From an uncultured delta proteobacterium (GTDB lineage Bacteria > Myxococcota_A > Polyangia > Polyangiales > Polyangiaceae), in the NCBI GenBank assembly GCA_963841435.1, contig CAWJCS010000005.1:1-64000 (forward strand): a stretch of 64,000 nucleotides of DNA, written 5' to 3'. Below the pieces are notes generated by a model. The model made no database searches, was not told where the DNA came from, and was given only the letters and a program-made list of their open reading frames with translations. Shown here one piece after another: positions 1 to 64,000 of the stretch; positions within the stretch are counted from its first letter, which is position 1; the number at the start of each line of letters is the position of its first letter. The translations under genes and the position numbers were made by a program.

Positions 1-38
1 AGGATTTCCGATGGCACAGGGGGCACTCGGAAGCGGCA

Positions 39-566
39 ATGAAGTATTCGGAATCGTTCAAGGCGAAGATGGTGCAGAAGATGGCGAGAGGGCGGAGCGC
101 GAGTTCGCTGTCCCCGGAGGTGGGGGTGAATCAGCCGACGCTATCGAGGTGGCTGCGTGATGCGGGTAGATTGCGGTTGGTGAAGCGACCGCAGGACGAC
201 AAGGACAGGGAAACCACGGCGAGGCGCCCGGACGAATGGAGCGCGGAGGAGAAGCTCCAGGCCGTGCTGGAAGCGAAAGGGCTGACAGAGAGCGAACTTG
301 GAGAGTTTCTGCGGCGACGGGGGCTGCACGAGAAGCAGCTACGTGAATGGGAGGCTGCGGCGGTGGAGTCGCTGCGCGGGCACAAGGCGCGCGGCAAGTC
401 TGCCGAGGCGAAGCGGGTGAAGGAGCTCGAGCGGGAGCTACGGCGCAAGGAGAAGGCGCTGGCGGAGACAGCAGCGCTCTTGGTGCTCCGAAAAAAAGCG
501 GAAGCTCTGTGGGGGGACGAGGACGCCTCCACGGAGCCGAACAGCGACGACGAGTCCTCGAACTGA
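39..566 (+). CDS. IS3-family transposase OrfA (HTH + coiled coil)
   Basis: MKYSESFKAKMV HTH start; C-terminal ELERELRRKEKALAETAALLVLRKK typical of IS3 OrfA. Confidence 0.92.
   Translation: MKYSESFKAKMVQKMARGRSASSLSPEVGVNQPTLSRWLRDAGRLRLVKRPQDDKDRETTARRPDEWSAEEKLQAVLEAKGLTESELGEFLRRRGLHEKQLREWEAAAVESLRGHKARGKSAEAKRVKELERELRRKEKALAETAALLVLRKKAEALWGDEDASTEPNSDDESSN
491..537 (+). promoter_or_regulatory. Programmed -1 ribosomal frameshift signal (A7 slippery site plus downstream hairpin)
   Basis: A-AAA-AAA at 491-497 in the OrfA frame; 6-nt spacer; 12-bp stem 504-515/526-537 with 2 G-U pairs. OrfB is in the -1 frame. Confidence 0.85.
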
Positions 567-1555
567 TCACCGAAGCCGTGACCGCGGGAGCGCGCCAGCG
601 GGCGGCCAGCCGCGAGCTCGGGCTGGATGCCCGCACGGTGCAACGATGGCGCGCAGGCGCCGACGAGGACCGCCGGTCGGGGCCGCGGCGTCATCCGCCG
701 AGCGCCGTCAGCGAACAGCAACGGCGGCACGTCCTGGCGCTCTTGACGAGCCCGCGCTTCCGGGACCTGTCGCCGAGGCAGGTCGTGCCGACCCTCGCGG
801 ACGAGGGAATTTACACGGTTTCGGAGGCCACGATGTACCGTCTCCTCCGAAGCGAGCGGTTGCTGACTCACCGAGCGAGCTCGCGACCGCGGACGCACCA
901 CCGGCCGCCGGAGCTCGTGGCGGCGACCCCGAACACGGTGTGGTGTTGGGACATCACGTACTTGCGGGCGCCGGTGCGCGGCACCTTCTACTACCTGTAC
1001 CTGCTCGAGGATCTCTACAGCCGTCGGATCGTCGGCTGGCAGGTGCTCGACTGCGAATCGGCGGAAGCCGCTGCATTGCTCGTCGAACGGACGTGCGCCG
1101 AGCTCAAGGTCGACTCGTCGAGGTTGCACCTGCACGCGGACAACGGCGGGCCCATGAAGGGAGCGACGATGCTGGCGACGCTCCAGCGACTGGGCGTCGT
1201 CGCGTCCTTCAGCAGACCGCGAGTGAGCGACGACAACCCATTTGCCGAGTCACTTTTTCGCACACTCAAGTACCGACCTGGCTTCCCAAGTCGGCCCTTC
1301 CGTGATATCGAGGAAGCACGTCAGTGGGTGAGCGGCTTCGTGCGCTGGTACAACGAACAGCATCTGCACTCGGCGCTGAACTTCGTCACGCCGAACGACC
1401 GCTATTTCGGCCGCGACGCGGCAATTCTCGCCGCCCGCCATCTCGTCTACCAGCGCGCGCGGGGCCGGCATCCGGAACGCTGGACCGGTGAAACTCGCAA
1501 CTGGTCGCCGGCACCAGCCGTCACCCTCAACCCGAACCAAGCGAGCAGCTCGTAA
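491..1555 (+). CDS. IS3-family transposase OrfB (rve integrase core), expressed as OrfAB fusion
   Basis: WCWDITYL...HADNG...DNPFAESLFRTLK DDE motifs; WYNEQHLHSAL. Confidence 0.93.
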   Translation, partial: KKSGSSVGGRGRLHGAEQRRRVLELITEAVTAGARQRAASRELGLDARTVQRWRAGADEDRRSGPRRHPPSAVSEQQRRHVLALLTSPRFRDLSPRQVVPTLADEGIYTVSEATMYRLLRSERLLTHRASSRPRTHHRPPELVAATPNTVWCWDITYLRAPVRGTFYYLYLLEDLYSRRIVGWQVLDCESAEAAALLVERTCAELKVDSSRLHLHADNGGPMKGATMLATLQRLGVVASFSRPRVSDDNPFAESLFRTLKYRPGFPSRPFRDIEEARQWVSGFVRWYNEQHLHSALNFVTPNDRYFGRDAAILAARHLVYQRARGRHPERWTGETRNWSPAPAVTLNPNQASSS

Positions 1556-1816
1556 CGACGACACTCTCGATTCAGATCAAGCGGCAACTATCCTGAAACT
1601 CGCCGGCCGCGAGGCGATGCGCGGCGCCAAGGGCATTCGAACTGCGAAGAAGCTGGGCGGAGCGAGCTGAGTTGGAGGTGCCGGAGGGGGGCGCTACCGG
1701 AGAACGCAGGGAGGAGGCAGAAGCGGAACGACGGACCGGCAGTTTGCCCGTCGGTGAACTTCCGACCGGAGGAGTTGACGGACACGTCCGCCTCGAGGCT
1801 GCCGAGCCTGGAGCTG

Positions 1817-2200
1817 TCAGTGCAAGAGTGGCAGCTTGAGCTGCCCGAGCGGAGGAGGATGCGGAGCCGGCGGCGGGCGCGGAGCGAGCCCGAGCCGGGC
1901 AAGCAAGTCGCGAGCCGCCTCGGCGGTGGCTGCAGCCTCCATCCAGCGCATCGGTCCGCCGCAGCGGGGGCACGTATCCAAGTCTGCCGCGAAGACGTGT
2001 TTCAAGAGCCACGCCCATCTTTTTCTCGGAGCGGGCTCGTCGCTCTCGGCATCGAGCGCGAGCTCGAGCTGATCGCCCGGAGCAGGCGGCGGCGCGGTGG
2101 CGCTCGGATCGGCGGGCGAGTGCGGGACCACTTCTCGGCGGAGCCGCGAGTGGCTCGAGAGCACGCCAAAATATCTGAGTAAATGCCAGCGCGGGGACGG
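1817..2200 (-). pseudogene. IS91-family (Y2/rolling-circle) transposase C-terminal remnant
   Basis: HLLRYFGVL...RWAWLLKHVFAADLDTCPRCGGPMR...LLARLGL resembles the IS91-type C-terminus; the N-terminal part is missing. Confidence 0.75.
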
Positions 2201-2553
2201 TGCTTCCGGCATTCGTCGCGGGGCCCGTCGTCGGGTCTTGGATACTCCCGATCGTGGCCGCGTTCATGCATGGCGGCTGGGCGGAGGTGCTCCGCATTCC
2301 AGTTATCGACTGGGCCTTCTGCCTGCCGCCCGATTCACTCGGGCGCGCGTCCACCTTGTATGGGCTCATTAATTTGGGCCAGCTCGTGCTTGCGTTCGTT
2401 TGCGCAATGGCGTCCGCAAAAGCTACTGAGCTCGCCTGGCAGAATATCGTCATCGAGAAGCTTGCGGCGCTCTCGACACGATCCCGCCGAACGTGCCGCC
2501 GTCGTGTCCGGACGCCGTGGAGTCACTGCACGTTGATGATCACACGGCGATAG
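2200..2553 (+). CDS. Possible small membrane protein or gene fragment
   Basis: Two hydrophobic segments and lower GC; abuts the IS91 remnant; no clear RBS. Confidence 0.3.
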   Translation: MLPAFVAGPVVGSWILPIVAAFMHGGWAEVLRIPVIDWAFCLPPDSLGRASTLYGLINLGQLVLAFVCAMASAKATELAWQNIVIEKLAALSTRSRRTCRRRVRTPWSHCTLMITRR

Positions 2554-3524
2554 GCGGTGAGCTTGGGTGAACCGCTATCTTGTAGCTCCAGGACGATGTG
2601 CAGGTTCTTTCCGCCGGCGTTGGAGGGAACCTGCACCGTGGCGGACGCCGAGCTGCCGTTTTGGATCGACACGGAACCGCTGAAGGAACTGGGGTCGGCG
2701 TAGAACCACCACGAATAGGACAGGCTATCCTCGTCGGGGTCGGTCGAGCCGGCCGCGCTCAAAGAAACGTCGGAACCGGCGGCGGCCGAGACCTCGAGCA
2801 CTTGCCGGCTGGTGTCACCGTTGACGACCGCAATGGGGTGGTGGTTTGCGCCCGCGTAGTTGCTGGTGACGCTCCAATCCATCCGGGCCGCAAAATCGTT
2901 CTGGAGGGCGTCTTTCCAACGGCTGATCGACTCGGAAGCGTCGTTGTACATGCCGTACGGGTCGTACGCTTGGTCTTCACCAGACATGCAAGACATGCCT
3001 CGGATCCCGGTCTTCTTCTGCGGAGCGAAACGACCACCCCAGCCACCCTGGTCGACTTTTTCGGGATCGTGAAGACCGTTGGGAATCAGATGAAAAATCG
3101 AGGGCGAGTCCCCTTCGATGGCGTACGCCTTGTCCGGGTAAACCGCACCGAGCGGACCTTTGCTTTGAACGTTCGTGTTGACCCAGCTGTCGGAGGGCTG
3201 CCAGCTATAGACGCTGGTCGCGCGGATGTAGATGATGTCGGGAAAGGTTTTCGCGATCCACGTCCCTGCGTTGTCCTGACCCAGCACGTCGTAAACACGT
3301 AGCCTGCTGACGAACTTGGCGAGCTCGTCCGCCGAACGCGTCTTTTGCACCTTCCACAGCGCCTGGGCGACGGTGTTACCGCCACCCCACAAGGTCGCCC
3401 AAACGGGGCGCGGATCGTCCTTGTCCACGGCTGCGATGACCAGCTCCGAGCCTGGGCTGTCCTTGCCGTCGCCGACGTCCCCCATGCCATAGCCCTTTTG
3501 CCCGAGAGCGGAGACGCTCCGCAG
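2523..3524 (-). pseudogene. DUF1593 (nucleoside-hydrolase-like) protein, 3' part; interrupted by IS66
   Basis: DDPRPVW..LWGG.NT.AQAL, EGDSPS, GGWGGRF, QNDFAARMDW, ANHHP motifs; rejoins the 5' part in frame when the IS is removed. Confidence 0.9.
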
Positions 3525-3584
3525 GTGTCCGTCCGCCGGACCGCACCCGGTGCGAGGGTTGACGCCGAGGTGTGGCCGGTCGGG

Positions 3585-5231
3585 CTATTCGGCGGCGGAA
3601 GGCGGCGCCGCCGCGCGCGCCACCTGCCACGGCGCCGGCAGCAAATCCGGCAGATCCTTGAGACGCATACGGCGGGCGAGGCGCGGCAGCACGTCGGCGA
3701 GGTACTCGACGGGGTCGATCTCGGCGAGCGCCGAGCAGCCGAGGATGGTGTAGGCGATCGCAGCTCGTTCGCCGCCGGCGTCGGAGCCGGCGAAGAGAAA
3801 GTTCTTGCGCGTGAGTGCCGCGCGGACGTGCAGGCGTTCGACGACGCCGTTGTCGATGGGGATCACACCGTCTTCGAGAAACCGACCGAGCGCGACGTGG
3901 TGGTTTTGGAGGTAGCGGATCGCCGTGCCCATCGGCGAGCTCGGTGGTTCGTGCGGTTCGTGGACGTTCGCCCAGGCGACGAGCTCGTCGAAGACCGGCT
4001 TGCTCCGTGCCTGCCGCTCGACGAGCCGGGCCTCCGGCGTCGCGTCCTTCGTCCCCGCCTCGATTTCGTAAAGCTTCTTGTACGCGGCGATCGGCAGCGC
4101 CGCGCGCTTGTCACCGCCGTCGAGCGCCTCGAAGAAGTAGCGGCGAGCGTGCATGTTGCAGCCGCACTCGATGAGCGTCTCGCGCTTGAAGCTCGCATCG
4201 AAAACGCCGGCCGCGTCGGCCACCGTGTAGCCGTTTCGGAGCTTGAGCACGTCTTCCGGCCCAAGCTCACCCTTTTTCTGCCCCGTCTTTTTGCCGGTCG
4301 AGGCGTAGAGGTAGAGCGCCGTCTCTTGGTCGCCCACGTAACCCCAGAGCGTTCCGAGCTTCTTGCCGCCAGGCGCGTCCCGATCGAGCACTGGCAGGCT
4401 CGTGCCGTCCAGGTGCATCACGACCGACATCAAGACGTTCGCGATGGCCGCGCGCCAGAGCGGTCGGAGCAAGTCCGTCGCCCACGTCACCTGGTCGGCG
4501 AGCGTCGAGACGCTGATGTCGAGCCCCATTCTCTCGAAACGCTGCCTCTGACGGTGCAGCGGCAGGCCATCCCAATACTTGTCCACCAAGAGCTGGGCGA
4601 CGAGTCTCGCGCCGAGCTTGCCGCCCGAGACGACCTTGTCGCCCGGCGGTGCTCGCACGAGCTCGCCCTCGCACCGCTTGCACGCAAGCTTCTCGCGAGC
4701 GTCGCGCCGCACCACGACCTCTGCCGGGATGAGCTCGATGACTTCCGTCACGTCGTGGCCGATGCACTCCCGCTCGGCTCCGCAGACCGGGCAGGGTCGC
4801 TCGGCGTCGGGCACGCGGAGCAGGTTCTCGATACGTCGCAGCTCCGGCGGCGGCGCCTTCCGCAGCGGCGGCTGCTTCTTGGGCTCCTTCGTTTCCTTCG
4901 TCTCCGGGTCCTCCTTTGCCCCGTCGTCGATGCCGGCAGCACTGCGGAGCCTTCGGTTCGCTTCGTCCCGCTCCTCGTCCGTCCCGCTCTCGCTCTCCGC
5001 CGCCGTAGCGAGTGCGTCGAGAAACAACAGCAGCTGCGCCTTCGGCACGCTCTCGTTCTTCTTGCGGCGCGACGCGATCTCGGCAAGCCGCTGCTCGAGC
5101 TCGCTATTGCGCGCCACGAGCTTCTCCACCACCGCGAGCACCTCGTCGTTGCGTCCCTCGGAGAGCAGCTCCTTGAGCACGTCGAGCACCGCCCCTCGTC
5201 GCTCGCTAGTGCTCTTCGACGCTCCGGCCAC
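3585..5231 (-). CDS. tnpC: IS66 transposase TnpC
   Basis: CPVCG zinc finger, LPLHRQ, HLDGT, CNMHARRYF, IDNGVVER, RKNFLFAGS motifs. Confidence 0.95.
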   Translation of the reverse strand: MAGASKSTSERRGAVLDVLKELLSEGRNDEVLAVVEKLVARNSELEQRLAEIASRRKKNESVPKAQLLLFLDALATAAESESGTDEERDEANRRLRSAAGIDDGAKEDPETKETKEPKKQPPLRKAPPPELRRIENLLRVPDAERPCPVCGAERECIGHDVTEVIELIPAEVVVRRDAREKLACKRCEGELVRAPPGDKVVSGGKLGARLVAQLLVDKYWDGLPLHRQRQRFERMGLDISVSTLADQVTWATDLLRPLWRAAIANVLMSVVMHLDGTSLPVLDRDAPGGKKLGTLWGYVGDQETALYLYASTGKKTGQKKGELGPEDVLKLRNGYTVADAAGVFDASFKRETLIECGCNMHARRYFFEALDGGDKRAALPIAAYKKLYEIEAGTKDATPEARLVERQARSKPVFDELVAWANVHEPHEPPSSPMGTAIRYLQNHHVALGRFLEDGVIPIDNGVVERLHVRAALTRKNFLFAGSDAGGERAAIAYTILGCSALAEIDPVEYLADVLPRLARRMRLKDLPDLLPAPWQVARAAAPPSAAE

Positions 5232-5303
5232 CCACGCTTTCTATTTCATCGCGATCGCCAGTGCCAAGCACAATCGCAGGGTGTCACGTGGGATCACGTA
5301 GCG

Positions 5304-5684
5304 TCACCCGGACGCAGATGCCCGAGCGTGCAGCGGCGGCTCCCAGCGCTTCTGCGCGTGCACCACCCGGGCGTCGATGCCCTCGAGCAGCATCGAGAGC
5401 TCGTGCACGTCGAGCTCCACGCTCTTCGCCTCGCTCGTCATCCTCTTCGCAAACGTGAAACGCCCCTGCTCGAGCCGCTTGTGCACAATCGTGAAGCCGC
5501 CGCGAGTCCACAACAAAAGCTTCACCATCGTGCGCCGTCGGTTCAGAAACACGAAGACGTGCCCGCTCAGCGGGTCGCGCCGCAGCACCTCGCGCACCTC
5601 GTTCGACAAGCCGTCGAATGACTTCCTCAAGTTCACCGGCTCCGTCCCCACGTATACGCGCACCGCGCGCGGCAGAAGCAACAC
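5304..5684 (-). CDS. tnpB: IS66 accessory protein TnpB
   Basis: PVNLRKSFDGL...VFVFLNRRR..VKLLLW...KRLEQGRF. Confidence 0.95.
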   Translation of the reverse strand: MLLLPRAVRVYVGTEPVNLRKSFDGLSNEVREVLRRDPLSGHVFVFLNRRRTMVKLLLWTRGGFTIVHKRLEQGRFTFAKRMTSEAKSVELDVHELSMLLEGIDARVVHAQKRWEPPLHARASASG

Positions 5685-5688
5685 GGGC

Positions 5689-6024
5689 CTACTGCCTCAC
5701 CAGCTCGCCCACGAGCGCCACCACCCACGACGGCGGCACCCGCCCTGGATCCAGCTCGACCGCCACCCCACCCGGCAGACGCACCACGACCGGGTGCTCG
5801 GCCCTGGCGCCAGACTCGATCCGCACCACGGCCGGAACGAGACGCGAGATCGCGCCGTCAACCGACTTTCGTCCGCGCTTCGTCCCCGCTCCGAGCCGAC
5901 GCTGCCAGAAATGCAGCCGCTGCGGGTCGATGCCGTGCTCACGTCCGTACGACCGAGCCGATTTCCCGCTCGCCCGCCATCGCGACAAAATCTCTCCTGC
6001 CTCGTCCGCCGTCCAGCGTGCCAT
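5689..6024 (-). CDS. tnpA: IS66 accessory protein TnpA
   Basis: WRASGKSARSYGREHGI...HFWQRRL HTH; C-terminal VVVRLPGGVAVEL. Confidence 0.88.
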   Translation of the reverse strand: MARWTADEAGEILSRWRASGKSARSYGREHGIDPQRLHFWQRRLGAGTKRGRKSVDGAISRLVPAVVRIESGARAEHPVVVRLPGGVAVELDPGRVPPSWVVALVGELVRQ

Positions 6025-6095
6025 CGCCGCCGAGTCTGCCGCGCCCAGCCCCGCGCAGGGGCGCCGTCAGAGGGTGCGCTCGGGCGGACGGACAC

Positions 6096-6841
6096 CTCCG
6101 CAGGTACTCCACGGACGGATACTCCGGATCATGCACTTTTAGATTGGAAACCACCTGGCCATACGCGTTGACGATTTTGTCCAGCATGCTCGTGTTGCTC
6201 TGGCTCTTCTTCCAGCAACCCGTCACGACGACCAAGCCTTCGATATCCATCCAATCGGCCATCACGAGCGCGCGGACCATCGACATCTCGTCGTCCGGAT
6301 CGGCGCCGAGATCGGTCGTGTGGATCACCCGGGGCTTGAAGCTCATCGGGCCGCCCGTGCCGGCAGAGCCGCCCGTGCCGGCAGAGCCGCCCGTGCCCGC
6401 GGAGCCACCGATGCCCGCAGTGCCACCGATGCCCGCAGTGCCGCCCATGCCTGCCGAGCCCGCGGTCCCGCCCGCCGCCGCCCCAGCGACACCCGCGGTC
6501 CCGCCCATGCCAGCTGTGCCGCCCGTGTCACCTGCGCCCGCCGAGCCGCCAGCCGCCGCACCGGCGCCGCCCGTGCCCGCAGAGCCCCCGGTCGTCACGG
6601 TACCGGCACCACCGCCAGAACCGCCCGCCGCCGCGCCGCCCGTGCCCGCAGAGCCGCCGGTCGTCACGGTACCGGCACCACCGCCCGTTCCGCCGGCCGC
6701 AGAAGTGCCGCCCGTCGCCGGACTCCCCCCCGAGCTGGCACTCGCGCCCGAGCTACCAGCGGGATCCTCGCCCGTGCAGGAGAGCAAAGCCAGCGACAGG
6801 CCTGAAAGCCAGAGGTTGGTACGACGCTGAAGCCTGTTCAT
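6096..6841 (-). pseudogene. DUF1593 lipoprotein, 5' part (lipobox, Gly-rich tether, start of domain)
   Basis: MNRLQRR...LALLSC lipobox after an AAGGA RBS; KPRVIHTTDLGADPDDEMSMVR motif; cut by IS66 at EYLR. Confidence 0.9.
6350..6720 (-). repeat. Coding low-complexity tandem repeats (GGSAGT / GGTAGM units)
   Basis: 18-bp units and a duplicated GGGAGTVTTGGSAGTGG block in the lipoprotein linker. Confidence 0.8.
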
Positions 6842-7005
6842 CTTTGCCAGTTCCTTGGGGTACGCGTGCCGGATTTTCGGGGTCGCTTTTCCCGCGAGGT
6901 TCAGGCGACCTCGTTGTGGTTCGTGCCTCTCAGTGCGACACCCAGTCGTTGCGGGTAGAGAAGGCACTGAGAAGCGTTCGCCTTCTCGTTTGGGGAAGTG
7001 CTTTT

Positions 7006-7040
7006 GAAAATTTCCTACCCGCAGCTGCTCCGCCGAGCAC
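7006..7040 (+). promoter_or_regulatory. Putative ECF-type promoter motif, copy 1
   Basis: GAAAATTTCC-TACC-CGCAG...GCCGAGCAC, repeated with near-identical spacing at 8291-8324. Confidence 0.45.
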
Positions 7041-7137
7041 TCATTGGTCGGGATGCGTGTGCCTGACGTCGGGCCCGTCTCTCAAGGCACGGGCCCGCGC
7101 CGTCGTTGCGGAGTGCTCGAGGTGATACTCTCGGACG

Positions 7138-8340
7138 GTGCGACCCGCGCTCAGGCCACTCGGCTCGGTTGCGGGGAGGTTTGCGCTCGGGGTCGCCCTG
7201 CTGGCCGCAGCGGGCGGCGTGCTCGGGACTTCCGGCGTCGCTTCCGCCGAGCACGGTACCCCGAGCAAAATGGTCTTCGTGCTTCACGATCAGTCTCCGG
7301 CGTCCGGAGTCCTGCAGACCTTCGATCGCTTGCAGGGCCAGCTCGGCGAGCTCGAGATCGACATCGAGACCGTCCACGTGCCACGCCTCGAAGAATTTCC
7401 CGAGCAGGCCAGGCAAGCAGCGCACATCGCGCGGGGCAGTCGAGCGGTGGCCGCGGTCTGGTTCGAAGCAAGGACCGCCGGCACCCTTCGCATTTACGCG
7501 TTGCACGCGCCGAGTGGCCGTGTGTTCGCTCGCGACGTCAGCCTGGGCGACGACGCCACCGTGCAACGCGAGCAGGTCGCCGTCGTTCTACGCGCAGCGA
7601 TACCGGCGATATTGAGCGGCGGCTCCGAACTCGGAAAGCCCCTGCTCGTCGTCCCGCGCGACCTGCCCGTCGAGGCTCCCTCACCACCGCCGCTCTCCGC
7701 CCCGAAACCTGACGACCGCGCCTCTCGCGAGGTCGAACGGGCAGCGCGACTCCGCGCAGCGGTGGGATACGGCGGAGCCAGCGTCGCGTCTGATGCGAAC
7801 TGGCAGAGCGGAGTGTCGGCAGAGCTCCTGCTGGACGCGCGCGGCTGGTTGAGGGGCAGCCTGGGGGCGGGCTACGCCGCACCCACGACCATCCGAGCTG
7901 ACCAGGCGGACGCGACCATCACGCGGTTTCCGTTCGTCGCTAGGGTCGGCATCACGCGGAGCCTCGGCAGTCCCGTGTTCGGTGTCGAGGGGGGCCCAGT
8001 GCTCGAGGCCTGGCACCGTCAAACCAGCGTCCACTCCGACAGGCTGCGACCGACCGCACCCAGTACGGCCTGGAGATTCGGTGGCGCTCTGGCGGCCCGC
8101 TTGGACATGAGCCTGAGCTCCCATGTCGGACTGTATTTGTTGTTGGAGGGGCAGTGGTTCCCCGGACCTCACACGCTGACCATCGAATCCGAGCAGGGCG
8201 AGCAGAAGATCACGACACGGTCACTGCGCCCACAGGTAGGTCTGGGTCTTCTGTTCGACGTATTCCCCCCACCGAGCGTCACGCCCGACGGAAAATTTCC
8301 ACCTTCGCAGGCGCGGCCGGGCACGAATGAAGAAAACTGA
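7138..8340 (+). CDS. Exported protein with Pro-rich linker and predicted C-terminal outer-membrane beta-barrel
   Basis: Signal peptide ending ASA; alternating Gly/hydrophobic strands in the C-terminal half; overlaps the sigma gene start. Confidence 0.7.
   Translation: MRPALRPLGSVAGRFALGVALLAAAGGVLGTSGVASAEHGTPSKMVFVLHDQSPASGVLQTFDRLQGQLGELEIDIETVHVPRLEEFPEQARQAAHIARGSRAVAAVWFEARTAGTLRIYALHAPSGRVFARDVSLGDDATVQREQVAVVLRAAIPAILSGGSELGKPLLVVPRDLPVEAPSPPPLSAPKPDDRASREVERAARLRAAVGYGGASVASDANWQSGVSAELLLDARGWLRGSLGAGYAAPTTIRADQADATITRFPFVARVGITRSLGSPVFGVEGGPVLEAWHRQTSVHSDRLRPTAPSTAWRFGGALAARLDMSLSSHVGLYLLLEGQWFPGPHTLTIESEQGEQKITTRSLRPQVGLGLLFDVFPPPSVTPDGKFPPSQARPGTNEEN
8291..8324 (+). promoter_or_regulatory. 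Putative ECF-type promoter motif, copy 2
   Basis: GAAAATTTCC-ACCTT-CGCAG...GCCGGGCAC immediately before the sigma factor ATG. Confidence 0.45.
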
Positions 8341-8923
8341 TGACCACTCGTCCGCACCGGATCGCGAGCCATGGGACGCCGACGCGAGATTGACTCGGGC
8401 TGCCGCCGAGGGGGACACGGCTGCAAAGCGGGAGCTCTTGCTCCGCGCCTTGCCCGTGGTCCGGCGAACAGCGCGGCAAATCCTCGGGCGATCGCAAGAG
8501 ACGGACGACGCGGTTCAAGCCACGTTGCTCGAGGTCCTGCAGAGCCTCGGACGATTCGAGGGCCGCAGCAGCCTCGACACGTGGGTCACGCGCATTGCGA
8601 TCCGCACCACGCTTCGCCTGGCGGAGAAACAGCGCGCACTCTTTCCGGTCGACGTGCTCGAGTCGGGGCCAGCAGCGCCTTCGAGTCGGGGTGCGCTCGA
8701 GGGAATCCCCCGACCGATCGCCGAATACCTGGACCACCTGCCGCCACGGCAGCGTGCCGCGGTCGTGCTTCGCCACGGCTTGGACTTTACGGTCGACGAA
8801 ATCGCCGAAGCGACCCGAACGTCACGCAACACGGTCAAGTATCGCCTCAAGGAGGCGCTCGCGACGATCCGGCGCCTCGTGCGTCGGGATCTAGCGACGA
8901 GAGGCAGGCGCCATGACGACTGA
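8327..8923 (+). CDS. ECF RNA polymerase sigma factor
   Basis: Region 2 (DDAVQATLL...FEGRSSLDTWVTRIA) and region 4 (LPPRQRAAVVLRH...EIAE...TVKYRL). Confidence 0.93.
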   Translation: MKKTDDHSSAPDREPWDADARLTRAAAEGDTAAKRELLLRALPVVRRTARQILGRSQETDDAVQATLLEVLQSLGRFEGRSSLDTWVTRIAIRTTLRLAEKQRALFPVDVLESGPAAPSSRGALEGIPRPIAEYLDHLPPRQRAAVVLRHGLDFTVDEIAEATRTSRNTVKYRLKEALATIRRLVRRDLATRGRRHDD

Positions 8924-9794
8924 CGCGGAGAAGCCGGGCACCGAACGCCGCTGGGCCGAGCTCATGGAGGTCGCCACGTGCGGTGAGCTGTCCGAGGCCG
9001 AGCGCATCGAGCTCGATCAGCTGTCTTTGGCCAGCGAGGAGCGCCGGGTAGAGCGACTCGTGCTCGCCGCCGTCGCGACGCGGCCGACCTCGGCTCCCAA
9101 CGTGACCAGGGAAGACGAGCGGCTGATTGACGCAGTGCTCGCAGAGCACGCCCAGCGTGGACGCCGTCGCAGAAGGTTCGTTTGGCTTTCGGCCGCAGCC
9201 CTCCTGGTTCCGCTTGCGGCGGCGGCCGCCTACTGGCCACGGAGCGTGGCTGGAAAAAAGGCCGGAGAGCGGGCGCTCGCCCCGGCGCGGGCGGCGCCAT
9301 CCGTCGCCACTTCCGGGCCAACGCGCGAGCGCGAGCCCATGGCGATGTCGAAGGGCGAAGACGCGAACGTTCAAAGTCCACCCAGCCCGGCAGCCCCTGC
9401 GGCGAGCCAACCTGCTCCAACCGCCGCCGAGTTGCTTGCCCGGGCTCAGCAGGCACGATCGGTTCGGGACTACGCTGGAGCGATCCATACCTATCGGCTC
9501 TTGCTGCGGCTCCATCCCAAGAGTGCGGTTGCGCCGCTGGCCCAGATATCGCTGGCGCAGCTACAGCTGGCTCAAGGCGACGCAAAGGCCGCGCTGGCCG
9601 GATTCGAGGCGTACGAGCGATCGGAGGGTGCGCTTTCGCAGGAGGCACACTACGGCAAGATCCGCGCCCTGCGCGCCTTGGGACGAACTGCGGACGAGCG
9701 GGCGGAGAGCCGGCGTTTCATCGAGCGCTACCCGAGTAGCGTGCAGGCCGCCGATCTGAGACGCCGCCTCGGGGAGAGCGATGCCGGCCGGTAG
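8913..9794 (+). CDS. Putative anti-sigma factor: single TM plus periplasmic TPR domain
   Basis: Overlaps the sigma gene end; RRRRRF then a TM helix, Pro/Ala linker, TPR helices ending FIERYPSS. Confidence 0.75.
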   Translation: MTTDAEKPGTERRWAELMEVATCGELSEAERIELDQLSLASEERRVERLVLAAVATRPTSAPNVTREDERLIDAVLAEHAQRGRRRRRFVWLSAAALLVPLAAAAAYWPRSVAGKKAGERALAPARAAPSVATSGPTREREPMAMSKGEDANVQSPPSPAAPAASQPAPTAAELLARAQQARSVRDYAGAIHTYRLLLRLHPKSAVAPLAQISLAQLQLAQGDAKAALAGFEAYERSEGALSQEAHYGKIRALRALGRTADERAESRRFIERYPSSVQAADLRRRLGESDAGR

Positions 9795-10671
9795 CTCGGA
9801 CCATCGCGGGAGTGTCGCCGCCACGCGGCGGGTGGCCGTCGCCGCTTCGCTCGTATTGCTCGGCGCCACGGTGGCGTGTGGCGCCACGAACGACACGATA
9901 GCGCTTCCCACCGAGCATCTCGAGACGGTGCCGGACGCGGGGACCAGTTGCCCTGGGCCACTCGCGACAAGCGAAGGCGTGGTGGCGCTCTACACCTTCG
10001 ACGGGGACGAGGGTCGCAGTCAGGTATCGGACGTCGTGGGGGGCCACAACGGCTCGGTGCAGCTCGGAGTCGTTGCCACGGTGGCCGGGCCCGAGGGCTG
10101 TGGCCGTGCGTTCAGCTTCGGCGCGAATCCCCAATACATCGTGATCGACGACAGTCCCGACTGGGATATGGACGTAGGTTCGATCGATCTGTGGCTCTGG
10201 CTTCCCGCGACGTTGCAAGACCACGTCGGCGTGCTGGCGCGCGATCTGTCCGGCCGTGACCAGCCGGGTCACTTCTCACTGTTCGTCAACGACCAAGGTC
10301 GCGCCATCGTCCGCGTGCAGCCCCAGTCGGCAGACTTCGACAACAGCACCGACGCCGTCGCTTGCAGCACGGCGCTACTCCCGCGACAAGCCTGGGTTCA
10401 CCTGGGCGTGAACTTCGGGCCGCCCGCGGTCGAGCTCTACGTGGATGGCGTCGTCGGACGATGGAACGGCGCGAATTCGATCACGAGCGACTGGGGGTGT
10501 GGCCAACCGGGCGCGTGGGGAATCGCCGGCAATGACCTACCGTGGGCCGTGGGTCGCGCCACGTTCGAGAGCACCGGCATTCTCGAGTACCTCGAGTTCC
10601 CTGCCTTTGGCTGTGCCATCGACCACCTGCGCATCAGCAACCGCCGCCGCGACTTCACGGCCACCCCTTGA
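9781..10671 (+). CDS. LamG/concanavalin-like domain lipoprotein
   Basis: Lipobox TVAC; VALYTFD, SIDLWL, WVHLGV, LYVDG, IDHLRIS strands. Confidence 0.8.
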   Translation: MPAGSSDHRGSVAATRRVAVAASLVLLGATVACGATNDTIALPTEHLETVPDAGTSCPGPLATSEGVVALYTFDGDEGRSQVSDVVGGHNGSVQLGVVATVAGPEGCGRAFSFGANPQYIVIDDSPDWDMDVGSIDLWLWLPATLQDHVGVLARDLSGRDQPGHFSLFVNDQGRAIVRVQPQSADFDNSTDAVACSTALLPRQAWVHLGVNFGPPAVELYVDGVVGRWNGANSITSDWGCGQPGAWGIAGNDLPWAVGRATFESTGILEYLEFPAFGCAIDHLRISNRRRDFTATP

Positions 10672-10797
10672 GCCTGCGCCAAGCGCGCTCGCGGGTGACC
10701 CGTTCGCTCAGAACTGCGAGAAGAAGCCCCAGATGGCGGACCCCGAGAAATTTCCATCAGGTGATCGAGTCGCAAGCCCCGTGCAATGACACATCGA

Positions 10798-10831
10798 CAA
10801 CGCCCTCCCGCGACTCGCGTGGAGGGCGTTG
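10798..10831. terminator. Strong hairpin between convergent genes
   Basis: CAACGCCCTCC...GGAGGGCGTTG 11-bp perfect outer stem plus an inner CGCGA/TCGCG stem; no U-tract. Confidence 0.5.
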
Positions 10832-10848
10832 CCAGGACAGCGGTGGTC

Positions 10849-10940
10849 TCAGGCCGCGGCGGCGCCGGGGATGGCGCCCAGCTGTTGCATGAGCGCCAGG
10901 GCGTCGAAGCTGCCGTAGTTCGAGGCTTCGCTGGCGATAC
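10849..10940 (-). pseudogene. C-terminal fragment resembling an ester cyclase (SnoaL-like) protein
   Basis: ...NYGSFDALALMQQLGAIPG* ending; no upstream body. Confidence 0.45.
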
Positions 10941-11064
10941 GGAGGGGAGCACGGCGTCGGGCAGCGTGGGATGGATAGGGCCGTAGGTGCTTTCCCGCTC
11001 GGTGCGAACGACGCGCGCCGGGCGCACGCGAGGCCGCGTCCGGCTCAGGGTGTGAGTTAGGCAT

Positions 11065-11232
11065 CGAGGCCAGGGCTGCCGCCTTGGCTAACAGGGTGGG
11101 GTAGAGTTCCTCTCCGTCGAAAGTTGCCGTCGGTTGCGCGAGTGCCGCCTGCACCCGCCCCAGGTCCCTGACACCCGCGGCTCCGCCATATGAATGGAGG
11201 AGGTCCGCGTGGAGCGAGAGGACCTCGGCCAG
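11065..11232 (-). pseudogene. doc: Doc/Fic-family toxin remnant
   Basis: LAEVLSLHADLL..YGGAAGVRDLG.VQAALAQP.ATFDGEELYPTLLAKAAAL matches the Doc N-terminus; the overlapping GTG is out of frame and the HPFxDGNKR motif is absent. Confidence 0.8.
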
Positions 11233-11233
11233 C

Positions 11234-11428
11234 TCACGCCAGCCGTCGGTAAAGTTCCGCGTTTTTCGACAGGACGCGAGCCGCGGCTTGCTCGAAATCG
11301 GCCGCAGGCTTGGCGACCAGATCAGCGACCGCCGCCGCCGCCAGCTGTTCGGGCGAGATACCCAAGGCCTTGGCACGCATCCGGAGCGACTCGAGCTGGG
11401 CCTCAGTCAGTTCGACCGGCAGAACCAT
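11234..11428 (-). CDS. Small antitoxin/DNA-binding protein upstream of doc
   Basis: 64 aa, ending FEQAAARVLSKNAELYRRLA as in Doc-associated antitoxins; TAAGCT 6 nt upstream of the ATG. Confidence 0.8.
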   Translation of the reverse strand: MVLPVELTEAQLESLRMRAKALGISPEQLAAAAVADLVAKPAADFEQAAARVLSKNAELYRRLA

Positions 11429-11686
11429 GGCCGGAGCTTACCCGAATGCGTGCGACGGAGCCACCGCAGCGGAGCGAGCCGCCGTCGCGCAGGCTTCCGC
11501 CTTGTTGGCCAGCCCTCACGCAGTGCGCTTGAGGTCGCGGACCGCGATGAGATCAGCATCGCCGACTGCACGAACATCGGTCGAAAGAAGAGTCACGAGC
11601 GCCTGGGTCCTCCCGGAAGCAAGCACGAACTCCGTACTCGGCCGCTCGCGGTCCGAGCACTCGAGCCGTGACGGCCGGGGCACGCC

Positions 11687-11860
11687 TCACAAGTCGCCGC
11701 CCACGTAACTGACATTGCGGAGCGCACCGATGCTGGTGAGCGTCGTCGTTTCGCGCACCCGGAGGGCGCCTCCAATGGCGGTCAGGCTCTCGAGGCCGTC
11801 CAGGCTCTCGAGAGGACCGCTCCCCTGGAGGAAGAACGAACTGGGGAAAATTGTGGCGGT
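11687..11860 (-). pseudogene. Receptor-L/leucine-rich repeat protein fragment
   Basis: Hand translation gives GPLESLDGLESLTAIGGALRVRETTTLTSIGALRNVSYVGGDL*; no start codon. Confidence 0.6.
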
Positions 11861-12017
11861 GGGAAGGCGAGGACCTGCGCCAGCGCCCCCGAACCCGAGT
11901 CACGGAGGGGGTGAGAGAGGGACAGGGGAAGGCGAGCGGTTGGCCTCGGGCCCCCAAGCTCTTGCGGCGCGACCAGCGCGCACACGTTCGCGGCGGGCGT
12001 GCCCGGCCGCGGCTCGG

Positions 12018-12265
12018 TCAGCTCCTGAACGGCAGCGCGAGCTGCCCGAGCGGCTTGCGGCGGGGAGGTGGAGGCGGTCGAGGAGCGAGCCCGAGCCGAA
12101 CGAGCAGAATCGCGAGCGGCGTCCCCGTTGCCAGCGGCCTCGACCCAGCGCATAGGCCCCGCGCAGTCGGCGGCGAAGACGTGCCGCAGCAGCCACGCCC
12201 ATCTCTTTCTTGTCGGAGGCTTGGCGTCGCCGTGCGGGTCGAGTGCGAGCTCGAGCTGATCGCCC
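12018..12265 (-). pseudogene. Second IS91-type transposase C-terminal remnant
   Basis: GDQLELALD...RKRWAWLLRHVFAAD..GPMRWVEAA...RLGLAPRPPP..PLGQL parallels 1817-2080, with an internal deletion and a frameshift. Confidence 0.75.
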
Positions 12266-12405
12266 CGTCGGCGGAACGGTCTCGACAGATCGTGAGGGTC
12301 GGACCGACCGGCGCGAGCCGGGCATGGGGAGATGGGACGCAAGCCAGCTGGACGGACGCACTGGAAGCTGGCAACCTTCGAGAAGGTGGAAGGTCGGAGG
12401 TACCA

Positions 12406-13545
12406 ATGCGCATAGGGACCTCATTCGGATCGTTGGTGCTGGCGGCGTCAACCGCGCTAGCGTGTGGCGCTAGGTCCATCGAGGACGCGCCCCATCTGAG
12501 CGCTGGAGCTCCGGGCTCGAGCGGTGGCATGACGTCGTCCGGTGGGACCACGTCCTCGGGCGGCTCGGTCGATTCGGGTGGCTCCAATTCGGGTGGCTCC
12601 AATTCGGGCGGCTCCGATTCGGGCGGTTCGAGTCCAGACGCGGGCGCTGGCTTCGCGTCAGGCATGGGAGGCGTTTCCTCAGGGGCGAGCGGCGGCGCAC
12701 CGACGGCAGGCAGTGCACCGGAAGTGCCGATGGGCGGATCGAGCGGAGCCTCGGGCGGAGAGACGTCGATGGGCGGCGTGGCGGGAGCTTCCGGAGGCGA
12801 TGGCGGCGTTGCAGCGGGCGGAGCGGGCGCAGGGGCAGGCGGCGGGCCGGACCCGTACGCTCCCCGAACGGGGGGCTTCAAGATGCTCGTTTACCCGCTC
12901 ACCAAGCTCTACCGGCACAGTTCGATCGAGGAGGGCGAGAAGATGTTGCAGGACATCGCAACCGCCCAGGGATTCGAGGTCACGATCGCGCAGGATAACT
13001 CCGAGATCACGGAGGCGGGGCTCGCCGAGTACGAGATCGTGTTCTTCATGAACACCTCGGGCGACGTTTTCAATGCCGACCAGGAGAGAGCGTTCGAAGC
13101 CTGGATGAGGAAACAAGGCGCCTTCGCCGGCTGCCACGCCGCGGCGGATACCGAGCCCGGCTGGGCCTTCTATGCGGAGCTCACGGGACAGTACAACGAC
13201 CCTCACGACTTTTGCTGCATCGAGGCGGACATTCAATGGGAGCCGGGCGTCGAGACCCTCCCCATGGTGAGGGGACTTCCGAGTCCGTGGACGCGCGCTG
13301 AGGAGTGGTTCGGGTTCAATAGCTATCGGACCTGGTCCACCAAGCCGGGCTTCAAGATCCTCAGCACGGTGACGACCACGAGCGGCGGCACGCGCCCGGT
13401 GAGTTATCTCCGCGAATGGGAAAACTTCCGATCGTTTTACACGTCCCTGGGGCACGAGAGCTCGACGTTCGGAGACGAATACGTCCGAAAGCACATTGCG
13501 GCCGGCATCATGTGGGCCGTAAGGCGCGAAGCCTTGCTCCGGTAG
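12406..13545 (+). CDS. ThuA-like domain lipoprotein with Gly/Ser tether
   Basis: GGAGG RBS; lipobox ALAC; YRHSSI, FMNTSGDVF, GCHAAADT, EEWF, SFYTSLGH, HIAAGIMWA. Confidence 0.88.
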   Translation: MRIGTSFGSLVLAASTALACGARSIEDAPHLSAGAPGSSGGMTSSGGTTSSGGSVDSGGSNSGGSNSGGSDSGGSSPDAGAGFASGMGGVSSGASGGAPTAGSAPEVPMGGSSGASGGETSMGGVAGASGGDGGVAAGGAGAGAGGGPDPYAPRTGGFKMLVYPLTKLYRHSSIEEGEKMLQDIATAQGFEVTIAQDNSEITEAGLAEYEIVFFMNTSGDVFNADQERAFEAWMRKQGAFAGCHAAADTEPGWAFYAELTGQYNDPHDFCCIEADIQWEPGVETLPMVRGLPSPWTRAEEWFGFNSYRTWSTKPGFKILSTVTTTSGGTRPVSYLREWENFRSFYTSLGHESSTFGDEYVRKHIAAGIMWAVRREALLR

Positions 13546-13727
13546 CCCGTCTCCTGCCGTGCTCTTTCCCGGCAAGTCTCGGAGTGCCGATTCCGCGGGT
13601 CGTAGTCTCGTAGCACGCGGCGAGGCCGGGCTCGTCGGAGAAGAGCTCGGGGTCGTCAGGAACAGCGCCTTGCCGACGCGATAGATGGACCCCGGGGAGA
13701 GCGCCGATGGTCGATCGGGCAAGGGCC

Positions 13728-13967
13728 CTATCGTCGCCTGGTGGATGCGCGCGGCCCGGTCGAGGGCGCGAAGGCTTCTTCTGCCAGCCGTCGAACGCAC
13801 CCCATGATCTGCGCACAACCGGGATGTGCAGGGGGATGGGGACAGGTCTCCACCTCTCCGGATGCTCCCGATCGGCCACCGGCCGAAGCCGCGGACTCGT
13901 CTTCCGACCCACACCCATATGGGCTTACTACCAGCAGGAATGTACCAGCTAGTACGACAAATTTCAT
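13728..13967 (-). CDS. Small putative lipoprotein, possibly degenerate
   Basis: GGAGG RBS; MKFVVLAGTFLLVV...YGC signal; the C-terminus looks frameshifted. Confidence 0.4.
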   Translation of the reverse strand: MKFVVLAGTFLLVVSPYGCGSEDESAASAGGRSGASGEVETCPHPPAHPGCAQIMGCVRRLAEEAFAPSTGPRASTRRR

Positions 13968-14220
13968 CTTGGCACCTCCTCCGCGGCTCAGAGTCTACTC
14001 GACGAGGATTTCGTCGAGCCCGCTCTCGTCGCGGTCGGAATCCTCGTAGAAGTAGGCGTAATAAACGAGCATCGAATACGTTCCGCAACCCGCGTCGTCG
14101 GCTGTGACGCTCGCACCGTGAAAGACGACCAGCCGGACCAACAGGTCATCGGGCTCGAGCAGGATCGCGCACGTGGCCGCCACGCGAACCCCCGCTCCGC
14201 CGCGTGACCCCGGCGTCGCC

Positions 14221-16008
14221 TCACTCCCCCGGTGCGGAGTCCATTGCGGCCCGCTCCGGCACGCGGATCTGCACGAGCTTCTCGTCTTGGATGCGGCGCG
14301 CGGTGTCGGCTTCGACGACGTCGCTGTGGCACGCGGCGCGCTCGCCCGTGGAGGCGCCCACGGCGCGCTTCGTTTTGCCGGCCAGGCGGTGGAGCTCGTC
14401 GGGGGAGAGCACGCCGCGTTGCTCGAGGATGCGCTTTTGCTCGGCGCTGAGCGCGGGCGTTTGGTGGGCGGCATCGGGCTCGAAGCCTTCGGCCTTGCCG
14501 CTCGCGAATGCCTGGATTTCGCGCGAGATGCGCACGGCGCACCAGTCGTGGCCGCACATGGCGCAAAAGTCGGTGTCGACGTCGAGGTCTTCGTCGTGGA
14601 AGGCGCGCGCAGTGTCGCCGTCGAAGGCGAGCTCGAAGTGCTTTTCCCAATTGAGCGCGGCGCGCGCCTTCGTGAGGGCGTCGTCCCAGTCGCGCGTCGC
14701 GGGGATGCCGAGCGCCACGTCGGCGGCGTGCGCCGCGATCCGGTACGCGATGCAGCCCTGCTTCACGTCGTCCTTCTTCGGCAGGCCGACGTGCTCCTTC
14801 GGCGTCACGTAGCAGAGCATGCTGGCGCCGTGATAGGCGGCCGCCGTCGCGCCGATGGAGCTCGTGATGTGGTCGTAGCCGGGGAACACGTCGGTCACGA
14901 GCGGACCGAGCACGTAGAAGGGCGCGCCGTGGCAGACGCGGCGCTGGTACTTCATGTTGTATTCGATCTGATCGAACGGGACGTGCCCCGGACCCTCGAC
15001 CATCACTTGACAGCCGTGCTGCCAAGCGCGCTCGGTGAGCTCGCCGAGCGTCTCGAGCTCGCGGAGCTGCGCCTCGTCCGTCGCGTCGGCAAGGCCGCCC
15101 GGACGCAGGCCGTCGCCGAGCGAGAACGACACGTCGTACTCGCGCATGATGGCGCAGATCTCGTCGAAGTGCGTGTAGAAGGGATTTTGCTTTTTGTGGT
15201 GGAGCATCCACTTCGCAATCAATGAGCCTCCGCGGCTCACGATGCCGATCAGGCGCCGTTCGACGAACTTCAGGTGCTCGCGCAAGACGCCGGCGTGGAT
15301 CGTGAAGTAGTCCACGCCTTGCTTGGCCTGGTGCAAGATGGCATCGAGGATGGCGCGCTCGTCGAGGTCTTCGAGACTGCGGCCGATGATCATCGAGTAG
15401 ACGGGCACGGTGCCGATCGGCACGCGCGAGTTTTTCACGATCGCTTCGCGGCAGGCGTCGAGATCACCGCCAGTCGAGAGGTCCATCACGGTGTCGGCGC
15501 CCCAGCGCTCGGCGAACCTGAGCTTCTCGACCTCTTCGTCGGTGCTCGACGACACGGGTGAGGCGCCCATGTTGGCGTTCACCTTGGTGCAACTCGCACG
15601 GCCGATGACCATGGGATCGAGCGCGTAGCCGAGGTGCACCTTGTTCGCGGGCAGGATCATGCGGCCGGCGGCGACCTCGGTCAGCACCTGGTGGGCCGTG
15701 AGGTGCCGCTCGCGCTCGGCGACGCGCCGCATCTCGGGTGTCACGGTCCCGAGGCGCGCGTGCTCGAGCTGCGTTACGGCAACGAAGCCTTCGGGGGGGA
15801 CGCCGCGCGTGCCCTCGCGTCGCCAGCCCGGCGGGAGAAAGTCCCACGCGGTGCGGGTGCTCGGCGCGGGCATGCCGGGAGCGTCGGGTGACGAGAACGT
15901 CAGTGGCCCGCCGATGTCGGGGGGATTGGCAAACGAACCGGGGTTGGTCCCCGAGGCATCGGTCGAGGGGTTCTTCGCGCCGCGCCAGGGCAGGATGCGT
16001 TGGGACAT
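14221..16008 (-). CDS. thiC: Phosphomethylpyrimidine synthase ThiC
   Basis: [64 protein letters not shown] cluster motif; start placed at MSQRILP. Confidence 0.97.
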
Positions 16009-16181
16009 CGGTCCGCCCGTGGTAGCGCACCGGGGCCTCGCCGCGCCAGCGCGACCCGTACGGGCGACCCCCAAGGTCCCGGTTTGTGCCGCTCTGTGCC
16101 GTGCGGCGCGTGCCTGCCCCCTGGGGAAAAGCGCTGATTCCTGCGCGGCCAAACGGGTACGCCCCTTGCCTGTGGAGAGGC

Positions 16182-17933
16182 ATGCCGTTTCGTTTCGAGG
16201 CCCGTGACCACGCCACCGAACGCCTGCGCTGGATGCTGATTGCCGCCATCGGCGGCGCCGCCGTGAGCACCGCGGCTTGCGCAGGAAAATCAGAGGGCAT
16301 CGCCTCGGGCGGCTCGAGCGCCGTCGGGGGGAGCGGCGCGACGGGCGGTACGAGCGCGACGGGCGGCACGAGCGCGACGGGCGGTACGAGCGCGACGGGC
16401 GGCACGAACGCGACGGGCGGCACGAACGCGACGGGCGGCACGGGCGGCAGCGGCGGCACGGGCGCGAGCGGCGGCTCGGGGGGCAGCGGCGGCTCGGGCG
16501 CGAGCGGCGGGACGGCGGGCAGCAGCGGCGGGCTCGGCGGGTCGGGTGGCACCGGCGCGGGCGGCAGTGCCGGGAAGACCGGCGAGGGATGCGCCGCGGC
16601 CGCAGGCTACTCGCCCACGCTCGAGTCGTGCGCAGGCGGCTTCGTGCATCGGCCCGAGCCGGGCCTCTGTCCGCGTCCGCCGCGCAACGGAGAGGCGGGC
16701 GGCGGGGGTGCCCCTTCCGCCGGCTGCGCCACCGACGCCGATTGCATCGCAAAGGACGGTGGCTACTGCATGACCGAACAGGGGGCGGGGCTTTTGGAGC
16801 CGTACGTTTACTGCCTCTACTCGTGCGAGACCGACGCCGATTGCGGCGCCAGCGAGGTCTGCTCCTGCGAGGGGACGTTCCAGAGCAACGAGAGCGGCGA
16901 GCTGGTCACCGTCGGGATTTGTCGCCCCGCGACTTGCCGAAGCGACGCGGACTGTGGCGGCCTTTTGTGCATCTCGCCCGTGGACACGTTCTGCGGCGTC
17001 GCGCGCCCGAGCGAGTATCACTGTCAATCCATCCCGGACCAGTGCGCCGGGCCGGCCGACTGCGCGCTGTCCGAGTACTGCGACTACCGCGACGGGGTTC
17101 ACCAGTGCACGGGGCGGCCAACCTGTGGGCGACCCTTCATCATCGACGGCGACGAGCGGCGCGCACCCCTCGCGTTCGCCGACCGCTGGGCGAAGCGGGA
17201 GCTCGCGCGAGCGAGCGAGCCGCCGGCGCTCGACGAGGCCGAGCGCATGGCGGTGGCGTGCCACTTCGCGGAAGCGGGGCTCATGGAGCACGCGTCGATC
17301 GCCGCGTTCGCGCGCTTCGCGTTGCAGCTCGTCGCGCTCGGCGCGCCCGCCGACCTCCTTGCCGAGACGGCGCGCGCCATGGCGGACGAGACGCGCCACG
17401 CCGAGCTCTGCTTCGCGCTCGCGGAACGCTACGGCGGTCGGCCCGTGGGGCCGGGCCCGCTCGACACGCGCGGCGCACTCGACAACTTCACGCTGAGGGA
17501 CGTCGTCGCGCTCGTCGTGCACGAGGGCTGCATCGGCGAATCGAGTGCGGCGCTCGAGGCTTCGTGGGCGGCAGAAGCGGCGACGGACCCCGCGGTACGA
17601 GCCGCGCTCGAAGGCATCGCCGAGGACGAGGCACGGCACGCGGCGCTCGCGTTCCGCTTCGTCGCCTGGGCGGTGGAGCGCGACGAAGGCGTGCTTTCGC
17701 GGGTGGAGCAGGAGTTCGCGCGGGCGCGGCACCGGCACGAAGGCTTGGCACCCGACAGCGCGGGGCCCGCATCGCCGGCGCTCGCACGACACGGCGTGCT
17801 CGATCTCGCGACGCGCCGCCGGGCACAGCGGACGGCGCTCGAAGAGGTCGTTCCCGCGGCACTCGACGAGCTTCGCGCGAGGCGCTCAGTCCGCGTGAAG
17901 GCCGAGGTCGCCGAGGCAAGCGCGAGCGGCTAG
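16182..17933 (+). CDS. Lipoprotein with Gly tether, Cys-rich region and C-terminal ferritin-like diiron domain
   Basis: Lipobox [28 protein letters not shown] ligand pattern. Confidence 0.85.
16338..16445 (+). repeat. 18-bp coding tandem repeat (ATGGT[S/N])
   Basis: GCGACGGGCGG(T/C)ACGA(G/A)C repeated 5-6 times. Confidence 0.85.
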
Positions 17934-19436
17934 GTAACCGGCGCAGCCGATCACGCTGCCCGCCGGGTGCGTGCCGGCGCTGCAGGAGTAGAGCGACGCG
18001 ACGGGGGTCCGGTGAGGCAGTCGATCGGCGAAGCCGAAGCTGTTGTCCACGTGGTGGATGTGCCCGTGCGTGATGCCGAAGTGCGCCTCGATGGCCTCGG
18101 GGTGGAGCACCTGGTAATCGACCACGAGTGAGCTTGCGCCCGGCGCGAAGCGATCGCAGATGGAGAGCAGGTGGCGAGCGTAGCCGTCGGCTTCTGCCGC
18201 CCAGCTCGAGCCTTCGATGCGGTTCGGAACCCACTGCACGAACAGCGCGGAGCTCAGCCGTCCCTGCGCATCCGTGAGCGTCGGGTTGACGGTCGTGTGC
18301 ACGTACCATTCGATGCTCGGGAAATCGGGCAGCCGCCCGGCTTGCGCGTCCCCAAACGCGCGCCGAAGCTCACCGAGCACGTCTCCCTCGGGCAGGAGGT
18401 GAATGGTGGGGCCGAAGCGCGACGGCGGCTCGGGCAACGAAGTGAAAGTGGGAAACGACGAGAGCGCCAGGTTGAGCTTCAACGTCATGCCGGGCCGGCG
18501 CAGGCGTTCGACGCGCTCCACGTACTCCGTGGGGAAGGCGCCTTTGTCGACCAGGCAGAGCATGCGAAAAGGATCGGCGTTGACGAGCACGCTCCGAGCG
18601 CTGAGCTCGCGCCCGCTCGCGAGCCGTACCCCTCGCGCCACACCCTGCTCGACGACGATCGTCTCGACCGCGTCGCCCGCGACGATGCGGCCGCGGTGGC
18701 CGCGCACGGCGGCCGCGAGCGTGGTCGCGATGGTTCCCATGCCGCCCTCGACGACCATCCAGGTGCCATCGCTGCCCGGGCGGCGGCACATGTTGTGAAC
18801 CAAGAAATTCATGCCGCTGCCGGGCGAGTCCCAACCGCCGGACAGGCCCGAGAAACCGTCCGTGACGGCGTACATCGCCTTGACGAGGTCGCTTTCGAAG
18901 CCGAAGCGGTCGAGATACGCGCCCACCGAGCCGCGGCAGAGCTCGACGAATGCCCGCCGGAGCTCGGGTCTGATGAAGCGCTCGGCGGTGTCCTCGATCG
19001 AGAGCGGCTCTTCGAGCCACGTGGGCGCCGTGTCATCGCGAAGCATGGTGAGCTCGGCCTGCAGCGCCCGGTGCGCTCGCACGTCGGCGGGCGAGAAGAA
19101 GGTCCTCAGCTGGTGCTCGAGCGCCGCTTCGTCGGAGCCGAAGAGCAGATGGCGCCCGCTCGTCGTCGGCAGAAAGTAGTGCGGGTCGCGACGCAACGTC
19201 GGAAGCTCGATGCCGAGCCGCTGCTCGAGCTCGGGCGGCATCAAGCCGAGCAGGTAGGCTCCCGTCGATTGGGGAAGCTCGGGCGCCTTTGCGAACGGGC
19301 GCTCGGTGCGGGTGGCACCGCCGATCACGGGCAGACCCTCGACGACGAGCACCGAGAGTCCGGCCTGCGCGAGCACGAGCGCGGCGACGAGCCCGTTGTG
19401 CCCTGCCCCGACCACGATGGCGTCCGCGTCCGTCAC
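17886..19436 (-). CDS. Phytoene-dehydrogenase-like FAD-dependent oxidoreductase
   Basis: IVVGAGHNGL, IGGA, GGMG, GHIHH, SAGTHPAGSV.G motifs; start 19436 (GTG) or 19454. Confidence 0.88.
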   Translation of the reverse strand: MTDADAIVVGAGHNGLVAALVLAQAGLSVLVVEGLPVIGGATRTERPFAKAPELPQSTGAYLLGLMPPELEQRLGIELPTLRRDPHYFLPTTSGRHLLFGSDEAALEHQLRTFFSPADVRAHRALQAELTMLRDDTAPTWLEEPLSIEDTAERFIRPELRRAFVELCRGSVGAYLDRFGFESDLVKAMYAVTDGFSGLSGGWDSPGSGMNFLVHNMCRRPGSDGTWMVVEGGMGTIATTLAAAVRGHRGRIVAGDAVETIVVEQGVARGVRLASGRELSARSVLVNADPFRMLCLVDKGAFPTEYVERVERLRRPGMTLKLNLALSSFPTFTSLPEPPSRFGPTIHLLPEGDVLGELRRAFGDAQAGRLPDFPSIEWYVHTTVNPTLTDAQGRLSSALFVQWVPNRIEGSSWAAEADGYARHLLSICDRFAPGASSLVVDYQVLHPEAIEAHFGITHGHIHHVDNSFGFADRLPHRTPVASLYSCSAGTHPAGSVIGCAGYLAARACLGDLGLHAD

Positions 19437-19471
19437 GACCCGTCCGCTTAGCATGGTAATCTGGCCCCCAC

Positions 19472-20701
19472 ATGGCGCGTCTCCTTCCGTCGCTCGCGCT
19501 CCTCGCGCTCGCGGCGTGTGCCGCCGCGTCCGAACGCCAAGCGGAGGTACCGCCACCCCTCTCCACGCGCGGGGAGGCGCCCGACGCCGTGCCGCAAGAA
19601 ATGCGGCGGCCGCCGACGGACCCGGGGCCGCTCGTGCAGTCGGCGCCACCGGAGCCGCCACGCTTCGGGCGAGTCACCGTGCTCGAGGACCCGCTGCCCA
19701 GGGGCCTGCGCGCGGCCGCCGAGCCCGGCACGCCCAACCCTTCGGCAGCGGACGGAAAACCCTTCCGACAGCGCCGCGTGATCGACACTGGCGTCTCGCA
19801 CCTGTTCGTCGCCGACCTCTCGCCCGACGAGCGCACCCTCGTCGGCTTCAGCAGCGGCGAGCGCGCCCTCCGCCTCTACGGCGTGGAGGACGGGCAGCTA
19901 CGCTCGCGCGCCGTCCTCGACTTCATCGAAGAGTACGGCCGCGGCGACGTGCTCTTCTGGCGGCGCCCGAGCGAGCTGCCGCTCGTCGTCGTCGGGGATC
20001 CCCACGGCCTTTCGCTGCGCGACGCCACGACGGGCACCGAACGCTCGCGGCTCGCAACGCGCGGCGCGTGGCAACTGCGTTTCTCCGCGAACGGCGAGGT
20101 GCTCATGGCCGACCTGCCGGTCATCCCCGACGGCGCTGGCCCCGGCGCCCAGCGCTCTGAGCTCGCCTTCTACCGCCCGAGGCCCGACGACTCCGTCGAA
20201 ACGGAGCTCGTGCTCCGCTTCGACGAACGTGTTGACGCTTTCGACCTCGACGGCCGCCACGCACGGCTCGCGGTGCTCTACTACCCCTCGGGTGACGCCG
20301 AGCTCATCGATCTCGCCGAGCGGCGCGTCATCTGGACGGCGCGCGCGCCACAATACGCCGCGAGCATCGACATTTCACCCGACGACCGGCTCGTCGCGGT
20401 CGGGGGCGACAGCGTCGTGCTCTTCGACCTCGACGATCCGGCGCGGAGCTCGCGCTTCTCGAAGCTCGGCAACAACGTGAACACGGTGCGCTTCTCGCCG
20501 AGCGGCAATCTCCTCGCGGTCTCCGCGTACGACGGCCGCATCCGCACCTTCCGCCCCGGCGTCGAGACGCCGGAGCTTTCCCTCTTGCAGGTGCTCCGGC
20601 ACACGGGCACGGCGAACGTCTACTCGCTCGCCTTCAGCCGCGACGGCCACACCCTGGTGTCGTCGAGCGGGGACCACACGCTGCGCGTCTGGTCACGCTA
20701 G
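19472..20701 (+). CDS. WD40/beta-propeller lipoprotein
   Basis: Lipobox LAAC; VNTVRFSPSG..AYDGRIR and VYSLAFSRDG..SSGDHTLRVW repeats. Confidence 0.85.
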   Translation: MARLLPSLALLALAACAAASERQAEVPPPLSTRGEAPDAVPQEMRRPPTDPGPLVQSAPPEPPRFGRVTVLEDPLPRGLRAAAEPGTPNPSAADGKPFRQRRVIDTGVSHLFVADLSPDERTLVGFSSGERALRLYGVEDGQLRSRAVLDFIEEYGRGDVLFWRRPSELPLVVVGDPHGLSLRDATTGTERSRLATRGAWQLRFSANGEVLMADLPVIPDGAGPGAQRSELAFYRPRPDDSVETELVLRFDERVDAFDLDGRHARLAVLYYPSGDAELIDLAERRVIWTARAPQYAASIDISPDDRLVAVGGDSVVLFDLDDPARSSRFSKLGNNVNTVRFSPSGNLLAVSAYDGRIRTFRPGVETPELSLLQVLRHTGTANVYSLAFSRDGHTLVSSSGDHTLRVWSR

Positions 20702-20735
20702 CGAGCGCCAAGGTTCTTCAGGGCACCCCGCCGCC

Positions 20736-21914
20736 GTGACCCTGCACCCCCTGGCGACGGGCCCGGATGCGCCTTATGATCGGGACTTGAGCTCGCCGAA
20801 CCGCCGCTCGGTCCTCGAGGCCCTCGCGCTTTCGCCGCTTTTGGGCGCCTGCCAAAGTGAAGCGCCCGCGCGCGCCGCGCGAGAGGCGGGGCGCGCCGAG
20901 CCCGAGCCCATCACGAGCATCGAGCCGCTCGGCTTCCAGTGGAAGACGCGGGACCCTTTCATCTTCTGCGCCCATCACGACGACGCCTACCCGCGTGGCA
21001 ACCCAAGGCTCGGTCCCGCGGCAGCGCTCGGCGGGCGCGAGCTAGGCAGCGATTTCAGCCACAAAGACGGTTTTAGTATGTACCACGGTGACGTCGTTCC
21101 GGGCTTTCCAGAGCACCCGCACCGTGGCTTCGAGACCGTCACCATCGTGCGGCGCGGGCTCGTCGACCACGCGGACTCGCTCGGTGCGGCGGCGCGCTAC
21201 GGCGGCGGCGACGTGCAGTGGCTCACGGCGGGGCGCGGCATCGTGCACGCCGAGATGTTCCCGCTGCTCGACGCGTCGGGGCCGAACCCGCTCGAGCTCT
21301 TCCAGATTTGGCTGAACCTGCCCGCTCGGAACAAGCTCGTGGCGCCGTATTTCTCCATGTTCTGGCGCGACGCCATCCCGCGCACCGTCGTGCGCGACGC
21401 GGCGGGCCGCGGCACGGAGCTCACCGTGGTCGCGGGTTCGGGTGGCACGCTCGAGGCGCCTGCTCCGCCACCCGAGTCGTACGCGTCCCAGCACGGCTCC
21501 GACATCGCGATCTGGACGCTCAAGCTCGAGCCGCGCGCGCGCTTCACGCTCCCGCCCGCGAGCCCAGGGGTCAACCGCACGCTCTATTACTTCCGCGGGG
21601 CCACGTTGGTCGCTGGCGGACGGCAGGTTGCCTCGGGCCATGGGCTCACGCTGCGCGCAGAAGCGGCGCTCGCGCTCGAGAACGGAGACCTCGAGAGCGA
21701 GCTCTTGTTGCTGCAGGGCCGGCCGATCGGCGAGCCGGTCGTTCAGCGCGGGCCGTTCGTGATGAACACGGCGCAGGAGATCCAGAAGGCGTTCAGCGAC
21801 TATCGCGCGACGGGGTTCGGCGGCTGGCCCTGGCCCCGACGCGACCCGGTGCACGGCGGCTCCGGCGAACGCTTCGCCCGCCACGCCGACGGTCGCGTCG
21901 AGCGCGCCACCTAG
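20736..21914 (+). CDS. Pirin-family protein with Tat/lipoprotein-like signal (start uncertain)
   Basis: GFPEHPHRGFETVT, WLTAGRGIVHAE, FQIWLNLP, GPFVMNT; N-terminal NRRSVL...LGAC. Confidence 0.92.
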   Translation: MTLHPLATGPDAPYDRDLSSPNRRSVLEALALSPLLGACQSEAPARAAREAGRAEPEPITSIEPLGFQWKTRDPFIFCAHHDDAYPRGNPRLGPAAALGGRELGSDFSHKDGFSMYHGDVVPGFPEHPHRGFETVTIVRRGLVDHADSLGAAARYGGGDVQWLTAGRGIVHAEMFPLLDASGPNPLELFQIWLNLPARNKLVAPYFSMFWRDAIPRTVVRDAAGRGTELTVVAGSGGTLEAPAPPPESYASQHGSDIAIWTLKLEPRARFTLPPASPGVNRTLYYFRGATLVAGGRQVASGHGLTLRAEAALALENGDLESELLLLQGRPIGEPVVQRGPFVMNTAQEIQKAFSDYRATGFGGWPWPRRDPVHGGSGERFARHADGRVERAT

Positions 21915-22054
21915 CGCTCAATGCACGAGCGGGCTCAGCACATTCACGCCCAACGCCAGAACCGCCTCGACATCAGCGGCTGAGCACGCACCCAGGGCAC
22001 CGGCGATTTCGACGGCAGCTCGAGCGGTAGCGGGGGCGTCATCCGCGCGGCAGC

Positions 22055-23065
22055 TCAGTGTCGCCGGAACTCACCGGGCGTCTGGCCCGTCCAGCGCTTG
22101 AAGGCGCGGTGGAACGCCGCGCTGCTCGAGAAGCCGAGGCGCCACGCGATCTCGTCGAGCGAGGCGGTGTGCTTGCGCACGTGGAAGGCCGCGAGCTCCT
22201 GCCGCACGGAATCGAGCAGATCGTGGAACGACGTGCCCTCTTCGCGCAGCCGTCGCTGGAGGGTGCGCGGCGTCGTGCCGAGACGCTTGGCCACGCTCTC
22301 GAGCGCGGGCTCCTGACCGGACAGCGTGGCGGCGAGCGCTCGCCGCGCGGCACCGCTCACACTGGGATCGGAGCTGAGCTCCCGCAACGAACGCTCGAGC
22401 TGCGGTTCCAGAAGCTCCGCAAGCGCCGGATCCGCATCGATGACGACGCGCTCGAGGTCGGCGTGCGACACGCCGATTCCGAGGGCCGTCCCTCCGAGCG
22501 CCACGGGCGAGCGCGTGAGCGCACGGTATTCCACGAGGTCGTCCTCGGTGGGTGCCGGGTCGGGCAGCCTGACCTCGGTCGGGGCGAAGTCCTCGCCCAC
22601 GAGTCGCCGGGCAATGACGATGCAGCTCGCCGTCCACGCAGCGCGGCACAGGCGCAAGAACGCCGGGTTCACGTCGGCGGGCAGCGCGAAACGCAGGCGT
22701 GCACCGTCCACCTCCGACTCCAGGCTGCAGTCGGCCGCGCCGTTGTGGACGTGCTGGTAGCGGGCCAGGCGCTCGAACGACTCGCCGAGCGTGCGACAGT
22801 TGTGGATGACGTGATCGAGCATGCCGAAATCGCCGGGTTTGACCTGGCGGAACACGAGGAGGATCTGCCGCTCGGTGAGGCGCTCCATGACGTGGTGCGC
22901 GACGACTTCAGCGACCTCGAGCTCGAGCCGACCGTCGATGTCTGCCAGCACCTCCGCGCGGATCCCCGCGGCCCCGAGGATAGGCCCAGGGTCGATGCCG
23001 TGGGCGGCCGCCAGGCCGACGAAAGCCCTCAAGGATTGAACCGAAAGCGAGCCTCGGTTCGTCAT
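22055..23065 (-). CDS. AraC-family transcriptional regulator
   Basis: RTLQRRLREEGTSF...IAWRLGFSSSAAFHRAFKRWTGQTP. Confidence 0.93.
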   Translation of the reverse strand: MTNRGSLSVQSLRAFVGLAAAHGIDPGPILGAAGIRAEVLADIDGRLELEVAEVVAHHVMERLTERQILLVFRQVKPGDFGMLDHVIHNCRTLGESFERLARYQHVHNGAADCSLESEVDGARLRFALPADVNPAFLRLCRAAWTASCIVIARRLVGEDFAPTEVRLPDPAPTEDDLVEYRALTRSPVALGGTALGIGVSHADLERVVIDADPALAELLEPQLERSLRELSSDPSVSGAARRALAATLSGQEPALESVAKRLGTTPRTLQRRLREEGTSFHDLLDSVRQELAAFHVRKHTASLDEIAWRLGFSSSAAFHRAFKRWTGQTPGEFRRH

Positions 23066-23097
23066 AACACCACGAGCCTAGGGCAGCCGGGCTGCGC

Positions 23098-23868
23098 TTG
23101 CCAGTCACCCGCGTGTCGAGCGCGAGCCAAAGTGGTAGGAGCGGCGTTCTGGCCGACCCGCTCGTCAGCATCAGTCGAGACCTCGCCCGCGACGTGGGAC
23201 GGCTACGTTTCCGCGAGCCGGTGACGCACGTGTATTGTCCCCTGGATTACGCGAGAAAGCCCCACGAAGCGTACCTCTTGGCGTACGGCGGGGGCCGCAA
23301 ACGGACCGTGTTGCTCGGCATGAATCCGGGACCATTCGGTATGGCGCAGACGGGCGTACCGTTCGGCGACGTGGCGTCCGTGCGCGACTTCCTCGGCATC
23401 CGCGCGCCCGTCGAACGTCCGCCGCTCGAGCATCCCGCGCGACCCGTGCTCGGCTTCGATTGTCCCCGCGTCGAGGTCAGCGGACAGCGGCTCTGGGGGT
23501 TCGCTCGCGCCGAGCTCGGTACGGCCGAGCGCTTCTTCGCGAAGTCGTTCGTCTGGAACTACTGTCCGCTCGCGTTCATGGAAGCGTCGGGCAAAAATCG
23601 CACGCCCGACAAGCTCCCGCGCGACGAGCAACAGCCGCTCTTCGAAGCCTGCGACCGGGCTCTCGTGCGGCTCGTGGAGCTGATGCGGCCCGAGCAGGTG
23701 ATCGGCGTGGGTGGGTTCGCCGAGCGTCGGGCGCGGGCGGCTCTCGGCGAGCGCACGCTCCGGATTTTCAATATTCCCCACCCGAGCCCGGCGAGCCCTC
23801 TCGCGAACCGGGGCTGGGGCGCTCTCGCACGCAAAAGGCTGGCCGATCTAGGCGTCGAACTGGGCTAG
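23098..23868 (+). CDS. SMUG1-type uracil-DNA glycosylase (start uncertain)
   Basis: LGMNPGPFGMAQTGVPFG, EVSGQRLW, NYCPL, HPSPASP. Confidence 0.92.
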   Translation: MPVTRVSSASQSGRSGVLADPLVSISRDLARDVGRLRFREPVTHVYCPLDYARKPHEAYLLAYGGGRKRTVLLGMNPGPFGMAQTGVPFGDVASVRDFLGIRAPVERPPLEHPARPVLGFDCPRVEVSGQRLWGFARAELGTAERFFAKSFVWNYCPLAFMEASGKNRTPDKLPRDEQQPLFEACDRALVRLVELMRPEQVIGVGGFAERRARAALGERTLRIFNIPHPSPASPLANRGWGALARKRLADLGVELG

Positions 23869-23917
23869 CCGGCGGTTTGCTCGCCAAGTCCGTCCTCTTG
23901 ATGTAGTCCGGGGCCCG

Positions 23918-25276
23918 ATGTCGAACCTGCCCAAAGTCAATTGGGACATCGATCCCATCTTCTTACCCATCCCCCGCGACATGGTGATCACCATCGCGGG
24001 TGCGATCGCTGCCTACAGCCTGATCCAGGGGATGCGTCGCAAGGGCAGCGACCACTACTCCACCGCGGTGCTCTTCGGAGTGCTCACGTTCGTCGCGTAC
24101 AAGTACATGGGGCCGGCTCTCGAGCTTCGGTACTACAGTCTTCTGTTCGTCGTCGTCTTTCTCGGCGGCTACTCGCTACTGAAATGGCAAGTCGTGCGTG
24201 GCGGGGGAAACGCCGACGACGCGGGCGACTTCATCGTCTACGGCGTGCTGGGGGTGCTCATCGGGGCGCGGCTCGGACACGTTCTCTTCTATGACCTCGA
24301 TAAGGCTTTGCGTGACCCGATCTGGGTGTTCAAGATCTGGACGGGAGGCCTCGCAAGCCACGGGGCGGTGGTCGGGCTCATCACGGTGATGTGGCTGTTC
24401 TGCAAGCAGCGCGGCATCCCTTTTCTCGAGGGCGCCGACCGCTTCTCCTTCTCGGCCACGCTCGGCGCGACGCTCGTGCGCGTCGGTAACCTGATGAATT
24501 CCGAGATCGTCGGCCGAAGGACCGACCAAACCTGGGGCTTCCAGTTCCCGCGCTACGACCACGGTCTCGCCGTCATCCCGTACCGGTACCCCACGCAACT
24601 CGCCGAGATCGCGCTCGGCTGCACCGTGATGGCCGCCCTCTATTTCATCGACAAGCGACTCGGTGAGGAAAAGCGGCCGCGCGGCGCGCTGATTGCGTCT
24701 TTCTTCGCGCTCTACTTCAGCGGCCGCTTCTTCATCGAGTTCTACAAGGAGTACGAGGGACCGGTGACCGAGGGCTCGCCGCTAACGATGGGCCAGATCC
24801 TGAGCCTGCCGGGCATCGTCATCGGCTGGGCGGGACTGTTCTGGGCGCTGAAGAAGAAGGTCCCCGTGGGCTGGCCGTCGCGGGCAACGGACGAGGAAGC
24901 CGACGAGCGCGCCCCGCGCGCGAAGAGCAAGAAGAAGAAGAGGAGGAAGAAGAAGAAGTCCGGCCGGCGCGAGGAAAAGCGGGCCGCGACGAGCGACGAG
25001 CAGGAAGCGTCCGGCGAGGAGGCAACGAGCGACCGAGACGAGGCGTCCGAGGTCGACGAACGCGACGACGGGCACGACGACGACGAGGAAAGCGACGGCG
25101 ACGATCGCAAGGACGACAGCGAAGACGACGACGGCGACGACGATCGCAAGGACGACGAGGACGAGGACGAGGACGAGGATGACGACGAGGCGGAGCCCAC
25201 TTCCCGTCCGCCCCGCGATGCCGACATCGACGACGAGTTCGACGAAAAAGGCACGCTGAAGAAGCGGCGCGACTAG
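23918..25276 (+). CDS. lgt: Prolipoprotein diacylglyceryl transferase with long charged C-terminal tail
   Basis: IGARLGHVLFY, GGLASHG, RVGNLMNSEIVG, PTQLAE, RFFIEF, MGQILS. Confidence 0.93.
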   Translation: MSNLPKVNWDIDPIFLPIPRDMVITIAGAIAAYSLIQGMRRKGSDHYSTAVLFGVLTFVAYKYMGPALELRYYSLLFVVVFLGGYSLLKWQVVRGGGNADDAGDFIVYGVLGVLIGARLGHVLFYDLDKALRDPIWVFKIWTGGLASHGAVVGLITVMWLFCKQRGIPFLEGADRFSFSATLGATLVRVGNLMNSEIVGRRTDQTWGFQFPRYDHGLAVIPYRYPTQLAEIALGCTVMAALYFIDKRLGEEKRPRGALIASFFALYFSGRFFIEFYKEYEGPVTEGSPLTMGQILSLPGIVIGWAGLFWALKKKVPVGWPSRATDEEADERAPRAKSKKKKRRKKKKSGRREEKRAATSDEQEASGEEATSDRDEASEVDERDDGHDDDEESDGDDRKDDSEDDDGDDDRKDDEDEDEDEDDDEAEPTSRPPRDADIDDEFDEKGTLKKRRD

Positions 25277-25320
25277 CTCGACGCCGCCAGCCGTTGGCAG
25301 GCTGGGCCCGGGACCCGGGC

Positions 25321-25992
25321 TCAGTCCTTCTTGGTCTTTTTGCCGCCGCGGCGCTTCACGGCGCCACGCACCACGACGAGCCCGCCGCGCGCACCCGGGA
25401 CCCCACCGCCGACGAGCACGAGATTCTGCTCGGGAACGAGCTTCACGACCTTCTGGGTCAGGATGCTGACGGTCTCGTTGCCATAGTGGCCCGGCATCTT
25501 GTGGCCGAGCTTGACGCGACCGGGCGTCATGCGCGTGCCGATGGAGCCACCGTGACGCCGGTACTCGTGCGTGCCGTGCGTCATGCGGTTGCCCTTGAAG
25601 TTGTAGCGACGCATGACGCCGGTGAAGCCGCGCCCGCGCGTGATGCCTTGAACGTCAACGAACTGCCCTTCCTCGAAGAGCTTGTCAACCTCGACCTTCT
25701 GACCTATCTCGATGCCCGCCGCGTACTCCGCGGGGCAACGCAGCTCACGCAGCAACGCAGCCGGCGCTTGCCCGGTCTTCTTGTAGAAACCGGCGAGCGG
25801 CTTGTTGGTGCGCGCCTCGGGACGCTGACCCACGCCGATGACGAGCGCGCTGTAGCCGTCCTTTTCGAGCGTGCGCTTGGCGACGACCGTGCCTTCTGCT
25901 TCGATGACGGTACACGCGGTCACGGTGCCGTCCTCATCGAAAACCTGAGTCATTCCGAGCTTGCGCCCGATCACGCCGGGGTGCTGGTTCAT
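25321..25992 (-). CDS. rplC: 50S ribosomal protein L3
   Basis: GRKLGMTQVF, DGYSAL, VDVQGITRGRGFTG, GSIG..TPGRV, MPGHYG, GGVPG. Confidence 0.97.
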   Translation of the reverse strand: MNQHPGVIGRKLGMTQVFDEDGTVTACTVIEAEGTVVAKRTLEKDGYSALVIGVGQRPEARTNKPLAGFYKKTGQAPAALLRELRCPAEYAAGIEIGQKVEVDKLFEEGQFVDVQGITRGRGFTGVMRRYNFKGNRMTHGTHEYRRHGGSIGTRMTPGRVKLGHKMPGHYGNETVSILTQKVVKLVPEQNLVLVGGGVPGARGGLVVVRGAVKRRGGKKTKKD

Positions 25993-26194
25993 AGGAAGTG
26001 GGCGCTCTTAGCGCCAGGGGCCTCGGAGGTCAAGGCAGCCCCCCGGCGTGGGCCCCTGGAAAAATCGCCGCCCTAGCCCTTATTGGCCGGGGAGAAGCGC
26101 TCGTTGTGGGGGGGAGTCGTACCTCGGCGCGGCGCGCGGACCACCCCGAATACGGGCTACGGCCGGCGCCGCCGAAACTGAAGCAGGAAAAGTC

Positions 26195-28105
26195 ATGCTC
26201 GAGCACTCGAACGTCGCCCGGCTCAGGCCGCGCCTCACCTACCGTGAATTCGGCCTCGAAAAGCTCTACGGGCTCACCGAAGGACTCGGCCTCGCAAAGC
26301 TCTCCGCCCCCGCCCTCACGCTCTTCGACCTCCTAGTCTCGCCCTACGGCGACCTGCCGCTCGGCGGCGAGCCGCTCTGGCCGAGCGACATCACCGACGA
26401 CGGAACGCCATTCGAGCTTTCGGTCGCCTTCAGCCACGGCCGCCCGCTCCTGCGCGTCCTCTCCGAGGCCCAGCGCGCCCCCTTCGACGCCCAGTCCGGC
26501 TGGGAGGCCGCCCTCGCGCTCAACGAGCGGCTCGCTCGCCTGCCCGGCGTCAACCTCGAGCGCTTCGAGCGCGTCGCCCCGATCTTCGCGCCCCGCGCGG
26601 GAGCAACGCCGCGCTTCACCCTCTGGCACGCCGGCACGGTCGAGCCCGATGGGCGCCTGAGCTTCAAGGTCTACCTGAACCCCCGCATCGCCGGCGACGC
26701 GCACGCTCCGGAGCTCGTGCGCGCGGCGCTCGTGGCATGCGGCGCGGCCTATGCGTGGCCACGCCTCGCGGAGCGCCTCACGGCAAACACCGACGTGCTC
26801 TACTTCTCGCTCGATCTCTGCGCGAGCAAGAACGCACGCGTAAAGGTCTACATCGGGCACCGCGGCGCCACCTCGTCGAGCATCGACGCCGAGGTTCGTC
26901 ACGAGCCCGGCTACACGCCGGGGCTCGCCGAGAGCTGGGTCGAGATGCTCACGGGCTCGGAAGGACCGTTCGAAGCGCGGCCGATTCTCACGTGCCACGC
27001 GTTCCGCGGACCCGACCGCGAAGTCGAGGTCACCGTGCACGTTCCGACTCGCTCTTACGTCGACAGCGACGGCGAATCGGCGCTGAGGGCGAGCGAGCTG
27101 CTCGACGCCGTGAGCGCGAAGTCCTTCGTCGGCGGGCTCAAGGCCATGGCGCGCCGGCCCCTCGAGCTGGGGCGGAGCCTGCTCACCTACGTTTCGCTGC
27201 GCCCCGAAGCGGACGGCCCGCGCGTCACCGCGTACCTCGCCCCCGAGGCCTTCGCCATTTCGACGGCTCGGCCCACGGCTCGCCCCACGGCCCACCTCAC
27301 GGAGGCGAGCCCTCAGCCCTTCACGCTGCCGCCCCCGAGTGCGTCCTCGCTCCCGCCGCCCCGCGACACGCTGGTTCGCGCGCTGCGCCACGCGGGCAAA
27401 GCTCCCTCGTGGACGTTCGGAGAGGTCGAGTCGCTGATTTTCGATCAGCGTGACGTCTTCTCGAAGCACCCGTTTCTCAGAAGGCTCGAGGGCTCCGGTC
27501 ACCTCGCAGAGGTGAGCGCCGTCGCGCCACGGCTCACGTTCTTCGTCATGGTGTTCCAGGACATCCTCAGGCTTGCGCGCGCGCTTTCGACGGACCCGGT
27601 GCTCAAGGAGCTCGCCATCAACCACGAGGCGGAGGATCGCGGGCACGACGCGTGGTTCCTCGACGATCTCAAGATCCTCGCGTCGGAGCCCAACGTCACC
27701 TCGCTCTTTTCCGACGACCACGCGCCCACGCGCGACATCGCGTACAAGCTGGTCTCCCTCGTGCTGCGCGCCCAAAACGACGCTACGCGGCTCAGCGTGC
27801 TGCTCGCGCTCGAGGGCGCGGGCGCCGAGTTCTTCGGGCGGATCATCGGGTTCTTGGAGCGGCTCGGACGCACCGAAGGCCTCGCCTACTTCGCGCGCTC
27901 CCACCAGACGGTGGAACAGAACCACGACGTCTTCGGAGAGAGCACGCACGACAGGCTCACCTCGATGCGCATCGAGCCCGCGGCCGTGCCTGAGGTGATC
28001 GAGGCCATCGACGCGACCTTCGCCGCCATGAGTCACCTCGCCAACGTCGCCGAGGAAGCGAGCGCCGCCGCTCTCCACACCCCCGCGAATCGCCTCTCGG
28101 CCTGA
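26195..28105 (+). CDS. DMATS-type aromatic prenyltransferase fused to a heme-oxygenase-like diiron (AetD/BesC-like) domain
   Basis: N-terminal DDGTPFELS, FKVYLNP, YFSLDL, RVKVY, TAYL; Pro-rich linker; C-terminal HxxEDxxH (HEAEDRGH), LALEG, HxxxExxH (HQTVEQNH). Confidence 0.82.
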   Translation: MLEHSNVARLRPRLTYREFGLEKLYGLTEGLGLAKLSAPALTLFDLLVSPYGDLPLGGEPLWPSDITDDGTPFELSVAFSHGRPLLRVLSEAQRAPFDAQSGWEAALALNERLARLPGVNLERFERVAPIFAPRAGATPRFTLWHAGTVEPDGRLSFKVYLNPRIAGDAHAPELVRAALVACGAAYAWPRLAERLTANTDVLYFSLDLCASKNARVKVYIGHRGATSSSIDAEVRHEPGYTPGLAESWVEMLTGSEGPFEARPILTCHAFRGPDREVEVTVHVPTRSYVDSDGESALRASELLDAVSAKSFVGGLKAMARRPLELGRSLLTYVSLRPEADGPRVTAYLAPEAFAISTARPTARPTAHLTEASPQPFTLPPPSASSLPPPRDTLVRALRHAGKAPSWTFGEVESLIFDQRDVFSKHPFLRRLEGSGHLAEVSAVAPRLTFFVMVFQDILRLARALSTDPVLKELAINHEAEDRGHDAWFLDDLKILASEPNVTSLFSDDHAPTRDIAYKLVSLVLRAQNDATRLSVLLALEGAGAEFFGRIIGFLERLGRTEGLAYFARSHQTVEQNHDVFGESTHDRLTSMRIEPAAVPEVIEAIDATFAAMSHLANVAEEASAAALHTPANRLSA

Positions 28106-28119
28106 GGCACGGGCACACG

Positions 28120-29550
28120 ATGACCCCTCCCGACGAAGCTTTCGTCCCCGGACCCGACACCTCGGATGAAGCGCGCGCCGTCGCGAGCCGTGATTTCGGC
28201 GGGCTGTCCCAAGGTCGGACGCGCGAAGTCCTCAAGCCGGGCACGGTCGAGGAGCTCGCACGGGTGGTACGTGCCGCGGCAGGCGATGGCAAGAAGCTCA
28301 CGCCGCGCGGCCGCGGTCTGAGTCAGAGCGGCCAGTCGATCCCGAGGGACGGCTCGAGCCTCGACCTCGGCGATCTGACCGAGCTTGGCACCGTCAACAC
28401 CACGCATCGGCGCGTGTGGGTCGGGCCGGGAGTGACGTTCCGAGGTCTGCTCGCTCACGTGAGCGCGCACGGTCTACGGCCGCCCGTCATGCCGCTGAAC
28501 CTGGACCTCAGCGTGGGCGGCGTGCTCTCCGCCGGCGGCTTCGGGAGCACGAGCTTCTCGCAGGGCGTCGTGGCGTCCCACGTCGCGGCGCTCGACGTCG
28601 TGACGGGGACCGGCGACCTCGTGAGAACGAGCCGCACGGAGCGCCGAGAGGTCTTCGACGCCGTGCTCGGTGGGCTCGGACGTTCGGGCGTCATGGCCCG
28701 CGCAGAGCTCGAGCTGGTGCCGGCGCCTGGAAGAACCCGGATGTACTACCTTTTTTACCAGGAGCTCCCCGTCTTGCTCCGCGACATGGCCGTGCTCGCT
28801 CTGCGCCCGGGGGTGGACCATCTCGAGGGCTTCTGCTCGGCGAGCATCCAGGGCCTCGCGCTCGGACCCAGCGGGCGCCGGGAGCCGCTCGTGCACTGGG
28901 TCTACGGCCTGCACGTGGGCAGCGAGTTCGAGCCGCGCGCGGACCCGCCGGCGGCGAGCCGCCTGCTCGAAGGGCTGAGCTCGCCCCGCCTGCTGAAGGC
29001 CGACGACGACGACACCCGCGCCTTCGCCGCGCGCTACGACCTGCGCTTCGAGATGATGCGGCAGAGCGGCGCTTGGGGCCAGGCGCACCCCTGGCTCGAG
29101 TGTCTCTTGCCGTTCGAGGGAGCGGCGGACGTGATCGCGCAGGCGCTCGCGCTCCTGCCGCCCTTTCTCGGTGATGGTCACCGCTTGTTCCTCGTCGCCG
29201 CGGACGAGCGACCCTATGCGGTGGCCTTCCCGAACGCCGAAAAGGTGCTCGGCTTCGCCGTGCTGCCAGCGGGCGTGCCGGAGCCGCTCTTGCCGGCGGC
29301 GCTCGCCGCGCTTCGGCGCGTCGAGGACCTTTTGCTGCGCGCGGGCGGCAAACGCTACCTTTCCGGCTATCTCGGCGAGATGACGGAAGACCGATGGCGG
29401 GCGCACTACGGCAAGCGCTACGACGAGCTGGTGCGCCGTCAGTCCGCGCTCGACCCGGCGGGTGTGTTCGAATCGTGCCTCGGGGCGCTCGGCACGCCGC
29501 CGGCAAGCGCCGCGCGGGCGCTGCCCGACGCCGTCGCGAAAGCGCGTTGA
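28120..29550 (+). CDS. FAD-binding oxidoreductase, VAO/PCMH family, cytokinin-dehydrogenase-like
   Basis: PRGRGLSQSGQ, LSVGGVLSAGGFG, VVTGTG, LGGLG, HPWL, YL...W..HYG, DPAG. Confidence 0.85.
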   Translation: MTPPDEAFVPGPDTSDEARAVASRDFGGLSQGRTREVLKPGTVEELARVVRAAAGDGKKLTPRGRGLSQSGQSIPRDGSSLDLGDLTELGTVNTTHRRVWVGPGVTFRGLLAHVSAHGLRPPVMPLNLDLSVGGVLSAGGFGSTSFSQGVVASHVAALDVVTGTGDLVRTSRTERREVFDAVLGGLGRSGVMARAELELVPAPGRTRMYYLFYQELPVLLRDMAVLALRPGVDHLEGFCSASIQGLALGPSGRREPLVHWVYGLHVGSEFEPRADPPAASRLLEGLSSPRLLKADDDDTRAFAARYDLRFEMMRQSGAWGQAHPWLECLLPFEGAADVIAQALALLPPFLGDGHRLFLVAADERPYAVAFPNAEKVLGFAVLPAGVPEPLLPAALAALRRVEDLLLRAGGKRYLSGYLGEMTEDRWRAHYGKRYDELVRRQSALDPAGVFESCLGALGTPPASAARALPDAVAKAR

Positions 29551-29567
29551 GCCGGCCAGGGGCCCGC

Positions 29568-30726
29568 TCAGAGCTCGCCACGCAGGGCCTGCTCGACGAG
29601 CTCCGCCGTCGCACGACCGGACGTCACCGCATCGTCGAGCCCGTACCCCCACCCCGGCGGCGGGGCGAGGTAGTCGCCCGCGAGGAAGAGGCGCCGCGTG
29701 GCGCGTGACGACGCGTCCCGCTTGAGCCTCTGGTAGTCGGCGCCGAGCACGGTGCCCGACAGGGCCCAGCGCTTCACGTGGGAGGTCGCCATCGTGACGT
29801 CGAGGCCCGAGACGCCGAGACGCGCGACGCCCCGCCGCGCGCTTTCGACGAGGGCCCGATCGTCGAGAGCGTCAGCGTGACGGACGCATGCATCCTCGGC
29901 AAAGTAGACGTAAAACACGTGGCGTCGCCGATCGACGCTCGCCTGGTGCATCACGAGCGACAGCTCGAGATCGGGCGTGACGACGAAGCGGAAATCCGGC
30001 TCGAGCGTCGCGCCCTCGAGCTCGAACGCCACCACGGTGTAGCGCGCGTAGCGCACCGATTCGAGGAAAGCACCGACGGCCGGCGCCGGGTGCTCGACGA
30101 GCGCGCGCGCCGCCGTTGCCGGCGTTGCAACGATGACCACCCGCGCCGCGAGCTCGGCCTGGGCGCCGCTGGTCGCTCGAACGAAGATCTTCACGTCGTT
30201 CTCGCTCTCGACGAGGCGCACGACGGAGGTGCCGAGCGCGAGCTCGGCGGAGACCGCCCCCTCGAGCCGCTCGACGAGCCCCACGTTCCCACCCTCGTAG
30301 TGGTCCGGGTACCAGTTGACGACGGCGTCGTTCTGCCGGGTCGGTGCGTACTCCTCTGGGCTGCCCGGGTGGATCTCGATGGAACAGCTCGGGCAGCGTG
30401 CGCGACGCCTCGTCGTCCGTCAGCTGCGCGAGGAGCTCGCGGGCCGTGGGAGCGACGACGAGCTTTTCGCCGACGAGCGCAGCGACGGGAAAGCGCTCCT
30501 TTATCAAGGCTCCGGGAGGGGGGGCGCCCGGCGGGGCGAGGCTCGGACGGTAAGCAAAACAGGCCCCCAAATCGATGCTCGCGCCGGCGCGAGCCAGCGT
30601 GGCGACGCGCCCCCCGACGCGAGCCTCGCTCTCGACGATGAGGACATGGCGTCCGGCGAGCCCGGAAGCCGCCGACAGGCCCGCGACGCCCGCGCCGATC
30701 ACCACCACGTCGTGAGCCTCGGTCAC
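29568..30726 (-). CDS. Flavin-dependent amine-oxidase/protoporphyrinogen-oxidase-like oxidoreductase; frameshift near 30377
   Basis: VVVIGAGVAGL, VGGRV, LFLAGDY, AVTSG; the halves join by removing one base (LFH-QIHPGS). Confidence 0.75.
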
Positions 30727-30755
30727 CGGGCGCCGCATACCACGACCTCGACCCC

Positions 30756-30785
30756 GCACCGTACCGTACCGTACCGTACCGCACC
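30756..30785. repeat. Pentanucleotide microsatellite GCACC(GTACC)4GCACC
   Basis: Read directly; intergenic between divergent genes. Confidence 0.9.
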
Positions 30786-30958
30786 CTCTCCTACCCCGGC
30801 GCCCCTTGTGCGACAGACACCCCTCCCCTTGCCCCTCCGCGCCTCTGGGGCCCGGTGACCGCGAAACCGTGCCCCGCAAACGATTCCCTGCGCCGGACGA
30901 GCGCCATATGCGACGCTTGCTCTAAAGCGTGGCCCGACGGCGGCCGTAGCTCGTAACG

Positions 30959-31561
30959 ATGTTGCTCGCCTCGACGCCCCAGCCTGGAAAGCGAATCGTA
31001 GGGCGCGCCCCTGTCACGGTGCACGCCCGCGACGACGCCCACTGCGTGGGAACCTGGAAGAACGTCGCCATCTCGGTGTGGCGCACCCAGACCCGACCGG
31101 CGGCCGTGGCGAGGATGTCCCAGATCCTAGGAGAGCTCGTGAGTCGGCACCACGACGTGGCGCTCATCCAGGTCGTCGAAGGCGGAGCGACCGCGCCCGA
31201 CGCCGACGCGCGGCGCGCGATTTCGACGATGCTGCGGCTCTATTCGGACTCCATCCGGTGCTCGGCCGTCGTGTTCGAGAGCGATGGATTTCGGGCGGCG
31301 ACGCTGCGGGCCGTGGTGACGGGAATCGCCCTCTTGAGTCGCCCGCCGTACCCTCACGTCGTGTTCGCGTCGACGATCGCCGCCATCAACTGGACCGCGC
31401 GCCACTTCGCCGCGGATGGTCCGGACTTCGCCGAGGAGGCTCGCGATGCCGTCTCCGAGCTCCGGAGGGCGCTCGACCGACCGCCCTCGTTCCGACCAGG
31501 CCCCGGGCTCGTGACCGCGAAGCCAAGTGCCGCACCGGGTACCGGCGGTCTAGGTCGTTGA
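30959..31561 (+). CDS. Hypothetical protein, STAS/SpoIIAA-like
   Basis: PDADARRAI...SAVVFESDGFRAATLRAVVTGI...PHVVF pattern common in Polyangiales. Confidence 0.65.
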   Translation: MLLASTPQPGKRIVGRAPVTVHARDDAHCVGTWKNVAISVWRTQTRPAAVARMSQILGELVSRHHDVALIQVVEGGATAPDADARRAISTMLRLYSDSIRCSAVVFESDGFRAATLRAVVTGIALLSRPPYPHVVFASTIAAINWTARHFAADGPDFAEEARDAVSELRRALDRPPSFRPGPGLVTAKPSAAPGTGGLGR

Positions 31562-31663
31562 TGTTGCCTAGTTCTTTCACAAGCTAGACGCTCCCGTCAC
31601 CGAGCGAGTCTAACTACTCTCTACCGTGAGCAACGGGCCGGTCCCGTCGCGAGCGGAGGCAGT

Positions 31664-32372
31664 ATGCATATCTCGGTCATCTCCGACCTTCACTTAGGGT
31701 CGGGCGGAGCGGCAGACGGGTTCGGACACGACGACGCCGAGTTTCTCTCCTTTTTGGACTTCCTGGAGGGAAACTTCGAAAAGATTCGTGCTCCTCGGTG
31801 ACATTTGGGAAACGCTGACGGGCAAGCTCCCGGGGGACACCGTGGGCGAGCTCAGGGCGGCCCAGCGCACCCACGCAGAAATCGCGGAGCGCTTCGGGCG
31901 CTCAAAATACCTGCAGGTCTCGGGCAATCACGACCTGGTCACCCAGGAGGTGGACGGCGTGCCCGAGGAGGTCGTCGTCGTGGCCGACGGCGTGCGCATG
32001 CTGTTCACCCACGGGCACCAGAGCGACGCGCTCGTGACCGACGGCATGGGAGCGGCGGAGTACGGGGTCTGGCTCGGCGGCTGGGCACGACGGCTCCACC
32101 TCGATCCCATCTACCAATTCGGCAACTGGCTCGACAACGTTCGCGGCGGCATCTCGGTGCACAGCGAGCGCTGTGCGTTCCAGCGGGCGTGGATGGGTCG
32201 AGCCGAGCGGCGCGAGATGGACGTGATGATCACGGGCCACACGCACCTCGCGACCCGCGCCGAGCACGGCGCCCGGCTCTACCTCAACAGCGGCTCGTGC
32301 AGCGAAGGCAAGTTCAGCTACCTCGCGATCGACACGCGGCTCGGCAGCTACACGGTGCACACGGGCTACTGA
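31664..32372 (+). CDS. Calcineurin-like metallophosphoesterase; frameshift near 31786
   Basis: GGAGG RBS; ISDLHLG, LLGDIWE, GNHD, HGH, GHTH, NSG motifs across two frames. Confidence 0.85.
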
Positions 32373-32446
32373 GGCCCGACTCGCGGGGCGAGCGCCGCTG
32401 GGCAGAGCCGCGCGCGGGCACCGTCGTGTAAGCTACCCGCGCCCGC

Positions 32447-33277
32447 GTGCGTCGTTCCGTCACCGTGGCCCTCGGCATCTCGGGGGCGCTCCTCATGGCC
32501 GCCCCTTCGCGGGCCGAGCCGGGCTGCGACCGCGCGGCGCCGTGGAACCGCCTCGGCGACGCCGCGAAGAACTACGCCGCGCCGTTGCCGCTCGGTCTCA
32601 CGGCGGCAAGCGCCATCCCTCCTCTCACGCTCGCCACGACGTCCGGCGATCACCGCCTGCGCGTGTTCGCCCAGACCACGCTCGGCGGGAGCTATCGCGC
32701 CGAGCCCGTCAGCTACTACGCGCCGTTCGTGGTGGGCGCGGGAGCTCTCGGGACCGTCGCCGTCGCGGCGCTCGGAGGTTCCTGCAAGGTGCAGCGCCCG
32801 GCGGCGGCCGTGCTCCAGGCGATGGTGCTTGGCCTTGCGGTGACCGGGCTCTCGAAGTGGGCGATCGGTCGCGGCTGGCCGAACGCCGGCCTCGACCCTC
32901 ACGCGCCCGACCGCCTGGACCATCCCGAGCGGGCGCACGTCTTTCGCCCGTTCGTAAACGGCCTCGGCGCCTTCCCGAGCGGCCACACGCTATCGATGAT
33001 GGCCGCGGCGGCGGCGTTCCGCACGGCCGCGCCCGAGCTCGGGGTGGTTTCCTACGTGGGGTATCCGCTCGCGCTCGGCGTGGGGTTCGGCATGTGGTTC
33101 GGCGACCGGCACTGGGCGTCCGACGTGCTTTCGGGCGCGCTGCTCGGCGAGGCCGTCGGCTCGAGCGTGGGCCGAAGCTTCAGAGTGACGGACGACGGAG
33201 CGAAGGGCGCCACGCGGTCGTTGTGGGTCGCGCCCGTCGCGGGCGGCGCCGTCGCCTTCTACGGCGGCGCGTTCTAG
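32447..33277 (+). CDS. PAP2-family phosphatase
   Basis: KWAIGRGWP, FPSGHT, RHWASDV motifs with TM helices. Confidence 0.85.
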   Translation: MRRSVTVALGISGALLMAAPSRAEPGCDRAAPWNRLGDAAKNYAAPLPLGLTAASAIPPLTLATTSGDHRLRVFAQTTLGGSYRAEPVSYYAPFVVGAGALGTVAVAALGGSCKVQRPAAAVLQAMVLGLAVTGLSKWAIGRGWPNAGLDPHAPDRLDHPERAHVFRPFVNGLGAFPSGHTLSMMAAAAAFRTAAPELGVVSYVGYPLALGVGFGMWFGDRHWASDVLSGALLGEAVGSSVGRSFRVTDDGAKGATRSLWVAPVAGGAVAFYGGAF

Positions 33278-33369
33278 TGAGCTCTGTCCAGCCCCTCCGT
33301 GGAACGGTGCGCCTCGACGTCATTTCGGCGAGGCACGGGGGTCGCCTCAACCAAGCTCCCGTTGGAGTG

Positions 33370-34164
33370 CTAGACGGCGCCGCCCAGCACGTCGGCGAGC
33401 GTGTAGCGCGCGGCAGGCTTGCCGATCACGAAGCGCGCGGCACGGAGCGCGCCGTTCGCGAACAGCTCGCGGTGGGTGGCGCGGTGCGAAAGCTCGAGCC
33501 GCTCGCCGTTGCCGAGCAAGAGCACGCTGTGGTCGCCGATCACGTCGCCGCCACGAAGCGCCACGACGCCGACCTCGTTCGAGCCGCGCGGCCCGACGTC
33601 ACCGGACCTCAGGTGTTGCTCGACGAGCTCCGGACGAGCGGCGCGAGCGGCCTCGACGAGGCGCTTGGCGGTGCCGCTCGGCGCGTCCACCTTGCGGCGA
33701 TGGTGCACCTCCACGACCTCGACGTCGAAGTCGGCGCCGAGGCGCCGCACCGCTTGCTCGACGAGCTCCGCGAGCACCTGAATGCCGACGCTCATGTTGG
33801 GGGCCCAGAGCACCGGCACGGCCGTCGCGGCGCGTTCGAGCGCGGCCTTTGCGGCGGCGTCGAGGCTCGTCGTGCCCGAAACCATCGCCACGCCGCTGCG
33901 CGCCGCCACGCCGGCGAGCACGGCGACCGCCGACCCGACCGAAAAATCGACGACGACGTCGGCGCCGAGCAGCGCGGCGCCCACGTCCGGGCTCGCGACG
34001 ACGCCGAGCGCGCCGACGCCGGCGAGCTCACCGAGATCGCGCCCCAGGGCGGCATCGTCCGCGGAGCAGGCCCCACCGACGATCTCGACGTCGGACGTGG
34101 CGCGAGCGGCGCGGATCACCGCGAGGCCCATGCGCCCCGTGGCGCCGTGAACGGCGAGCCTCAC
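33370..34164 (-). CDS. dapB: 4-hydroxy-tetrahydrodipicolinate reductase
   Basis: GATGRMG, VVDFS, GTT, EVHHRRKVDAPSGTA, RGGDVIGDH. Confidence 0.96.
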   Translation of the reverse strand: MRLAVHGATGRMGLAVIRAARATSDVEIVGGACSADDAALGRDLGELAGVGALGVVASPDVGAALLGADVVVDFSVGSAVAVLAGVAARSGVAMVSGTTSLDAAAKAALERAATAVPVLWAPNMSVGIQVLAELVEQAVRRLGADFDVEVVEVHHRRKVDAPSGTAKRLVEAARAARPELVEQHLRSGDVGPRGSNEVGVVALRGGDVIGDHSVLLLGNGERLELSHRATHRELFANGALRAARFVIGKPAARYTLADVLGGAV

Positions 34165-35060
34165 GCCGAGGCCTCGTACGCCGACAGCAGCTCCGCCAGA
34201 CGGCCCTTGAGCGTCGGGCTCGCCTCGACGAGCGGCGAGCGCACGCTGGCGCTCGGGAAGAGTCCCTTGTGGACGAGCGCCGCCTTGACGGGCGCCGGGC
34301 TCGGCTCGGCGAACAGCGCGCGGTGCACGGGGTAGAGCGCGAGGTGCTTCGCGCGCGCCGCGGCGTGTCGCCCCGCGGCGAAGTCGTCGACGACGGCATT
34401 GACGGCGCGCGGGTAAACGTTGCTCGTGACGCTGATGACGCCGCGCGCGCCGACGGCGAGCATCGGCAGGGTGAGCGGATCGTCACCGGAGAGCACGGCA
34501 ATGCGGTCGCCGCCCTTCGCGAGCAGCTCCTGGCAGTAAAGGACGCCTCCGGAGGCGTCCTTCAGGCCCACGACGGTCGGGCAAAGCTCGAGAATCCTGA
34601 GCAAGGTGTCCACCGAGAGCTCCACGCCGCTCCGCGCGGGAATGTTGTAGAGCACGAGCGGCCCGGGCACGGCCTGCGCGACGAGCGTCACGTGGCGCAG
34701 CAGGCCGTCCTGCGAAGGACGGCTGTAATACGGCACGACGAGCATCGCGCCGTCGGCGCCGGCGTCGAACGCGGCGCGCGTCGCCTCGATGGTCTTCCTC
34801 GTATCGTTCGTGCCGGTTCCGGCGAGAACCAGCGCCCGACCGCGCAGCACGCGCACCGTGCGCGCCACGAGCTCGCGCTGCTCGGCGTCCGACAGCGTGG
34901 GCGCCTCGCCCGTCGTGCCGCAAGGAACGACGCCACGCACGCCACCTGCGACCTGCGCCTCGAGGAGCGCTTCGTAGGCCGACCAGTCGATGTCGTACTC
35001 CGACGAGGAGAACGGCGTCGCGAGCGCCGTATACGTGCCAGAAAGGTCGAGAGAAGCCAT
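34161..35060 (-). CDS. dapA: 4-hydroxy-tetrahydrodipicolinate synthase
   Basis: GTTGE, PYY, LYNIPARSG, GLKDASG, LSGDD, GVISV; overlaps the dapB start. Confidence 0.96.
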   Translation of the reverse strand: MASLDLSGTYTALATPFSSSEYDIDWSAYEALLEAQVAGGVRGVVPCGTTGEAPTLSDAEQRELVARTVRVLRGRALVLAGTGTNDTRKTIEATRAAFDAGADGAMLVVPYYSRPSQDGLLRHVTLVAQAVPGPLVLYNIPARSGVELSVDTLLRILELCPTVVGLKDASGGVLYCQELLAKGGDRIAVLSGDDPLTLPMLAVGARGVISVTSNVYPRAVNAVVDDFAAGRHAAARAKHLALYPVHRALFAEPSPAPVKAALVHKGLFPSASVRSPLVEASPTLKGRLAELLSAYEASA

Positions 35061-35196
35061 GGGGCCCCCGACCTATGTCCCTTCCGGCGACGCGAAGCAA
35101 GTCGCGGGCGGATCGCGAAGAGCCGCGACGCCGCGCGGGATTGTGGCCCGCACATTGACCGCGGACCTTAGCCGGGTTCTCCTGGGGGTCCGAGCA

Positions 35197-36078
35197 ATGA
35201 GCTCCGACACGCTGTTTCCGGAGCGGCGGACGCGCATCTCCTTCGCGTCGGTGCTGCCGAGCGGACCCGACCGGCCATGCCTGGTCGTCATCGCGGGCCC
35301 GGAGCTCGGACGGCGCGTGGAGCTCGCTGCCGAAACCGTTGACATCGGCCGCGGCGAGCAGTGTGCGCTCACCATCAACAGCGATCTGGTGAGCCGTCAC
35401 CACGCGACCGTCGTCCGCACGGGCGAGCACCACGCGATCCGCGACGAGAACAGCACCAACGGCACGTTCGTCAACGACCAGCGCGTTGACGGCTCGCTCG
35501 ACCTCGAAGACGGCGATCAGATCAAGATCGGGCGCACCGTGCTCAAGTACACGAGAAGCTTGCTCGAGGTCGGCTACCTGGAGCACGTCATGGGGCTGGC
35601 AACGCACGACGCGCTCACGGGCATATTCAACAAGCGGCGCTTCGACGAGGCCTTCCCCGCGGAGGCAAAGCGGGCCGCCAGCGGCAAGCGGCCCCTCAGC
35701 CTCGTCGTGTTCGACATCGACTTCTTCAAGCGCATCAACGACACGCGCGGCCACTCCGCTGGCGACGCCGTGCTGCGCGAGCTCACGGGCGTCGCGAAGG
35801 CGTGCCTGAACGACACCGACCTTCTGGCTCGCGTCGGCGGCGAGGAGTTTGCGGTTTTGCTCCCCGAGCCGCTCGAGAGCGCTCGTGCAAAATCCGAAAG
35901 GTTGCGCGCCGCCGTCGAGGCGCACGATTTTCGCTGGGACGGAGAGCGCGTGCCGATCACCATCAGCGTGGGCGTCGCGGAGCTCGGTACCGACGAGGGG
36001 CCGGAGGCGCTCTACGTGCGCACGGACACCCTGCTCTACCAGTCCAAGCACGGCGGAAGAAACCAGGTCAGCGGTTAG
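35197..36078 (+). CDS. FHA-domain diguanylate cyclase
   Basis: FHA (IGR, VSRHHA, STNGTFVN); DALTG, DIDFFKRIND..GH..GD, RVGGEEF. Confidence 0.93.
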   Translation: MSSDTLFPERRTRISFASVLPSGPDRPCLVVIAGPELGRRVELAAETVDIGRGEQCALTINSDLVSRHHATVVRTGEHHAIRDENSTNGTFVNDQRVDGSLDLEDGDQIKIGRTVLKYTRSLLEVGYLEHVMGLATHDALTGIFNKRRFDEAFPAEAKRAASGKRPLSLVVFDIDFFKRINDTRGHSAGDAVLRELTGVAKACLNDTDLLARVGGEEFAVLLPEPLESARAKSERLRAAVEAHDFRWDGERVPITISVGVAELGTDEGPEALYVRTDTLLYQSKHGGRNQVSG

Positions 36079-36130
36079 GACACGCGTGGCACCTGCCGCA
36101 CCGGACGGCAGCGGCTATATTCCGACGCCC

Positions 36131-38059
36131 ATGCCGACCGAGGTCCCAAAAGGCCCCCGCCCCGCCCCTCTCGCCCTGCGCCTCAGCGAGGACTTGGTGC
36201 CCGGCGTGCCGTTCGGCGCGGGCTCGGACCGACTGCGCGCGCTCGTTCGCGACCTCGAACGCCCGTCGGCGCCGCTCCCTCAAGCAGCGGCACTGCGCGA
36301 GGCGTGTCGCGCCGTCCTCGCGAGCGGCGCGGCGCGTGTCGTTCTGCTCGATTTTCCCGACGCAACCCTAGAATGCCAGGTCCTGCCCGAGCCAGCGTCG
36401 GGCGGCGGCCGGCGTGGCCTGCTCGCGCTCTTCACGGACGTGACGGGGGAGCGCGCCGCCGCGAGCGAGGAGCACGATCGCGGCCAGCGCTTCCGCGTCG
36501 TCGTCATGCACATGCCGGGCTTTTGCTACACCGTGAATCGAGAGCTCGTGTTCACCTCGTCGGTCGGCTCGGGGCTCTCGAACCTGAGCCTCGCCGAGGG
36601 TCAGCTCGTGGGCGTGCGTCTCACCGACCTCTGGGGCACCTCGGATCCGACCTACGAGCCCTTCGCGTGCCACCTGAGGGCGCTCGGCGGAGCCGCTCAG
36701 ACCTACCAAGACGTGTGCATGGGGCGCTCGCTCGAGTACCAGCTGCAACCGCTGCGCGACGGCGACGGTGCCATCGTGGGCGTGATCGGCGTGGGCTTCG
36801 ACGTGACCGAGCGCGAGCTCGCGAAGGAAGAGAAAGCTCGCCTTTCTGCCCAGCTCCGCCAGGCCCAGAAAATGGAGGCGATCGGCCGCCTCGCGGGGGG
36901 TGTCGCCCACGATTTCAACAACCTGCTCACCTGCATCCTCGGCAACCTCACACTCGCCGAGAATCGCCTCGAGGACGGCTCTCCGCTCAGGCGTCACCTC
37001 ACGGTCGCGACGGCCGCCGCCGAGAGCGCGGCCACGCTGACGCGGCAGCTGCTCGCGTTCGGTCGCAAGCAGGTCATCGAGCCGCGCCCGCTCAACCTCA
37101 GCGTGCTCATCGAGCGCGTGCGCGACATGCTGGAGCGCCTGATCGGCGAGAGCATCACGCTGTTGACGAGCTTTGCGCCCGACCTCTGGTACGTCCAGGC
37201 CGACCCGGGGCAGCTCGAGCAGATCCTGGTAAATCTCATCGTGAATGCGCGTGACGCCATCACGGGGCACGGCGAGATCTTCGTCGAGACGGCGAATCTG
37301 AAGCTCAAGGGAAGGGGCGGCACGGCGCCCGAACAGCTCGCGCCCGGTCAATACGTCGTGCTCACGGTGGGCGATTCGGGACGCGGCATGTCGGAAATCG
37401 TGCGTGCACGGCTGTTCGAGCCGTTCTTCACGACCAAGGAGACGGGGGCGGGCACGGGCCTCGGGCTTGCCACCGTGTACGGCGCGGTGCAGCAAAACGG
37501 AGGCACCATCGCCGTCGACTCCCAGCTCGGTGCGGGGTCCACCTTCCGCATCTTCCTGCCCCGCGTGCACGCCGACGCGGAAGCCGTGCTCGCCGACGCG
37601 CCCACGCCCCCGCCACCCTCGCGCCCGCGGGGCGGCACGGAGACGATCCTGCTCGTCGAGGACGAGCCGCTCGTGCTCGAGCTCGCGCAGTGCGCGCTCC
37701 AGGAGCTTGGCTACAAGGTGCTGCCGTGCGCCAGCGCCGACGAAGCCTTGCGCACCTTCGCCGAGTACCCGGCGACTATCGATTTGCTCGTGACGGATGT
37801 AGTAATGCCCCGCATGAACGGTAAGGAGCTTGCGGCGCGCATCGTTTCGCTACGACCCGGCATCCACGTGCTATTTAGCTCCGGCTACGGCGAGGACATC
37901 ATCACCAGGCAAGGCGTCATCGAGACGGGGCTGCACTTCATCGAAAAGCCGTATAGGCCGAACGACCTCCTGGCGAAGGTGCGCGACATCCTCGACCAGC
38001 AGCGCCCGCGGGCCGGCGCGCCACCGAGCGGCCGCGAGCACTCAGCCGGTGTTGCATGA
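36131..38059 (+). CDS. PAS-containing hybrid sensor histidine kinase/response regulator
   Basis: AGGVAHDFNNLL H-box, NARDA, FEPFFTTK, GTGLGL; receiver LLVEDE..TDVVMP..KP. Confidence 0.93.
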   Translation: MPTEVPKGPRPAPLALRLSEDLVPGVPFGAGSDRLRALVRDLERPSAPLPQAAALREACRAVLASGAARVVLLDFPDATLECQVLPEPASGGGRRGLLALFTDVTGERAAASEEHDRGQRFRVVVMHMPGFCYTVNRELVFTSSVGSGLSNLSLAEGQLVGVRLTDLWGTSDPTYEPFACHLRALGGAAQTYQDVCMGRSLEYQLQPLRDGDGAIVGVIGVGFDVTERELAKEEKARLSAQLRQAQKMEAIGRLAGGVAHDFNNLLTCILGNLTLAENRLEDGSPLRRHLTVATAAAESAATLTRQLLAFGRKQVIEPRPLNLSVLIERVRDMLERLIGESITLLTSFAPDLWYVQADPGQLEQILVNLIVNARDAITGHGEIFVETANLKLKGRGGTAPEQLAPGQYVVLTVGDSGRGMSEIVRARLFEPFFTTKETGAGTGLGLATVYGAVQQNGGTIAVDSQLGAGSTFRIFLPRVHADAEAVLADAPTPPPPSRPRGGTETILLVEDEPLVLELAQCALQELGYKVLPCASADEALRTFAEYPATIDLLVTDVVMPRMNGKELAARIVSLRPGIHVLFSSGYGEDIITRQGVIETGLHFIEKPYRPNDLLAKVRDILDQQRPRAGAPPSGREHSAGVA

Positions 38060-38071
38060 CTGCGCCGCCGG

Positions 38072-38093
38072 AGGGCCCTAGCTGGCCCTTTTT
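38072..38093 (+). terminator. Rho-independent terminator
   Basis: AGGGCC-CTAGCT-GGCCCT followed by TTTT, just after the kinase stop codon. Confidence 0.6.
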
Positions 38094-38177
38094 GAACGAT
38101 TCCACCATGATCAGAAGCCTCTGGGCCGGGAATGTACGTGGACCCAGGATGAAAACCTCCCCGAAGGAGTTCCGTTG

Positions 38178-40731
38178 ATGAGCCGGTCGTTACCCTTTGC
38201 GCCCACTGCGACAACGTCGGTATTGGTGATGGCGTTGACCGCTGCCTGCGGTCACTCGAGCGATACGTTGGACGCGTTCGAGCAGTCCAAGAAGGACAAT
38301 GGCCCCATCATGAGCGCGGGCGGCAGCGCGGGAACCGGCACGGGCGGCAGCGCCGGGACCGGCACGGGCGGGACCGGCAACATGAGCGGCAGCGCGGGCT
38401 CGGGCGGGAACCTGCCTCAGTTCGACTGCAACGCCGTTGCCTCGCAGCAGTTCGATCCGAACTACATGAAGGCCTACAGCGTGACGCCCGAGGTGGCCCA
38501 GGCCGTCACCAACACTCTGAGCAAGATGGACGGCGAAGGCAGGGCCAGCCAGATGCTCGGCATCCCCGCCGGCACCAGGGACTATCTGGACATCGAGCGC
38601 AGCCCCGACTTCAACGTCTCGGGCATCGGCAACATTCGCGGGTACAACTACCGCGACGCCGGTCGCGGCGTGAACCTCGACGCGGGGCAGCACAACCGCA
38701 CCCACAGCGGTGGCAACTACGCCACGGTGTTCCCCGCTCCGTCGATCCGCGCGGCGTCCTGGGATCTCGACCTCGAGAAGCGTGTCGGCGCGGCTGCCGG
38801 TGACGAGACGGCGGCGTCCCTGAACAACATGCTGCTCGCCCCCTGCATGAACATCATCCGCCACCCCTACTGGGGCCGCACGCAGGAAACCTACGGCGAG
38901 GACACGTACCACGTCGGCCGCATGGCGACGGCCTTCACGGTCGGCCTGCAAGAGTACGTCACGGCCTGCGCCAAGCACTTCGCGGCCAACAACATCGAGA
39001 AGGCGCGCTCGACGCAGAACGCGAAAATGAACGAGCAGACGCTGCGCGAGATCTACGCGCGCCACTTCGAGATGGTCGTTCAGGACGGCGGCGTCGGCTG
39101 CATCATGGCGTCCTACAACCTGATCAACGACGTCAAGTTCGACGCAGAACCCGCACCTCCTCCGCGACATCCTGAAGGCGCCCATCGAGCAGGGCGGCAT
39201 GGGCTTTCAGGGCCTCGTGATCTCGGACTGGTGGGCGATGCCGGGCGATCAGAACGATCGGGATTCACAGACCGCCCAGACCGAGACCACCGAAGCGGTG
39301 AACGCGGGCCTCGATATCGAGGTGCCCTGGCAGCTCCACTATTCGACGGCCACGCTGGCGAACGCGGACCAGACGCTCGTCGAGGACTCGGCCAGGCGCG
39401 TGCTCACGCAGAAGTACCGGTTCAAGACGGCCCTCGACACCGACGGTTGGAGCGTCAAACCGCCGGTGTCCACGCTCGCGGCCGACGGGTCGATCGCGAC
39501 GAACATGGATCACGAGGCGCTATCCGAGGAAGCGGAGATCAAGTCGGCCGTGCTGCTGTCGAACGGCATCATGCCGTCCCCGCCAGTGCTCCCGCTCACG
39601 GCAGCGACGAACATCGGCGTGCTCGGCCCCGACCAGGCCTTCAGTCTCATCAGCTCGTCAGTGCCGAAGGTCTGCGACCCTCCCACGGGCAGGACCTGCA
39701 CGGTCCACTTCGCGACCGATGTTTCGCTCGGGGATCGTGGCTCGAGCCGCGTCAATGGCGACCCCGCACGCTCGGTCGGCCCCTTCGCCGGCATCCAGAT
39801 GGCCGCGCCAACGGGCGTGACCGTCCAGAGCGGCAACTCGGCGGCTTCGGAAGCGGCCACGGCCGCCGACACGCTCGTGGTCGTCGTCGGCTACACGCCC
39901 GGCGACGAGGGCGAGGAATACGCCATCAACGAGGGCGGCGATCGCAGCACCCTCGATCTTCCGGCAGGGCAAAACGAGTTCGTGTCCGCCGCGCTCGATC
40001 TGATGAAGCCGACGGTGATCATCGTCCAGTCGGGCTCGATCGTGAACCTGCCCTGGCTCGCTCATATGAATCACAATCAAGCCACGATTTGGGCGGGCTA
40101 TGGCGGCCTTCGCGGCGGGGCGGCGCTCGGCAAGCTCATCTTCGGCGCCGCGAACTTCTCGGGCAAAGTGCCGCTGGCCTGGCCGACGCAAGCCGAGCAA
40201 GACCTGATGGCGTTCAAGGGCGTCGATACGGCGACGAACATGGGCTACTTCTTCGGCTATCGTGAGTACGATCGCCGAAAGTACGTCGCGAGCCAGGCGA
40301 TCAACATGGTCTTCCCGTTCGGCTGGGGCATGAGCTACTCCACGTTCGAGTATTCGAACGTCATGCTCCCCTGCACGGCCGTCACGAAGGACGCCGTCTT
40401 CAACGTCTCCGTGGATATCGCGAACACCTCGACCGTTGACGGCGACGAGGTCGCCATGCTCTTCGTCAAGCCGCCCCCGAAGCCGGCCGACATCACGGGC
40501 GATCGCCCGTGGAAGGAGCTCAAGAGCTTCGCACGCGTCCACGTGCCCGCGGGCCAGACCGTCATGGCCCAGCTCCCGCTCCGCATTCGGGATCTTCGCC
40601 GGTGGGAGGGCGACAAGACGGGCCACTGGGTCGTCGACAGCGGCGACTACACGATCCTCGTGGGCAAGAACGCCGACGACGCAGAGGCTACGACCACCAA
40701 CCTTGGTACCCTCACGGTCAACGGCGGCTGA
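38178..40731 (+). CDS. GH3 beta-glucosidase lipoprotein with FnIII domain; frameshift at 39138-39139
   Basis: Lipobox TAAC; WGRTQETYGED, KHFAAN, MASYN, ISDW, FPFGWGMSY, KELKSF; the halves join by deleting one T. Confidence 0.9.
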
Positions 40732-40775
40732 GCCACCCCACGCAAGCTACGACCGCGACATTCGGAACAAGCACC

Positions 40776-42329
40776 ATGACTTTTCGACCAAATGGTTTGG
40801 GGCTCGGTGTAGCCCTATCTCTGGGTTCGTTCTGCTCGAGCTTCAGCGCCACGGCGCTGGCTCAGGACGAGGCACCGCTTGCCGGGAGCCCGGGAGACGC
40901 AGCGACGACGCCGAGCAGCGACGAAGCGCCCCTAACGCCCGCCGAGGCCCCCGCTGAAACGCCTGCGGCGGAGCCCGCAACGGAGCCCGAGCCAAAGCCG
41001 GAGCCGGCGAAGCCCCCCGAGCCGGTGGCCGCGGCGGGGCCGACCACCGCGTCTGGAACGAGCGTGGAGCGCGAGAAAACCGTGTCGCTCGTGGGCCTCG
41101 AGCTGTTGCCCGGCTCGGCGTACCCGAGCGTCCAGACGCGCGGCATCAAGTACGGCTCTCTGTGGCTCACGTTTCACGGCCAGCAATGGCCGTACATGCC
41201 GCTCGTCGAAGGCGGCCCGGGCGTGCGCGTCGGGATCTCCGGGTCGGTCTGGAACGATCTCAGCAACACGCGGATTGCGGTGGACAACTCCCTCAAGGCA
41301 TCCGCCATCAACGACCAGAATCGCTGGACGACGCAAACGCGCGGAGTGCTGCGCGTCACACCGACGTACAGCGCCAAGAACGGTTGGTTCGTCCAGGGCA
41401 ACGCCGAGTTCGTCGCCCACGGCGACATGCGCGTTGACCCCACGTCGGGAGTCCTCGGCACCAACGATGACCTCTGGGTGCGCGGCGGCAAGTGGAACCT
41501 CTTCGACGTGACGGTCGGGCGCTTCCAGGGCTGGGAAATCGCCAACCACTACGGCATGGCGCTCGATCAGAACACGCTCGAGCGTTCCGGCGCGTGGATC
41601 GTGAGCTCGTCGCTCACGAGGCCGACGGACGGTTACGGCCTCAGCTACTTCTGGGACCGGCAGGACTTTTTGCTCGGTGGCTACGCCGTGCACGTCTACC
41701 CGACGAAGTTTTTGCGCGCTGAGATCCTCGGCCACGTCGGCGCCGGTGGCTCCCCCTTCGCGGGCACCCCGCATCAGGTGGACGTTCGTCCGTCGGCCAT
41801 CTTCGACATCGGCTACGTCAAGCTCAAAGCCGGGTGGGAGTACGGCAAGGCGATCCCGCAGGACAAGACGCAGCACCAGCGTGACTCGAAGAACGGCTAC
41901 GGCTTCGCCGCCCAGTTCGTGCTCGCCCCGTGGGTCGAGGCCGGAGGCAGCTTCGCGCGCGGTTTTCAGGACGTTCTGGACCAGTACGGCAACGTTAACC
42001 TGGCTGGCAGCAACACCGTTCAAACCTTCGGAGGCTTTCTGAACGTGAGCCCCGCCTACGAGCCCCTCGTGATCGGGTTCGGTGCCTTCCAGAACAACTA
42101 CGAAAACTTTCGTATCGACGCCAACACGGGGCCGCACAACGGCAAGGTTGACACCAACGACCAACTCCAGATGTTCGGCGCCGTTCAGTACACGCTGTGG
42201 GACCAGCTCTATTTGAAGTTCGTCGTGGCGCGCGCGAAAAACCACGTCGAGGCCTTCAAAGTCGGCGGTAGCAGCGTCTACACGAATGAGTCGTTGAGCG
42301 GCCGCTTGCGCGCGATGCTCCTGTTCTGA
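40776..42329 (+). CDS. Outer-membrane beta-barrel (porin-like) protein
   Basis: Signal peptide ALA-Q, Pro/Glu linker, amphipathic strands, terminal Phe. Confidence 0.75.
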   Translation: MTFRPNGLGLGVALSLGSFCSSFSATALAQDEAPLAGSPGDAATTPSSDEAPLTPAEAPAETPAAEPATEPEPKPEPAKPPEPVAAAGPTTASGTSVEREKTVSLVGLELLPGSAYPSVQTRGIKYGSLWLTFHGQQWPYMPLVEGGPGVRVGISGSVWNDLSNTRIAVDNSLKASAINDQNRWTTQTRGVLRVTPTYSAKNGWFVQGNAEFVAHGDMRVDPTSGVLGTNDDLWVRGGKWNLFDVTVGRFQGWEIANHYGMALDQNTLERSGAWIVSSSLTRPTDGYGLSYFWDRQDFLLGGYAVHVYPTKFLRAEILGHVGAGGSPFAGTPHQVDVRPSAIFDIGYVKLKAGWEYGKAIPQDKTQHQRDSKNGYGFAAQFVLAPWVEAGGSFARGFQDVLDQYGNVNLAGSNTVQTFGGFLNVSPAYEPLVIGFGAFQNNYENFRIDANTGPHNGKVDTNDQLQMFGAVQYTLWDQLYLKFVVARAKNHVEAFKVGGSSVYTNESLSGRLRAMLLF

Positions 42330-42631
42330 TCCGCGCGAGCTAGCGGGCGACCTTGCCCGCGCGGTCTCGCGCTCGACGCGGGTCGGCACACGCTGCGCGG
42401 CGCCACCCACGCGCTGGGCTCACGTTCGCTCCGAGCTACCTCGGCCACCTGCGCTGAAAGCCGCGGGCGAGACGCCGATCGGAGCTCGGAAAACGACCCC
42501 GGGAACACCCGGAGAACAAAAGTGCGGCTGCGCTCTCTCTTGAAATGGGGAGCATCGCTCGCTCCTTGTCGCCAGCTGTGCAAAGATCGGGCTGCTGCTT
42601 TCCACTTGCTTCGTCCCCGAGGGAGCCTCTC

Positions 42632-44815
42632 ATGCGCGCACATCGAGTCATCGGCGTTCTCCTCTTACCGGCTGCTCTTGCGTGCCAGAACGCAGACTCG
42701 ACGGATGGCGACGGTAGCGGGAACGCGGCGTCGGCGGGGACCGGTGCGACCGGCCCCGGCAGTGGCGGGGTTGCCGGGTTGACGTCAGCGGGTGCGGCGG
42801 GAGTTTCTGCCGGCGCCTCCGGCGTCGGGGTCGGCGGCGCTGCCGCTCAGGCTGGTACGGGCGCTGGGGGTTCGTCGGGCGGCGACTTCGGAGGAACCTC
42901 GGGCAGCGGTGCTGGCTTGGGGGGAGCTTCCAGCGGCAACGGTGGCGCGGCCGGCGCGGCCGGAGGCACGAGCGGCATCGGTGGGAGCGATAGCAGCGGA
43001 GGGACGGCAGGCGGTGCCGGGGGCCCCACGTTCGTGTATCCCGCGCCGGTGGCGCCGTGGCAGCCGAGTCAGGCGTGCGTTGACAAGGCAGCCCAAGTCC
43101 TCGCGGGCATGACGCAGAAGCAGAAGGCCGGCCAGATGGTTCAGGCCAACTCCGACGGGGTGACTCCGGCGGACGTGGCCTCCTACGCGCTCGGGTCGGT
43201 GTTCAGCGGAGGAAGCGCCGATCCCCCGTCGGGTGATGCCCCGCAGACCTGGCGAAGCTTCGTCGAGGGCTTCGAGGCACAAGCTACCGCCGGGATCCCA
43301 CTCATCTACGGCATCGACGCGGTGCACGGGAACAACAACGTCAGCGACGCCGTGCTCTTCCCTCACAACATCGGGCTCGGCGCGACTCGCGATACCGCGC
43401 TCGTCACGGAAATCGGGCGGATCACCGCCAGCGAGATGCGCGGCACGAGCATCGACTGGACGTTCGGTCCCGCGATCTCCCCGGCTCAAGACGAACGCTG
43501 GGGGCGCATCTTCGAGAGCTACTCCGAGGACCCTGCGCTCACCGCCGAGTTTGCCGTCGCCGTCGTCAAGGGGCTGCAGGGCGACACGCTGGGCGGTCCG
43601 GAGTCGGTGCTCGCGTGCGCCAAGCATTTCGCCGGCGACGGAGCGACCCAGGGAGGCGTGGATCAGGCCAACACCGTGCTCGACGAAGCCACGTTCCGAA
43701 AGCTCGGCGTCGAAGTGTACCAACCGCTGATCAATGCCGGCGTCGGCAGCATCATGGTTTCTTACAGCAGCTACAACGGCGTGAAGATGACGGGGAACAC
43801 CCACTGGCTCACCGACGTGCTCAAGGGCGAGATGGGCTTCCGCGGCATCCTGGGCTCCGACTGGGCAGCCACGGGACAATTGTCAGGCACCGCCGAAACG
43901 CAGGTTGCCACGGCGATCAACGCGGGCCTCGACATGCTCATGGAACCGTACGCCTGGAAAGAAGTGGCCGGCATCCTCGAGGCCGCGCCCACGGCGGGTG
44001 GCACCGCCATGATTCCGCAGTCGCGCATCGACGATGCGGTGACGCGGATCCTCACGGTCAAGTGCGAGCTCGGCATGCTCACGCCCGGCTACAATCCGGG
44101 CGGCGACGCCGCGCTGCTCTCCCAAGTCGGCTCACAGGCTCACCGCGACGTTGCCCGCCAGGCCGTTCGAGAATCCGCGGTGCTGCTTCGCAACGAAAGC
44201 AGCGCGCTCCCCATTCCCGAGACGGCGCGGGTTCACGTCGCGGGCTCGGGTGCGGACTCCTTGCAGCGTCAGTGCGGTGGTTGGACGATCGATTGGCAAG
44301 GGCTCGGCGTCACGAACGGAACGCCCGGTGTCACCTCGGGGACGACCATCCTCACCGGGATCAAGGACATCGCGGGCGCCGGCAACGTGACCTACTCCCA
44401 GGACGGCAGTGGCGTTCCCAGCAACGCCACTCACATCGTCGTCGTGCTGAGCGAGGCGCCGTACGCCGAGGGCGTCGGTGACGAAACGGACCTCGATCTG
44501 GCCGCCAGGACGCCGGACGTGCCCGTGCTCCAGGCGGTCAGCTCGCTGGGTCTCCCCGTCATCGCCGTGATCGTCAGCGGGCGACCGCTGATCATCGAGC
44601 CGTACCTCAATCTCGCCAACGCCTGGGTCGCGGCCTGGCTCCCGGGCTCGGAGGCCAACGCTCTCGCCGATGTGCTCTTCGGACGCTACCCGCCCACTGG
44701 CAAGCTCAGCCACAGCTGGCCCAAGACGATGGCGCAGATCCCCATCAACGTGGGCGACGCCGACTACGCCTCCGATCCGCCGCTCTATCCGTTCGGCTAC
44801 GGACTGAGCTACTGA
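42632..44815 (+). CDS. GH3 exo-beta-glucanase/beta-glucosidase lipoprotein
   Basis: Lipobox ALAC; YGIDAVHG, RWGRIFESYSED, AKHFAGDG, SDW, PYAEGVGD, AWLPGSE, YPFGYGLSY. Confidence 0.94.
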   Translation: MRAHRVIGVLLLPAALACQNADSTDGDGSGNAASAGTGATGPGSGGVAGLTSAGAAGVSAGASGVGVGGAAAQAGTGAGGSSGGDFGGTSGSGAGLGGASSGNGGAAGAAGGTSGIGGSDSSGGTAGGAGGPTFVYPAPVAPWQPSQACVDKAAQVLAGMTQKQKAGQMVQANSDGVTPADVASYALGSVFSGGSADPPSGDAPQTWRSFVEGFEAQATAGIPLIYGIDAVHGNNNVSDAVLFPHNIGLGATRDTALVTEIGRITASEMRGTSIDWTFGPAISPAQDERWGRIFESYSEDPALTAEFAVAVVKGLQGDTLGGPESVLACAKHFAGDGATQGGVDQANTVLDEATFRKLGVEVYQPLINAGVGSIMVSYSSYNGVKMTGNTHWLTDVLKGEMGFRGILGSDWAATGQLSGTAETQVATAINAGLDMLMEPYAWKEVAGILEAAPTAGGTAMIPQSRIDDAVTRILTVKCELGMLTPGYNPGGDAALLSQVGSQAHRDVARQAVRESAVLLRNESSALPIPETARVHVAGSGADSLQRQCGGWTIDWQGLGVTNGTPGVTSGTTILTGIKDIAGAGNVTYSQDGSGVPSNATHIVVVLSEAPYAEGVGDETDLDLAARTPDVPVLQAVSSLGLPVIAVIVSGRPLIIEPYLNLANAWVAAWLPGSEANALADVLFGRYPPTGKLSHSWPKTMAQIPINVGDADYASDPPLYPFGYGLSY

Positions 44816-44844
44816 GGCGGCGGGCTGGTACCCCGGCCCGGAGC

Positions 44845-45720
44845 TCAGCCGCCCGAATCCCACTCGCACACGTACGGCTTCGTCCCGCCGCAGATGTCGT
44901 CGTTCCAGGCACCGTTGCTGCTCATCTGCATGAAGCCGCAGTGCTCGTAGCAGTCTCCCGAGCCCGACGGGCAGGTCTTCATGTAGTTGTTGGGCTCGCC
45001 GTCCGCCCAGCCGTTGAACTGTGCGATGTCTTCGCCGGTGATCCAGGTCGAGGGCGTGCCGTCCCCGCCTTCGTTGTCCATCTTCCCGTCGGTGCACCCG
45101 ATCCACGTGTCGACCATGCCCGTCAGTCCCCAGACGAAGTCCTGCTCGGCCTGGGACGTGATGGTGACGAGGTGCCCGTTCGAGAGCGCCATGCACGCCT
45201 GGCGAGCGTTCGACCAGATCACCCCGCCCGTGTTCATGTAATAGCAGTGGCCCGCGTTGGCTTGAGCCTGCGGGTTGATGGCCGCGCACGACGAGGGGCC
45301 GCCGCCGCTTCCCGCGCCTCCGGTGGCTCCCGCTGCGCCGCCGACGCCGGCGCTTCCAGCGCTGCCACCCGTCGCGTCGCCGGCACTGCCCGACGTTCCG
45401 GCCGCGGCCGCGGTGTCCCCGGCGCTGCCCGCAACGCCACCGACGCCGGCGCCGCTCGCCCCGCTTCCCGCGTCGCCCGCGCTGCCGCCGAGGCCCGCCG
45501 TACCGGCGGATAGGTCGCCGGCGCTGCCGGCAATCCCCGCGGTTCCGCTCGTTGCGCCTGTGCCACCCGCGAGATCACCACCGACGCCGGCGCTGCTACC
45601 GCCCGTGCCCGCCGGGCCGCCAGCACCCCGCGGAAAGGTCTGCTTGTAGTCCTCTTGACCAAAGCACCCCACGGCCACCGTGAGCAGCGGAACGAGCATC
45701 CGAAGACGAAAGATAGGCAT
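44845..45720 (-). CDS. C-type lectin domain lipoprotein
   Basis: Lipobox AVGC; HCY, HLVTITS..EQ, WIG, EPNN, WNDDIC, YVCE. Confidence 0.88.
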   Translation of the reverse strand: MPIFRLRMLVPLLTVAVGCFGQEDYKQTFPRGAGGPAGTGGSSAGVGGDLAGGTGATSGTAGIAGSAGDLSAGTAGLGGSAGDAGSGASGAGVGGVAGSAGDTAAAAGTSGSAGDATGGSAGSAGVGGAAGATGGAGSGGGPSSCAAINPQAQANAGHCYYMNTGGVIWSNARQACMALSNGHLVTITSQAEQDFVWGLTGMVDTWIGCTDGKMDNEGGDGTPSTWITGEDIAQFNGWADGEPNNYMKTCPSGSGDCYEHCGFMQMSSNGAWNDDICGGTKPYVCEWDSGG

Positions 45721-46279
45721 GCTCCAAACTTAGCGCCGCGCACGGGTGCTGCGCTAGTTGTCGGTAACGTGAGAGCCACGCGACGAGGCACGAGAAGCAC
45801 GCCGCTCCAGCGAGCCGAGCACGAAGGCCAACGTCTACGGGACCCATCGGGCAGAAATGCGACGCACGGAGGAATCGACAGCGCACGAGCTTCGACGAAC
45901 CGTCGCTTTCGCTCGTGCTCCGCGCGCGGAACCACGCGCGCGCCGTGCGACGACGCGCGCCCGCGCGACGAGACACGCCTCACGCGAAGGAGAGCACGCC
46001 ACGCATAGCGCCGGTTCCGCCCCGCGCGGCTCGCGGTTCGACGACCAGTCGCGGTCTCTCAGGGTCCCGCTCCCCGCCCGGCGCCGCGGCCGGACCGCGT
46101 GATCACGCGCTCTTCACGCGGGAATTCCATCGCGCGTGTTACTCGCCGTTGGATTCCATCGCGGGCAAAAGTTTTCCGCGACGAGCGGCGGGGGAGATCG
46201 GTTGCTTGGCGAAGGCTGGCGGTCGGCGGCCTCGCCTCGTCGCGTGCTCGGCACGCCGGGTACCCGCGTGAGGCGCCGC

Positions 46280-47446
46280 ATGGTGGTCGGCGTGGAGCGC
46301 ATCCCGATGGAGGCCGCAGCGCTCGGTCTCCTCGGCAATCTCGGGGGCGCGACGCCACACGGCCCGCGAACAGCCCTCGCTCACCCGCCCCGCTCGCTCG
46401 ACGCCGAAGGGTTGCTCACCGAATTTCCCGCGGGCCGCTCACCGGGCGAGATCGGCCGGCGTGTCGCCGAACGCTTCGTCGCCGACCCGCTGAGCTCCGA
46501 TCGGGGGGAGCCGATTCACTGCGCGGAGGCGTGCGCCTTTTACGGGTCCCTGGCGGTGGCGCGGCGCCTTGGTGATCGCGACCTCGAGGCCAGGCTCGTG
46601 AAAAAGCTCGCCCCTCTACTCTCCGCGCCGGGCTCGGCCTGGGTGCCGACGCGCCCGCACGTCGAGGATCGCGTGTTCGGCATCGTCCCGCTCGAAGCCT
46701 ATCGGCATGGCAGGAGCTCGGAGCACCTGGCGTTGGGCCTCGGCCTCGCGGACGCCCAGTGGCGAAGCACGAGCACCGACGGCATCACGAGCGAGGCTCG
46801 CTACCGGGTCGACGACATGTACATGATCACCGCGCTCCAGGTGCAGGCCTTTCGCGCCACCGGAGCCGTGCGGTACCTCGAGCGGGCGGCGAGAACTGTC
46901 ATCGCCTACCTCGAGCGATTGCAGGAGCCCTCGGGCCTCTTCGCCCACACGCTTTCGTCGCCCGCCCACTGGGGCCGCGGCAACGGCTGGGCCGCGGCGG
47001 GCATGACCGAGCTCTTGCTGGCGCTGCCCGCCGAGCACCCCTATCGCCCGCGCGTGCTCGAGGGCTATCGCCTCATGCTGTCGGCGCTGCTCGCCCACCA
47101 GAACGCCGACGGCCTCTGGCACCAGATCGTCGATGCGCCCGAGGCGTGGATCGAAACGTCCGCGAGCGGCATGTTCACCTTCGCGATGCTGACAGGCGTC
47201 AAGCACGGCTGGGTCGATGAACCGAGCTACGCCCGGGCCGCGCGCAAGGCCTGGCTCGGGCTCACCGCGTACCTCGACGACGAAGCGAGACTTCGCGAAG
47301 TGTGCGGAAACGGCGGCGACGGGAATTCGGAGGCCGGCGCGACCCGCTCGGCGGAGGTCGGGTACCATTTGAGTCGCCCCCGTCGCGCGGGCGACGTGCA
47401 CGGCCAGGCGCCCCTGCTCTGGTGCGCAGCCTCCCTTCTTCCTTGA
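46280..47446 (+). CDS. GH105/GH88 unsaturated glycuronyl hydrolase (start uncertain)
   Basis: DDMYM, GLFAH, WGRGNGW, GLWHQ, ETSAS, DVHGQAP. Confidence 0.85.
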   Translation: MVVGVERIPMEAAALGLLGNLGGATPHGPRTALAHPPRSLDAEGLLTEFPAGRSPGEIGRRVAERFVADPLSSDRGEPIHCAEACAFYGSLAVARRLGDRDLEARLVKKLAPLLSAPGSAWVPTRPHVEDRVFGIVPLEAYRHGRSSEHLALGLGLADAQWRSTSTDGITSEARYRVDDMYMITALQVQAFRATGAVRYLERAARTVIAYLERLQEPSGLFAHTLSSPAHWGRGNGWAAAGMTELLLALPAEHPYRPRVLEGYRLMLSALLAHQNADGLWHQIVDAPEAWIETSASGMFTFAMLTGVKHGWVDEPSYARAARKAWLGLTAYLDDEARLREVCGNGGDGNSEAGATRSAEVGYHLSRPRRAGDVHGQAPLLWCAASLLP

Positions 47447-47608
47447 GCAGCCCGGAAAGGCCCGAGGGGACCTCCCGATGAACCGAAGACTGATGGGGCC
47501 CGCCGCGAGCGACCCTACGAATGTGCAAAAGAGGCCTTTCTTGCGCCCCGGTGCTGAACGAAGGATGCTCTACAACGTTCCGAAACAGCCGTTTCGGTGG
47601 AGGCTCGT

Positions 47609-48832
47609 ATGAACCGCACCCGATTTCTTTCGCTGGCGACCGCCAGCGTCGCGCTCGTTGTTTCCGTCGCGAGCTGCTCACAGGACGCCCTGGATAACGG
47701 CAACCCCGCATCAGGCGCCACCCCCGGCGCCGGCAGCGGCGGCGCCAGCGGCAGCGTGGCCACGGGCGGCGCCGGAGTCGGCGGGGGCTCGGGTGTCGGC
47801 GGGAGCCTGGGCGGCACCGGCGGCACGGCCGGCAGCGGAGCCGGCGCGAGCGGCCTGGGCGGCAGCGCCGGGTCGCTGCAGGGGGGCTCTGCTGGGCTCG
47901 GCGCCGGTGGCGCCGGCACGGGCGGCACTCCGCCCGGCGGGGGTGACGCGGGTCTAGGTGCAGGCACGTCGGGCGCTTCCGGCAGCGCGGGCGACGGCGG
48001 CGCGAGCGGCACGCTGGGGAGCGGTGGCATGGGCGGCGCGGGAGGGAGCGCGGGCACGGCCGGCACCGCCGGCACCGCCGGCACGTCGGGCGGCGGCAGC
48101 GGCGGCGCGGCCGGCTGCGCGTCGGTCAACCCTGCCGTCATCGTCCCGGAGTTCGACGGCTTCTACTGGGAGGGCACGTGCTCCGGCAACGTCACCACCT
48201 CGGGGAAGAACTGCCCCATCTACGACCAGGGCACGACGTGCCCGAACGGCGCTTCGTACGACACCACGGGGACCGTCCGCGACAAGACCATGAAGGTGAT
48301 GGGCACGGCGGGGGTCAAGTACACCATCAACTTCGAGGTTCGCGGCATCGCCGGAACGCGCTGCTACTCGGGCGGCATGGCGGCGTCCTCGGCGTCCCCC
48401 AGCACGACCAACCCGAACAACACCTGGTACGTCGGTGGCCGGCAATCGGGCGACAGCTGGTGGAACACCTACGAGCTGCACGTCGAGAGCCCCACGGTGC
48501 AGGGCGAGGCAAACACCTATTTCTTGAACGCCTTCCCCTCGAATCCCGACTGGTGCCAGAAGGAAGCGACCTACAAGATCGGCTATACGGCAAGCTTTGC
48601 CGTCATGGGTGACAGCACGCTTCGTTTCACCATCCACGATTCGAACTGCCAGGCGCAACAGAACTGCGGCCCCGACGAGGGCGCGAACACCTGTGCGAGC
48701 CCCCAAAGCGTCGATCTGACGGGAATGTCCCCTGCGGCCACGTTCACCCAGCCTCCGGTGAACGTCATCGGCAACAGCACCTACCACCCGCAGTGGCTCT
48801 ACTTCGACGTGAAGTCGATCACATGTCAGTAG
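47609..48832 (+). CDS. Lipoprotein with long Gly tether and Cys/aromatic-rich C-terminal domain of unknown function
   Basis: GGAGG RBS; lipobox VASC; high-GC coding bias. Confidence 0.75.
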   Translation: MNRTRFLSLATASVALVVSVASCSQDALDNGNPASGATPGAGSGGASGSVATGGAGVGGGSGVGGSLGGTGGTAGSGAGASGLGGSAGSLQGGSAGLGAGGAGTGGTPPGGGDAGLGAGTSGASGSAGDGGASGTLGSGGMGGAGGSAGTAGTAGTAGTSGGGSGGAAGCASVNPAVIVPEFDGFYWEGTCSGNVTTSGKNCPIYDQGTTCPNGASYDTTGTVRDKTMKVMGTAGVKYTINFEVRGIAGTRCYSGGMAASSASPSTTNPNNTWYVGGRQSGDSWWNTYELHVESPTVQGEANTYFLNAFPSNPDWCQKEATYKIGYTASFAVMGDSTLRFTIHDSNCQAQQNCGPDEGANTCASPQSVDLTGMSPAATFTQPPVNVIGNSTYHPQWLYFDVKSITCQ

Positions 48833-48953
48833 TTGCGCCACTCTACTCAGTGGTTGCGTCGTTGAGCCAATTGTAGTTCGTTCGGGCGGCGCCGTCCGGG
48901 TCAACGACAGGGCGGCGCGGCCTGCAGCCATTTTCCCAAAGAGGAGAAAACAA

Positions 48954-50430
48954 GTGTCTCCATCGCGACTCTGGGCGCGACTCGTCCGCCCACACCTGGC
49001 ATCCCTGCGCCGAATCGCTGCCTCCACCGGAGCTTCTCGAGTCGAGGGCCCTTTTACGAGCGCTCGTCCCGAGTGCCGTTCTGTCGATGACGCTGTTCAC
49101 GGCGGTGCAGGCGCGTGCCGAGAAGGTCATCTTCAAGGGAGACGATTGGGAGGTCTACACCGACGGTCGCATGGGCGGCTTCGTGAGCTGGACCTACGGG
49201 GATGGCTATCCTCAGAACACCTACGGCCCCGCACCGTATTTCGCCACCGTCACCACGGTCCAGGGTGGCGGCTGGCAGGGACCGAGCGAAAACAAGTACC
49301 TCTATCCCGACGGTGGCATGGCGGGCGGATCGACCCTGACCGATCAGGGCACGATCAACATGATGCGCGTGCGCAGCGGCTTCGTGAGCAACGTGCTCGG
49401 CTTCGGCGTCCGGAACAAGCTCACACCGACGACGACCGTCACGGCCTACACGCAGATCTGGGCCTACATCGAGAGCCAGAGTCGCCAGAAGAATCAGCCG
49501 AACCCCGCGGATCTCCGCCAGGGCTACGCGAAGATCGACGCACCCTGGGGCAGCGTGACGATCGGTCGCACGCGAGCGCTCTTCTCGCGCGGCGCGACGG
49601 ACATCGACGTGATGTACGCCCATCGCTGGGGCGTGGGCATGCCGGCGCCGCTCGACTCGAACGGTCCCACGCCGGGTCAGATCGGTTTCGGCGTGCTCGG
49701 CAGCGGCTTCGCGGGCGGCGTCATCTACGGCACACCGACCTTCGCGGGTCTGCAGCTCAACGCCGGTATCTTCGAGCCGATTGCACTGCCGGCCGGCGGC
49801 TCGTGGTTGCGCACGAAGTACCTGCGCCCCGAGGGCGAGCTCACGTTCGAGCAGGCCCTCGGCACGTTGGGCAAGATCGTGCTCTTCACGAACGGCGGGT
49901 TCCAGAAGGTCTACAAGCCGGGCGCGTGCATTCCGGGCAGCGTCTCGAATCCCGGGCCGTGCGACGCGACCGCGGCGGGCTTCGGCTACGGCGGTCGCCT
50001 CGAGCTCGGCCCCGTGCACCTCGGCGTCGCGGGCCACCGCGGCAAGGGGCTGGGGCTCACCTACGCCCTCGAATCGACGCCGGCTTCGTCGGACAGCCAG
50101 GGCAACCTGCGCGTGGCGGACGGCTACTACGCGCAGACGCAGTTCGTGCTCGGCCAGGTCAACCTTTCTGCGGGCGCTGGCATTGCGCGCGTGTTCTTGA
50201 CCACCAAGGACAAGACCAAGGTCGTCGATCCGAGCGACCCGACCGGCGTGAACATGGTGTACCCGGTCAGCGTCATCAAGTACCAGATGGGCATCAACGC
50301 CGGCGTGGTCTATCACCTGTCGCCTGCCGTCCACCTCGACCTCGACTACTTCCGTGCGACGGCCAAGTGGTACCTGGGCGAGCAGCAGATCATCAATGCC
50401 GTCAACGGCGGCATGATGGTGAGCTGGTAG
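48954..50430 (+). CDS. Porin-family outer-membrane protein; probable frameshift near 49050
   Basis: GAGGAG RBS before GTG 48954; the signal peptide continues in the +1 frame; VYTDGR, SGFVSNVLGFG, LRQGYAKI..PWGSVTIGR; terminal Trp. Confidence 0.75.
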
Positions 50431-50487
50431 CCACCGAGCGCGCGTGCCCGGGCAAGCGCTCGGGCCGCGCGCGTCGAGTTCTCCTCC

Positions 50488-53037
50488 TCACTTCGGGGGC
50501 GGAGGCGGAGGCGGAGGCGGGGGCGGAGGCGGAGGCGGAGGCGGCATCTCCGTCGGCGGGGGCGGATTGCCAGGCGGCGGCGTGCCGGGGGGCGGCACGG
50601 GAGGAGGCGGCGTGCCGGGCGGGATGGGCGGCGGCACGGGCGGCACGGGATCGGCGTCGTCGGGCTGAACGCAAGCAGCGAGATCGAAGAAGATGAACTC
50701 GAGCGCCTTGCCCGTGGGCGAGGTGGGCTTCGTGCTGCAGCCCGTCGGGAACCCGTCGTCGGGATCGGAGTGGTCGCCGCCCGTGTTGTCCGGGTAGCTC
50801 ACGTTGATGTGAAGATCCGTGAACACACCGCGCCCACACTGCTGGTCCTCGGGAGCGGTGATCGGCGTGTTGAACGTCATGTACTGCACGGCGGGGCGCA
50901 TCTGCGAGTCGTCCGGGTTCGACGGCACGTAGACCCAGCGCTGGCTCGGCGGGCCCACCACCGACACCGAGTGCTGCCCCTGCCGGATCAAAAGGCGCCC
51001 CGGCGTCGTCGAAGCGCCAGTCACCGTGAGCCACTGCGACATCGCGGCGCCCTTCGGGAACGACGTGTCGACGACGCCGTCGATGCCGTCGGCGGGCAGA
51101 TTGCCCGTGCCGATGAAGGTGGCGACGCTGGCGAGCGGAGCGTAGTCGCGCAGCCACAGAAAGTGCATGTGGTCGAAGAACACGCGGCCGCCGCCGTCGA
51201 GGTACGCCGCCATGTTCGGGTAGTACGGCGTCTTGAACTGGGCGAGCGGGCTGCCCGAGCCTTCGCACGAGAGCAGCACCATGTCGTAGGTGAGAAGCTT
51301 CTGGGTCGTGCCCCAGAGCTGGGTGGCCGGCGCGAAATCCGCGCCGCCGTTGAAGTGGGTCGCTCCCTGGTGATCGCCGTTCGGGTTGCCGCCGGCGTAG
51401 AGGTGCACGCGGCCGTTGCCGGCGTCGTTGGTGAACTCGCTGTCGGCGATGCCGATGCGGCGGAGCAGGCACTCGAGCGCGTCCGACTTCCCCGTGGCAA
51501 GGGCGATGCGCGGGATGTTGCCCTCGGCCTGTGTGCGCGGAAGCCTGAGGAGCTTCTGGTTCGGATCGGCCGGATTGGGCACCGCCGTGTCCGCACAGGC
51601 GGCGACGTTCGGGATGGTGACCTGACGGCGCCACTTGCCGACCTGCATCACGAGCGGGATGTTGGCGCCCGCGGGCACGCCCGTGAGCACGAAATGGCCG
51701 TTCACGTCGGTGAGCGCCGCCGTGATCGGCTGGCCCGACGCGATGGCGCCGCACTGGTCGCAGGTGGCCCCGCTCGTGATCGGCGCGAGCGGCGCGTTCG
51801 GAACGTAGACGATGACGTTGTAAAGCGGCAGGTTGCCCGCCGGGTCGTACACCGTGCCGCTGATGGACGTGGTGCCCGTCGCGCATTCGGGCACGTTGCA
51901 AGCGATGCCGGTGCAGCCGGTACCGCCCGTACCGGGGCACACGTTGGGCGTTTCGGCACCGCAGGTCATGGCGTCGGGGCAGGCGGTGCCGCAGTCGAGC
52001 ATGCCGCCGCAACCGTCACCGATGACGCCGCAGTAGCGGCCGCCACCTTGCGCGTCGCACGTCACCTTGACGCAGCCGGCGTCGCCGGCACACACGTTGT
52101 CGAGCCCGGCGCCGCCGCACACGCCGCCCGCCGGGCAAGCGCCGCAGTCGAGGCTGCCGCCGCAGCCGTCACCGATGACGCCGCAGTAGCGGCCGCCGTC
52201 TGCTTCGCAGCTGGAAACCGGCACGCAGCCGTCCTCCACGCAAAGGTGGGACGCGTTGCAGCTCTCGCCCGCCGGGCACTCACCGCAGTCGAGCGGGCCA
52301 CCGCAGCCGTCCCCGATGAGACCGCAGTAGGTGCCGCCCTCGACATCGCAGGTGATGCGCTGGCAGCTCGGGCCCGCCGCGCACACGTTCGTGACCGCAC
52401 CACCGCACACGCCGTCGCCAGCACAAACTCCGCAATCGAGCGTCCCGCCGCACCCGTCGCCGATGATGCCGCAGAAGCTCCAGCCGTCCTCCTGGCAGGT
52501 GAGCGGCACGCAGTTTTCGGGGACGCACACGCTTTTCGTGCAGACCTGCCCGGCCGGGCACGTGCCGCAATCGAGGCCTCCGCCGCAGCCGTCGCCGATG
52601 GTGCCGCAGAACTTCGCACCCGCGGGCGTGCAGGTCCCTCGCACGCAGCTCGCCCCGCCCACGCAGAGGCCCTCGTTGCAGGTCCAATCGGCCGAGCACT
52701 CGCCGCAGGAGACCATGCCGCCGCACGGCGTACCGAGGTCCCCGCAGTATTGCCCGCCAGGCGGATGACAATCGAGCTCACAGGTCTCGGGAGGCGGCGC
52801 GCCCCCGTCCGGGTCGAGCGTGATGCTGCCCGCCGAGGCGCCGTTGCCACCGCTACCGGCAAGCTGCGAGCTCCCACCGGCCCCTCCAGAGCCGCCGGAG
52901 CCGCCGCTCCCCGGCAGGAGCGGGTCCGGGGGGGTGGCAGCCCCACCGGCGCTGCACCCTGCCGTTCCGGCAAGGGGACCGAGCGCGCACAAGGCGAGCG
53001 CGAGAGCAAAGCGATAGGCGCGCTGAGCGTGCGGCAT
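50488..53037 (-). CDS. Large Cys-rich repeat lipoprotein with carboxypeptidase-regulatory-like domain and poly-Pro tail
   Basis: Lipobox TAGC; CGxIGDGCGGxLDCG repeats; ISGTVYDP, QVGKWRRQ, DALECLL, LEFIFFDL. Confidence 0.8.
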   Translation of the reverse strand: MPHAQRAYRFALALALCALGPLAGTAGCSAGGAATPPDPLLPGSGGSGGSGGAGGSSQLAGSGGNGASAGSITLDPDGGAPPPETCELDCHPPGGQYCGDLGTPCGGMVSCGECSADWTCNEGLCVGGASCVRGTCTPAGAKFCGTIGDGCGGGLDCGTCPAGQVCTKSVCVPENCVPLTCQEDGWSFCGIIGDGCGGTLDCGVCAGDGVCGGAVTNVCAAGPSCQRITCDVEGGTYCGLIGDGCGGPLDCGECPAGESCNASHLCVEDGCVPVSSCEADGGRYCGVIGDGCGGSLDCGACPAGGVCGGAGLDNVCAGDAGCVKVTCDAQGGGRYCGVIGDGCGGMLDCGTACPDAMTCGAETPNVCPGTGGTGCTGIACNVPECATGTTSISGTVYDPAGNLPLYNVIVYVPNAPLAPITSGATCDQCGAIASGQPITAALTDVNGHFVLTGVPAGANIPLVMQVGKWRRQVTIPNVAACADTAVPNPADPNQKLLRLPRTQAEGNIPRIALATGKSDALECLLRRIGIADSEFTNDAGNGRVHLYAGGNPNGDHQGATHFNGGADFAPATQLWGTTQKLLTYDMVLLSCEGSGSPLAQFKTPYYPNMAAYLDGGGRVFFDHMHFLWLRDYAPLASVATFIGTGNLPADGIDGVVDTSFPKGAAMSQWLTVTGASTTPGRLLIRQGQHSVSVVGPPSQRWVYVPSNPDDSQMRPAVQYMTFNTPITAPEDQQCGRGVFTDLHINVSYPDNTGGDHSDPDDGFPTGCSTKPTSPTGKALEFIFFDLAACVQPDDADPVPPVPPPIPPGTPPPPVPPPGTPPPGNPPPPTEMPPPPPPPPPPPPPPPPPK
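51960..52760 (-). repeat. Coding Cys-rich repeats (about 7 units of 38-41 aa)
   Basis: CG(T/I/L/V)IGDGCGG.LDCG.C six times plus one degenerate copy. Confidence 0.85.
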
Positions 53038-53201
53038 GATGACTCCTCGAGTCGCTCATGCGCCGGGGAGGCGAATCAATCGCGGGCATCTGCTGGCAAC
53101 GGGCCTAGTCCGCCCTCACGCGATAATTTCGTGAAAGGCGCGGCGCGGGCTCGCGGTCCCACACCTTCGCAGACCCGCGCTCGCGCGGGCGCTCGTTCAC
53201 C

Positions 53202-53579
53202 TCACGTCTTCGGAAACGGCTCCCGGGTGGCCCCGGGGATGTTCGAGGCGTCGGTGCCGCCGGCGAACTCTTTGCTGGCGGAGCTCGGCACGAAGGGGCC
53301 GCCCCAGTCCTCGTCAACGTCGCGATTGAGATCCTCGGCAAGTTGGCTTTCGCCGCTCGTCATCGCCATCACGGCCTCCTCCGCGAGCTCGATCGCGAAC
53401 GGGTCGTCGGACAGCTCCTTGAACATCGCCTTCTGGCCGTCGCTGCCATTGCGCCCCGTGAGCGCGAGCAGCCTTGCCGCGGGCCCTTCTCGAAGGTGAC
53501 CGGCATTGTCGAAAAGACGATGCGCAGAATGACCGTTGTCACGAGCCGCGCGCCTGATCCTGCCTCGAGTGATTCCCAT
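53202..53579 (-). CDS. Hypothetical acidic protein
   Basis: GGPFV...EFAGGTDASN..ATREPFP ending; coding-like bias; start uncertain. Confidence 0.6.
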   Translation of the reverse strand: MGITRGRIRRAARDNGHSAHRLFDNAGHLREGPAARLLALTGRNGSDGQKAMFKELSDDPFAIELAEEAVMAMTSGESQLAEDLNRDVDEDWGGPFVPSSASKEFAGGTDASNIPGATREPFPKT

Positions 53580-53917
53580 CGATCGCCTGCTTCCGATTGT
53601 ACCCCTACCGATCGATCGTAGAATAACCTCTGTCGCCCCTTCGTGTCTTCGGGATTTCGACGAAGAACGAATGCACACCGGTTAACGCGACTCGAAGGGC
53701 CCGGCACGCTCCTTGCTGAGTGGTCGTCAGCCCTCGAGTCAGTTTCCGTGATGGTGAGTCGAGGTCGTGCCCGCCCGCGCCGATTCGAGATCGCTTCTTA
53801 CGGGACCCGCATGCCCTCTCGACGCGGAGGCGACTTCGGCCTCCCCGCTAGTAACTTTTCAGCATGCCTCGCTCCGTGAAACGCGCTCGACGCGTTCGGC
53901 CGCCTCCCGCCAGCGCT

Positions 53918-55186
53918 TCACGCGCGGCGGACGAAGCTCGCGACGAAGTATCCGTCCGTCGCGTGAGCGCCGGGAAGCAACCGGATCTCGGTCGCCTCCG
54001 CACCGAATAGCGCATGGATCTCGGGAGCATCGAACGGTACCGGCTCGAGCAGTGAGGCCACGCTTTGCGTCACGGCCTCGGCCTCGTCGCGGAGCACGCT
54101 GCACACCGCGAAGACGACGCGCCCTCCGGGTCTCGCGCGGTCGGCCGCACCACGCAAGATACGCGCCCCGAGCTCGCCGAGCCGCGCCGGATCCCCCGGC
54201 GCGAGCCGCCTCGCGATTTCGGGACGCCGTCTGAGCGTCCCCACGCCCGTGCAAGGAGCGTCAACGAGCACCCGGTCGAAGCCGCCGGGCACGTCGCCGG
54301 GCCCGAGGGTAAAATCGACGGCCGCGCGCGCCGGCTCGGGCAGTCCGAGGCGCGCGGCCGAAAGCGCCAGGGCCTCGAGCTTGCGCGGGTGCACGTCGGT
54401 CGCGAGCACCTCGCCCGAGGCCCCGACGGCGTCGAGCAAGATCATGGTCTTTTGCCCACGACCCGCGCACGCGTCGAGCACGCGCTCGCCCGGGCGCGCG
54501 CCGAGCGCGAGCGCGACGAGCTGGGCGCCGGGCTCCTGCATGGTGAAGGCGCCCTCTCGGTAGCCTTCGAGCCGCTCGGGGTCGCCGCCGGGGGCGAGGC
54601 GCGCCTCGGGCACGACGCGGTGTCGCTCGGCGGTCTCGAGCCAGGGCGGCGCCGGCACGCGCTTGCTCGGTCGCACCCAAACCTGACCGAGCGGGACGCC
54701 AATCCCGAACAGCGCCTCCGCGTCCGCCACGCCGACGGCCTCGGTGAGCGCCGCGAGCAGCCACGGCGGGGCGCTATCGCGCACGGCCGAAGCGGGATCC
54801 AGGCGTTCGCCGCCGAGCTTGCGTAAAACGGCGTTGGCGAAGCCCGCAACGCGCGCCCCGCGTAGCCCCTTGAGCGCCTCGACGGCCGCGTCAACCGCGG
54901 CCCACGCCGGCACGCGGTCGAGCAGCAACATCTGATACGCCGCGACCAGCAAGTGGCGCCGCACGGCGTCGTCGGGCACGCCGCGCGGCGCGTGCGCGAG
55001 CAGCCGCCGCGTGAGCGCCCCTTCGGTACGCAGGACGCCGTAGCAAAGCTCCGACAAGAGCCCACGCTCGCGCGCGTCGAGCGCGGGGTGCCGATCGAGC
55101 ACGGCGTCGAGGGCCGCGGCCGCGAACGCGCCGTCGCGCTCGACGCGCTCGAGCACGTTGACGGCGAGCGTGCGTGCCGTGCTCAT
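53918..55186 (-). CDS. rsmB: 16S rRNA m5C methyltransferase RsmB/Sun (NusB + NOL1/NOP2 domains)
   Basis: ELCYGVLR, ANAVLR, VLDACAGRGQKT, VLVDAPCTGVG, AVCS, DGYF. Confidence 0.9.
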   Translation of the reverse strand: MSTARTLAVNVLERVERDGAFAAAALDAVLDRHPALDARERGLLSELCYGVLRTEGALTRRLLAHAPRGVPDDAVRRHLLVAAYQMLLLDRVPAWAAVDAAVEALKGLRGARVAGFANAVLRKLGGERLDPASAVRDSAPPWLLAALTEAVGVADAEALFGIGVPLGQVWVRPSKRVPAPPWLETAERHRVVPEARLAPGGDPERLEGYREGAFTMQEPGAQLVALALGARPGERVLDACAGRGQKTMILLDAVGASGEVLATDVHPRKLEALALSAARLGLPEPARAAVDFTLGPGDVPGGFDRVLVDAPCTGVGTLRRRPEIARRLAPGDPARLGELGARILRGAADRARPGGRVVFAVCSVLRDEAEAVTQSVASLLEPVPFDAPEIHALFGAEATEIRLLPGAHATDGYFVASFVRRA

Positions 55187-56859
55187 CCGGACAGCCCGCG
55201 CACTTGACCCGCGATCACGTCCCAGCGCTTCTCGAGATCGTTTTTGAACGCCAGCACCATGAGGGCGAGCAAAATCGCCATGCCCACGATGTGCGACAGC
55301 TCGCGCACGCGAAGTGGTAGCCGGCGCCTGAGCACGCCCTCGATGGCGAGGAAAAACAGGTGGCCCCCGTCGAGGACGGGAATCGGCAACAGGTTGAAGA
55401 GCCCCAGATTGATGCTGATGACCGCCATGGCCCAGACGAAGTAGTCGGCGCCCTTGCGGCCTTCCTCGCCGGCCACCTGGTAGATCGTGATCGGACCCGA
55501 CAGCGATTTCAGGCTGATCCTGCCCTCGACGAGCCTCACGAGCCCGACGAGCACGAGGCGCGTGACGCTGACCGTCTCCTCGGCGGCCTTCGAGAGCGCG
55601 TAGCGAACGGGTGCGGGGTGGCTCACGCGCTCCTCCGGGGCGACGGGAGCCCAGTGCTGGATCGGCAGCACGTAGCGCGCGAAGGTCTGACCGTGCTCGT
55701 CGGTGAAATCCTCGCGACGCATCTGGAACTTGCCGTAGCGCACGCGCCCGTCGCGTGCCGACAGGTAGTCGACGCGGTGCTGTCGATCGGGCGCCGTGAA
55801 CACGCGCTCGCGGAACGTGGACCAGGCGCCGACCGGCTCGTCGTCGAGCTTCAAAATCTTGTCGCCGGGCCTGAGCCCTGCGCGGTGCAAGTAGGAGTCT
55901 GCGGGCACGATCGACACGTAAAGGTCGGCCAGATCGATGCCCGTACGTTCGAGCAGCGTGTTGCCGTTCGGATCGGGCGTGAGGGCGACGACGCCCGCTT
56001 CGAAGACGGCCATGTCGGCGAGCCCCCCGAGCGCGTCGGGCACCTCGGCGGGGCGAAGATAGGTGACGGGCAGCGTCTCCCCGACGTCGGAGCCGAACGC
56101 GTCGTCGAGGTCCATGAAGCGCCGCACGGTACGGCCGCCCACGCTCGTGATGACATCGAAGGTGCGCAGGCCCGCGCGGTACGCCGGCGATTCGGGATTG
56201 GACACGCCGATGACCGGCGCGGGAGCGCTCGGCTGGATGCCGACCGTCCCGATGCGCTCGGTGATCTCGAAATTGCGGCGCTCCGTGGAGTCCTCGACGG
56301 GCACGTCGACGTTGACGTGCCGGTTGTCGCGGAACACGACGAAACGCAGCGTCTTGCCGGGGTTCTTCGAGATGATGCGCTTGACCTCGTCGAAGGTCCC
56401 GACCTCCTCCCCGCTCACCGACATGATGCGATCGCCGGGGAAAAGCTTGCCTTCCGCCGGGTGGCGCGGCAAGACGACGCCGACCGTCGGCGGCAGGAAC
56501 GGCCCGTCGCCCACGAACACCGAGAAGTAGAGCAAGACGGGGAAGACCAGATTCATGGCCGGCCCCGCGAGCACGACGAGCACCCGTTTGAACGCCGAGA
56601 GCGACTCGAAGGTGCGCTTCCGATCCTCCGGCAGCACGAGGTCGTTCTTCGACTCTTCCAACATGCGCACGTAGCCGCCGAGCGGCAACAGCGACACGCA
56701 GTATTCGGTCTCGCGGCCGCGCAGCTTGATGATCTTCGGACCGAAGCCGAGACTGAAGGTGATCACCTTCACGCCGAAAGCCTTGGCGAAGAGGAAGTGG
56801 CCGAGCTCGTGAACGAGGATCAGCGAGCTTACCAGGATGATGAAATAGACGAAATCCAT
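55183..56859 (-). CDS. rseP: RIP metalloprotease RseP with multiple PDZ domains
   Basis: HELGH, LPLGGYVRM, AGPAMN, SGPITI, NLLPIPVLDGG. Confidence 0.93.
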   Translation of the reverse strand: MDFVYFIILVSSLILVHELGHFLFAKAFGVKVITFSLGFGPKIIKLRGRETEYCVSLLPLGGYVRMLEESKNDLVLPEDRKRTFESLSAFKRVLVVLAGPAMNLVFPVLLYFSVFVGDGPFLPPTVGVVLPRHPAEGKLFPGDRIMSVSGEEVGTFDEVKRIISKNPGKTLRFVVFRDNRHVNVDVPVEDSTERRNFEITERIGTVGIQPSAPAPVIGVSNPESPAYRAGLRTFDVITSVGGRTVRRFMDLDDAFGSDVGETLPVTYLRPAEVPDALGGLADMAVFEAGVVALTPDPNGNTLLERTGIDLADLYVSIVPADSYLHRAGLRPGDKILKLDDEPVGAWSTFRERVFTAPDRQHRVDYLSARDGRVRYGKFQMRREDFTDEHGQTFARYVLPIQHWAPVAPEERVSHPAPVRYALSKAAEETVSVTRLVLVGLVRLVEGRISLKSLSGPITIYQVAGEEGRKGADYFVWAMAVISINLGLFNLLPIPVLDGGHLFFLAIEGVLRRRLPLRVRELSHIVGMAILLALMVLAFKNDLEKRWDVIAGQVRGLSG

Positions 56860-56921
56860 CCGCTCGCGCGCGGCCAGCCTAGCACGCGAGAGGGGGCCTC
56901 GCCGTGATACCCTCGGGGCCA

Positions 56922-57383
56922 ATGGGCGCCCCGAAACATTCGAGCGAGTCGCGCGTGACGCTGCATCAGCTGATGCTGCCGGAGCACGCCAATGCGCACG
57001 GCAACGTCCACGGCGGCGTGATCATGCGCATGGTGGACGAGGCGGGGGCGATCGTGGCGATGCGCCACGCGCGCATGCCGTGCGTCACGATCTCGATCGA
57101 TTCGATGACGTTCCGCCAGCCGGTTCACCTCGGCGAGCTCCTGATTTGCGACGCTCACGTCACGTGGATCGGCAAGAGCGCGATCGAGGTCGGCGTCAAC
57201 GTGCACGCCGAGAACCCGATCACCGGCGTCGTCAGCCACACGAACTCGGCGTTCGTCGTGTACGTCGCACTCGGTCCCGATGGGCGCCCGTCACCCGCGG
57301 CGCCGCTCGAGTTGCGCGACGACGACGAGCGGCGCGCCTTCGAGGACGGCAAAGCGCGACAGGCGCATCGCGTGGGGCGCTAG
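56922..57383 (+). CDS. Acyl-CoA thioesterase (hotdog fold)
   Basis: ANAHGNVHGG..MRMVDEAG, FRQPVHLG, FVVYVAL. Confidence 0.92.
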   Translation: MGAPKHSSESRVTLHQLMLPEHANAHGNVHGGVIMRMVDEAGAIVAMRHARMPCVTISIDSMTFRQPVHLGELLICDAHVTWIGKSAIEVGVNVHAENPITGVVSHTNSAFVVYVALGPDGRPSPAAPLELRDDDERRAFEDGKARQAHRVGR

Positions 57384-57636
57384 CACTACTGTCAGAGTCT
57401 TGGAGGAACAGATCACGATCCGGCAGAGAGAACATGAGCCACGAAAGCAACTGGCGCGGCCAGCGGGCGGCCGTCTTCGAGCACGAAATGGACGCAAGAC
57501 GTGGGCGCCGCCGTCCGAAAGGTTCGCCGCTCGCCAATCTGCGAATTTCTCGAAGGAAACGCGAATCTCTGACAGTAGTGCTAGTCCCAACGGGCGGCTC
57601 TCGGACGGGAGTCGATGCGTATCGGCGTGAGTCGCA

Positions 57637-58701
57637 ATGGTGGTCTTCTTCCTTTTGGCGACCATGGTTCCGAGACGAAAAGGCGGGGGGCGACGCCGTT
57701 CCACCTGCGCATCGCTGCTCTTTTGCGCGAGCGTCGCGTGCGGCTTCGCGCCCGCGCAGACGGCGCGGGCGGATCCGACGGCTGACCGCGCCGACGGCGC
57801 GCCGTGGCACATCAAGAGCGATTCGGCGTGCCCCGAGGGGGCACGCGTCGAGGCGGCGCTCTGGCCGATCCTCGGTGTGTCGAGCGACACGGCGCTCGGC
57901 GAGTCAATCGAGCTGACGCACGAGGGCAGTGGACTTGCCGTGCGGATGCGCTCGCGCGAAGGGGCGCCGCTCGGCGAGCGCGTGCTGCCGCTCGGCGAGG
58001 ACTGCGAGGAGCTTGCGCGCGCCGCAGCCGTCGTGCTCGCGAGCTGGCTCACGGATGCACATCCGGAGTTTCTCGCGCCCCCGCCGCCGCCTCCGGCGCC
58101 GGCACCCGAGCCGCTGGAGCCCGCGCCGCCGCGCGTCCTGCCCATCGCGAAGATGACGGCGCGCGGCGAGGTCACGCCCGGGCCGGGAGCGGGCCTCTAC
58201 GTCGGGCTCGGCGGCGGCGCAGCGTTGCTCGGCGCACCCCCGGCCGCGCTCGGGACGCTCCTCGCCGGCTACGGTCCTTCGTCGAGCGGCCTCGGTCTCG
58301 AAGCGAGCGTTGGTACGACCACGATGCGTTCGAAGCCGCTCGATGCGGGTCACGTCCACTACACGCGCTTTCCGTTCGCGGTTTGCGCGTCGCTGCGCTT
58401 CGCGGCAGGCCGTGCTCGGGCAGAGCTTCTCGCCGGGGCGGCCGTCGCGTGGCTGAGGCTGTCGGGCGACGGTTTCGCGCCGGACCGATCGCAGAGTGAC
58501 CGAGCCTTCGCAGCGCTCGCGGGGGCGCGCCTTTCGGGGCGATTCGGGGCGCTCGAACCCTTCGCCGAGCTCCGACCCCTTCTGTGGCTGACGGGCGCCA
58601 CGGCGTACGTCGACACACCCGAGGACGGGGTCGCGCTACCCCGCGGGGAGCTTTTCGCGCTCGCCGGCGTGGTCTACCGCCCGCCTCTCGGCGTACGCTG
58701 A
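57637..58701 (+). CDS. Exported protein with Pro-rich linker and predicted C-terminal beta-barrel (start uncertain)
   Basis: Signal ending ARA-D; CP...CEELARAAAVVL N-domain; same layout as 7138-8340. Confidence 0.7.
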   Translation: MVVFFLLATMVPRRKGGGRRRSTCASLLFCASVACGFAPAQTARADPTADRADGAPWHIKSDSACPEGARVEAALWPILGVSSDTALGESIELTHEGSGLAVRMRSREGAPLGERVLPLGEDCEELARAAAVVLASWLTDAHPEFLAPPPPPPAPAPEPLEPAPPRVLPIAKMTARGEVTPGPGAGLYVGLGGGAALLGAPPAALGTLLAGYGPSSSGLGLEASVGTTTMRSKPLDAGHVHYTRFPFAVCASLRFAAGRARAELLAGAAVAWLRLSGDGFAPDRSQSDRAFAALAGARLSGRFGALEPFAELRPLLWLTGATAYVDTPEDGVALPRGELFALAGVVYRPPLGVR

Positions 58702-58733
58702 AAGGTTCGCAGTCCTCACCGCACCAATCAGCG

Positions 58734-60005
58734 ATGCACGAAATGGCTCGCTCGCTCCCTGGTCTTGGCTGGTCGCTCCTCGGGGCGTCGCTCGTCCTAC
58801 TCTCCTGCGGCGGCCGCTACGACGTCGGGGACAAGGGCGACGGCGGCACGGGAGGCATGGAAGCCGGCGCCGGCGGCTCCGACGCGAACGGCGGCTCGAA
58901 GGCCACCGGTGGCGGCGCCGGCAACGCCGCCGGTGGGAGCGGCGGCGAAACGGCGGGCAGCTCCGGCGAGACGGGCGGCCGGGGCGGCACCTCGAGCTCC
59001 ACGGGGGGCTCGGGCATCGGTGGCGGCACGGGCGGCGACACGGGCGGCACGGGAACGAGTGGCAGCGCAGGGGCTCCGATGACGGGCGGCGCGGCGGGCA
59101 TGCCAACCCCCACGACGTGCGGCGTCGAGCAGGCTTCCCTCGAGTACGGCGAGCTCGCCGCGCCCGACGAAGTCTACCGCCGCATCAGCCGCCTCCTCTA
59201 CGACGAGGAGCGCGACCCGCCCGCCGACTTACCCGAGGTGACGACGCCGGAGCTCGCGAGCACCCTGTTGGTAAACGAGCTCGAGGCGATCCGCTCGGTC
59301 AGTACGCCACCGGACGGGCTCGCTCGGTTCATGCAGGGCTATCTCGCGGCGGAGGGAGAGGACCCGGCCCTCGGCGAGCGCTGGGGGCGCTTGTTGGCCG
59401 AGGAAAATTCCATGCTCTGGTCGCTCTTCACGTCGCCCGCGAGCGAACCCGATGAGTTCGGGCTGTTCTCCGACGTGGCGCGGCTCCGTCCGGGGATCTC
59501 CGGGCGGGGCACCGTTCTTTCCAACTCCCTTTTCTGTACGGGAGTTCCGGCGCCGCCCGTCAACATCGCGCCGATCGTGCCCGGCCCGGACCAAACTCGG
59601 CGCGAGGCGCTCGAAGAAGACGTGGCCAGCCCCACGTGCGCCGGGTGCCATGCCCTCACCGATCCACTCGGCTATGCCCTCGAGATCCTCGCGCCCGAGA
59701 CGGCCGAGCTTCGCAGCACCGACAACGGGCAGCCGATCGACGCCTCCGGCAGGTACAGCTCGGTGGGCGGCAGCTACTTCGTCTTCCAGGACATCCGCCA
59801 GCTGTCGGGCGAGCTTTCCACGTCCTGCGAGGTGGGCGCGTGCTTCGCGAGCCAGCTCTTTTCCTACGCTCTCGCCGCGGGGAACGGCGGCGACTACGGC
59901 CAGGAGGAGCTCGACCAAGTGCTGTTCGCCTTCGGCAGCGGCAATGCGTTCCGCCTCGAATCGCTGCTACTCGCCATCGTCGAGTCACCCTCCTTCCTCC
60001 GTTGA
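58734..60005 (+). CDS. DUF1588-type lipoprotein with CxxCH motif
   Basis: Lipobox LLSC; SGRG..LFC..VPAPP, TRREAL, CAGCH..DPLGYALE, PIDASG. Confidence 0.8.
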   Translation: MHEMARSLPGLGWSLLGASLVLLSCGGRYDVGDKGDGGTGGMEAGAGGSDANGGSKATGGGAGNAAGGSGGETAGSSGETGGRGGTSSSTGGSGIGGGTGGDTGGTGTSGSAGAPMTGGAAGMPTPTTCGVEQASLEYGELAAPDEVYRRISRLLYDEERDPPADLPEVTTPELASTLLVNELEAIRSVSTPPDGLARFMQGYLAAEGEDPALGERWGRLLAEENSMLWSLFTSPASEPDEFGLFSDVARLRPGISGRGTVLSNSLFCTGVPAPPVNIAPIVPGPDQTRREALEEDVASPTCAGCHALTDPLGYALEILAPETAELRSTDNGQPIDASGRYSSVGGSYFVFQDIRQLSGELSTSCEVGACFASQLFSYALAAGNGGDYGQEELDQVLFAFGSGNAFRLESLLLAIVESPSFLR

Positions 60006-60031
60006 GAACGGCGGCGGGGTATGCTCGACGC

Positions 60032-60622
60032 GTGCGGGAGATCGATCTCGAGGCGGTGCCTGTCCCGAGTCAACACGAGCGGGACACCGCGACTTCCGCA
60101 GCGCTCTCGCTCGACGCCGTCTACCGCGCGCACGCGGCGCTCGTCTCGCGCTGGATCGAGCGGCTCGATCCGCAAGGTGACGCCGAGGATCTGCTGCACG
60201 ACGTGTTCATGGTCGTCCAGCGGCGTCTGCCGGAGTTCCGTGGGGACGCAGCGATCACGACGTTCCTCTACGCCATCACCTTGCGCGTCGTCACGGGAGC
60301 CCGCCGCAAGCGCCGTCTCCGAAGCGTGCTCTTCGCGGCGCTCTCGCCCCTGCTACGCGAAGCAGAGAAGGATCCGCGCACTCCGGAGCGCTCCGTGGCG
60401 AGCGACCGCACCCGGGCCCTGCTCTACGAGCTACTCGACGAGCTCGGCGAAAGGGATCGAACCTTGCTGATCCTTTTCGAGCTCGAGGAGCTGCCGGGAC
60501 GCGAGATCGCGAGCTTATTGGGCATGCCGGAAAAGAACCTGTGGGCCGCTCTGCACCGCGCGCGACAGCGGCTGCGCCGCGCGTACGTCGCGCGCTACGG
60601 CGAGGAGGGCGGCGAGCCGTGA
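60032..60622 (+). CDS. ECF RNA polymerase sigma factor
   Basis: DAEDLLHDVF..FRGDAAITTFLYAI; LILFELEEL..EIASLLG...LHRARQRL. Confidence 0.92.
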   Translation: MREIDLEAVPVPSQHERDTATSAALSLDAVYRAHAALVSRWIERLDPQGDAEDLLHDVFMVVQRRLPEFRGDAAITTFLYAITLRVVTGARRKRRLRSVLFAALSPLLREAEKDPRTPERSVASDRTRALLYELLDELGERDRTLLILFELEELPGREIASLLGMPEKNLWAALHRARQRLRRAYVARYGEEGGEP

Positions 60623-61581
60623 GGGCCGGGAGCGACGGCACCCCGCCCCCTCTCGGCGGCAGCTCGGGCAGCGACGCGGCCATGGGGCGCCTCGCCGAGC
60701 TGTTTCGGGCGGCGCCCGAGCCTTCGGGGCTCCCGCCGGCGGCCCTCGCGCGCGTGCGGCACCGCCTGCTCGACGCGAGCCGCGGCTCCGGCGCGTCCTC
60801 GCGGCGGCGCCTGCTTTCCTTCGCGCTCGCAGGCGCCGCGCTTGCTCTCGCCGGCGGCGCGCTCGCGCGCTTCGCGCTCGCGCCCCCAACCGAGCCCCGA
60901 CCAGCGCTCTCGCAAGCCTCGAGCGAGGCACCGCCGAGCGAGCAAGCGCGACCCGTGCGCGTGGCGCGACACGCCGACATGCCGGAGCCAGGTGCGGACC
61001 CGAAGCCTGCGCCGAGCGCCGCCCCCGTCGTCAGGGCGGTCCCGGCGGTGTCGGGCCCCAGTGTGCCGACCGAAAGCGCGCTCTCGGCCGAAACGACCGC
61101 CCTCGAGCCGGCGCTCAGGGCCCTGCGCGGCCGGCACGACGCGAACGCGGCGCTGGCCGCGCTCGACGCGTACGACGCGGCATTTCCCCACGGCCTGCTC
61201 GCGCTCGACGCTCGCGTGGCGCGCGTCGATGCGAACCTCTTGCTCGGGCGCCGCGCGGCGGCGCTCGCCGTGCTCGAAACCTTGCCGCTCGGGCGCGTCG
61301 GGCGGGGGCTCGAGCTCCGGCTCGTACGCGCGGAGCTCACGGCCGACCACGATTGCCGGGGGGCGCTGCCGGATTTCGACGCGGTGCTCGCGACGGCGCC
61401 CACGCCGGCGCTCGAAGAGCGCGCGCTCTACGGGCGAGCAGCCTGCCGGCGAAAGCTCGGCGATGTCTCGGGCGAGCACGCCGACGTGGCGCGCTACCTC
61501 GAACGCTACCCGAACGGACGCTTCGCTTCGCCGCTACGCGAAAGCCAGGCCGTGGCAGCCCCCGCCGCGACGGACCGCTGA
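60619..61581 (+). CDS. Putative anti-sigma factor: TM plus TPR domain
   Basis: GTGA overlap with the sigma stop; RRR plus TM helix, Pro/Ala linker, TPRs ending YLERYPNGRFA. Confidence 0.72.
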   Translation: MRAGSDGTPPPLGGSSGSDAAMGRLAELFRAAPEPSGLPPAALARVRHRLLDASRGSGASSRRRLLSFALAGAALALAGGALARFALAPPTEPRPALSQASSEAPPSEQARPVRVARHADMPEPGADPKPAPSAAPVVRAVPAVSGPSVPTESALSAETTALEPALRALRGRHDANAALAALDAYDAAFPHGLLALDARVARVDANLLLGRRAAALAVLETLPLGRVGRGLELRLVRAELTADHDCRGALPDFDAVLATAPTPALEERALYGRAACRRKLGDVSGEHADVARYLERYPNGRFASPLRESQAVAAPAATDR

Positions 61582-61594
61582 CCCACAGCGGAGC

Positions 61595-61957
61595 TCAAAA
61601 CGAGCAAACGTTGACGCTCGGGTGCGCGCGACAGTAGCTCGCAACGCAATCGAGATAGGCCGTCACCTCGTCCGAGCACGCCGTGGGCGCCGTGCAGATG
61701 TCGTCGAGCTTCGCCGTGCACGCGAGCGAGCTCACGTAGAGCGGCTTGCAGTCGGTGCCGATGGCCCGCACGTCCTCGCCGAGGCAATTCTCCTCACAGC
61801 GTAAATCCTCGGAGTGTGGACAGCGCGCGGACTTGCCCTTCTCGCAGAGCCCAACACAATCAACGTCTTCCTCGCCGTTCGAGCTCTCACCACCACACGA
61901 AAGCGCCGCCCCCGCGACGAACAACAGGCACGCGACCACTCGACGCCCGACCACCAC
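61595..61957 (-). CDS. Small Cys-rich lipoprotein
   Basis: Lipobox ALSC followed by about 12 Cys in 100 aa; TAGCCT 7 nt upstream of the GTG. Confidence 0.65.
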   Translation of the reverse strand: MVVGRRVVACLLFVAGAALSCGGESSNGEEDVDCVGLCEKGKSARCPHSEDLRCEENCLGEDVRAIGTDCKPLYVSSLACTAKLDDICTAPTACSDEVTAYLDCVASYCRAHPSVNVCSF

Positions 61958-62095
61958 GTGAGCCAGGCTAGCATGCCGGCCGGGAGCTCTCGAACGTCGC
62001 GCCCCGGGCGGAAAAACGGGCGCGAGCAGGCCTCCCCCCTGGCGTGGCCCCCCTCGACGGACTAGGTTCCGCGGGGTCTTGCGGCCAAAACCACG

Positions 62096-64000
<1,905 letters not shown>

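Follow-up and report, generated by a model that had tools for sequence, protein, structure and literature searches.

Which product is made by an enzyme that carries an aromatic prenyltransferase and a putative diiron oxidase on one polypeptide? This question is raised by a gene in the 64,000-nucleotide stretch of DNA analysed here (the window), which stems from an uncultured soil myxobacterium. An initial annotation had read the gene as a DMATS prenyltransferase fused to an AetD/BesC-like diiron enzyme that would prenylate tryptophan and then oxidatively truncate its side chain. We have followed up this proposal by analysing the two domains, their relatives and the genes that accompany them.

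A single gene with two domains and a disordered tether

The gene is a single open reading frame of 636 codons, as initially annotated (Table 1). Upstream of its ATG, a GTG at position 26048 provides an open, longer alternative start; 15 aligned relatives start at or near the Met residue equivalent to the ATG. The prenyltransferase part had been drawn up to about position 27260 and was said to be followed by a Pro-rich linker. This boundary corresponds to residue 355, and the 48 residues from 356 to 403 comprise 10 Pro, 8 Ala and 6 Thr. The linker has pLDDT values below 50 in the full-length AF2 model, as expected of a disordered segment, and both its length and its sequence differ between aligned relatives. 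Given this disorder and a pTM of 0.64 for the full-length model, nothing in the prediction points to a fixed channel linking the active sites of the two domains.

Table 1. Features of the fusion gene and its surroundings, with positions in the window.
Feature	Position	Strand	Basis
Ribosomal protein L3 gene (rplC)	25321..25992	-	PF00297
Shine-Dalgarno-like AGGA	26185..26188	+	Five bases 5' of ATG; read directly from sequence
DMATS-HDO fusion gene	26195..28105	+	636 aa + stop; ATG 26195, stop 28105
DMATS-type aromatic prenyltransferase domain (residues ~12-355), 10-strand PT-barrel	26228..27259	+	PF11991, PDB 6zry, AF2
Flexible Pro/Ala/Thr-rich linker (residues 356-403)	27260..27403	+	Composition; pLDDT < 50
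AetD-like heme-oxygenase-like diiron oxidase (HDO) domain (residues ~404-631)	27404..28087	+	AetD E 1e-6; AF2; Foldseek
F450, F454 (AetD F44, F48, stack on substrate indole)	27542..27556	+	Alignment
Core helix 1 ligands D481, H484 (AetD D76, H79)	27635..27646	+	Alignment
Core helix 2 ligand E540 (AetD E140)	27812..27814	+	Alignment
Y565 (AetD Y167, substrate carboxylate) and core helix 3 H570-x3-E574-x2-H577 (AetD H172, E176, H179)	27887..27925	+	Alignment
Cytokinin-oxidase-like (CKX-like) FAD oxidase, 476 aa	28120..29550	+	FAD_binding_4, Cytokin-bind, plant CKX match
Flavin amine-oxidase-like gene, convergent, two frames meeting ~30380-30382	29568..30738	-	Two-frame reading

Two separate genes might have been merged artificially, either by a sequencing error within the linker or by gene calling. 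The nearby amine-oxidase-like gene spans two frames, so that indel errors in the assembly are possible, and the single DNA run found shared only 0.06 of the sampled words, with no RNA run listed. Nevertheless, 90 independent proteins of about 600-640 aa from JGI, ENA, NCBI and Logan have the same architecture, and the frames are unbroken, with no internal stops, in the genomes of eight relatives. An artefact is thus extremely improbable.

The N-terminal prenyltransferase domain

The fusion protein is recognized by the Pfam profile Trp_DMAT (PF11991) with an E value of 1e-12 (48.5 bits, for a cut-off of 25), and nine distinct solved DMATS sequences match residues 44-365 in a PDB search, with E values from 5.6e-37 for 6zry to 6e-24. 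The NCBIfam model of a DMATS subfamily, TIGR03429, scores 93.1 bits, under its cut-off of 163.85. Judging from its sequence, the domain is a divergent branch of the DMATS family, and as it remains below that cut-off, its aromatic substrate could be other than Trp. Ten strands in five pairs, with helices between them, make up the PT-barrel pattern in the full-length AF2 model, where the pLDDT of this block is mostly above 90.

Residues E74 (in a TPFE motif), R87, Y160, R215, K217 and Y219 are invariant in 30 fusions, and K158 is nearly so. E74 aligns to a Glu residue in 6zry. In FgaPT2, the indole N-H is bound by the catalytic residue E89, and the diphosphate by R100, K187, Y189, R257, K259 and Y261; their respective candidate counterparts here would be E74, R87, K158, Y160, R215, K217 and Y219. 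Homology, the Trp_DMAT domain and the barrel strands are thus common to our protein and to the bacterial DMATS Trp prenyltransferases of known structure (6ZRX, 6ZRY, 6ZRZ, 6ZS0, the 6-DMATS 7W8U, PriB 5INJ and CymD 6OS3). Unlike the fusion, the latter consist of one domain only, with a length of about 360-400 aa, and most of them are actinobacterial.

The C-terminal domain is related to AetD

The motifs quoted in the initial annotation are all present in the helical domain, with HEAEDRGHDAWFLDDL at residues 477-492, LALEGAG at 537-543 and YFARSHQTVEQNH at 565-577. Among solved families, only AetD matches this domain below an E value of 1e-4, with 20-22% identity. The E value is 4e-6 if the complete protein serves as query and 1e-6 for the isolated domain, which matched no other natural protein of solved structure. 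The Pfam profile Haem_oxygenas_2 (PF14518) gives 26.2 bits (E 7.8e-6), under its gathering cut-off of 28.9. Some relatives pass this profile according to precomputed annotation, and it seems to cover the AetD-like clade poorly.

Profile and Foldseek searches had been put forward as a check of the initial annotation, which would have been abandoned for want of a heme-oxygenase-like fold. This fold was found, with PF14518 itself remaining subthreshold. The AF2 model of residues 395-636 (pLDDT 91.2, pTM 0.88) is all helical, and the comparison with the PDB assigns it the seven-helix heme-oxygenase-like fold. AetD structures occupy ranks 1 to 20 (8tww_A, E 5.7e-7, TM 0.78), followed by CADD, BesC and UndA. 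The proposed resemblance to AetD is therefore borne out by sequence, by fold and by a ligand-by-ligand alignment. The BesC half of the 'AetD/BesC-like' label fares less well, since BesC, which fragments 4-chloro-lysine, shares the superfamily fold but shows no sequence-level match, and even its structural resemblance is remote (Foldseek rank 26, TM 0.65, 14% identity).

The 3-His/3-carboxylate ligand set of AetD is complete in the domain, with all six positions aligned, and the three residues that contact the substrate in AetD have their equivalents as well (Table 1). The roles of these residues were described in the AetD preprint. All six ligands are invariant in 21 C-terminal domains and in 30 fusions. 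In the 226 domains with full coverage that were scored, the position of AetD residue 44 is occupied by Phe, Trp or Tyr in 210 cases, and that of residue 48 by Phe in 211. The N-oxygenases SznF and RohS have a fourth carboxylate ligand where AetD has a Phe. The presence of a Phe (F454) at this position in the window's domain, as in AetD, suggests that Fe1 would be free to chelate the substrate.

AetD (8TWW, 8JI2) thus has in common with our domain the iron ligands, the Tyr residue that holds the carboxylate and the two Phe residues that stack on the indole. It differs in being a stand-alone, cyanobacterial protein of 240 aa that receives its substrate from a halogenase, whereas the window's HDO is found in Myxococcota, fused to a prenyltransferase. 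S214 of AetD, which contacts bromine, cannot be aligned to the window's C-terminal domain.

The two characterized members of the clade are AetD and its homologue SktA from Nostoc punctiforme. Both act on a ring-substituted L-Trp supplied by a neighbouring ring-decorating enzyme, and both cleave between C-alpha and C-beta. AetD is the nitrile synthase of the aetokthonotoxin pathway, in which the aldehyde is a shunt product, while SktA turns nearly the same substrate into skatole (3-methylindole), cyanide and bicarbonate. As the two enzymes have the same ligands and almost the same substrate but yield unlike products, homology leaves the outcome of the reaction unfixed. We looked at second-shell positions 139 and 142, chosen from a review that marks the differences between AetD and SktA. 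They are Met and Ala in AetD, Thr and Thr in SktA, and Leu and Ala (L539 and A542) in the window's domain, which at the sequence level would lean weakly towards the AetD outcome.

The fusion is recurrent in Myxococcota

A search with the whole protein yielded 159 relatives at E<=0.001, and the profile of the C-terminal domain matched 704 cluster representatives. The fusion is real and recurrent, with 90 DMATS-HDO proteins among the 403 that were fetched. Other architectures in this set are HDO-DMATS (7 proteins), HDO-CKX (6), CKX-DMATS-HDO (5), DMATS-HDO-CKX (1) and CKX-DMATS (1), so that a CKX-like domain is fused to DMATS and/or HDO in 13 proteins, in several orders. All 90 DMATS-HDO proteins come from Myxococcota MAGs and metagenomes, and the relatives searched did not include a cultured organism with a DMATS-HDO protein of the AetD type. 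The clusters of 10 relatives carried MAG labels only, and a scan of named genomes yielded three loci, all from MAGs. Hyalangium versicolor has a 607-aa protein in the opposite order, with a C-terminal DMATS part and an N-terminal part that a profile identifies as HDO-like; the latter is unseen by Pfam and differs at three of the six ligand positions.

In a FastTree phylogeny of 218 HDO domains, architectures are clustered and at least 13 changes between them are forced. Since many of the apparently stand-alone entries are fragments of short contigs, we do not infer from this tree how many times fusion has occurred. Where the relatives carry names in their sources, these are 'tryptophan dimethylallyltransferase family protein', 'DMATS type aromatic prenyltransferase' or 'hypothetical protein'. 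With such names and a C-terminal domain that Pfam misses in the window's protein, the second activity is easily overlooked in routine annotation. The initial annotation had also regarded the fusion as undescribed, and our literature search found no account of a DMATS-HDO combination. Neither did we find a description of DMATS, HDO and CKX-like enzymes together in the library of papers that was searched.

The HDO ligands are intact in 77 of the 90 DMATS-HDO proteins, degenerate in 10 and partial in 3. The window's protein has the full set, whereas about a tenth of the fusions, a point missed in the initial annotation, have lost the iron ligands of the C-terminal domain.

A flavoprotein is the third conserved partner

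The gene for a FAD oxidase starts after a gap of 14 bases downstream of the fusion gene, and the two probably form one operon. Its product matches the Pfam profiles FAD_binding_4 (E 5e-26) and Cytokin-bind (E 5e-7), both over their cut-offs, and the plant CKX 6c80 matches it over residues 16-450 (E 4e-34). Full-length homology and the two CKX Pfam domains thus relate this protein to plant CKX enzymes (6C80, 2EXR, 1W1O). In contrast to these, it is bacterial and tied or fused to DMATS and HDO partners, with no adenine-type substrate in view, and cytokinin activity is not expected. CKX-like proteins also have cyanobacterial neighbours, from Acaryochloris. CKX enzymes oxidize the carbon adjoining the isopentenyl double bond. 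A CKX-like gene is found beside the module in 16 of the 17 loci examined; as these loci were picked by their similarity to the query, only this co-occurrence counts as an independent observation, and the genomes are kin. The CKX-like flavoprotein is therefore a third conserved partner, which was absent from the initial annotation.

Two other neighbours do not appear to contribute. The flavin amine-oxidase-like gene is probably not part of the module, as it reads in two frames and is absent at the syntenic locus L001, where a Metallophos gene directly follows the FAD oxidase gene. We also considered the L3 gene as a duplicated self-resistance target. It represents the sole PF00297 match in a 95%-complete genome, which identifies it as the housekeeping rplC.

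Some loci depart from the common organization. In L002 and L003, genes for HDO and CKX-like proteins are accompanied by one for a 335-aa protein, and a DMATS gene is absent nearby. We considered this 335-aa protein as a hidden prenyltransferase, but it has no similarity to the DMATS domain, no PDB or Pfam match and no Atlas lead. The HDO/CKX pair thus appears to be independent of a prenyl group in some lineages, and this makes the prenyl chain a less convincing target of the flavoprotein. At L012 and L013, the degenerate HDO of the fusion is complemented by a separate HDO gene with intact ligands, located after the CKX-like gene. Lastly, the fused HDO of L015 has lost its ligands, and a gene of the tryptophanase family (NF009709, 563 bits for a cut-off of 285) lies in the place of the stand-alone HDO gene; profile searches detected no other HDO of the AetD-like type in that genome. 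The replacement of an HDO by a tryptophanase-family protein fits with a role of the HDO in side-chain removal. Nevertheless, this is a single locus, and the gene may be an unrelated housekeeping one.

These variants bear on whether the C-terminal domain is catalytic at all. It might be a helical appendage with a structural or regulatory role, the prenyltransferase alone being active, as inactive versions do persist, both among the degenerate fusions counted above and in L012, L013 and L015. However, the window's domain keeps the six ligands and the three substrate contacts, most fusions are likewise intact, and the stand-alone HDO next to each degenerate copy in L012 and L013 argues that the activity is needed. 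We therefore regard a non-catalytic appendage as very unlikely.

A proposed pathway to prenylated indoles

The analysis establishes which domains are present and what fold the HDO has, that its ligands are complete, that the tether is disordered and that the three activities are recurrently linked or fused; the chemistry can be inferred from this. We lean, with some reserve, towards a three-activity module in which the fusion protein and the adjoining flavoprotein convert L-Trp to a prenylated indole with a truncated side chain, probably one that is undescribed. By homology, the DMATS domain would first transfer the dimethylallyl group from DMAPP onto the indole ring of L-Trp. The tethered HDO would then bind the resulting prenyl-Trp by its amino-acid end at Fe1, with a substrate-triggered diiron centre as in AetD. 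Scission between C-alpha and C-beta, driven by O2, would leave the beta carbon attached to C3, in the form of a nitrile, aldehyde or methyl substituent; an AetD-like nitrile or aldehyde is slightly favoured over the methyl. The third step is the least certain. Oxidation of the product by the CKX-like FAD enzyme might yield a diene or an alcohol, if it takes place at C1' of the prenyl group, or might affect the C3 substituent instead. Such a succession recalls the published gene logic of SktA, with a ring-decorating enzyme (SktB), an HDO (SktA) and a flavoenzyme (SktC). The latter was called a flavin monooxygenase in the SktA paper and was not obtained in soluble form.

The first two steps could conceivably take place in the reverse order, the HDO turning free L-Trp into indole-3-carbonitrile, indole-3-carbaldehyde or skatole before prenylation by the DMATS domain. 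The architecture has no say in the matter, because the order of the domains varies between proteins, and the loci without a DMATS gene indicate that unprenylated substrates are taken in some lineages. Furthermore, AetD was crystallized with plain L-Trp, according to the titles of PDB entries 8ji6 and 8ji7, and skatole co-purifies with SktA. Conversely, depositors have named the closest solved DMATS relatives tryptophan or dimethylallyltryptophan synthases, and decoration of the ring precedes the HDO step in both characterized pathways. We consider the reverse order unlikely.

Alternatively, the HDO might oxidize prenyl-Trp and keep the amino acid, for instance by N-oxygenation, hydroxylation or desaturation, to yield a modified amino acid. 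Members of the HDO superfamily with similar ligands catalyse reactions as varied as N-oxygenation, desaturation and C-C cleavage, HrmI is an N-oxygenase with a 3-His/3-carboxylate set, and the identity with AetD is low. Nevertheless, AetD is far closer to the domain than any other solved relative, the equivalents of its substrate-holding residues Y167, F44 and F48 are retained, and in L015 it is a tryptophanase-family gene that replaces the HDO. An oxidation of this kind thus seems rather unlikely to us, and side-chain truncation of prenyl-Trp remains our preferred reading.

Possible link with indiacens and implications

To our knowledge, no prenylated indoles other than the indiacens have been reported from myxobacteria. 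Indiacens A and B are produced by the myxobacterium Sandaracinus, and their benzene ring bears a C5 chain that is oxidized to a dienyl group. Indiacen B was synthesized from 4-iodoindole with nothing added at C3, and the synthesis paper thereby rules out that indiacens are indole-3-carbaldehydes. The lack of a C3 substituent in indiacen B implies that all three carbons of the side chain have been lost, unlike in the products of AetD and SktA. A DMATS enzyme and a flavoprotein that oxidizes the prenyl group could be the source of the dienyl chain. We found no biosynthetic gene cluster for indiacens in the literature searched.

It is tempting to go further and to view the DMATS/HDO/CKX-like triad as a widespread, unnoticed pathway of uncultured Polyangia, in which O2 and iron take the place of a PLP-dependent tryptophanase in removing the side chain of tryptophan. 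Its products would be a new class of prenyl-indole-3-carbonitriles or, with the flavoprotein, dienyl-indoles of the indiacen type with a free C3. We hold this broader scenario to be doubtful. If the indiacen-type case were true, this HDO clade, acting by itself or together with the CKX-like flavoprotein, would remove all three side-chain carbons, which would be new for diiron oxidases, and the genetic basis of the only known myxobacterial prenyl indoles would be identified.

The DMATS-HDO fusion is a good lead for genome mining. The varied orders in which CKX-like domains are fused point to a compact pathway of two or three genes, and its heterologous expression from synthetic genes could give access to metabolites of uncultured myxobacteria. 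Moreover, the fusion indicates what its HDO probably acts on, namely prenyl-Trp, which is rarely possible with orphan HDOs. As a third branch of the AetD clade, tethered to the enzyme that would make its substrate, it represents a natural experiment on how the outcome of the reaction is controlled.

A prenyltransferase fused to an AetD-like diiron oxidase

In this G+C-rich window (~69%), the open reading frame singled out in the initial annotation is confirmed. It encodes a protein with an N-terminal tryptophan-type aromatic prenyltransferase (DMATS) domain, a linker and a C-terminal heme-oxygenase-like diiron oxidase (HDO) domain. Its frame stays open upstream to a GTG at 26048. We nevertheless take the ATG at 26195 as the start, since 15 aligned relatives start at this position or close to it and an AGGA lies five bases 5' of it.

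The DMATS identity of the N-domain is borne out by Pfam Trp_DMAT, which matches residues 41-230 above its cut-off (E 1e-12), and by nine distinct solved bacterial DMATS-type prenyltransferases, which match residues 44-365 in a search of all PDB sequences (E 5.6e-37 to 6e-24); an NCBIfam DMATS subfamily model matches below its cut-off. In a full-length model (30 sequences, pLDDT 87.4), the N-domain is predicted to form ten strands in five pairs with helices between, which is the pattern of the prenyltransferase barrel, and the C-domain is helical. The segment previously described as a Pro-rich linker corresponds to residues 356-403 (48 residues), whose composition (10 Pro, 8 Ala and 6 Thr) and pLDDT under 50 indicate a flexible tether. 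The relative placement of the two domains is not confident in this model (pTM 0.64).

The C-domain had been likened to both AetD and BesC. The AetD half of this analogy holds for sequence and fold; the BesC half was overstated. Residues 411-601 match AetD in the PDB (E 4e-6 with the whole protein as query, about 1e-6 with the domain alone), with no other notable match in that search, and Pfam Haem_oxygenas_2 matches residues 450-589 slightly below its cut-off (E 7.8e-6, 26.2 bits against 28.9). An AlphaFold2 model of residues 395-636 (21 sequences) is all helical (pLDDT 91.2, pTM 0.88) and has the heme-oxygenase-like fold: AetD chains occupy ranks 1-20 in a Foldseek search of the PDB (best E 5.7e-7, TM 0.78), followed with far weaker scores by CADD, BesC, TenA-like proteins and UndA.

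The three motifs quoted initially for this domain are found at residues 477-492, 537-543 and 565-577. According to the AetD preprint, the iron ligands are D76 and H79 of core helix 1, E140 of core helix 2, and H172, E176 and H179 of core helix 3. The HMMER alignment, whose AetD chain numbers exceed the native ones by 10, pairs these six with D481, H484, E540, H570, E574 and H577 of the fusion protein, all of them invariant among 21 aligned C-domains and 30 full-length fusions. The preprint also describes a hydrogen bond of Y167 to the substrate carboxylate and stacking of F44 and F48 on the substrate. Where the N-oxygenases SznF and RohS have a fourth carboxylate ligand, AetD has F48, so that Fe1 is left free to chelate the amino-acid end. 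The equivalents of Y167, F44 and F48 in the fusion protein are Y565, F450 and F454. We are highly confident that the protein genuinely fuses two enzymes and that its diiron site is intact.

Features of the window and of compared loci (L numbers)
Feature	Locus	Coordinates	Strand	Remarks
DMATS-HDO fusion ORF	window	26195-28105	+	636 aa; ATG to stop
CKX-like flavoprotein gene	window	28120-29550	+	476 aa; starts 14 bases after fusion stop
Flavin amine-oxidase/CrtI-like gene	window	29568-30738	-	convergent with FAD oxidase gene
Ribosomal protein L3 gene	window	25321-25992	-	solitary, between lgt and DMATS-HDO gene
Lgt gene	window	23918-25276	+	extremely charged C-terminal tail of ~140 residues
ThiC ORF	window	14221-16752	-	842 aa; ThiC domain on residues 326-743 only
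Tryptophanase-family gene	L015	4399-5802	+	NCBIfam NF009709, 563 bits (cut-off 285); adjoins CKX-like gene
Gene for 335-aa protein	L002	8851-9858	+	Cys-rich C-terminus
Gene for 335-aa protein	L003	3730-4740	+	Cys-rich C-terminus
Second-kind DMATS fusion	L021	6219-8063	-	
Second-kind DMATS fusion	L022	7227-9068	+	
Second-kind DMATS fusion	L023	6913-8763	+	
Second AetD-like protein	L026	5038-6756	-	571 aa; same genome as window (G000:C6, about 1363037-1364755)

A recurrent architecture with a flavoprotein partner

The whole fusion protein has 159 relatives at E<=0.001. Of the 70 highest-ranking among the best 120, the majority span 580-665 aa, with query coverage of 88-99% and identity of 34-58%. 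Their sources are JGI, ENA, NCBI and Logan assemblies; the few for which a name is given belong to Polyangiaceae or Myxococcota MAGs. With a C-domain profile, 704 cluster representatives are retrieved at E<=0.001, of which 214 remain at E<=1e-30. The survey across genomes proposed in the initial annotation bears out the fusion, since scanning 403 fetched proteins with our own profiles assigned 90 to DMATS-HDO. Single domains account for 129 (HDO, fragments among them), 117 (cytokinin oxidase/dehydrogenase (CKX)-like) and 47 (DMATS), and the other composites are HDO-DMATS (7), HDO-CKX (6), CKX-DMATS-HDO (5), DMATS-HDO-CKX (1) and CKX-DMATS (1). Pfam corroborated the composite architectures of the proteins submitted to it; the fusion is thus a real, recurrent gene form.

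The initial interpretation was incomplete in that it missed the flavoprotein encoded immediately downstream. This protein carries Pfam FAD_binding_4 and Cytokin-bind; among solved proteins, plant cytokinin oxidases are related to it most closely (E 4e-34, full length). The comparison covered 17 distinct loci, namely the window, three MAG loci that carry names and thirteen stretches from genomes of relatives. Sixteen of these contain a CKX-like gene, which mostly adjoins the rest of the module; the sole exception is L014. As the loci were chosen by likeness to the DMATS-HDO query, this co-occurrence is the only independent observation they offer, and the genomes are kin. Even so, together with the fusion proteins, it is the classic signature of one shared pathway. 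No further conserved gene surrounds the module among the compared loci (in the window, its neighbours are housekeeping genes, with lgt and rplC upstream, and a phosphoesterase gene, a PAP2 protein gene and dapB/dapA downstream), and the pathway seems to consist of the fusion gene and the CKX-like gene only. Relatives of the flavoprotein, at 44-45% identity, also occur in Acaryochloris and a Thermosynechococcaceae MAG; these are cyanobacteria, the phylum from which AetD and the related enzyme SktA come.

Several other genes of the window have features of their own. The amine-oxidase/CrtI-like gene is legible only in two frames, with its N-terminal FAD-binding part and its C-terminal part in different frames and a junction at about 30380-30382; it is either a pseudogene or the result of an assembly indel error, and it is missing from the syntenic locus L001. 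The L3 gene lies outside any ribosomal-protein operon in view, is the sole PF00297 match in this 95%-complete genome, and is arranged in the same way in L024. In the Lgt tail, a run of lysine and arginine precedes long stretches of Asp and Glu. The ThiC ORF either has a long N-terminal extension or truly starts far downstream of its first start codon.

Variant loci

Among the 90 DMATS-HDO proteins, the iron ligands are lost in 10 and partial in 3. L012 and L013 combine a degenerate fused C-domain with an intact stand-alone HDO, which is encoded after the CKX gene. The fused HDO domain of L015 is likewise degenerate, its ligands lost, and a tryptophanase-family gene occupies the place corresponding to that stand-alone HDO; a profile search of this genome (96% complete) found no other AetD-type HDO. 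Tryptophanase removes the side chain of tryptophan, so this arrangement fits a side-chain-removing role for the HDO, and PLP-dependent cleavage may replace oxidative cleavage in L015. It is a single case, and the gene could be unrelated.

In the L002 and L003 MAGs, stand-alone HDO and CKX genes are preceded by the gene for a conserved Cys-rich protein (50% identity between the two) rather than by a DMATS gene. This protein has no match in Pfam, the PDB or the Atlas and does not resemble DMATS; in these lineages, its role may be to supply the substrate or to decorate it. The HDO/CKX pair thus does not always need an adjoining prenyltransferase.

In L021-L023, a CKX-like gene adjoins a DMATS fusion of a second kind, whose C-terminal heme-oxygenase-like domain passes Pfam PF14518 (Haem_oxygenas_2, E about 1e-15) but fails the AetD-type profile. 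Inspection by eye shows an H-x3-E-x2-H motif in this domain, with E and H residues upstream. The combination of DMATS and HDO therefore exists in at least two forms. A class-V aminotransferase/kynureninase-like gene lies downstream of the fusion in L022.

The second AetD-like protein of the window's genome resembles two tandem HDO-like halves. It matches AetD in the PDB over residues 39-268 (E 4.9e-12) and has no Pfam match; by eye, ED..H and H-x3-E-x2-H are present in the first half and both are absent from the second. A gene for a PETase-like hydrolase adjoins it.

Proposed pathway

AetD is described as converting 5,7-dibromo-L-Trp to an indole-3-carbonitrile and glycolate, with the 3-carbaldehyde, glyoxylate and ammonia as shunt products, and SktA as converting 5-bromo-L-Trp to 5-bromoskatole, cyanide and bicarbonate. 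Both reactions break the bond to the alpha carbon and keep the beta carbon on the ring, which a neighbouring enzyme has decorated first. By analogy, the N-domain would prenylate L-Trp with DMAPP, the tethered diiron domain would cleave the C-alpha/C-beta bond with O2, and the flavoprotein would oxidise the product further. For the parts, the initial interpretation is supported, and the function it proposed is plausible; we lean towards prenylation of Trp followed by side-chain truncation. That the product is specifically a nitrile appears rather unlikely. A review singles out positions 139 and 142 as different between AetD (M and A) and SktA (T and T); the fusion protein has L and A, which leans faintly to the AetD side. 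Product identity is not readable from sequence.

Two roles are plausible for the flavoprotein. It might abstract a hydride from the prenyl group at C1', a reaction that CKX carries out beside an isopentenyl double bond and that has been proposed for the FAD-linked EasE acting on dimethylallyl-Trp in the ergot pathway; L018 and L021-L023, which have DMATS and CKX and no AetD-type HDO, favour this role. Alternatively, it might oxidise a 3-methyl or 3-hydroxymethyl group, for which p-cresol methylhydroxylase is a model, and the DMATS-less loci speak somewhat for this second role.

The only myxobacterial prenyl indoles known to us are the indiacens, which come from Sandaracinus. They are described as carrying a dienyl C5 chain at C4 and no substituent at C3, so that an AetD- or SktA-type product would not be an indiacen unless one further carbon were lost. 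A link to indiacens is therefore a bold reading and not the best one.

The initial annotation knew of no described fusion of these families. In a full-text search of non-subscription papers, none was found that links a prenyltransferase to an HDO, AetD-type or other, or to a CKX-like flavoprotein, nor any on how indiacens are made. The words 'prenyl', 'fusion' and 'fused' are absent from the main text of the 2026 HDO mini-review and of the SktA paper. The families of the two domains and of the flavoprotein are already known; what is new is the fixed association and fusion of DMATS, HDO and CKX-like flavoprotein, which also implies that the AetD/SktA clade of HDOs has a new class of substrate.

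Follow-up and report, generated by a model that had tools for sequence, protein, structure and literature searches.

The window analysed in this study, a 64,000-nucleotide stretch of DNA from an uncultured delta proteobacterium (Polyangiaceae) with a G+C content of about 69%, carries a gene for a flavoprotein resembling the cytokinin dehydrogenases (CKXs) of plants immediately after a gene that fuses a tryptophan prenyltransferase to a second domain. The question is which bond such an enzyme would oxidise in this setting. The original prediction, made from the sequence alone, was that it may desaturate or oxidise the prenyl group, completing a two-gene route to indiacen-like compounds. The features of the locus are as follows.

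26195..28105, plus strand: DMATS-HDO fusion gene, 636 amino acids, TGA stop codon at 28103-28105.
About 26195-27289, plus strand: DMATS-type tryptophan prenyltransferase domain of the fusion gene.
27407-28102, plus strand: AetD/SktA-type heme-oxygenase-like diiron oxidase (HDO) domain of the fusion gene.
28106..28119, plus strand: 14-nt spacer from the fusion gene to the flavoprotein gene, its sequence read directly.
28120..29550, plus strand: flavoprotein gene, ATG start, 476 amino acids.
30959..31561, plus strand: small accessory protein with a SpoIIAA/STAS-like fold, 200 amino acids.

The fusion gene is likely to start at ATG 26195 rather than at GTG 26048, and a Pro/Ser/Ala-rich linker joins its DMATS and HDO domains. 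The open frame of the flavoprotein begins at 27994 and offers no in-frame ATG, GTG or TTG earlier than 28120. The two genes do lie 14 nt apart as had been predicted, positions 28106-28119 separating TGA from ATG, and a GAGG overlaps the stop codon of the fusion gene. A promoter and terminator scan found neither a promoter-like nor a terminator-like site in this spacer; over 25900-31800 it found no promoter-like site and four terminator-like sites, against 2.5 expected. The rplC (L3) gene beside the cluster was considered as a resistance duplicate and rejected, being the sole L3 match in the assembly.

The predicted likeness of the flavoprotein to CKX was supported by Pfam, by its solved relatives and by an AlphaFold2 model. 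Pfam recognised FAD_binding_4 (PF01565, 5e-26) over residues 37-171, a PCMH-type FAD-binding domain that makes the protein a member of the VAO/PCMH superfamily, together with Cytokin-bind (PF09265, 5e-7, 29.9 bits versus a cut-off of 23), a weak match to the C-terminal part only; the protein thus carries both domains of the two-domain CKX fold. It passed no NCBIfam model, and a six-frame search of the genome with Pfam Cytokin-bind gave no match and missed 28120..29550 itself, being too insensitive for so weak a domain. The closest solved structures are plant CKXs over the full length (6c80, E 4e-34, residues 16-450), followed by DprE1. The AlphaFold2 model, built from 28 relatives (pLDDT 90.7, pTM 0.88), also matched CKX first (8clw, E 1.4e-39, TM 0.79) and DprE1 second (TM about 0.7). 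Given these E-values, the likeness is far beyond chance.

The residues tell another story from the fold. Compared with the plant enzymes ZmCKX1, ZmCKO4, AtCKX7 and LuCKX1.1, the flavoprotein shares the two-domain fold over its whole length (TM about 0.8, 24-28% identity) and keeps the FAD-binding domain and the HPW motif, but it differs at the residues that define those enzymes and in its gene context. The RGNGHS motif of CKX aligns to R63-G64-R65-G66-L67-S68, confirming the predicted change of GHS to GLS and placing Leu67 at the flavin-linking His (H105 of ZmCKX1). The catalytic Asp169 of the WTDY motif aligns to Leu126; this site was located through 3s1f, titled as an Asp169Glu mutant, whose printed alignment differs from that of 3s1d at exactly that residue. 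HFG has become HYG (H429-Y430-G431), PHPWLN retains HPW but reads HPWLE, with Glu for Asn, and the region around Glu288, the partner of Asp169, aligns with gaps. It is the Asp169-Glu288 pair that is described as polarising the substrate amine in CKX (PMC9340367).

One characterised bacterial protein is described with the same pattern. NoCKX1 of Nostoc sp. PCC 7120 has GYT for GHS (Y68), L127 for the active-site Asp and Tyr in HFG; the recombinant protein was FAD-free, and the available text of the paper reports no CKX activity in any form and no turnover of any substrate tried (PMC4574047). Going by that description, L67, L126 and Y430 of the flavoprotein deviate at the three equivalent sites with near-identical numbering, although the His site holds Tyr in NoCKX1 and Leu here. 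The Rhodococcus enzyme (R. fascians CKX), which the same authors name as the one bacterial CKX they knew to be functional, keeps both His and Asp (PMC4574047).

The upstream protein is better understood from its relatives. Over its N-terminal two thirds it resembles bacterial tryptophan prenyltransferases (6zry, E 6e-37), nine solved bacterial DMATS structures being matched at E 6e-37 to 7e-24 with the conserved Glu of the TP-x-E motif aligned; Pfam Trp_DMAT was passed (1.3e-12, 48.2 bits versus a cut-off of 25), and NCBIfam TIGR03429 scored below its cut-off (93 versus 164). The C-terminal part, some 200 residues, resembles AetD (E 4e-6 in context and 1.8e-5 by itself), with Pfam Haem_oxygenas_2 below its cut-off (8.8e-6, 26.1 versus 28.9). 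This domain differs from AetD in being only about 25% identical and in its fusion to DMATS. The metal ligands of AetD are D76, H79, E140, H172, E176 and H179, and Y167 holds the substrate carboxylate (bioRxiv 10.1101/2023.08.03.551874). All six ligands and the Tyr are present in the aligned HDO domain of the window, where EDRGH, LEGAG and YFARSHQTVEQNH correspond to the ligand positions, and all seven residues are invariant across 18 related HDO domains. Judged by these residues, the diiron domain looks competent. The original prediction had made no use of the AetD/SktA-type identity of the second domain.

To which of the two domains, then, does the flavoprotein belong? Eighty-three distinct CKX-like sequences were collected, and 78 of them (at least 380 residues; five short rows were left out) were placed on a tree (IQ-TREE quick mode, LG+G4, midpoint root), with neighbours counted within 4 kb. 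The counts below are descriptive and not statistics, the rows being kin and some flanks only 1.5 kb long; clade B loci were picked from the genus, and the scan of named genomes leaned towards clade A.

Clade A, 30 rows (SH-aLRT 100, including 28120..29550): DMATS and HDO in 16, HDO only in 10, neither in 4, DMATS only in 0; GHS-site His in 2/30; Asp169 site Leu in 28, Phe in 2, Asp in 0/30.
Clade B, 21 rows (support 98): DMATS only in 9, DMATS and HDO in 8, neither in 4, HDO only in 0; GHS-site His in 20/21; Asp169 site Gly in 16, Asp in 4, Ala in 1.
Remaining rows, 27 (Streptomyces, Vicinamibacterales, alpha-proteobacteria and others): His in 26, Asp169 kept in 25, neither partner in 24.

An AetD-family HDO therefore lies within 4 kb in 26/30 clade A rows, 10 of those 26 without any prenyltransferase, and a DMATS lies near 17/21 clade B rows, nine of those 17 without an HDO. 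The flavoprotein of the window has the marks of clade A: the lost His, which proves to be a trait of the whole clade, Leu at the Asp169 site, a PLNLDL motif and an HDO as neighbour or fusion partner. It carries a 13-residue insert relative to clade B, and two acidic residues, D129 (28/30) and E327 (25/30), are specific to clade A. Four HDO queries found nothing below 1e-6 near seven clade B loci, in flanks of about 8 kb (less at contig ends). A hidden HDO was also sought in the C-terminal extension of a 655-residue DMATS frame (L094) and rejected (hhalign probability 0.2%). Four loci (L029, L036, L041 and L043) hold both clades around one DMATS-HDO, which suggests that the two have different jobs.

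Gene fusions show the same pairing. One locus (L016) joins a clade A flavoprotein to DMATS and HDO in a single open frame of 1153 residues, and another arrangement (L008/L105) fuses DMATS to a clade B flavoprotein in 843 residues and lacks an HDO within 8 kb. When 1.84 billion representative proteins were searched, 344 relatives of the flavoprotein came up at E 1e-30 or better; the best 150 of these contained one triple fusion (P0010, 1080 residues) and four HDO-flavoprotein fusions without DMATS (P0011, P0019, P0030 and P0065), the latter bearing clade A motifs. In the fusions, the HDO precedes the flavoprotein. Also among the best 150 was a fusion of LOG to a CKX whose cytokinin-binding domain is complete (P0128), the setting expected of a true bacterial CKX. 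Because of the partner pattern of clade A and the HDO-flavoprotein fusions, the constant partner of the flavoprotein is the diiron domain and not the prenyl group.

The functional tie to the upstream fusion gene, which had been predicted from proximity, is real. Close orthologues of the flavoprotein occur in four genomes among 60 relatives (46-60% identity, E 1e-100 or better), each with a DMATS-HDO gene directly upstream, both partners are present in all 15 rows of the window's own subclade, and triple fusions exist. The fusion protein was matched in 34 of the 47 genomes of the genus, a tally that includes the unpublished G033, from which no conclusion is drawn, and the DMATS-HDO-flavoprotein cassette was found in many genomes of Polyangiaceae, Sandaracinaceae and Nannocystaceae.

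A scan of named genomes with two patterns from a five-sequence alignment (A2) gave 55 loci and is biased towards clade A, from whose motifs the patterns derive. The nearest named records were Polyangiaceae (59-60% identity) and Sorangium sp. (47%), the next Acaryochloris marina and Thermosynechococcaceae (44-46%), Nannocystaceae and Sandaracinaceae, with single records from Actinomycetota, KSB1 and Acidobacteriota. An AetD-family gene adjoins the flavoprotein gene in 23 of the 29 closest loci (L025-L053), 13 of the 29 having DMATS too and six having neither. The gene upstream of the flavoprotein in Acaryochloris marina is an AetD homologue (E 2.5e-49), and DMATS is absent there; other DMATS-free loci have a tryptophan halogenase (L050) or a flavin monooxygenase (L042) as neighbour. 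A sample of 301 genomes from the Acaryochloris phylum gave only three matches at E 1e-40, the two new loci among them having no HDO or DMATS within 8 kb.

The accessory protein further downstream matches no Pfam or NCBIfam family. Its model (pLDDT 82.9) resembles 2q3l (Foldseek, E 5.8e-4) and anti-sigma antagonists. In 8/12 related loci (tblastn) a homologue is the next gene downstream of the clade A flavoprotein, and at the window locus about 1.4 kb of minus-strand DNA lies between the two genes. A further homologue follows an unrelated double-HDO gene elsewhere in the same genome.

What the flavoprotein oxidises may be approached through the products of its partner's relatives. AetD turns dibromo-tryptophan into indole-3-carbonitrile, the carbaldehyde arising as a shunt product; its authors propose that N is inserted between C-beta and C-alpha in two oxidative rounds, the second oxidation of the intermediate giving the nitrile or, via an imine, the aldehyde (bioRxiv 10.1101/2023.08.03.551874). 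The homologue SktA yields 3-methylindole (skatole), cyanide and bicarbonate (PMC11869266). By analogy, such products could leave the C3 unit open to a hydride-abstracting flavoenzyme. A retooled CKX taking the second oxidation would be chemically natural, because a heteroaryl-C-N-C skeleton is what CKX dehydrogenates.

The reading favoured here is that the flavoprotein oxidises the C3 unit left by the HDO after its action on the prenyl-tryptophan side chain, and belief and doubt in it are about evenly matched. What is observed comprises the fold, the altered residues, the ligand conservation in the partner and the associations of genes and domains; from these we infer every chemical step. L-tryptophan would first be prenylated by the DMATS domain, to judge from its family. 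The fused diiron domain might then cleave or rearrange the alanyl side chain oxidatively to leave a one-carbon unit at indole C3, as AetD (nitrile, aldehyde shunt) and SktA (3-methylindole and cyanide) would suggest. The flavoprotein would finally take two electrons from this unit. It might do so by a CKX-like C-N dehydrogenation of the rearranged C-beta/N/C-alpha intermediate to an imine, whose hydrolysis would release indole-3-carbaldehyde or an aminomethyl-indole. Alternatively, a 3-methyl group might be oxidised in the way of vanillyl-alcohol oxidase, via a methylene-indolenine, for which p-cresol methylhydroxylase provides the model. Vanillyl-alcohol oxidase and p-cresol methylhydroxylase belong, with the ergot enzyme EasE, to the same flavoprotein superfamily and abstract hydride at a benzylic position that is conjugated with a heteroatom of the ring. 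They are more distant in sequence from the flavoprotein than CKX and DprE1, and absent among the structure matches listed.

Several observations stand against this reading. Without Asp169, amine oxidation of the classical kind is less likely, despite the clade A acids D129 and E327; a nitrile released by the HDO, as with AetD, would leave nothing obvious at C3 to oxidise; DMATS is present throughout the window's subclade (15/15 rows); and NoCKX1, with the same three deviations, was described as FAD-free and inactive (PMC4574047). As a description of the protein itself, a two-domain flavin dehydrogenase of CKX fold that has given up the amine-polarising Asp and the covalent flavin link and serves a dedicated AetD/SktA-type diiron oxidase is given even chances. 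A bolder proposal, tentative and somewhat doubtful, would make clade A the missing second enzyme of a module that edits the tryptophan side chain: the AetD-type HDO would make the N-inserted intermediate and the flavoprotein would dehydrogenate its C-N bond, deciding between aldehyde, aminomethyl-indole and nitrile, with clade B acting as prenyl desaturases that make indiacen-type dienes.

The strongest alternative is the desaturation originally predicted, in which hydride would be taken from C1' of a dimethylallyl group on the indole to leave a 3-methylbuta-1,3-dienyl chain 2 Da lighter, as in the indiacens. EasE, credited with the prenyl diene on 4-DMAT, is the model for such a prenyl-directed reaction. 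The internal cavity of CKX over the flavin takes an isoprenoid chain, which is attacked at the carbon next to a heteroaryl-N (PMC9340367), the exchange of Asp for Leu would suit an NH-free substrate, and the constant DMATS of the window's subclade and the triple fusions would fit as well. For clade A this alternative is nevertheless unlikely. Ten of the 30 clade A rows and four fusion proteins have an HDO and no DMATS, and none has DMATS alone; it is clade B that pairs with DMATS alone (9/21, including the 843-residue fusion), so that prenyl desaturation would suit clade B better than it suits 28120..29550, and the loci that hold both clades around one DMATS-HDO also speak against it. The predicted two-gene route is thus upheld in its tie to the fusion gene, and the HDO-only rows count against the prenyl group as its target.

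Sandaracinus bears on the same question, since its dienyl-indoles (PMC4660955, PMC9306752) had suggested the desaturation; both described species are reported sources of indiacens A and B (PMC9306752). The indiacens had been taken for indole-3-carbaldehydes, which they are not: indiacen B was synthesised in two steps from 4-iodoindole, and this route, as given in the available text, introduces no C3 substituent and hence no 3-formyl group (PMC4660955). The clade A profile matched 9/32 Sandaracinaceae genomes at 1e-30, and four have the clade A trio; one record is that of an uncultured Sandaracinaceae bacterium (L040, genome G071). Two large genomes of the family (contigs over 10 Mb) have a clade B flavoprotein and not clade A, divergent from the DMATS gene and close to an AetD-like gene, a P450 and an MFS transporter, which again weighs against desaturation by clade A. 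The suggested check for the same pair in Sandaracinus therefore succeeds for related cassettes at the family level, but mostly with the other clade.

Might the flavoprotein take the earlier step and prepare the substrate of the HDO, for instance through dehydrogenation of (prenyl)tryptophan at its beta-carbon? The association with HDO is silent on the order of steps, and the AetD proposal itself begins with oxidation of the beta-carbon (bioRxiv 10.1101/2023.08.03.551874). However, AetD and SktA convert their amino acid unaided in vitro (PMC11869266; bioRxiv 10.1101/2023.08.03.551874), and the order of domains in the fusions, though weak evidence, has the HDO first; this possibility is judged improbable.

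An equally low standing is given to a non-catalytic or electron-transfer role, as a flavin-poor scaffold or as a reductase for the diiron site. The fusions imply proximity, NoCKX1 was obtained FAD-free and inactive (PMC4574047), and HDO reactions in vitro depend on an outside source of electrons, ascorbate (PMC11869266; bioRxiv 10.1101/2023.08.03.551874). On the other side are the strong FAD_binding_4 match (5e-26) and the many Gly, Pro, Arg and His positions invariant over 28 related sequences. To our knowledge, moreover, no VAO-family protein is an NAD(P)H-dependent reductase. Lastly, although its top sequence and fold matches are plant CKXs, the flavoprotein is not a cytokinin dehydrogenase, and degradation of isopentenyl-adenine is barely credible for a protein in which His105, Asp169 and the Phe of HFG are all replaced; NoCKX1, changed at the same sites, is described as without CKX activity (PMC4574047). 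Pfam and NCBIfam showed neither an IPT nor a LOG gene near 28120..29550, and the canonical bacterial forms, retaining His and Asp, sit apart from it on the tree.

The published systems closest to the favoured reading are the AetD and SktA clusters, which likewise combine an enzyme that modifies the ring of tryptophan (a halogenase there, DMATS here) with an HDO bearing the six ligands and the Tyr; one clade A locus (L050) brings together halogenase, HDO and flavoprotein. They differ in that no CKX-fold flavoprotein is described in either published cluster. SktC of the skt cluster was considered as the same flavoprotein and rejected, having an N-terminal Rossmann nucleotide-binding motif of the flavin monooxygenase type. 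Neither a DMATS-HDO fusion nor a CKX-fold partner of an HDO was described in the literature searched, which covered subscription journals thinly, and the accessible part of a 2026 review of HDOs treats AetD and SktA as stand-alone enzymes and shows no such partner (PMC13108848).

With AetD and SktA, diiron chemistry on tryptophan entered new territory, and a flavoprotein conserved beside such HDOs and repeatedly fused to them suggests that a second pathway step has been missed. The association of clade A with HDO points to an undescribed route to modified indoles, for which the two-gene cassette of Acaryochloris provides a simple pair for testing. Bacterial 'CKX' genes are routinely annotated as cytokinin-degrading, though the one studied lacked such activity, and a concrete hypothesis can now be offered for them: if the bolder proposal is true, NoCKX1 and the other 'inactive cytokinin dehydrogenases' of cyanobacteria would gain a function. 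Taken together with the fused DMATS, that proposal would also reveal a widespread and so far undescribed family of prenyl-indole pathways in Polyangiales. Natural-product research might look to the compact DMATS-HDO-flavoprotein cassette for prenylated indole aldehydes, nitriles or dienes.

Genes for both clade A, to which the window's own CKX-like flavoprotein belongs, and clade B flank a single DMATS-HDO gene in four of the loci compared, and in three of these (L036, L041 and L043) the gene order is B, DMATS, HDO, A. The fourth, L029, has the order DMATS-HDO-A, followed by a second, more distant CKX-like gene. Fusions of CKX itself were also found in the representative protein library, namely P0128, a 661-aa protein in which a LOG-type domain (Lysine_decarbox, 6.6e-35) is joined to a full-length canonical CKX, and P0064, which combines an SCP2 domain with CKX.

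The cassette is bordered in the window by the following genes:
23918-25276, + strand, prolipoprotein diacylglyceryl transferase (Lgt) with a C-terminal tail of ~140 residues
25366-25977, - strand, solitary ribosomal protein L3 gene, divergent from the fusion gene
29568-30879, - strand, protoporphyrinogen/amine-oxidase-like flavoprotein gene, apparently split over two frames

The L3 arrangement recurs at the related locus L026, where the L3 protein is 73% identical. No second L3 gene was found in the assembly; the gene is thus no duplicate, and its candidacy as a resistance copy was therefore rejected. The Lgt tail begins with a Lys/Arg-rich stretch, followed by a long Asp/Glu-rich stretch. In the split oxidase gene, the Rossmann N-terminal part lies in the frame 29872-30879 and the C-terminal part in the frame 29568-30419. 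Seven consecutive C near 30517-30523 may mark a frameshift site or an assembly error. The gene was not conserved next to the cassette in the 12 related loci examined.

A further HDO-like gene occurs elsewhere in the window's genome (locus L113, G000:C6), together with a homologue of the window's STAS-like protein:
8041-9759, - strand, 573-aa frame with a tandem pair of HDO-like repeats, of which the second has degenerate ligands
7455-7820, - strand, STAS-like homologue, after the double-HDO frame
DMATS and CKX-like genes were both absent within 8 kb of this frame.

A halogen counterpart of the cassette is locus L050, from a record titled Polyangiaceae bacterium:
2613-8348, clade A flavoprotein, tryptophan halogenase (Pfam match 4e-137), two proteins without family and an AetD-like HDO
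This gene set resembles the skt cluster, and one of the two family-less proteins gave a faint DMATS match (E 0.12).

Two loci share the host family of a record titled Sandaracinaceae:
L093 and L094 (G099:C1 and G100:C1), MFS transporter, clade B CKX-like flavoprotein (Cytokin-bind, 2.7e-23), divergent DMATS, 159-aa protein without family, AetD-like HDO and cytochrome P450
Prenyl-indoles such as the indiacens are candidate products of this cluster.
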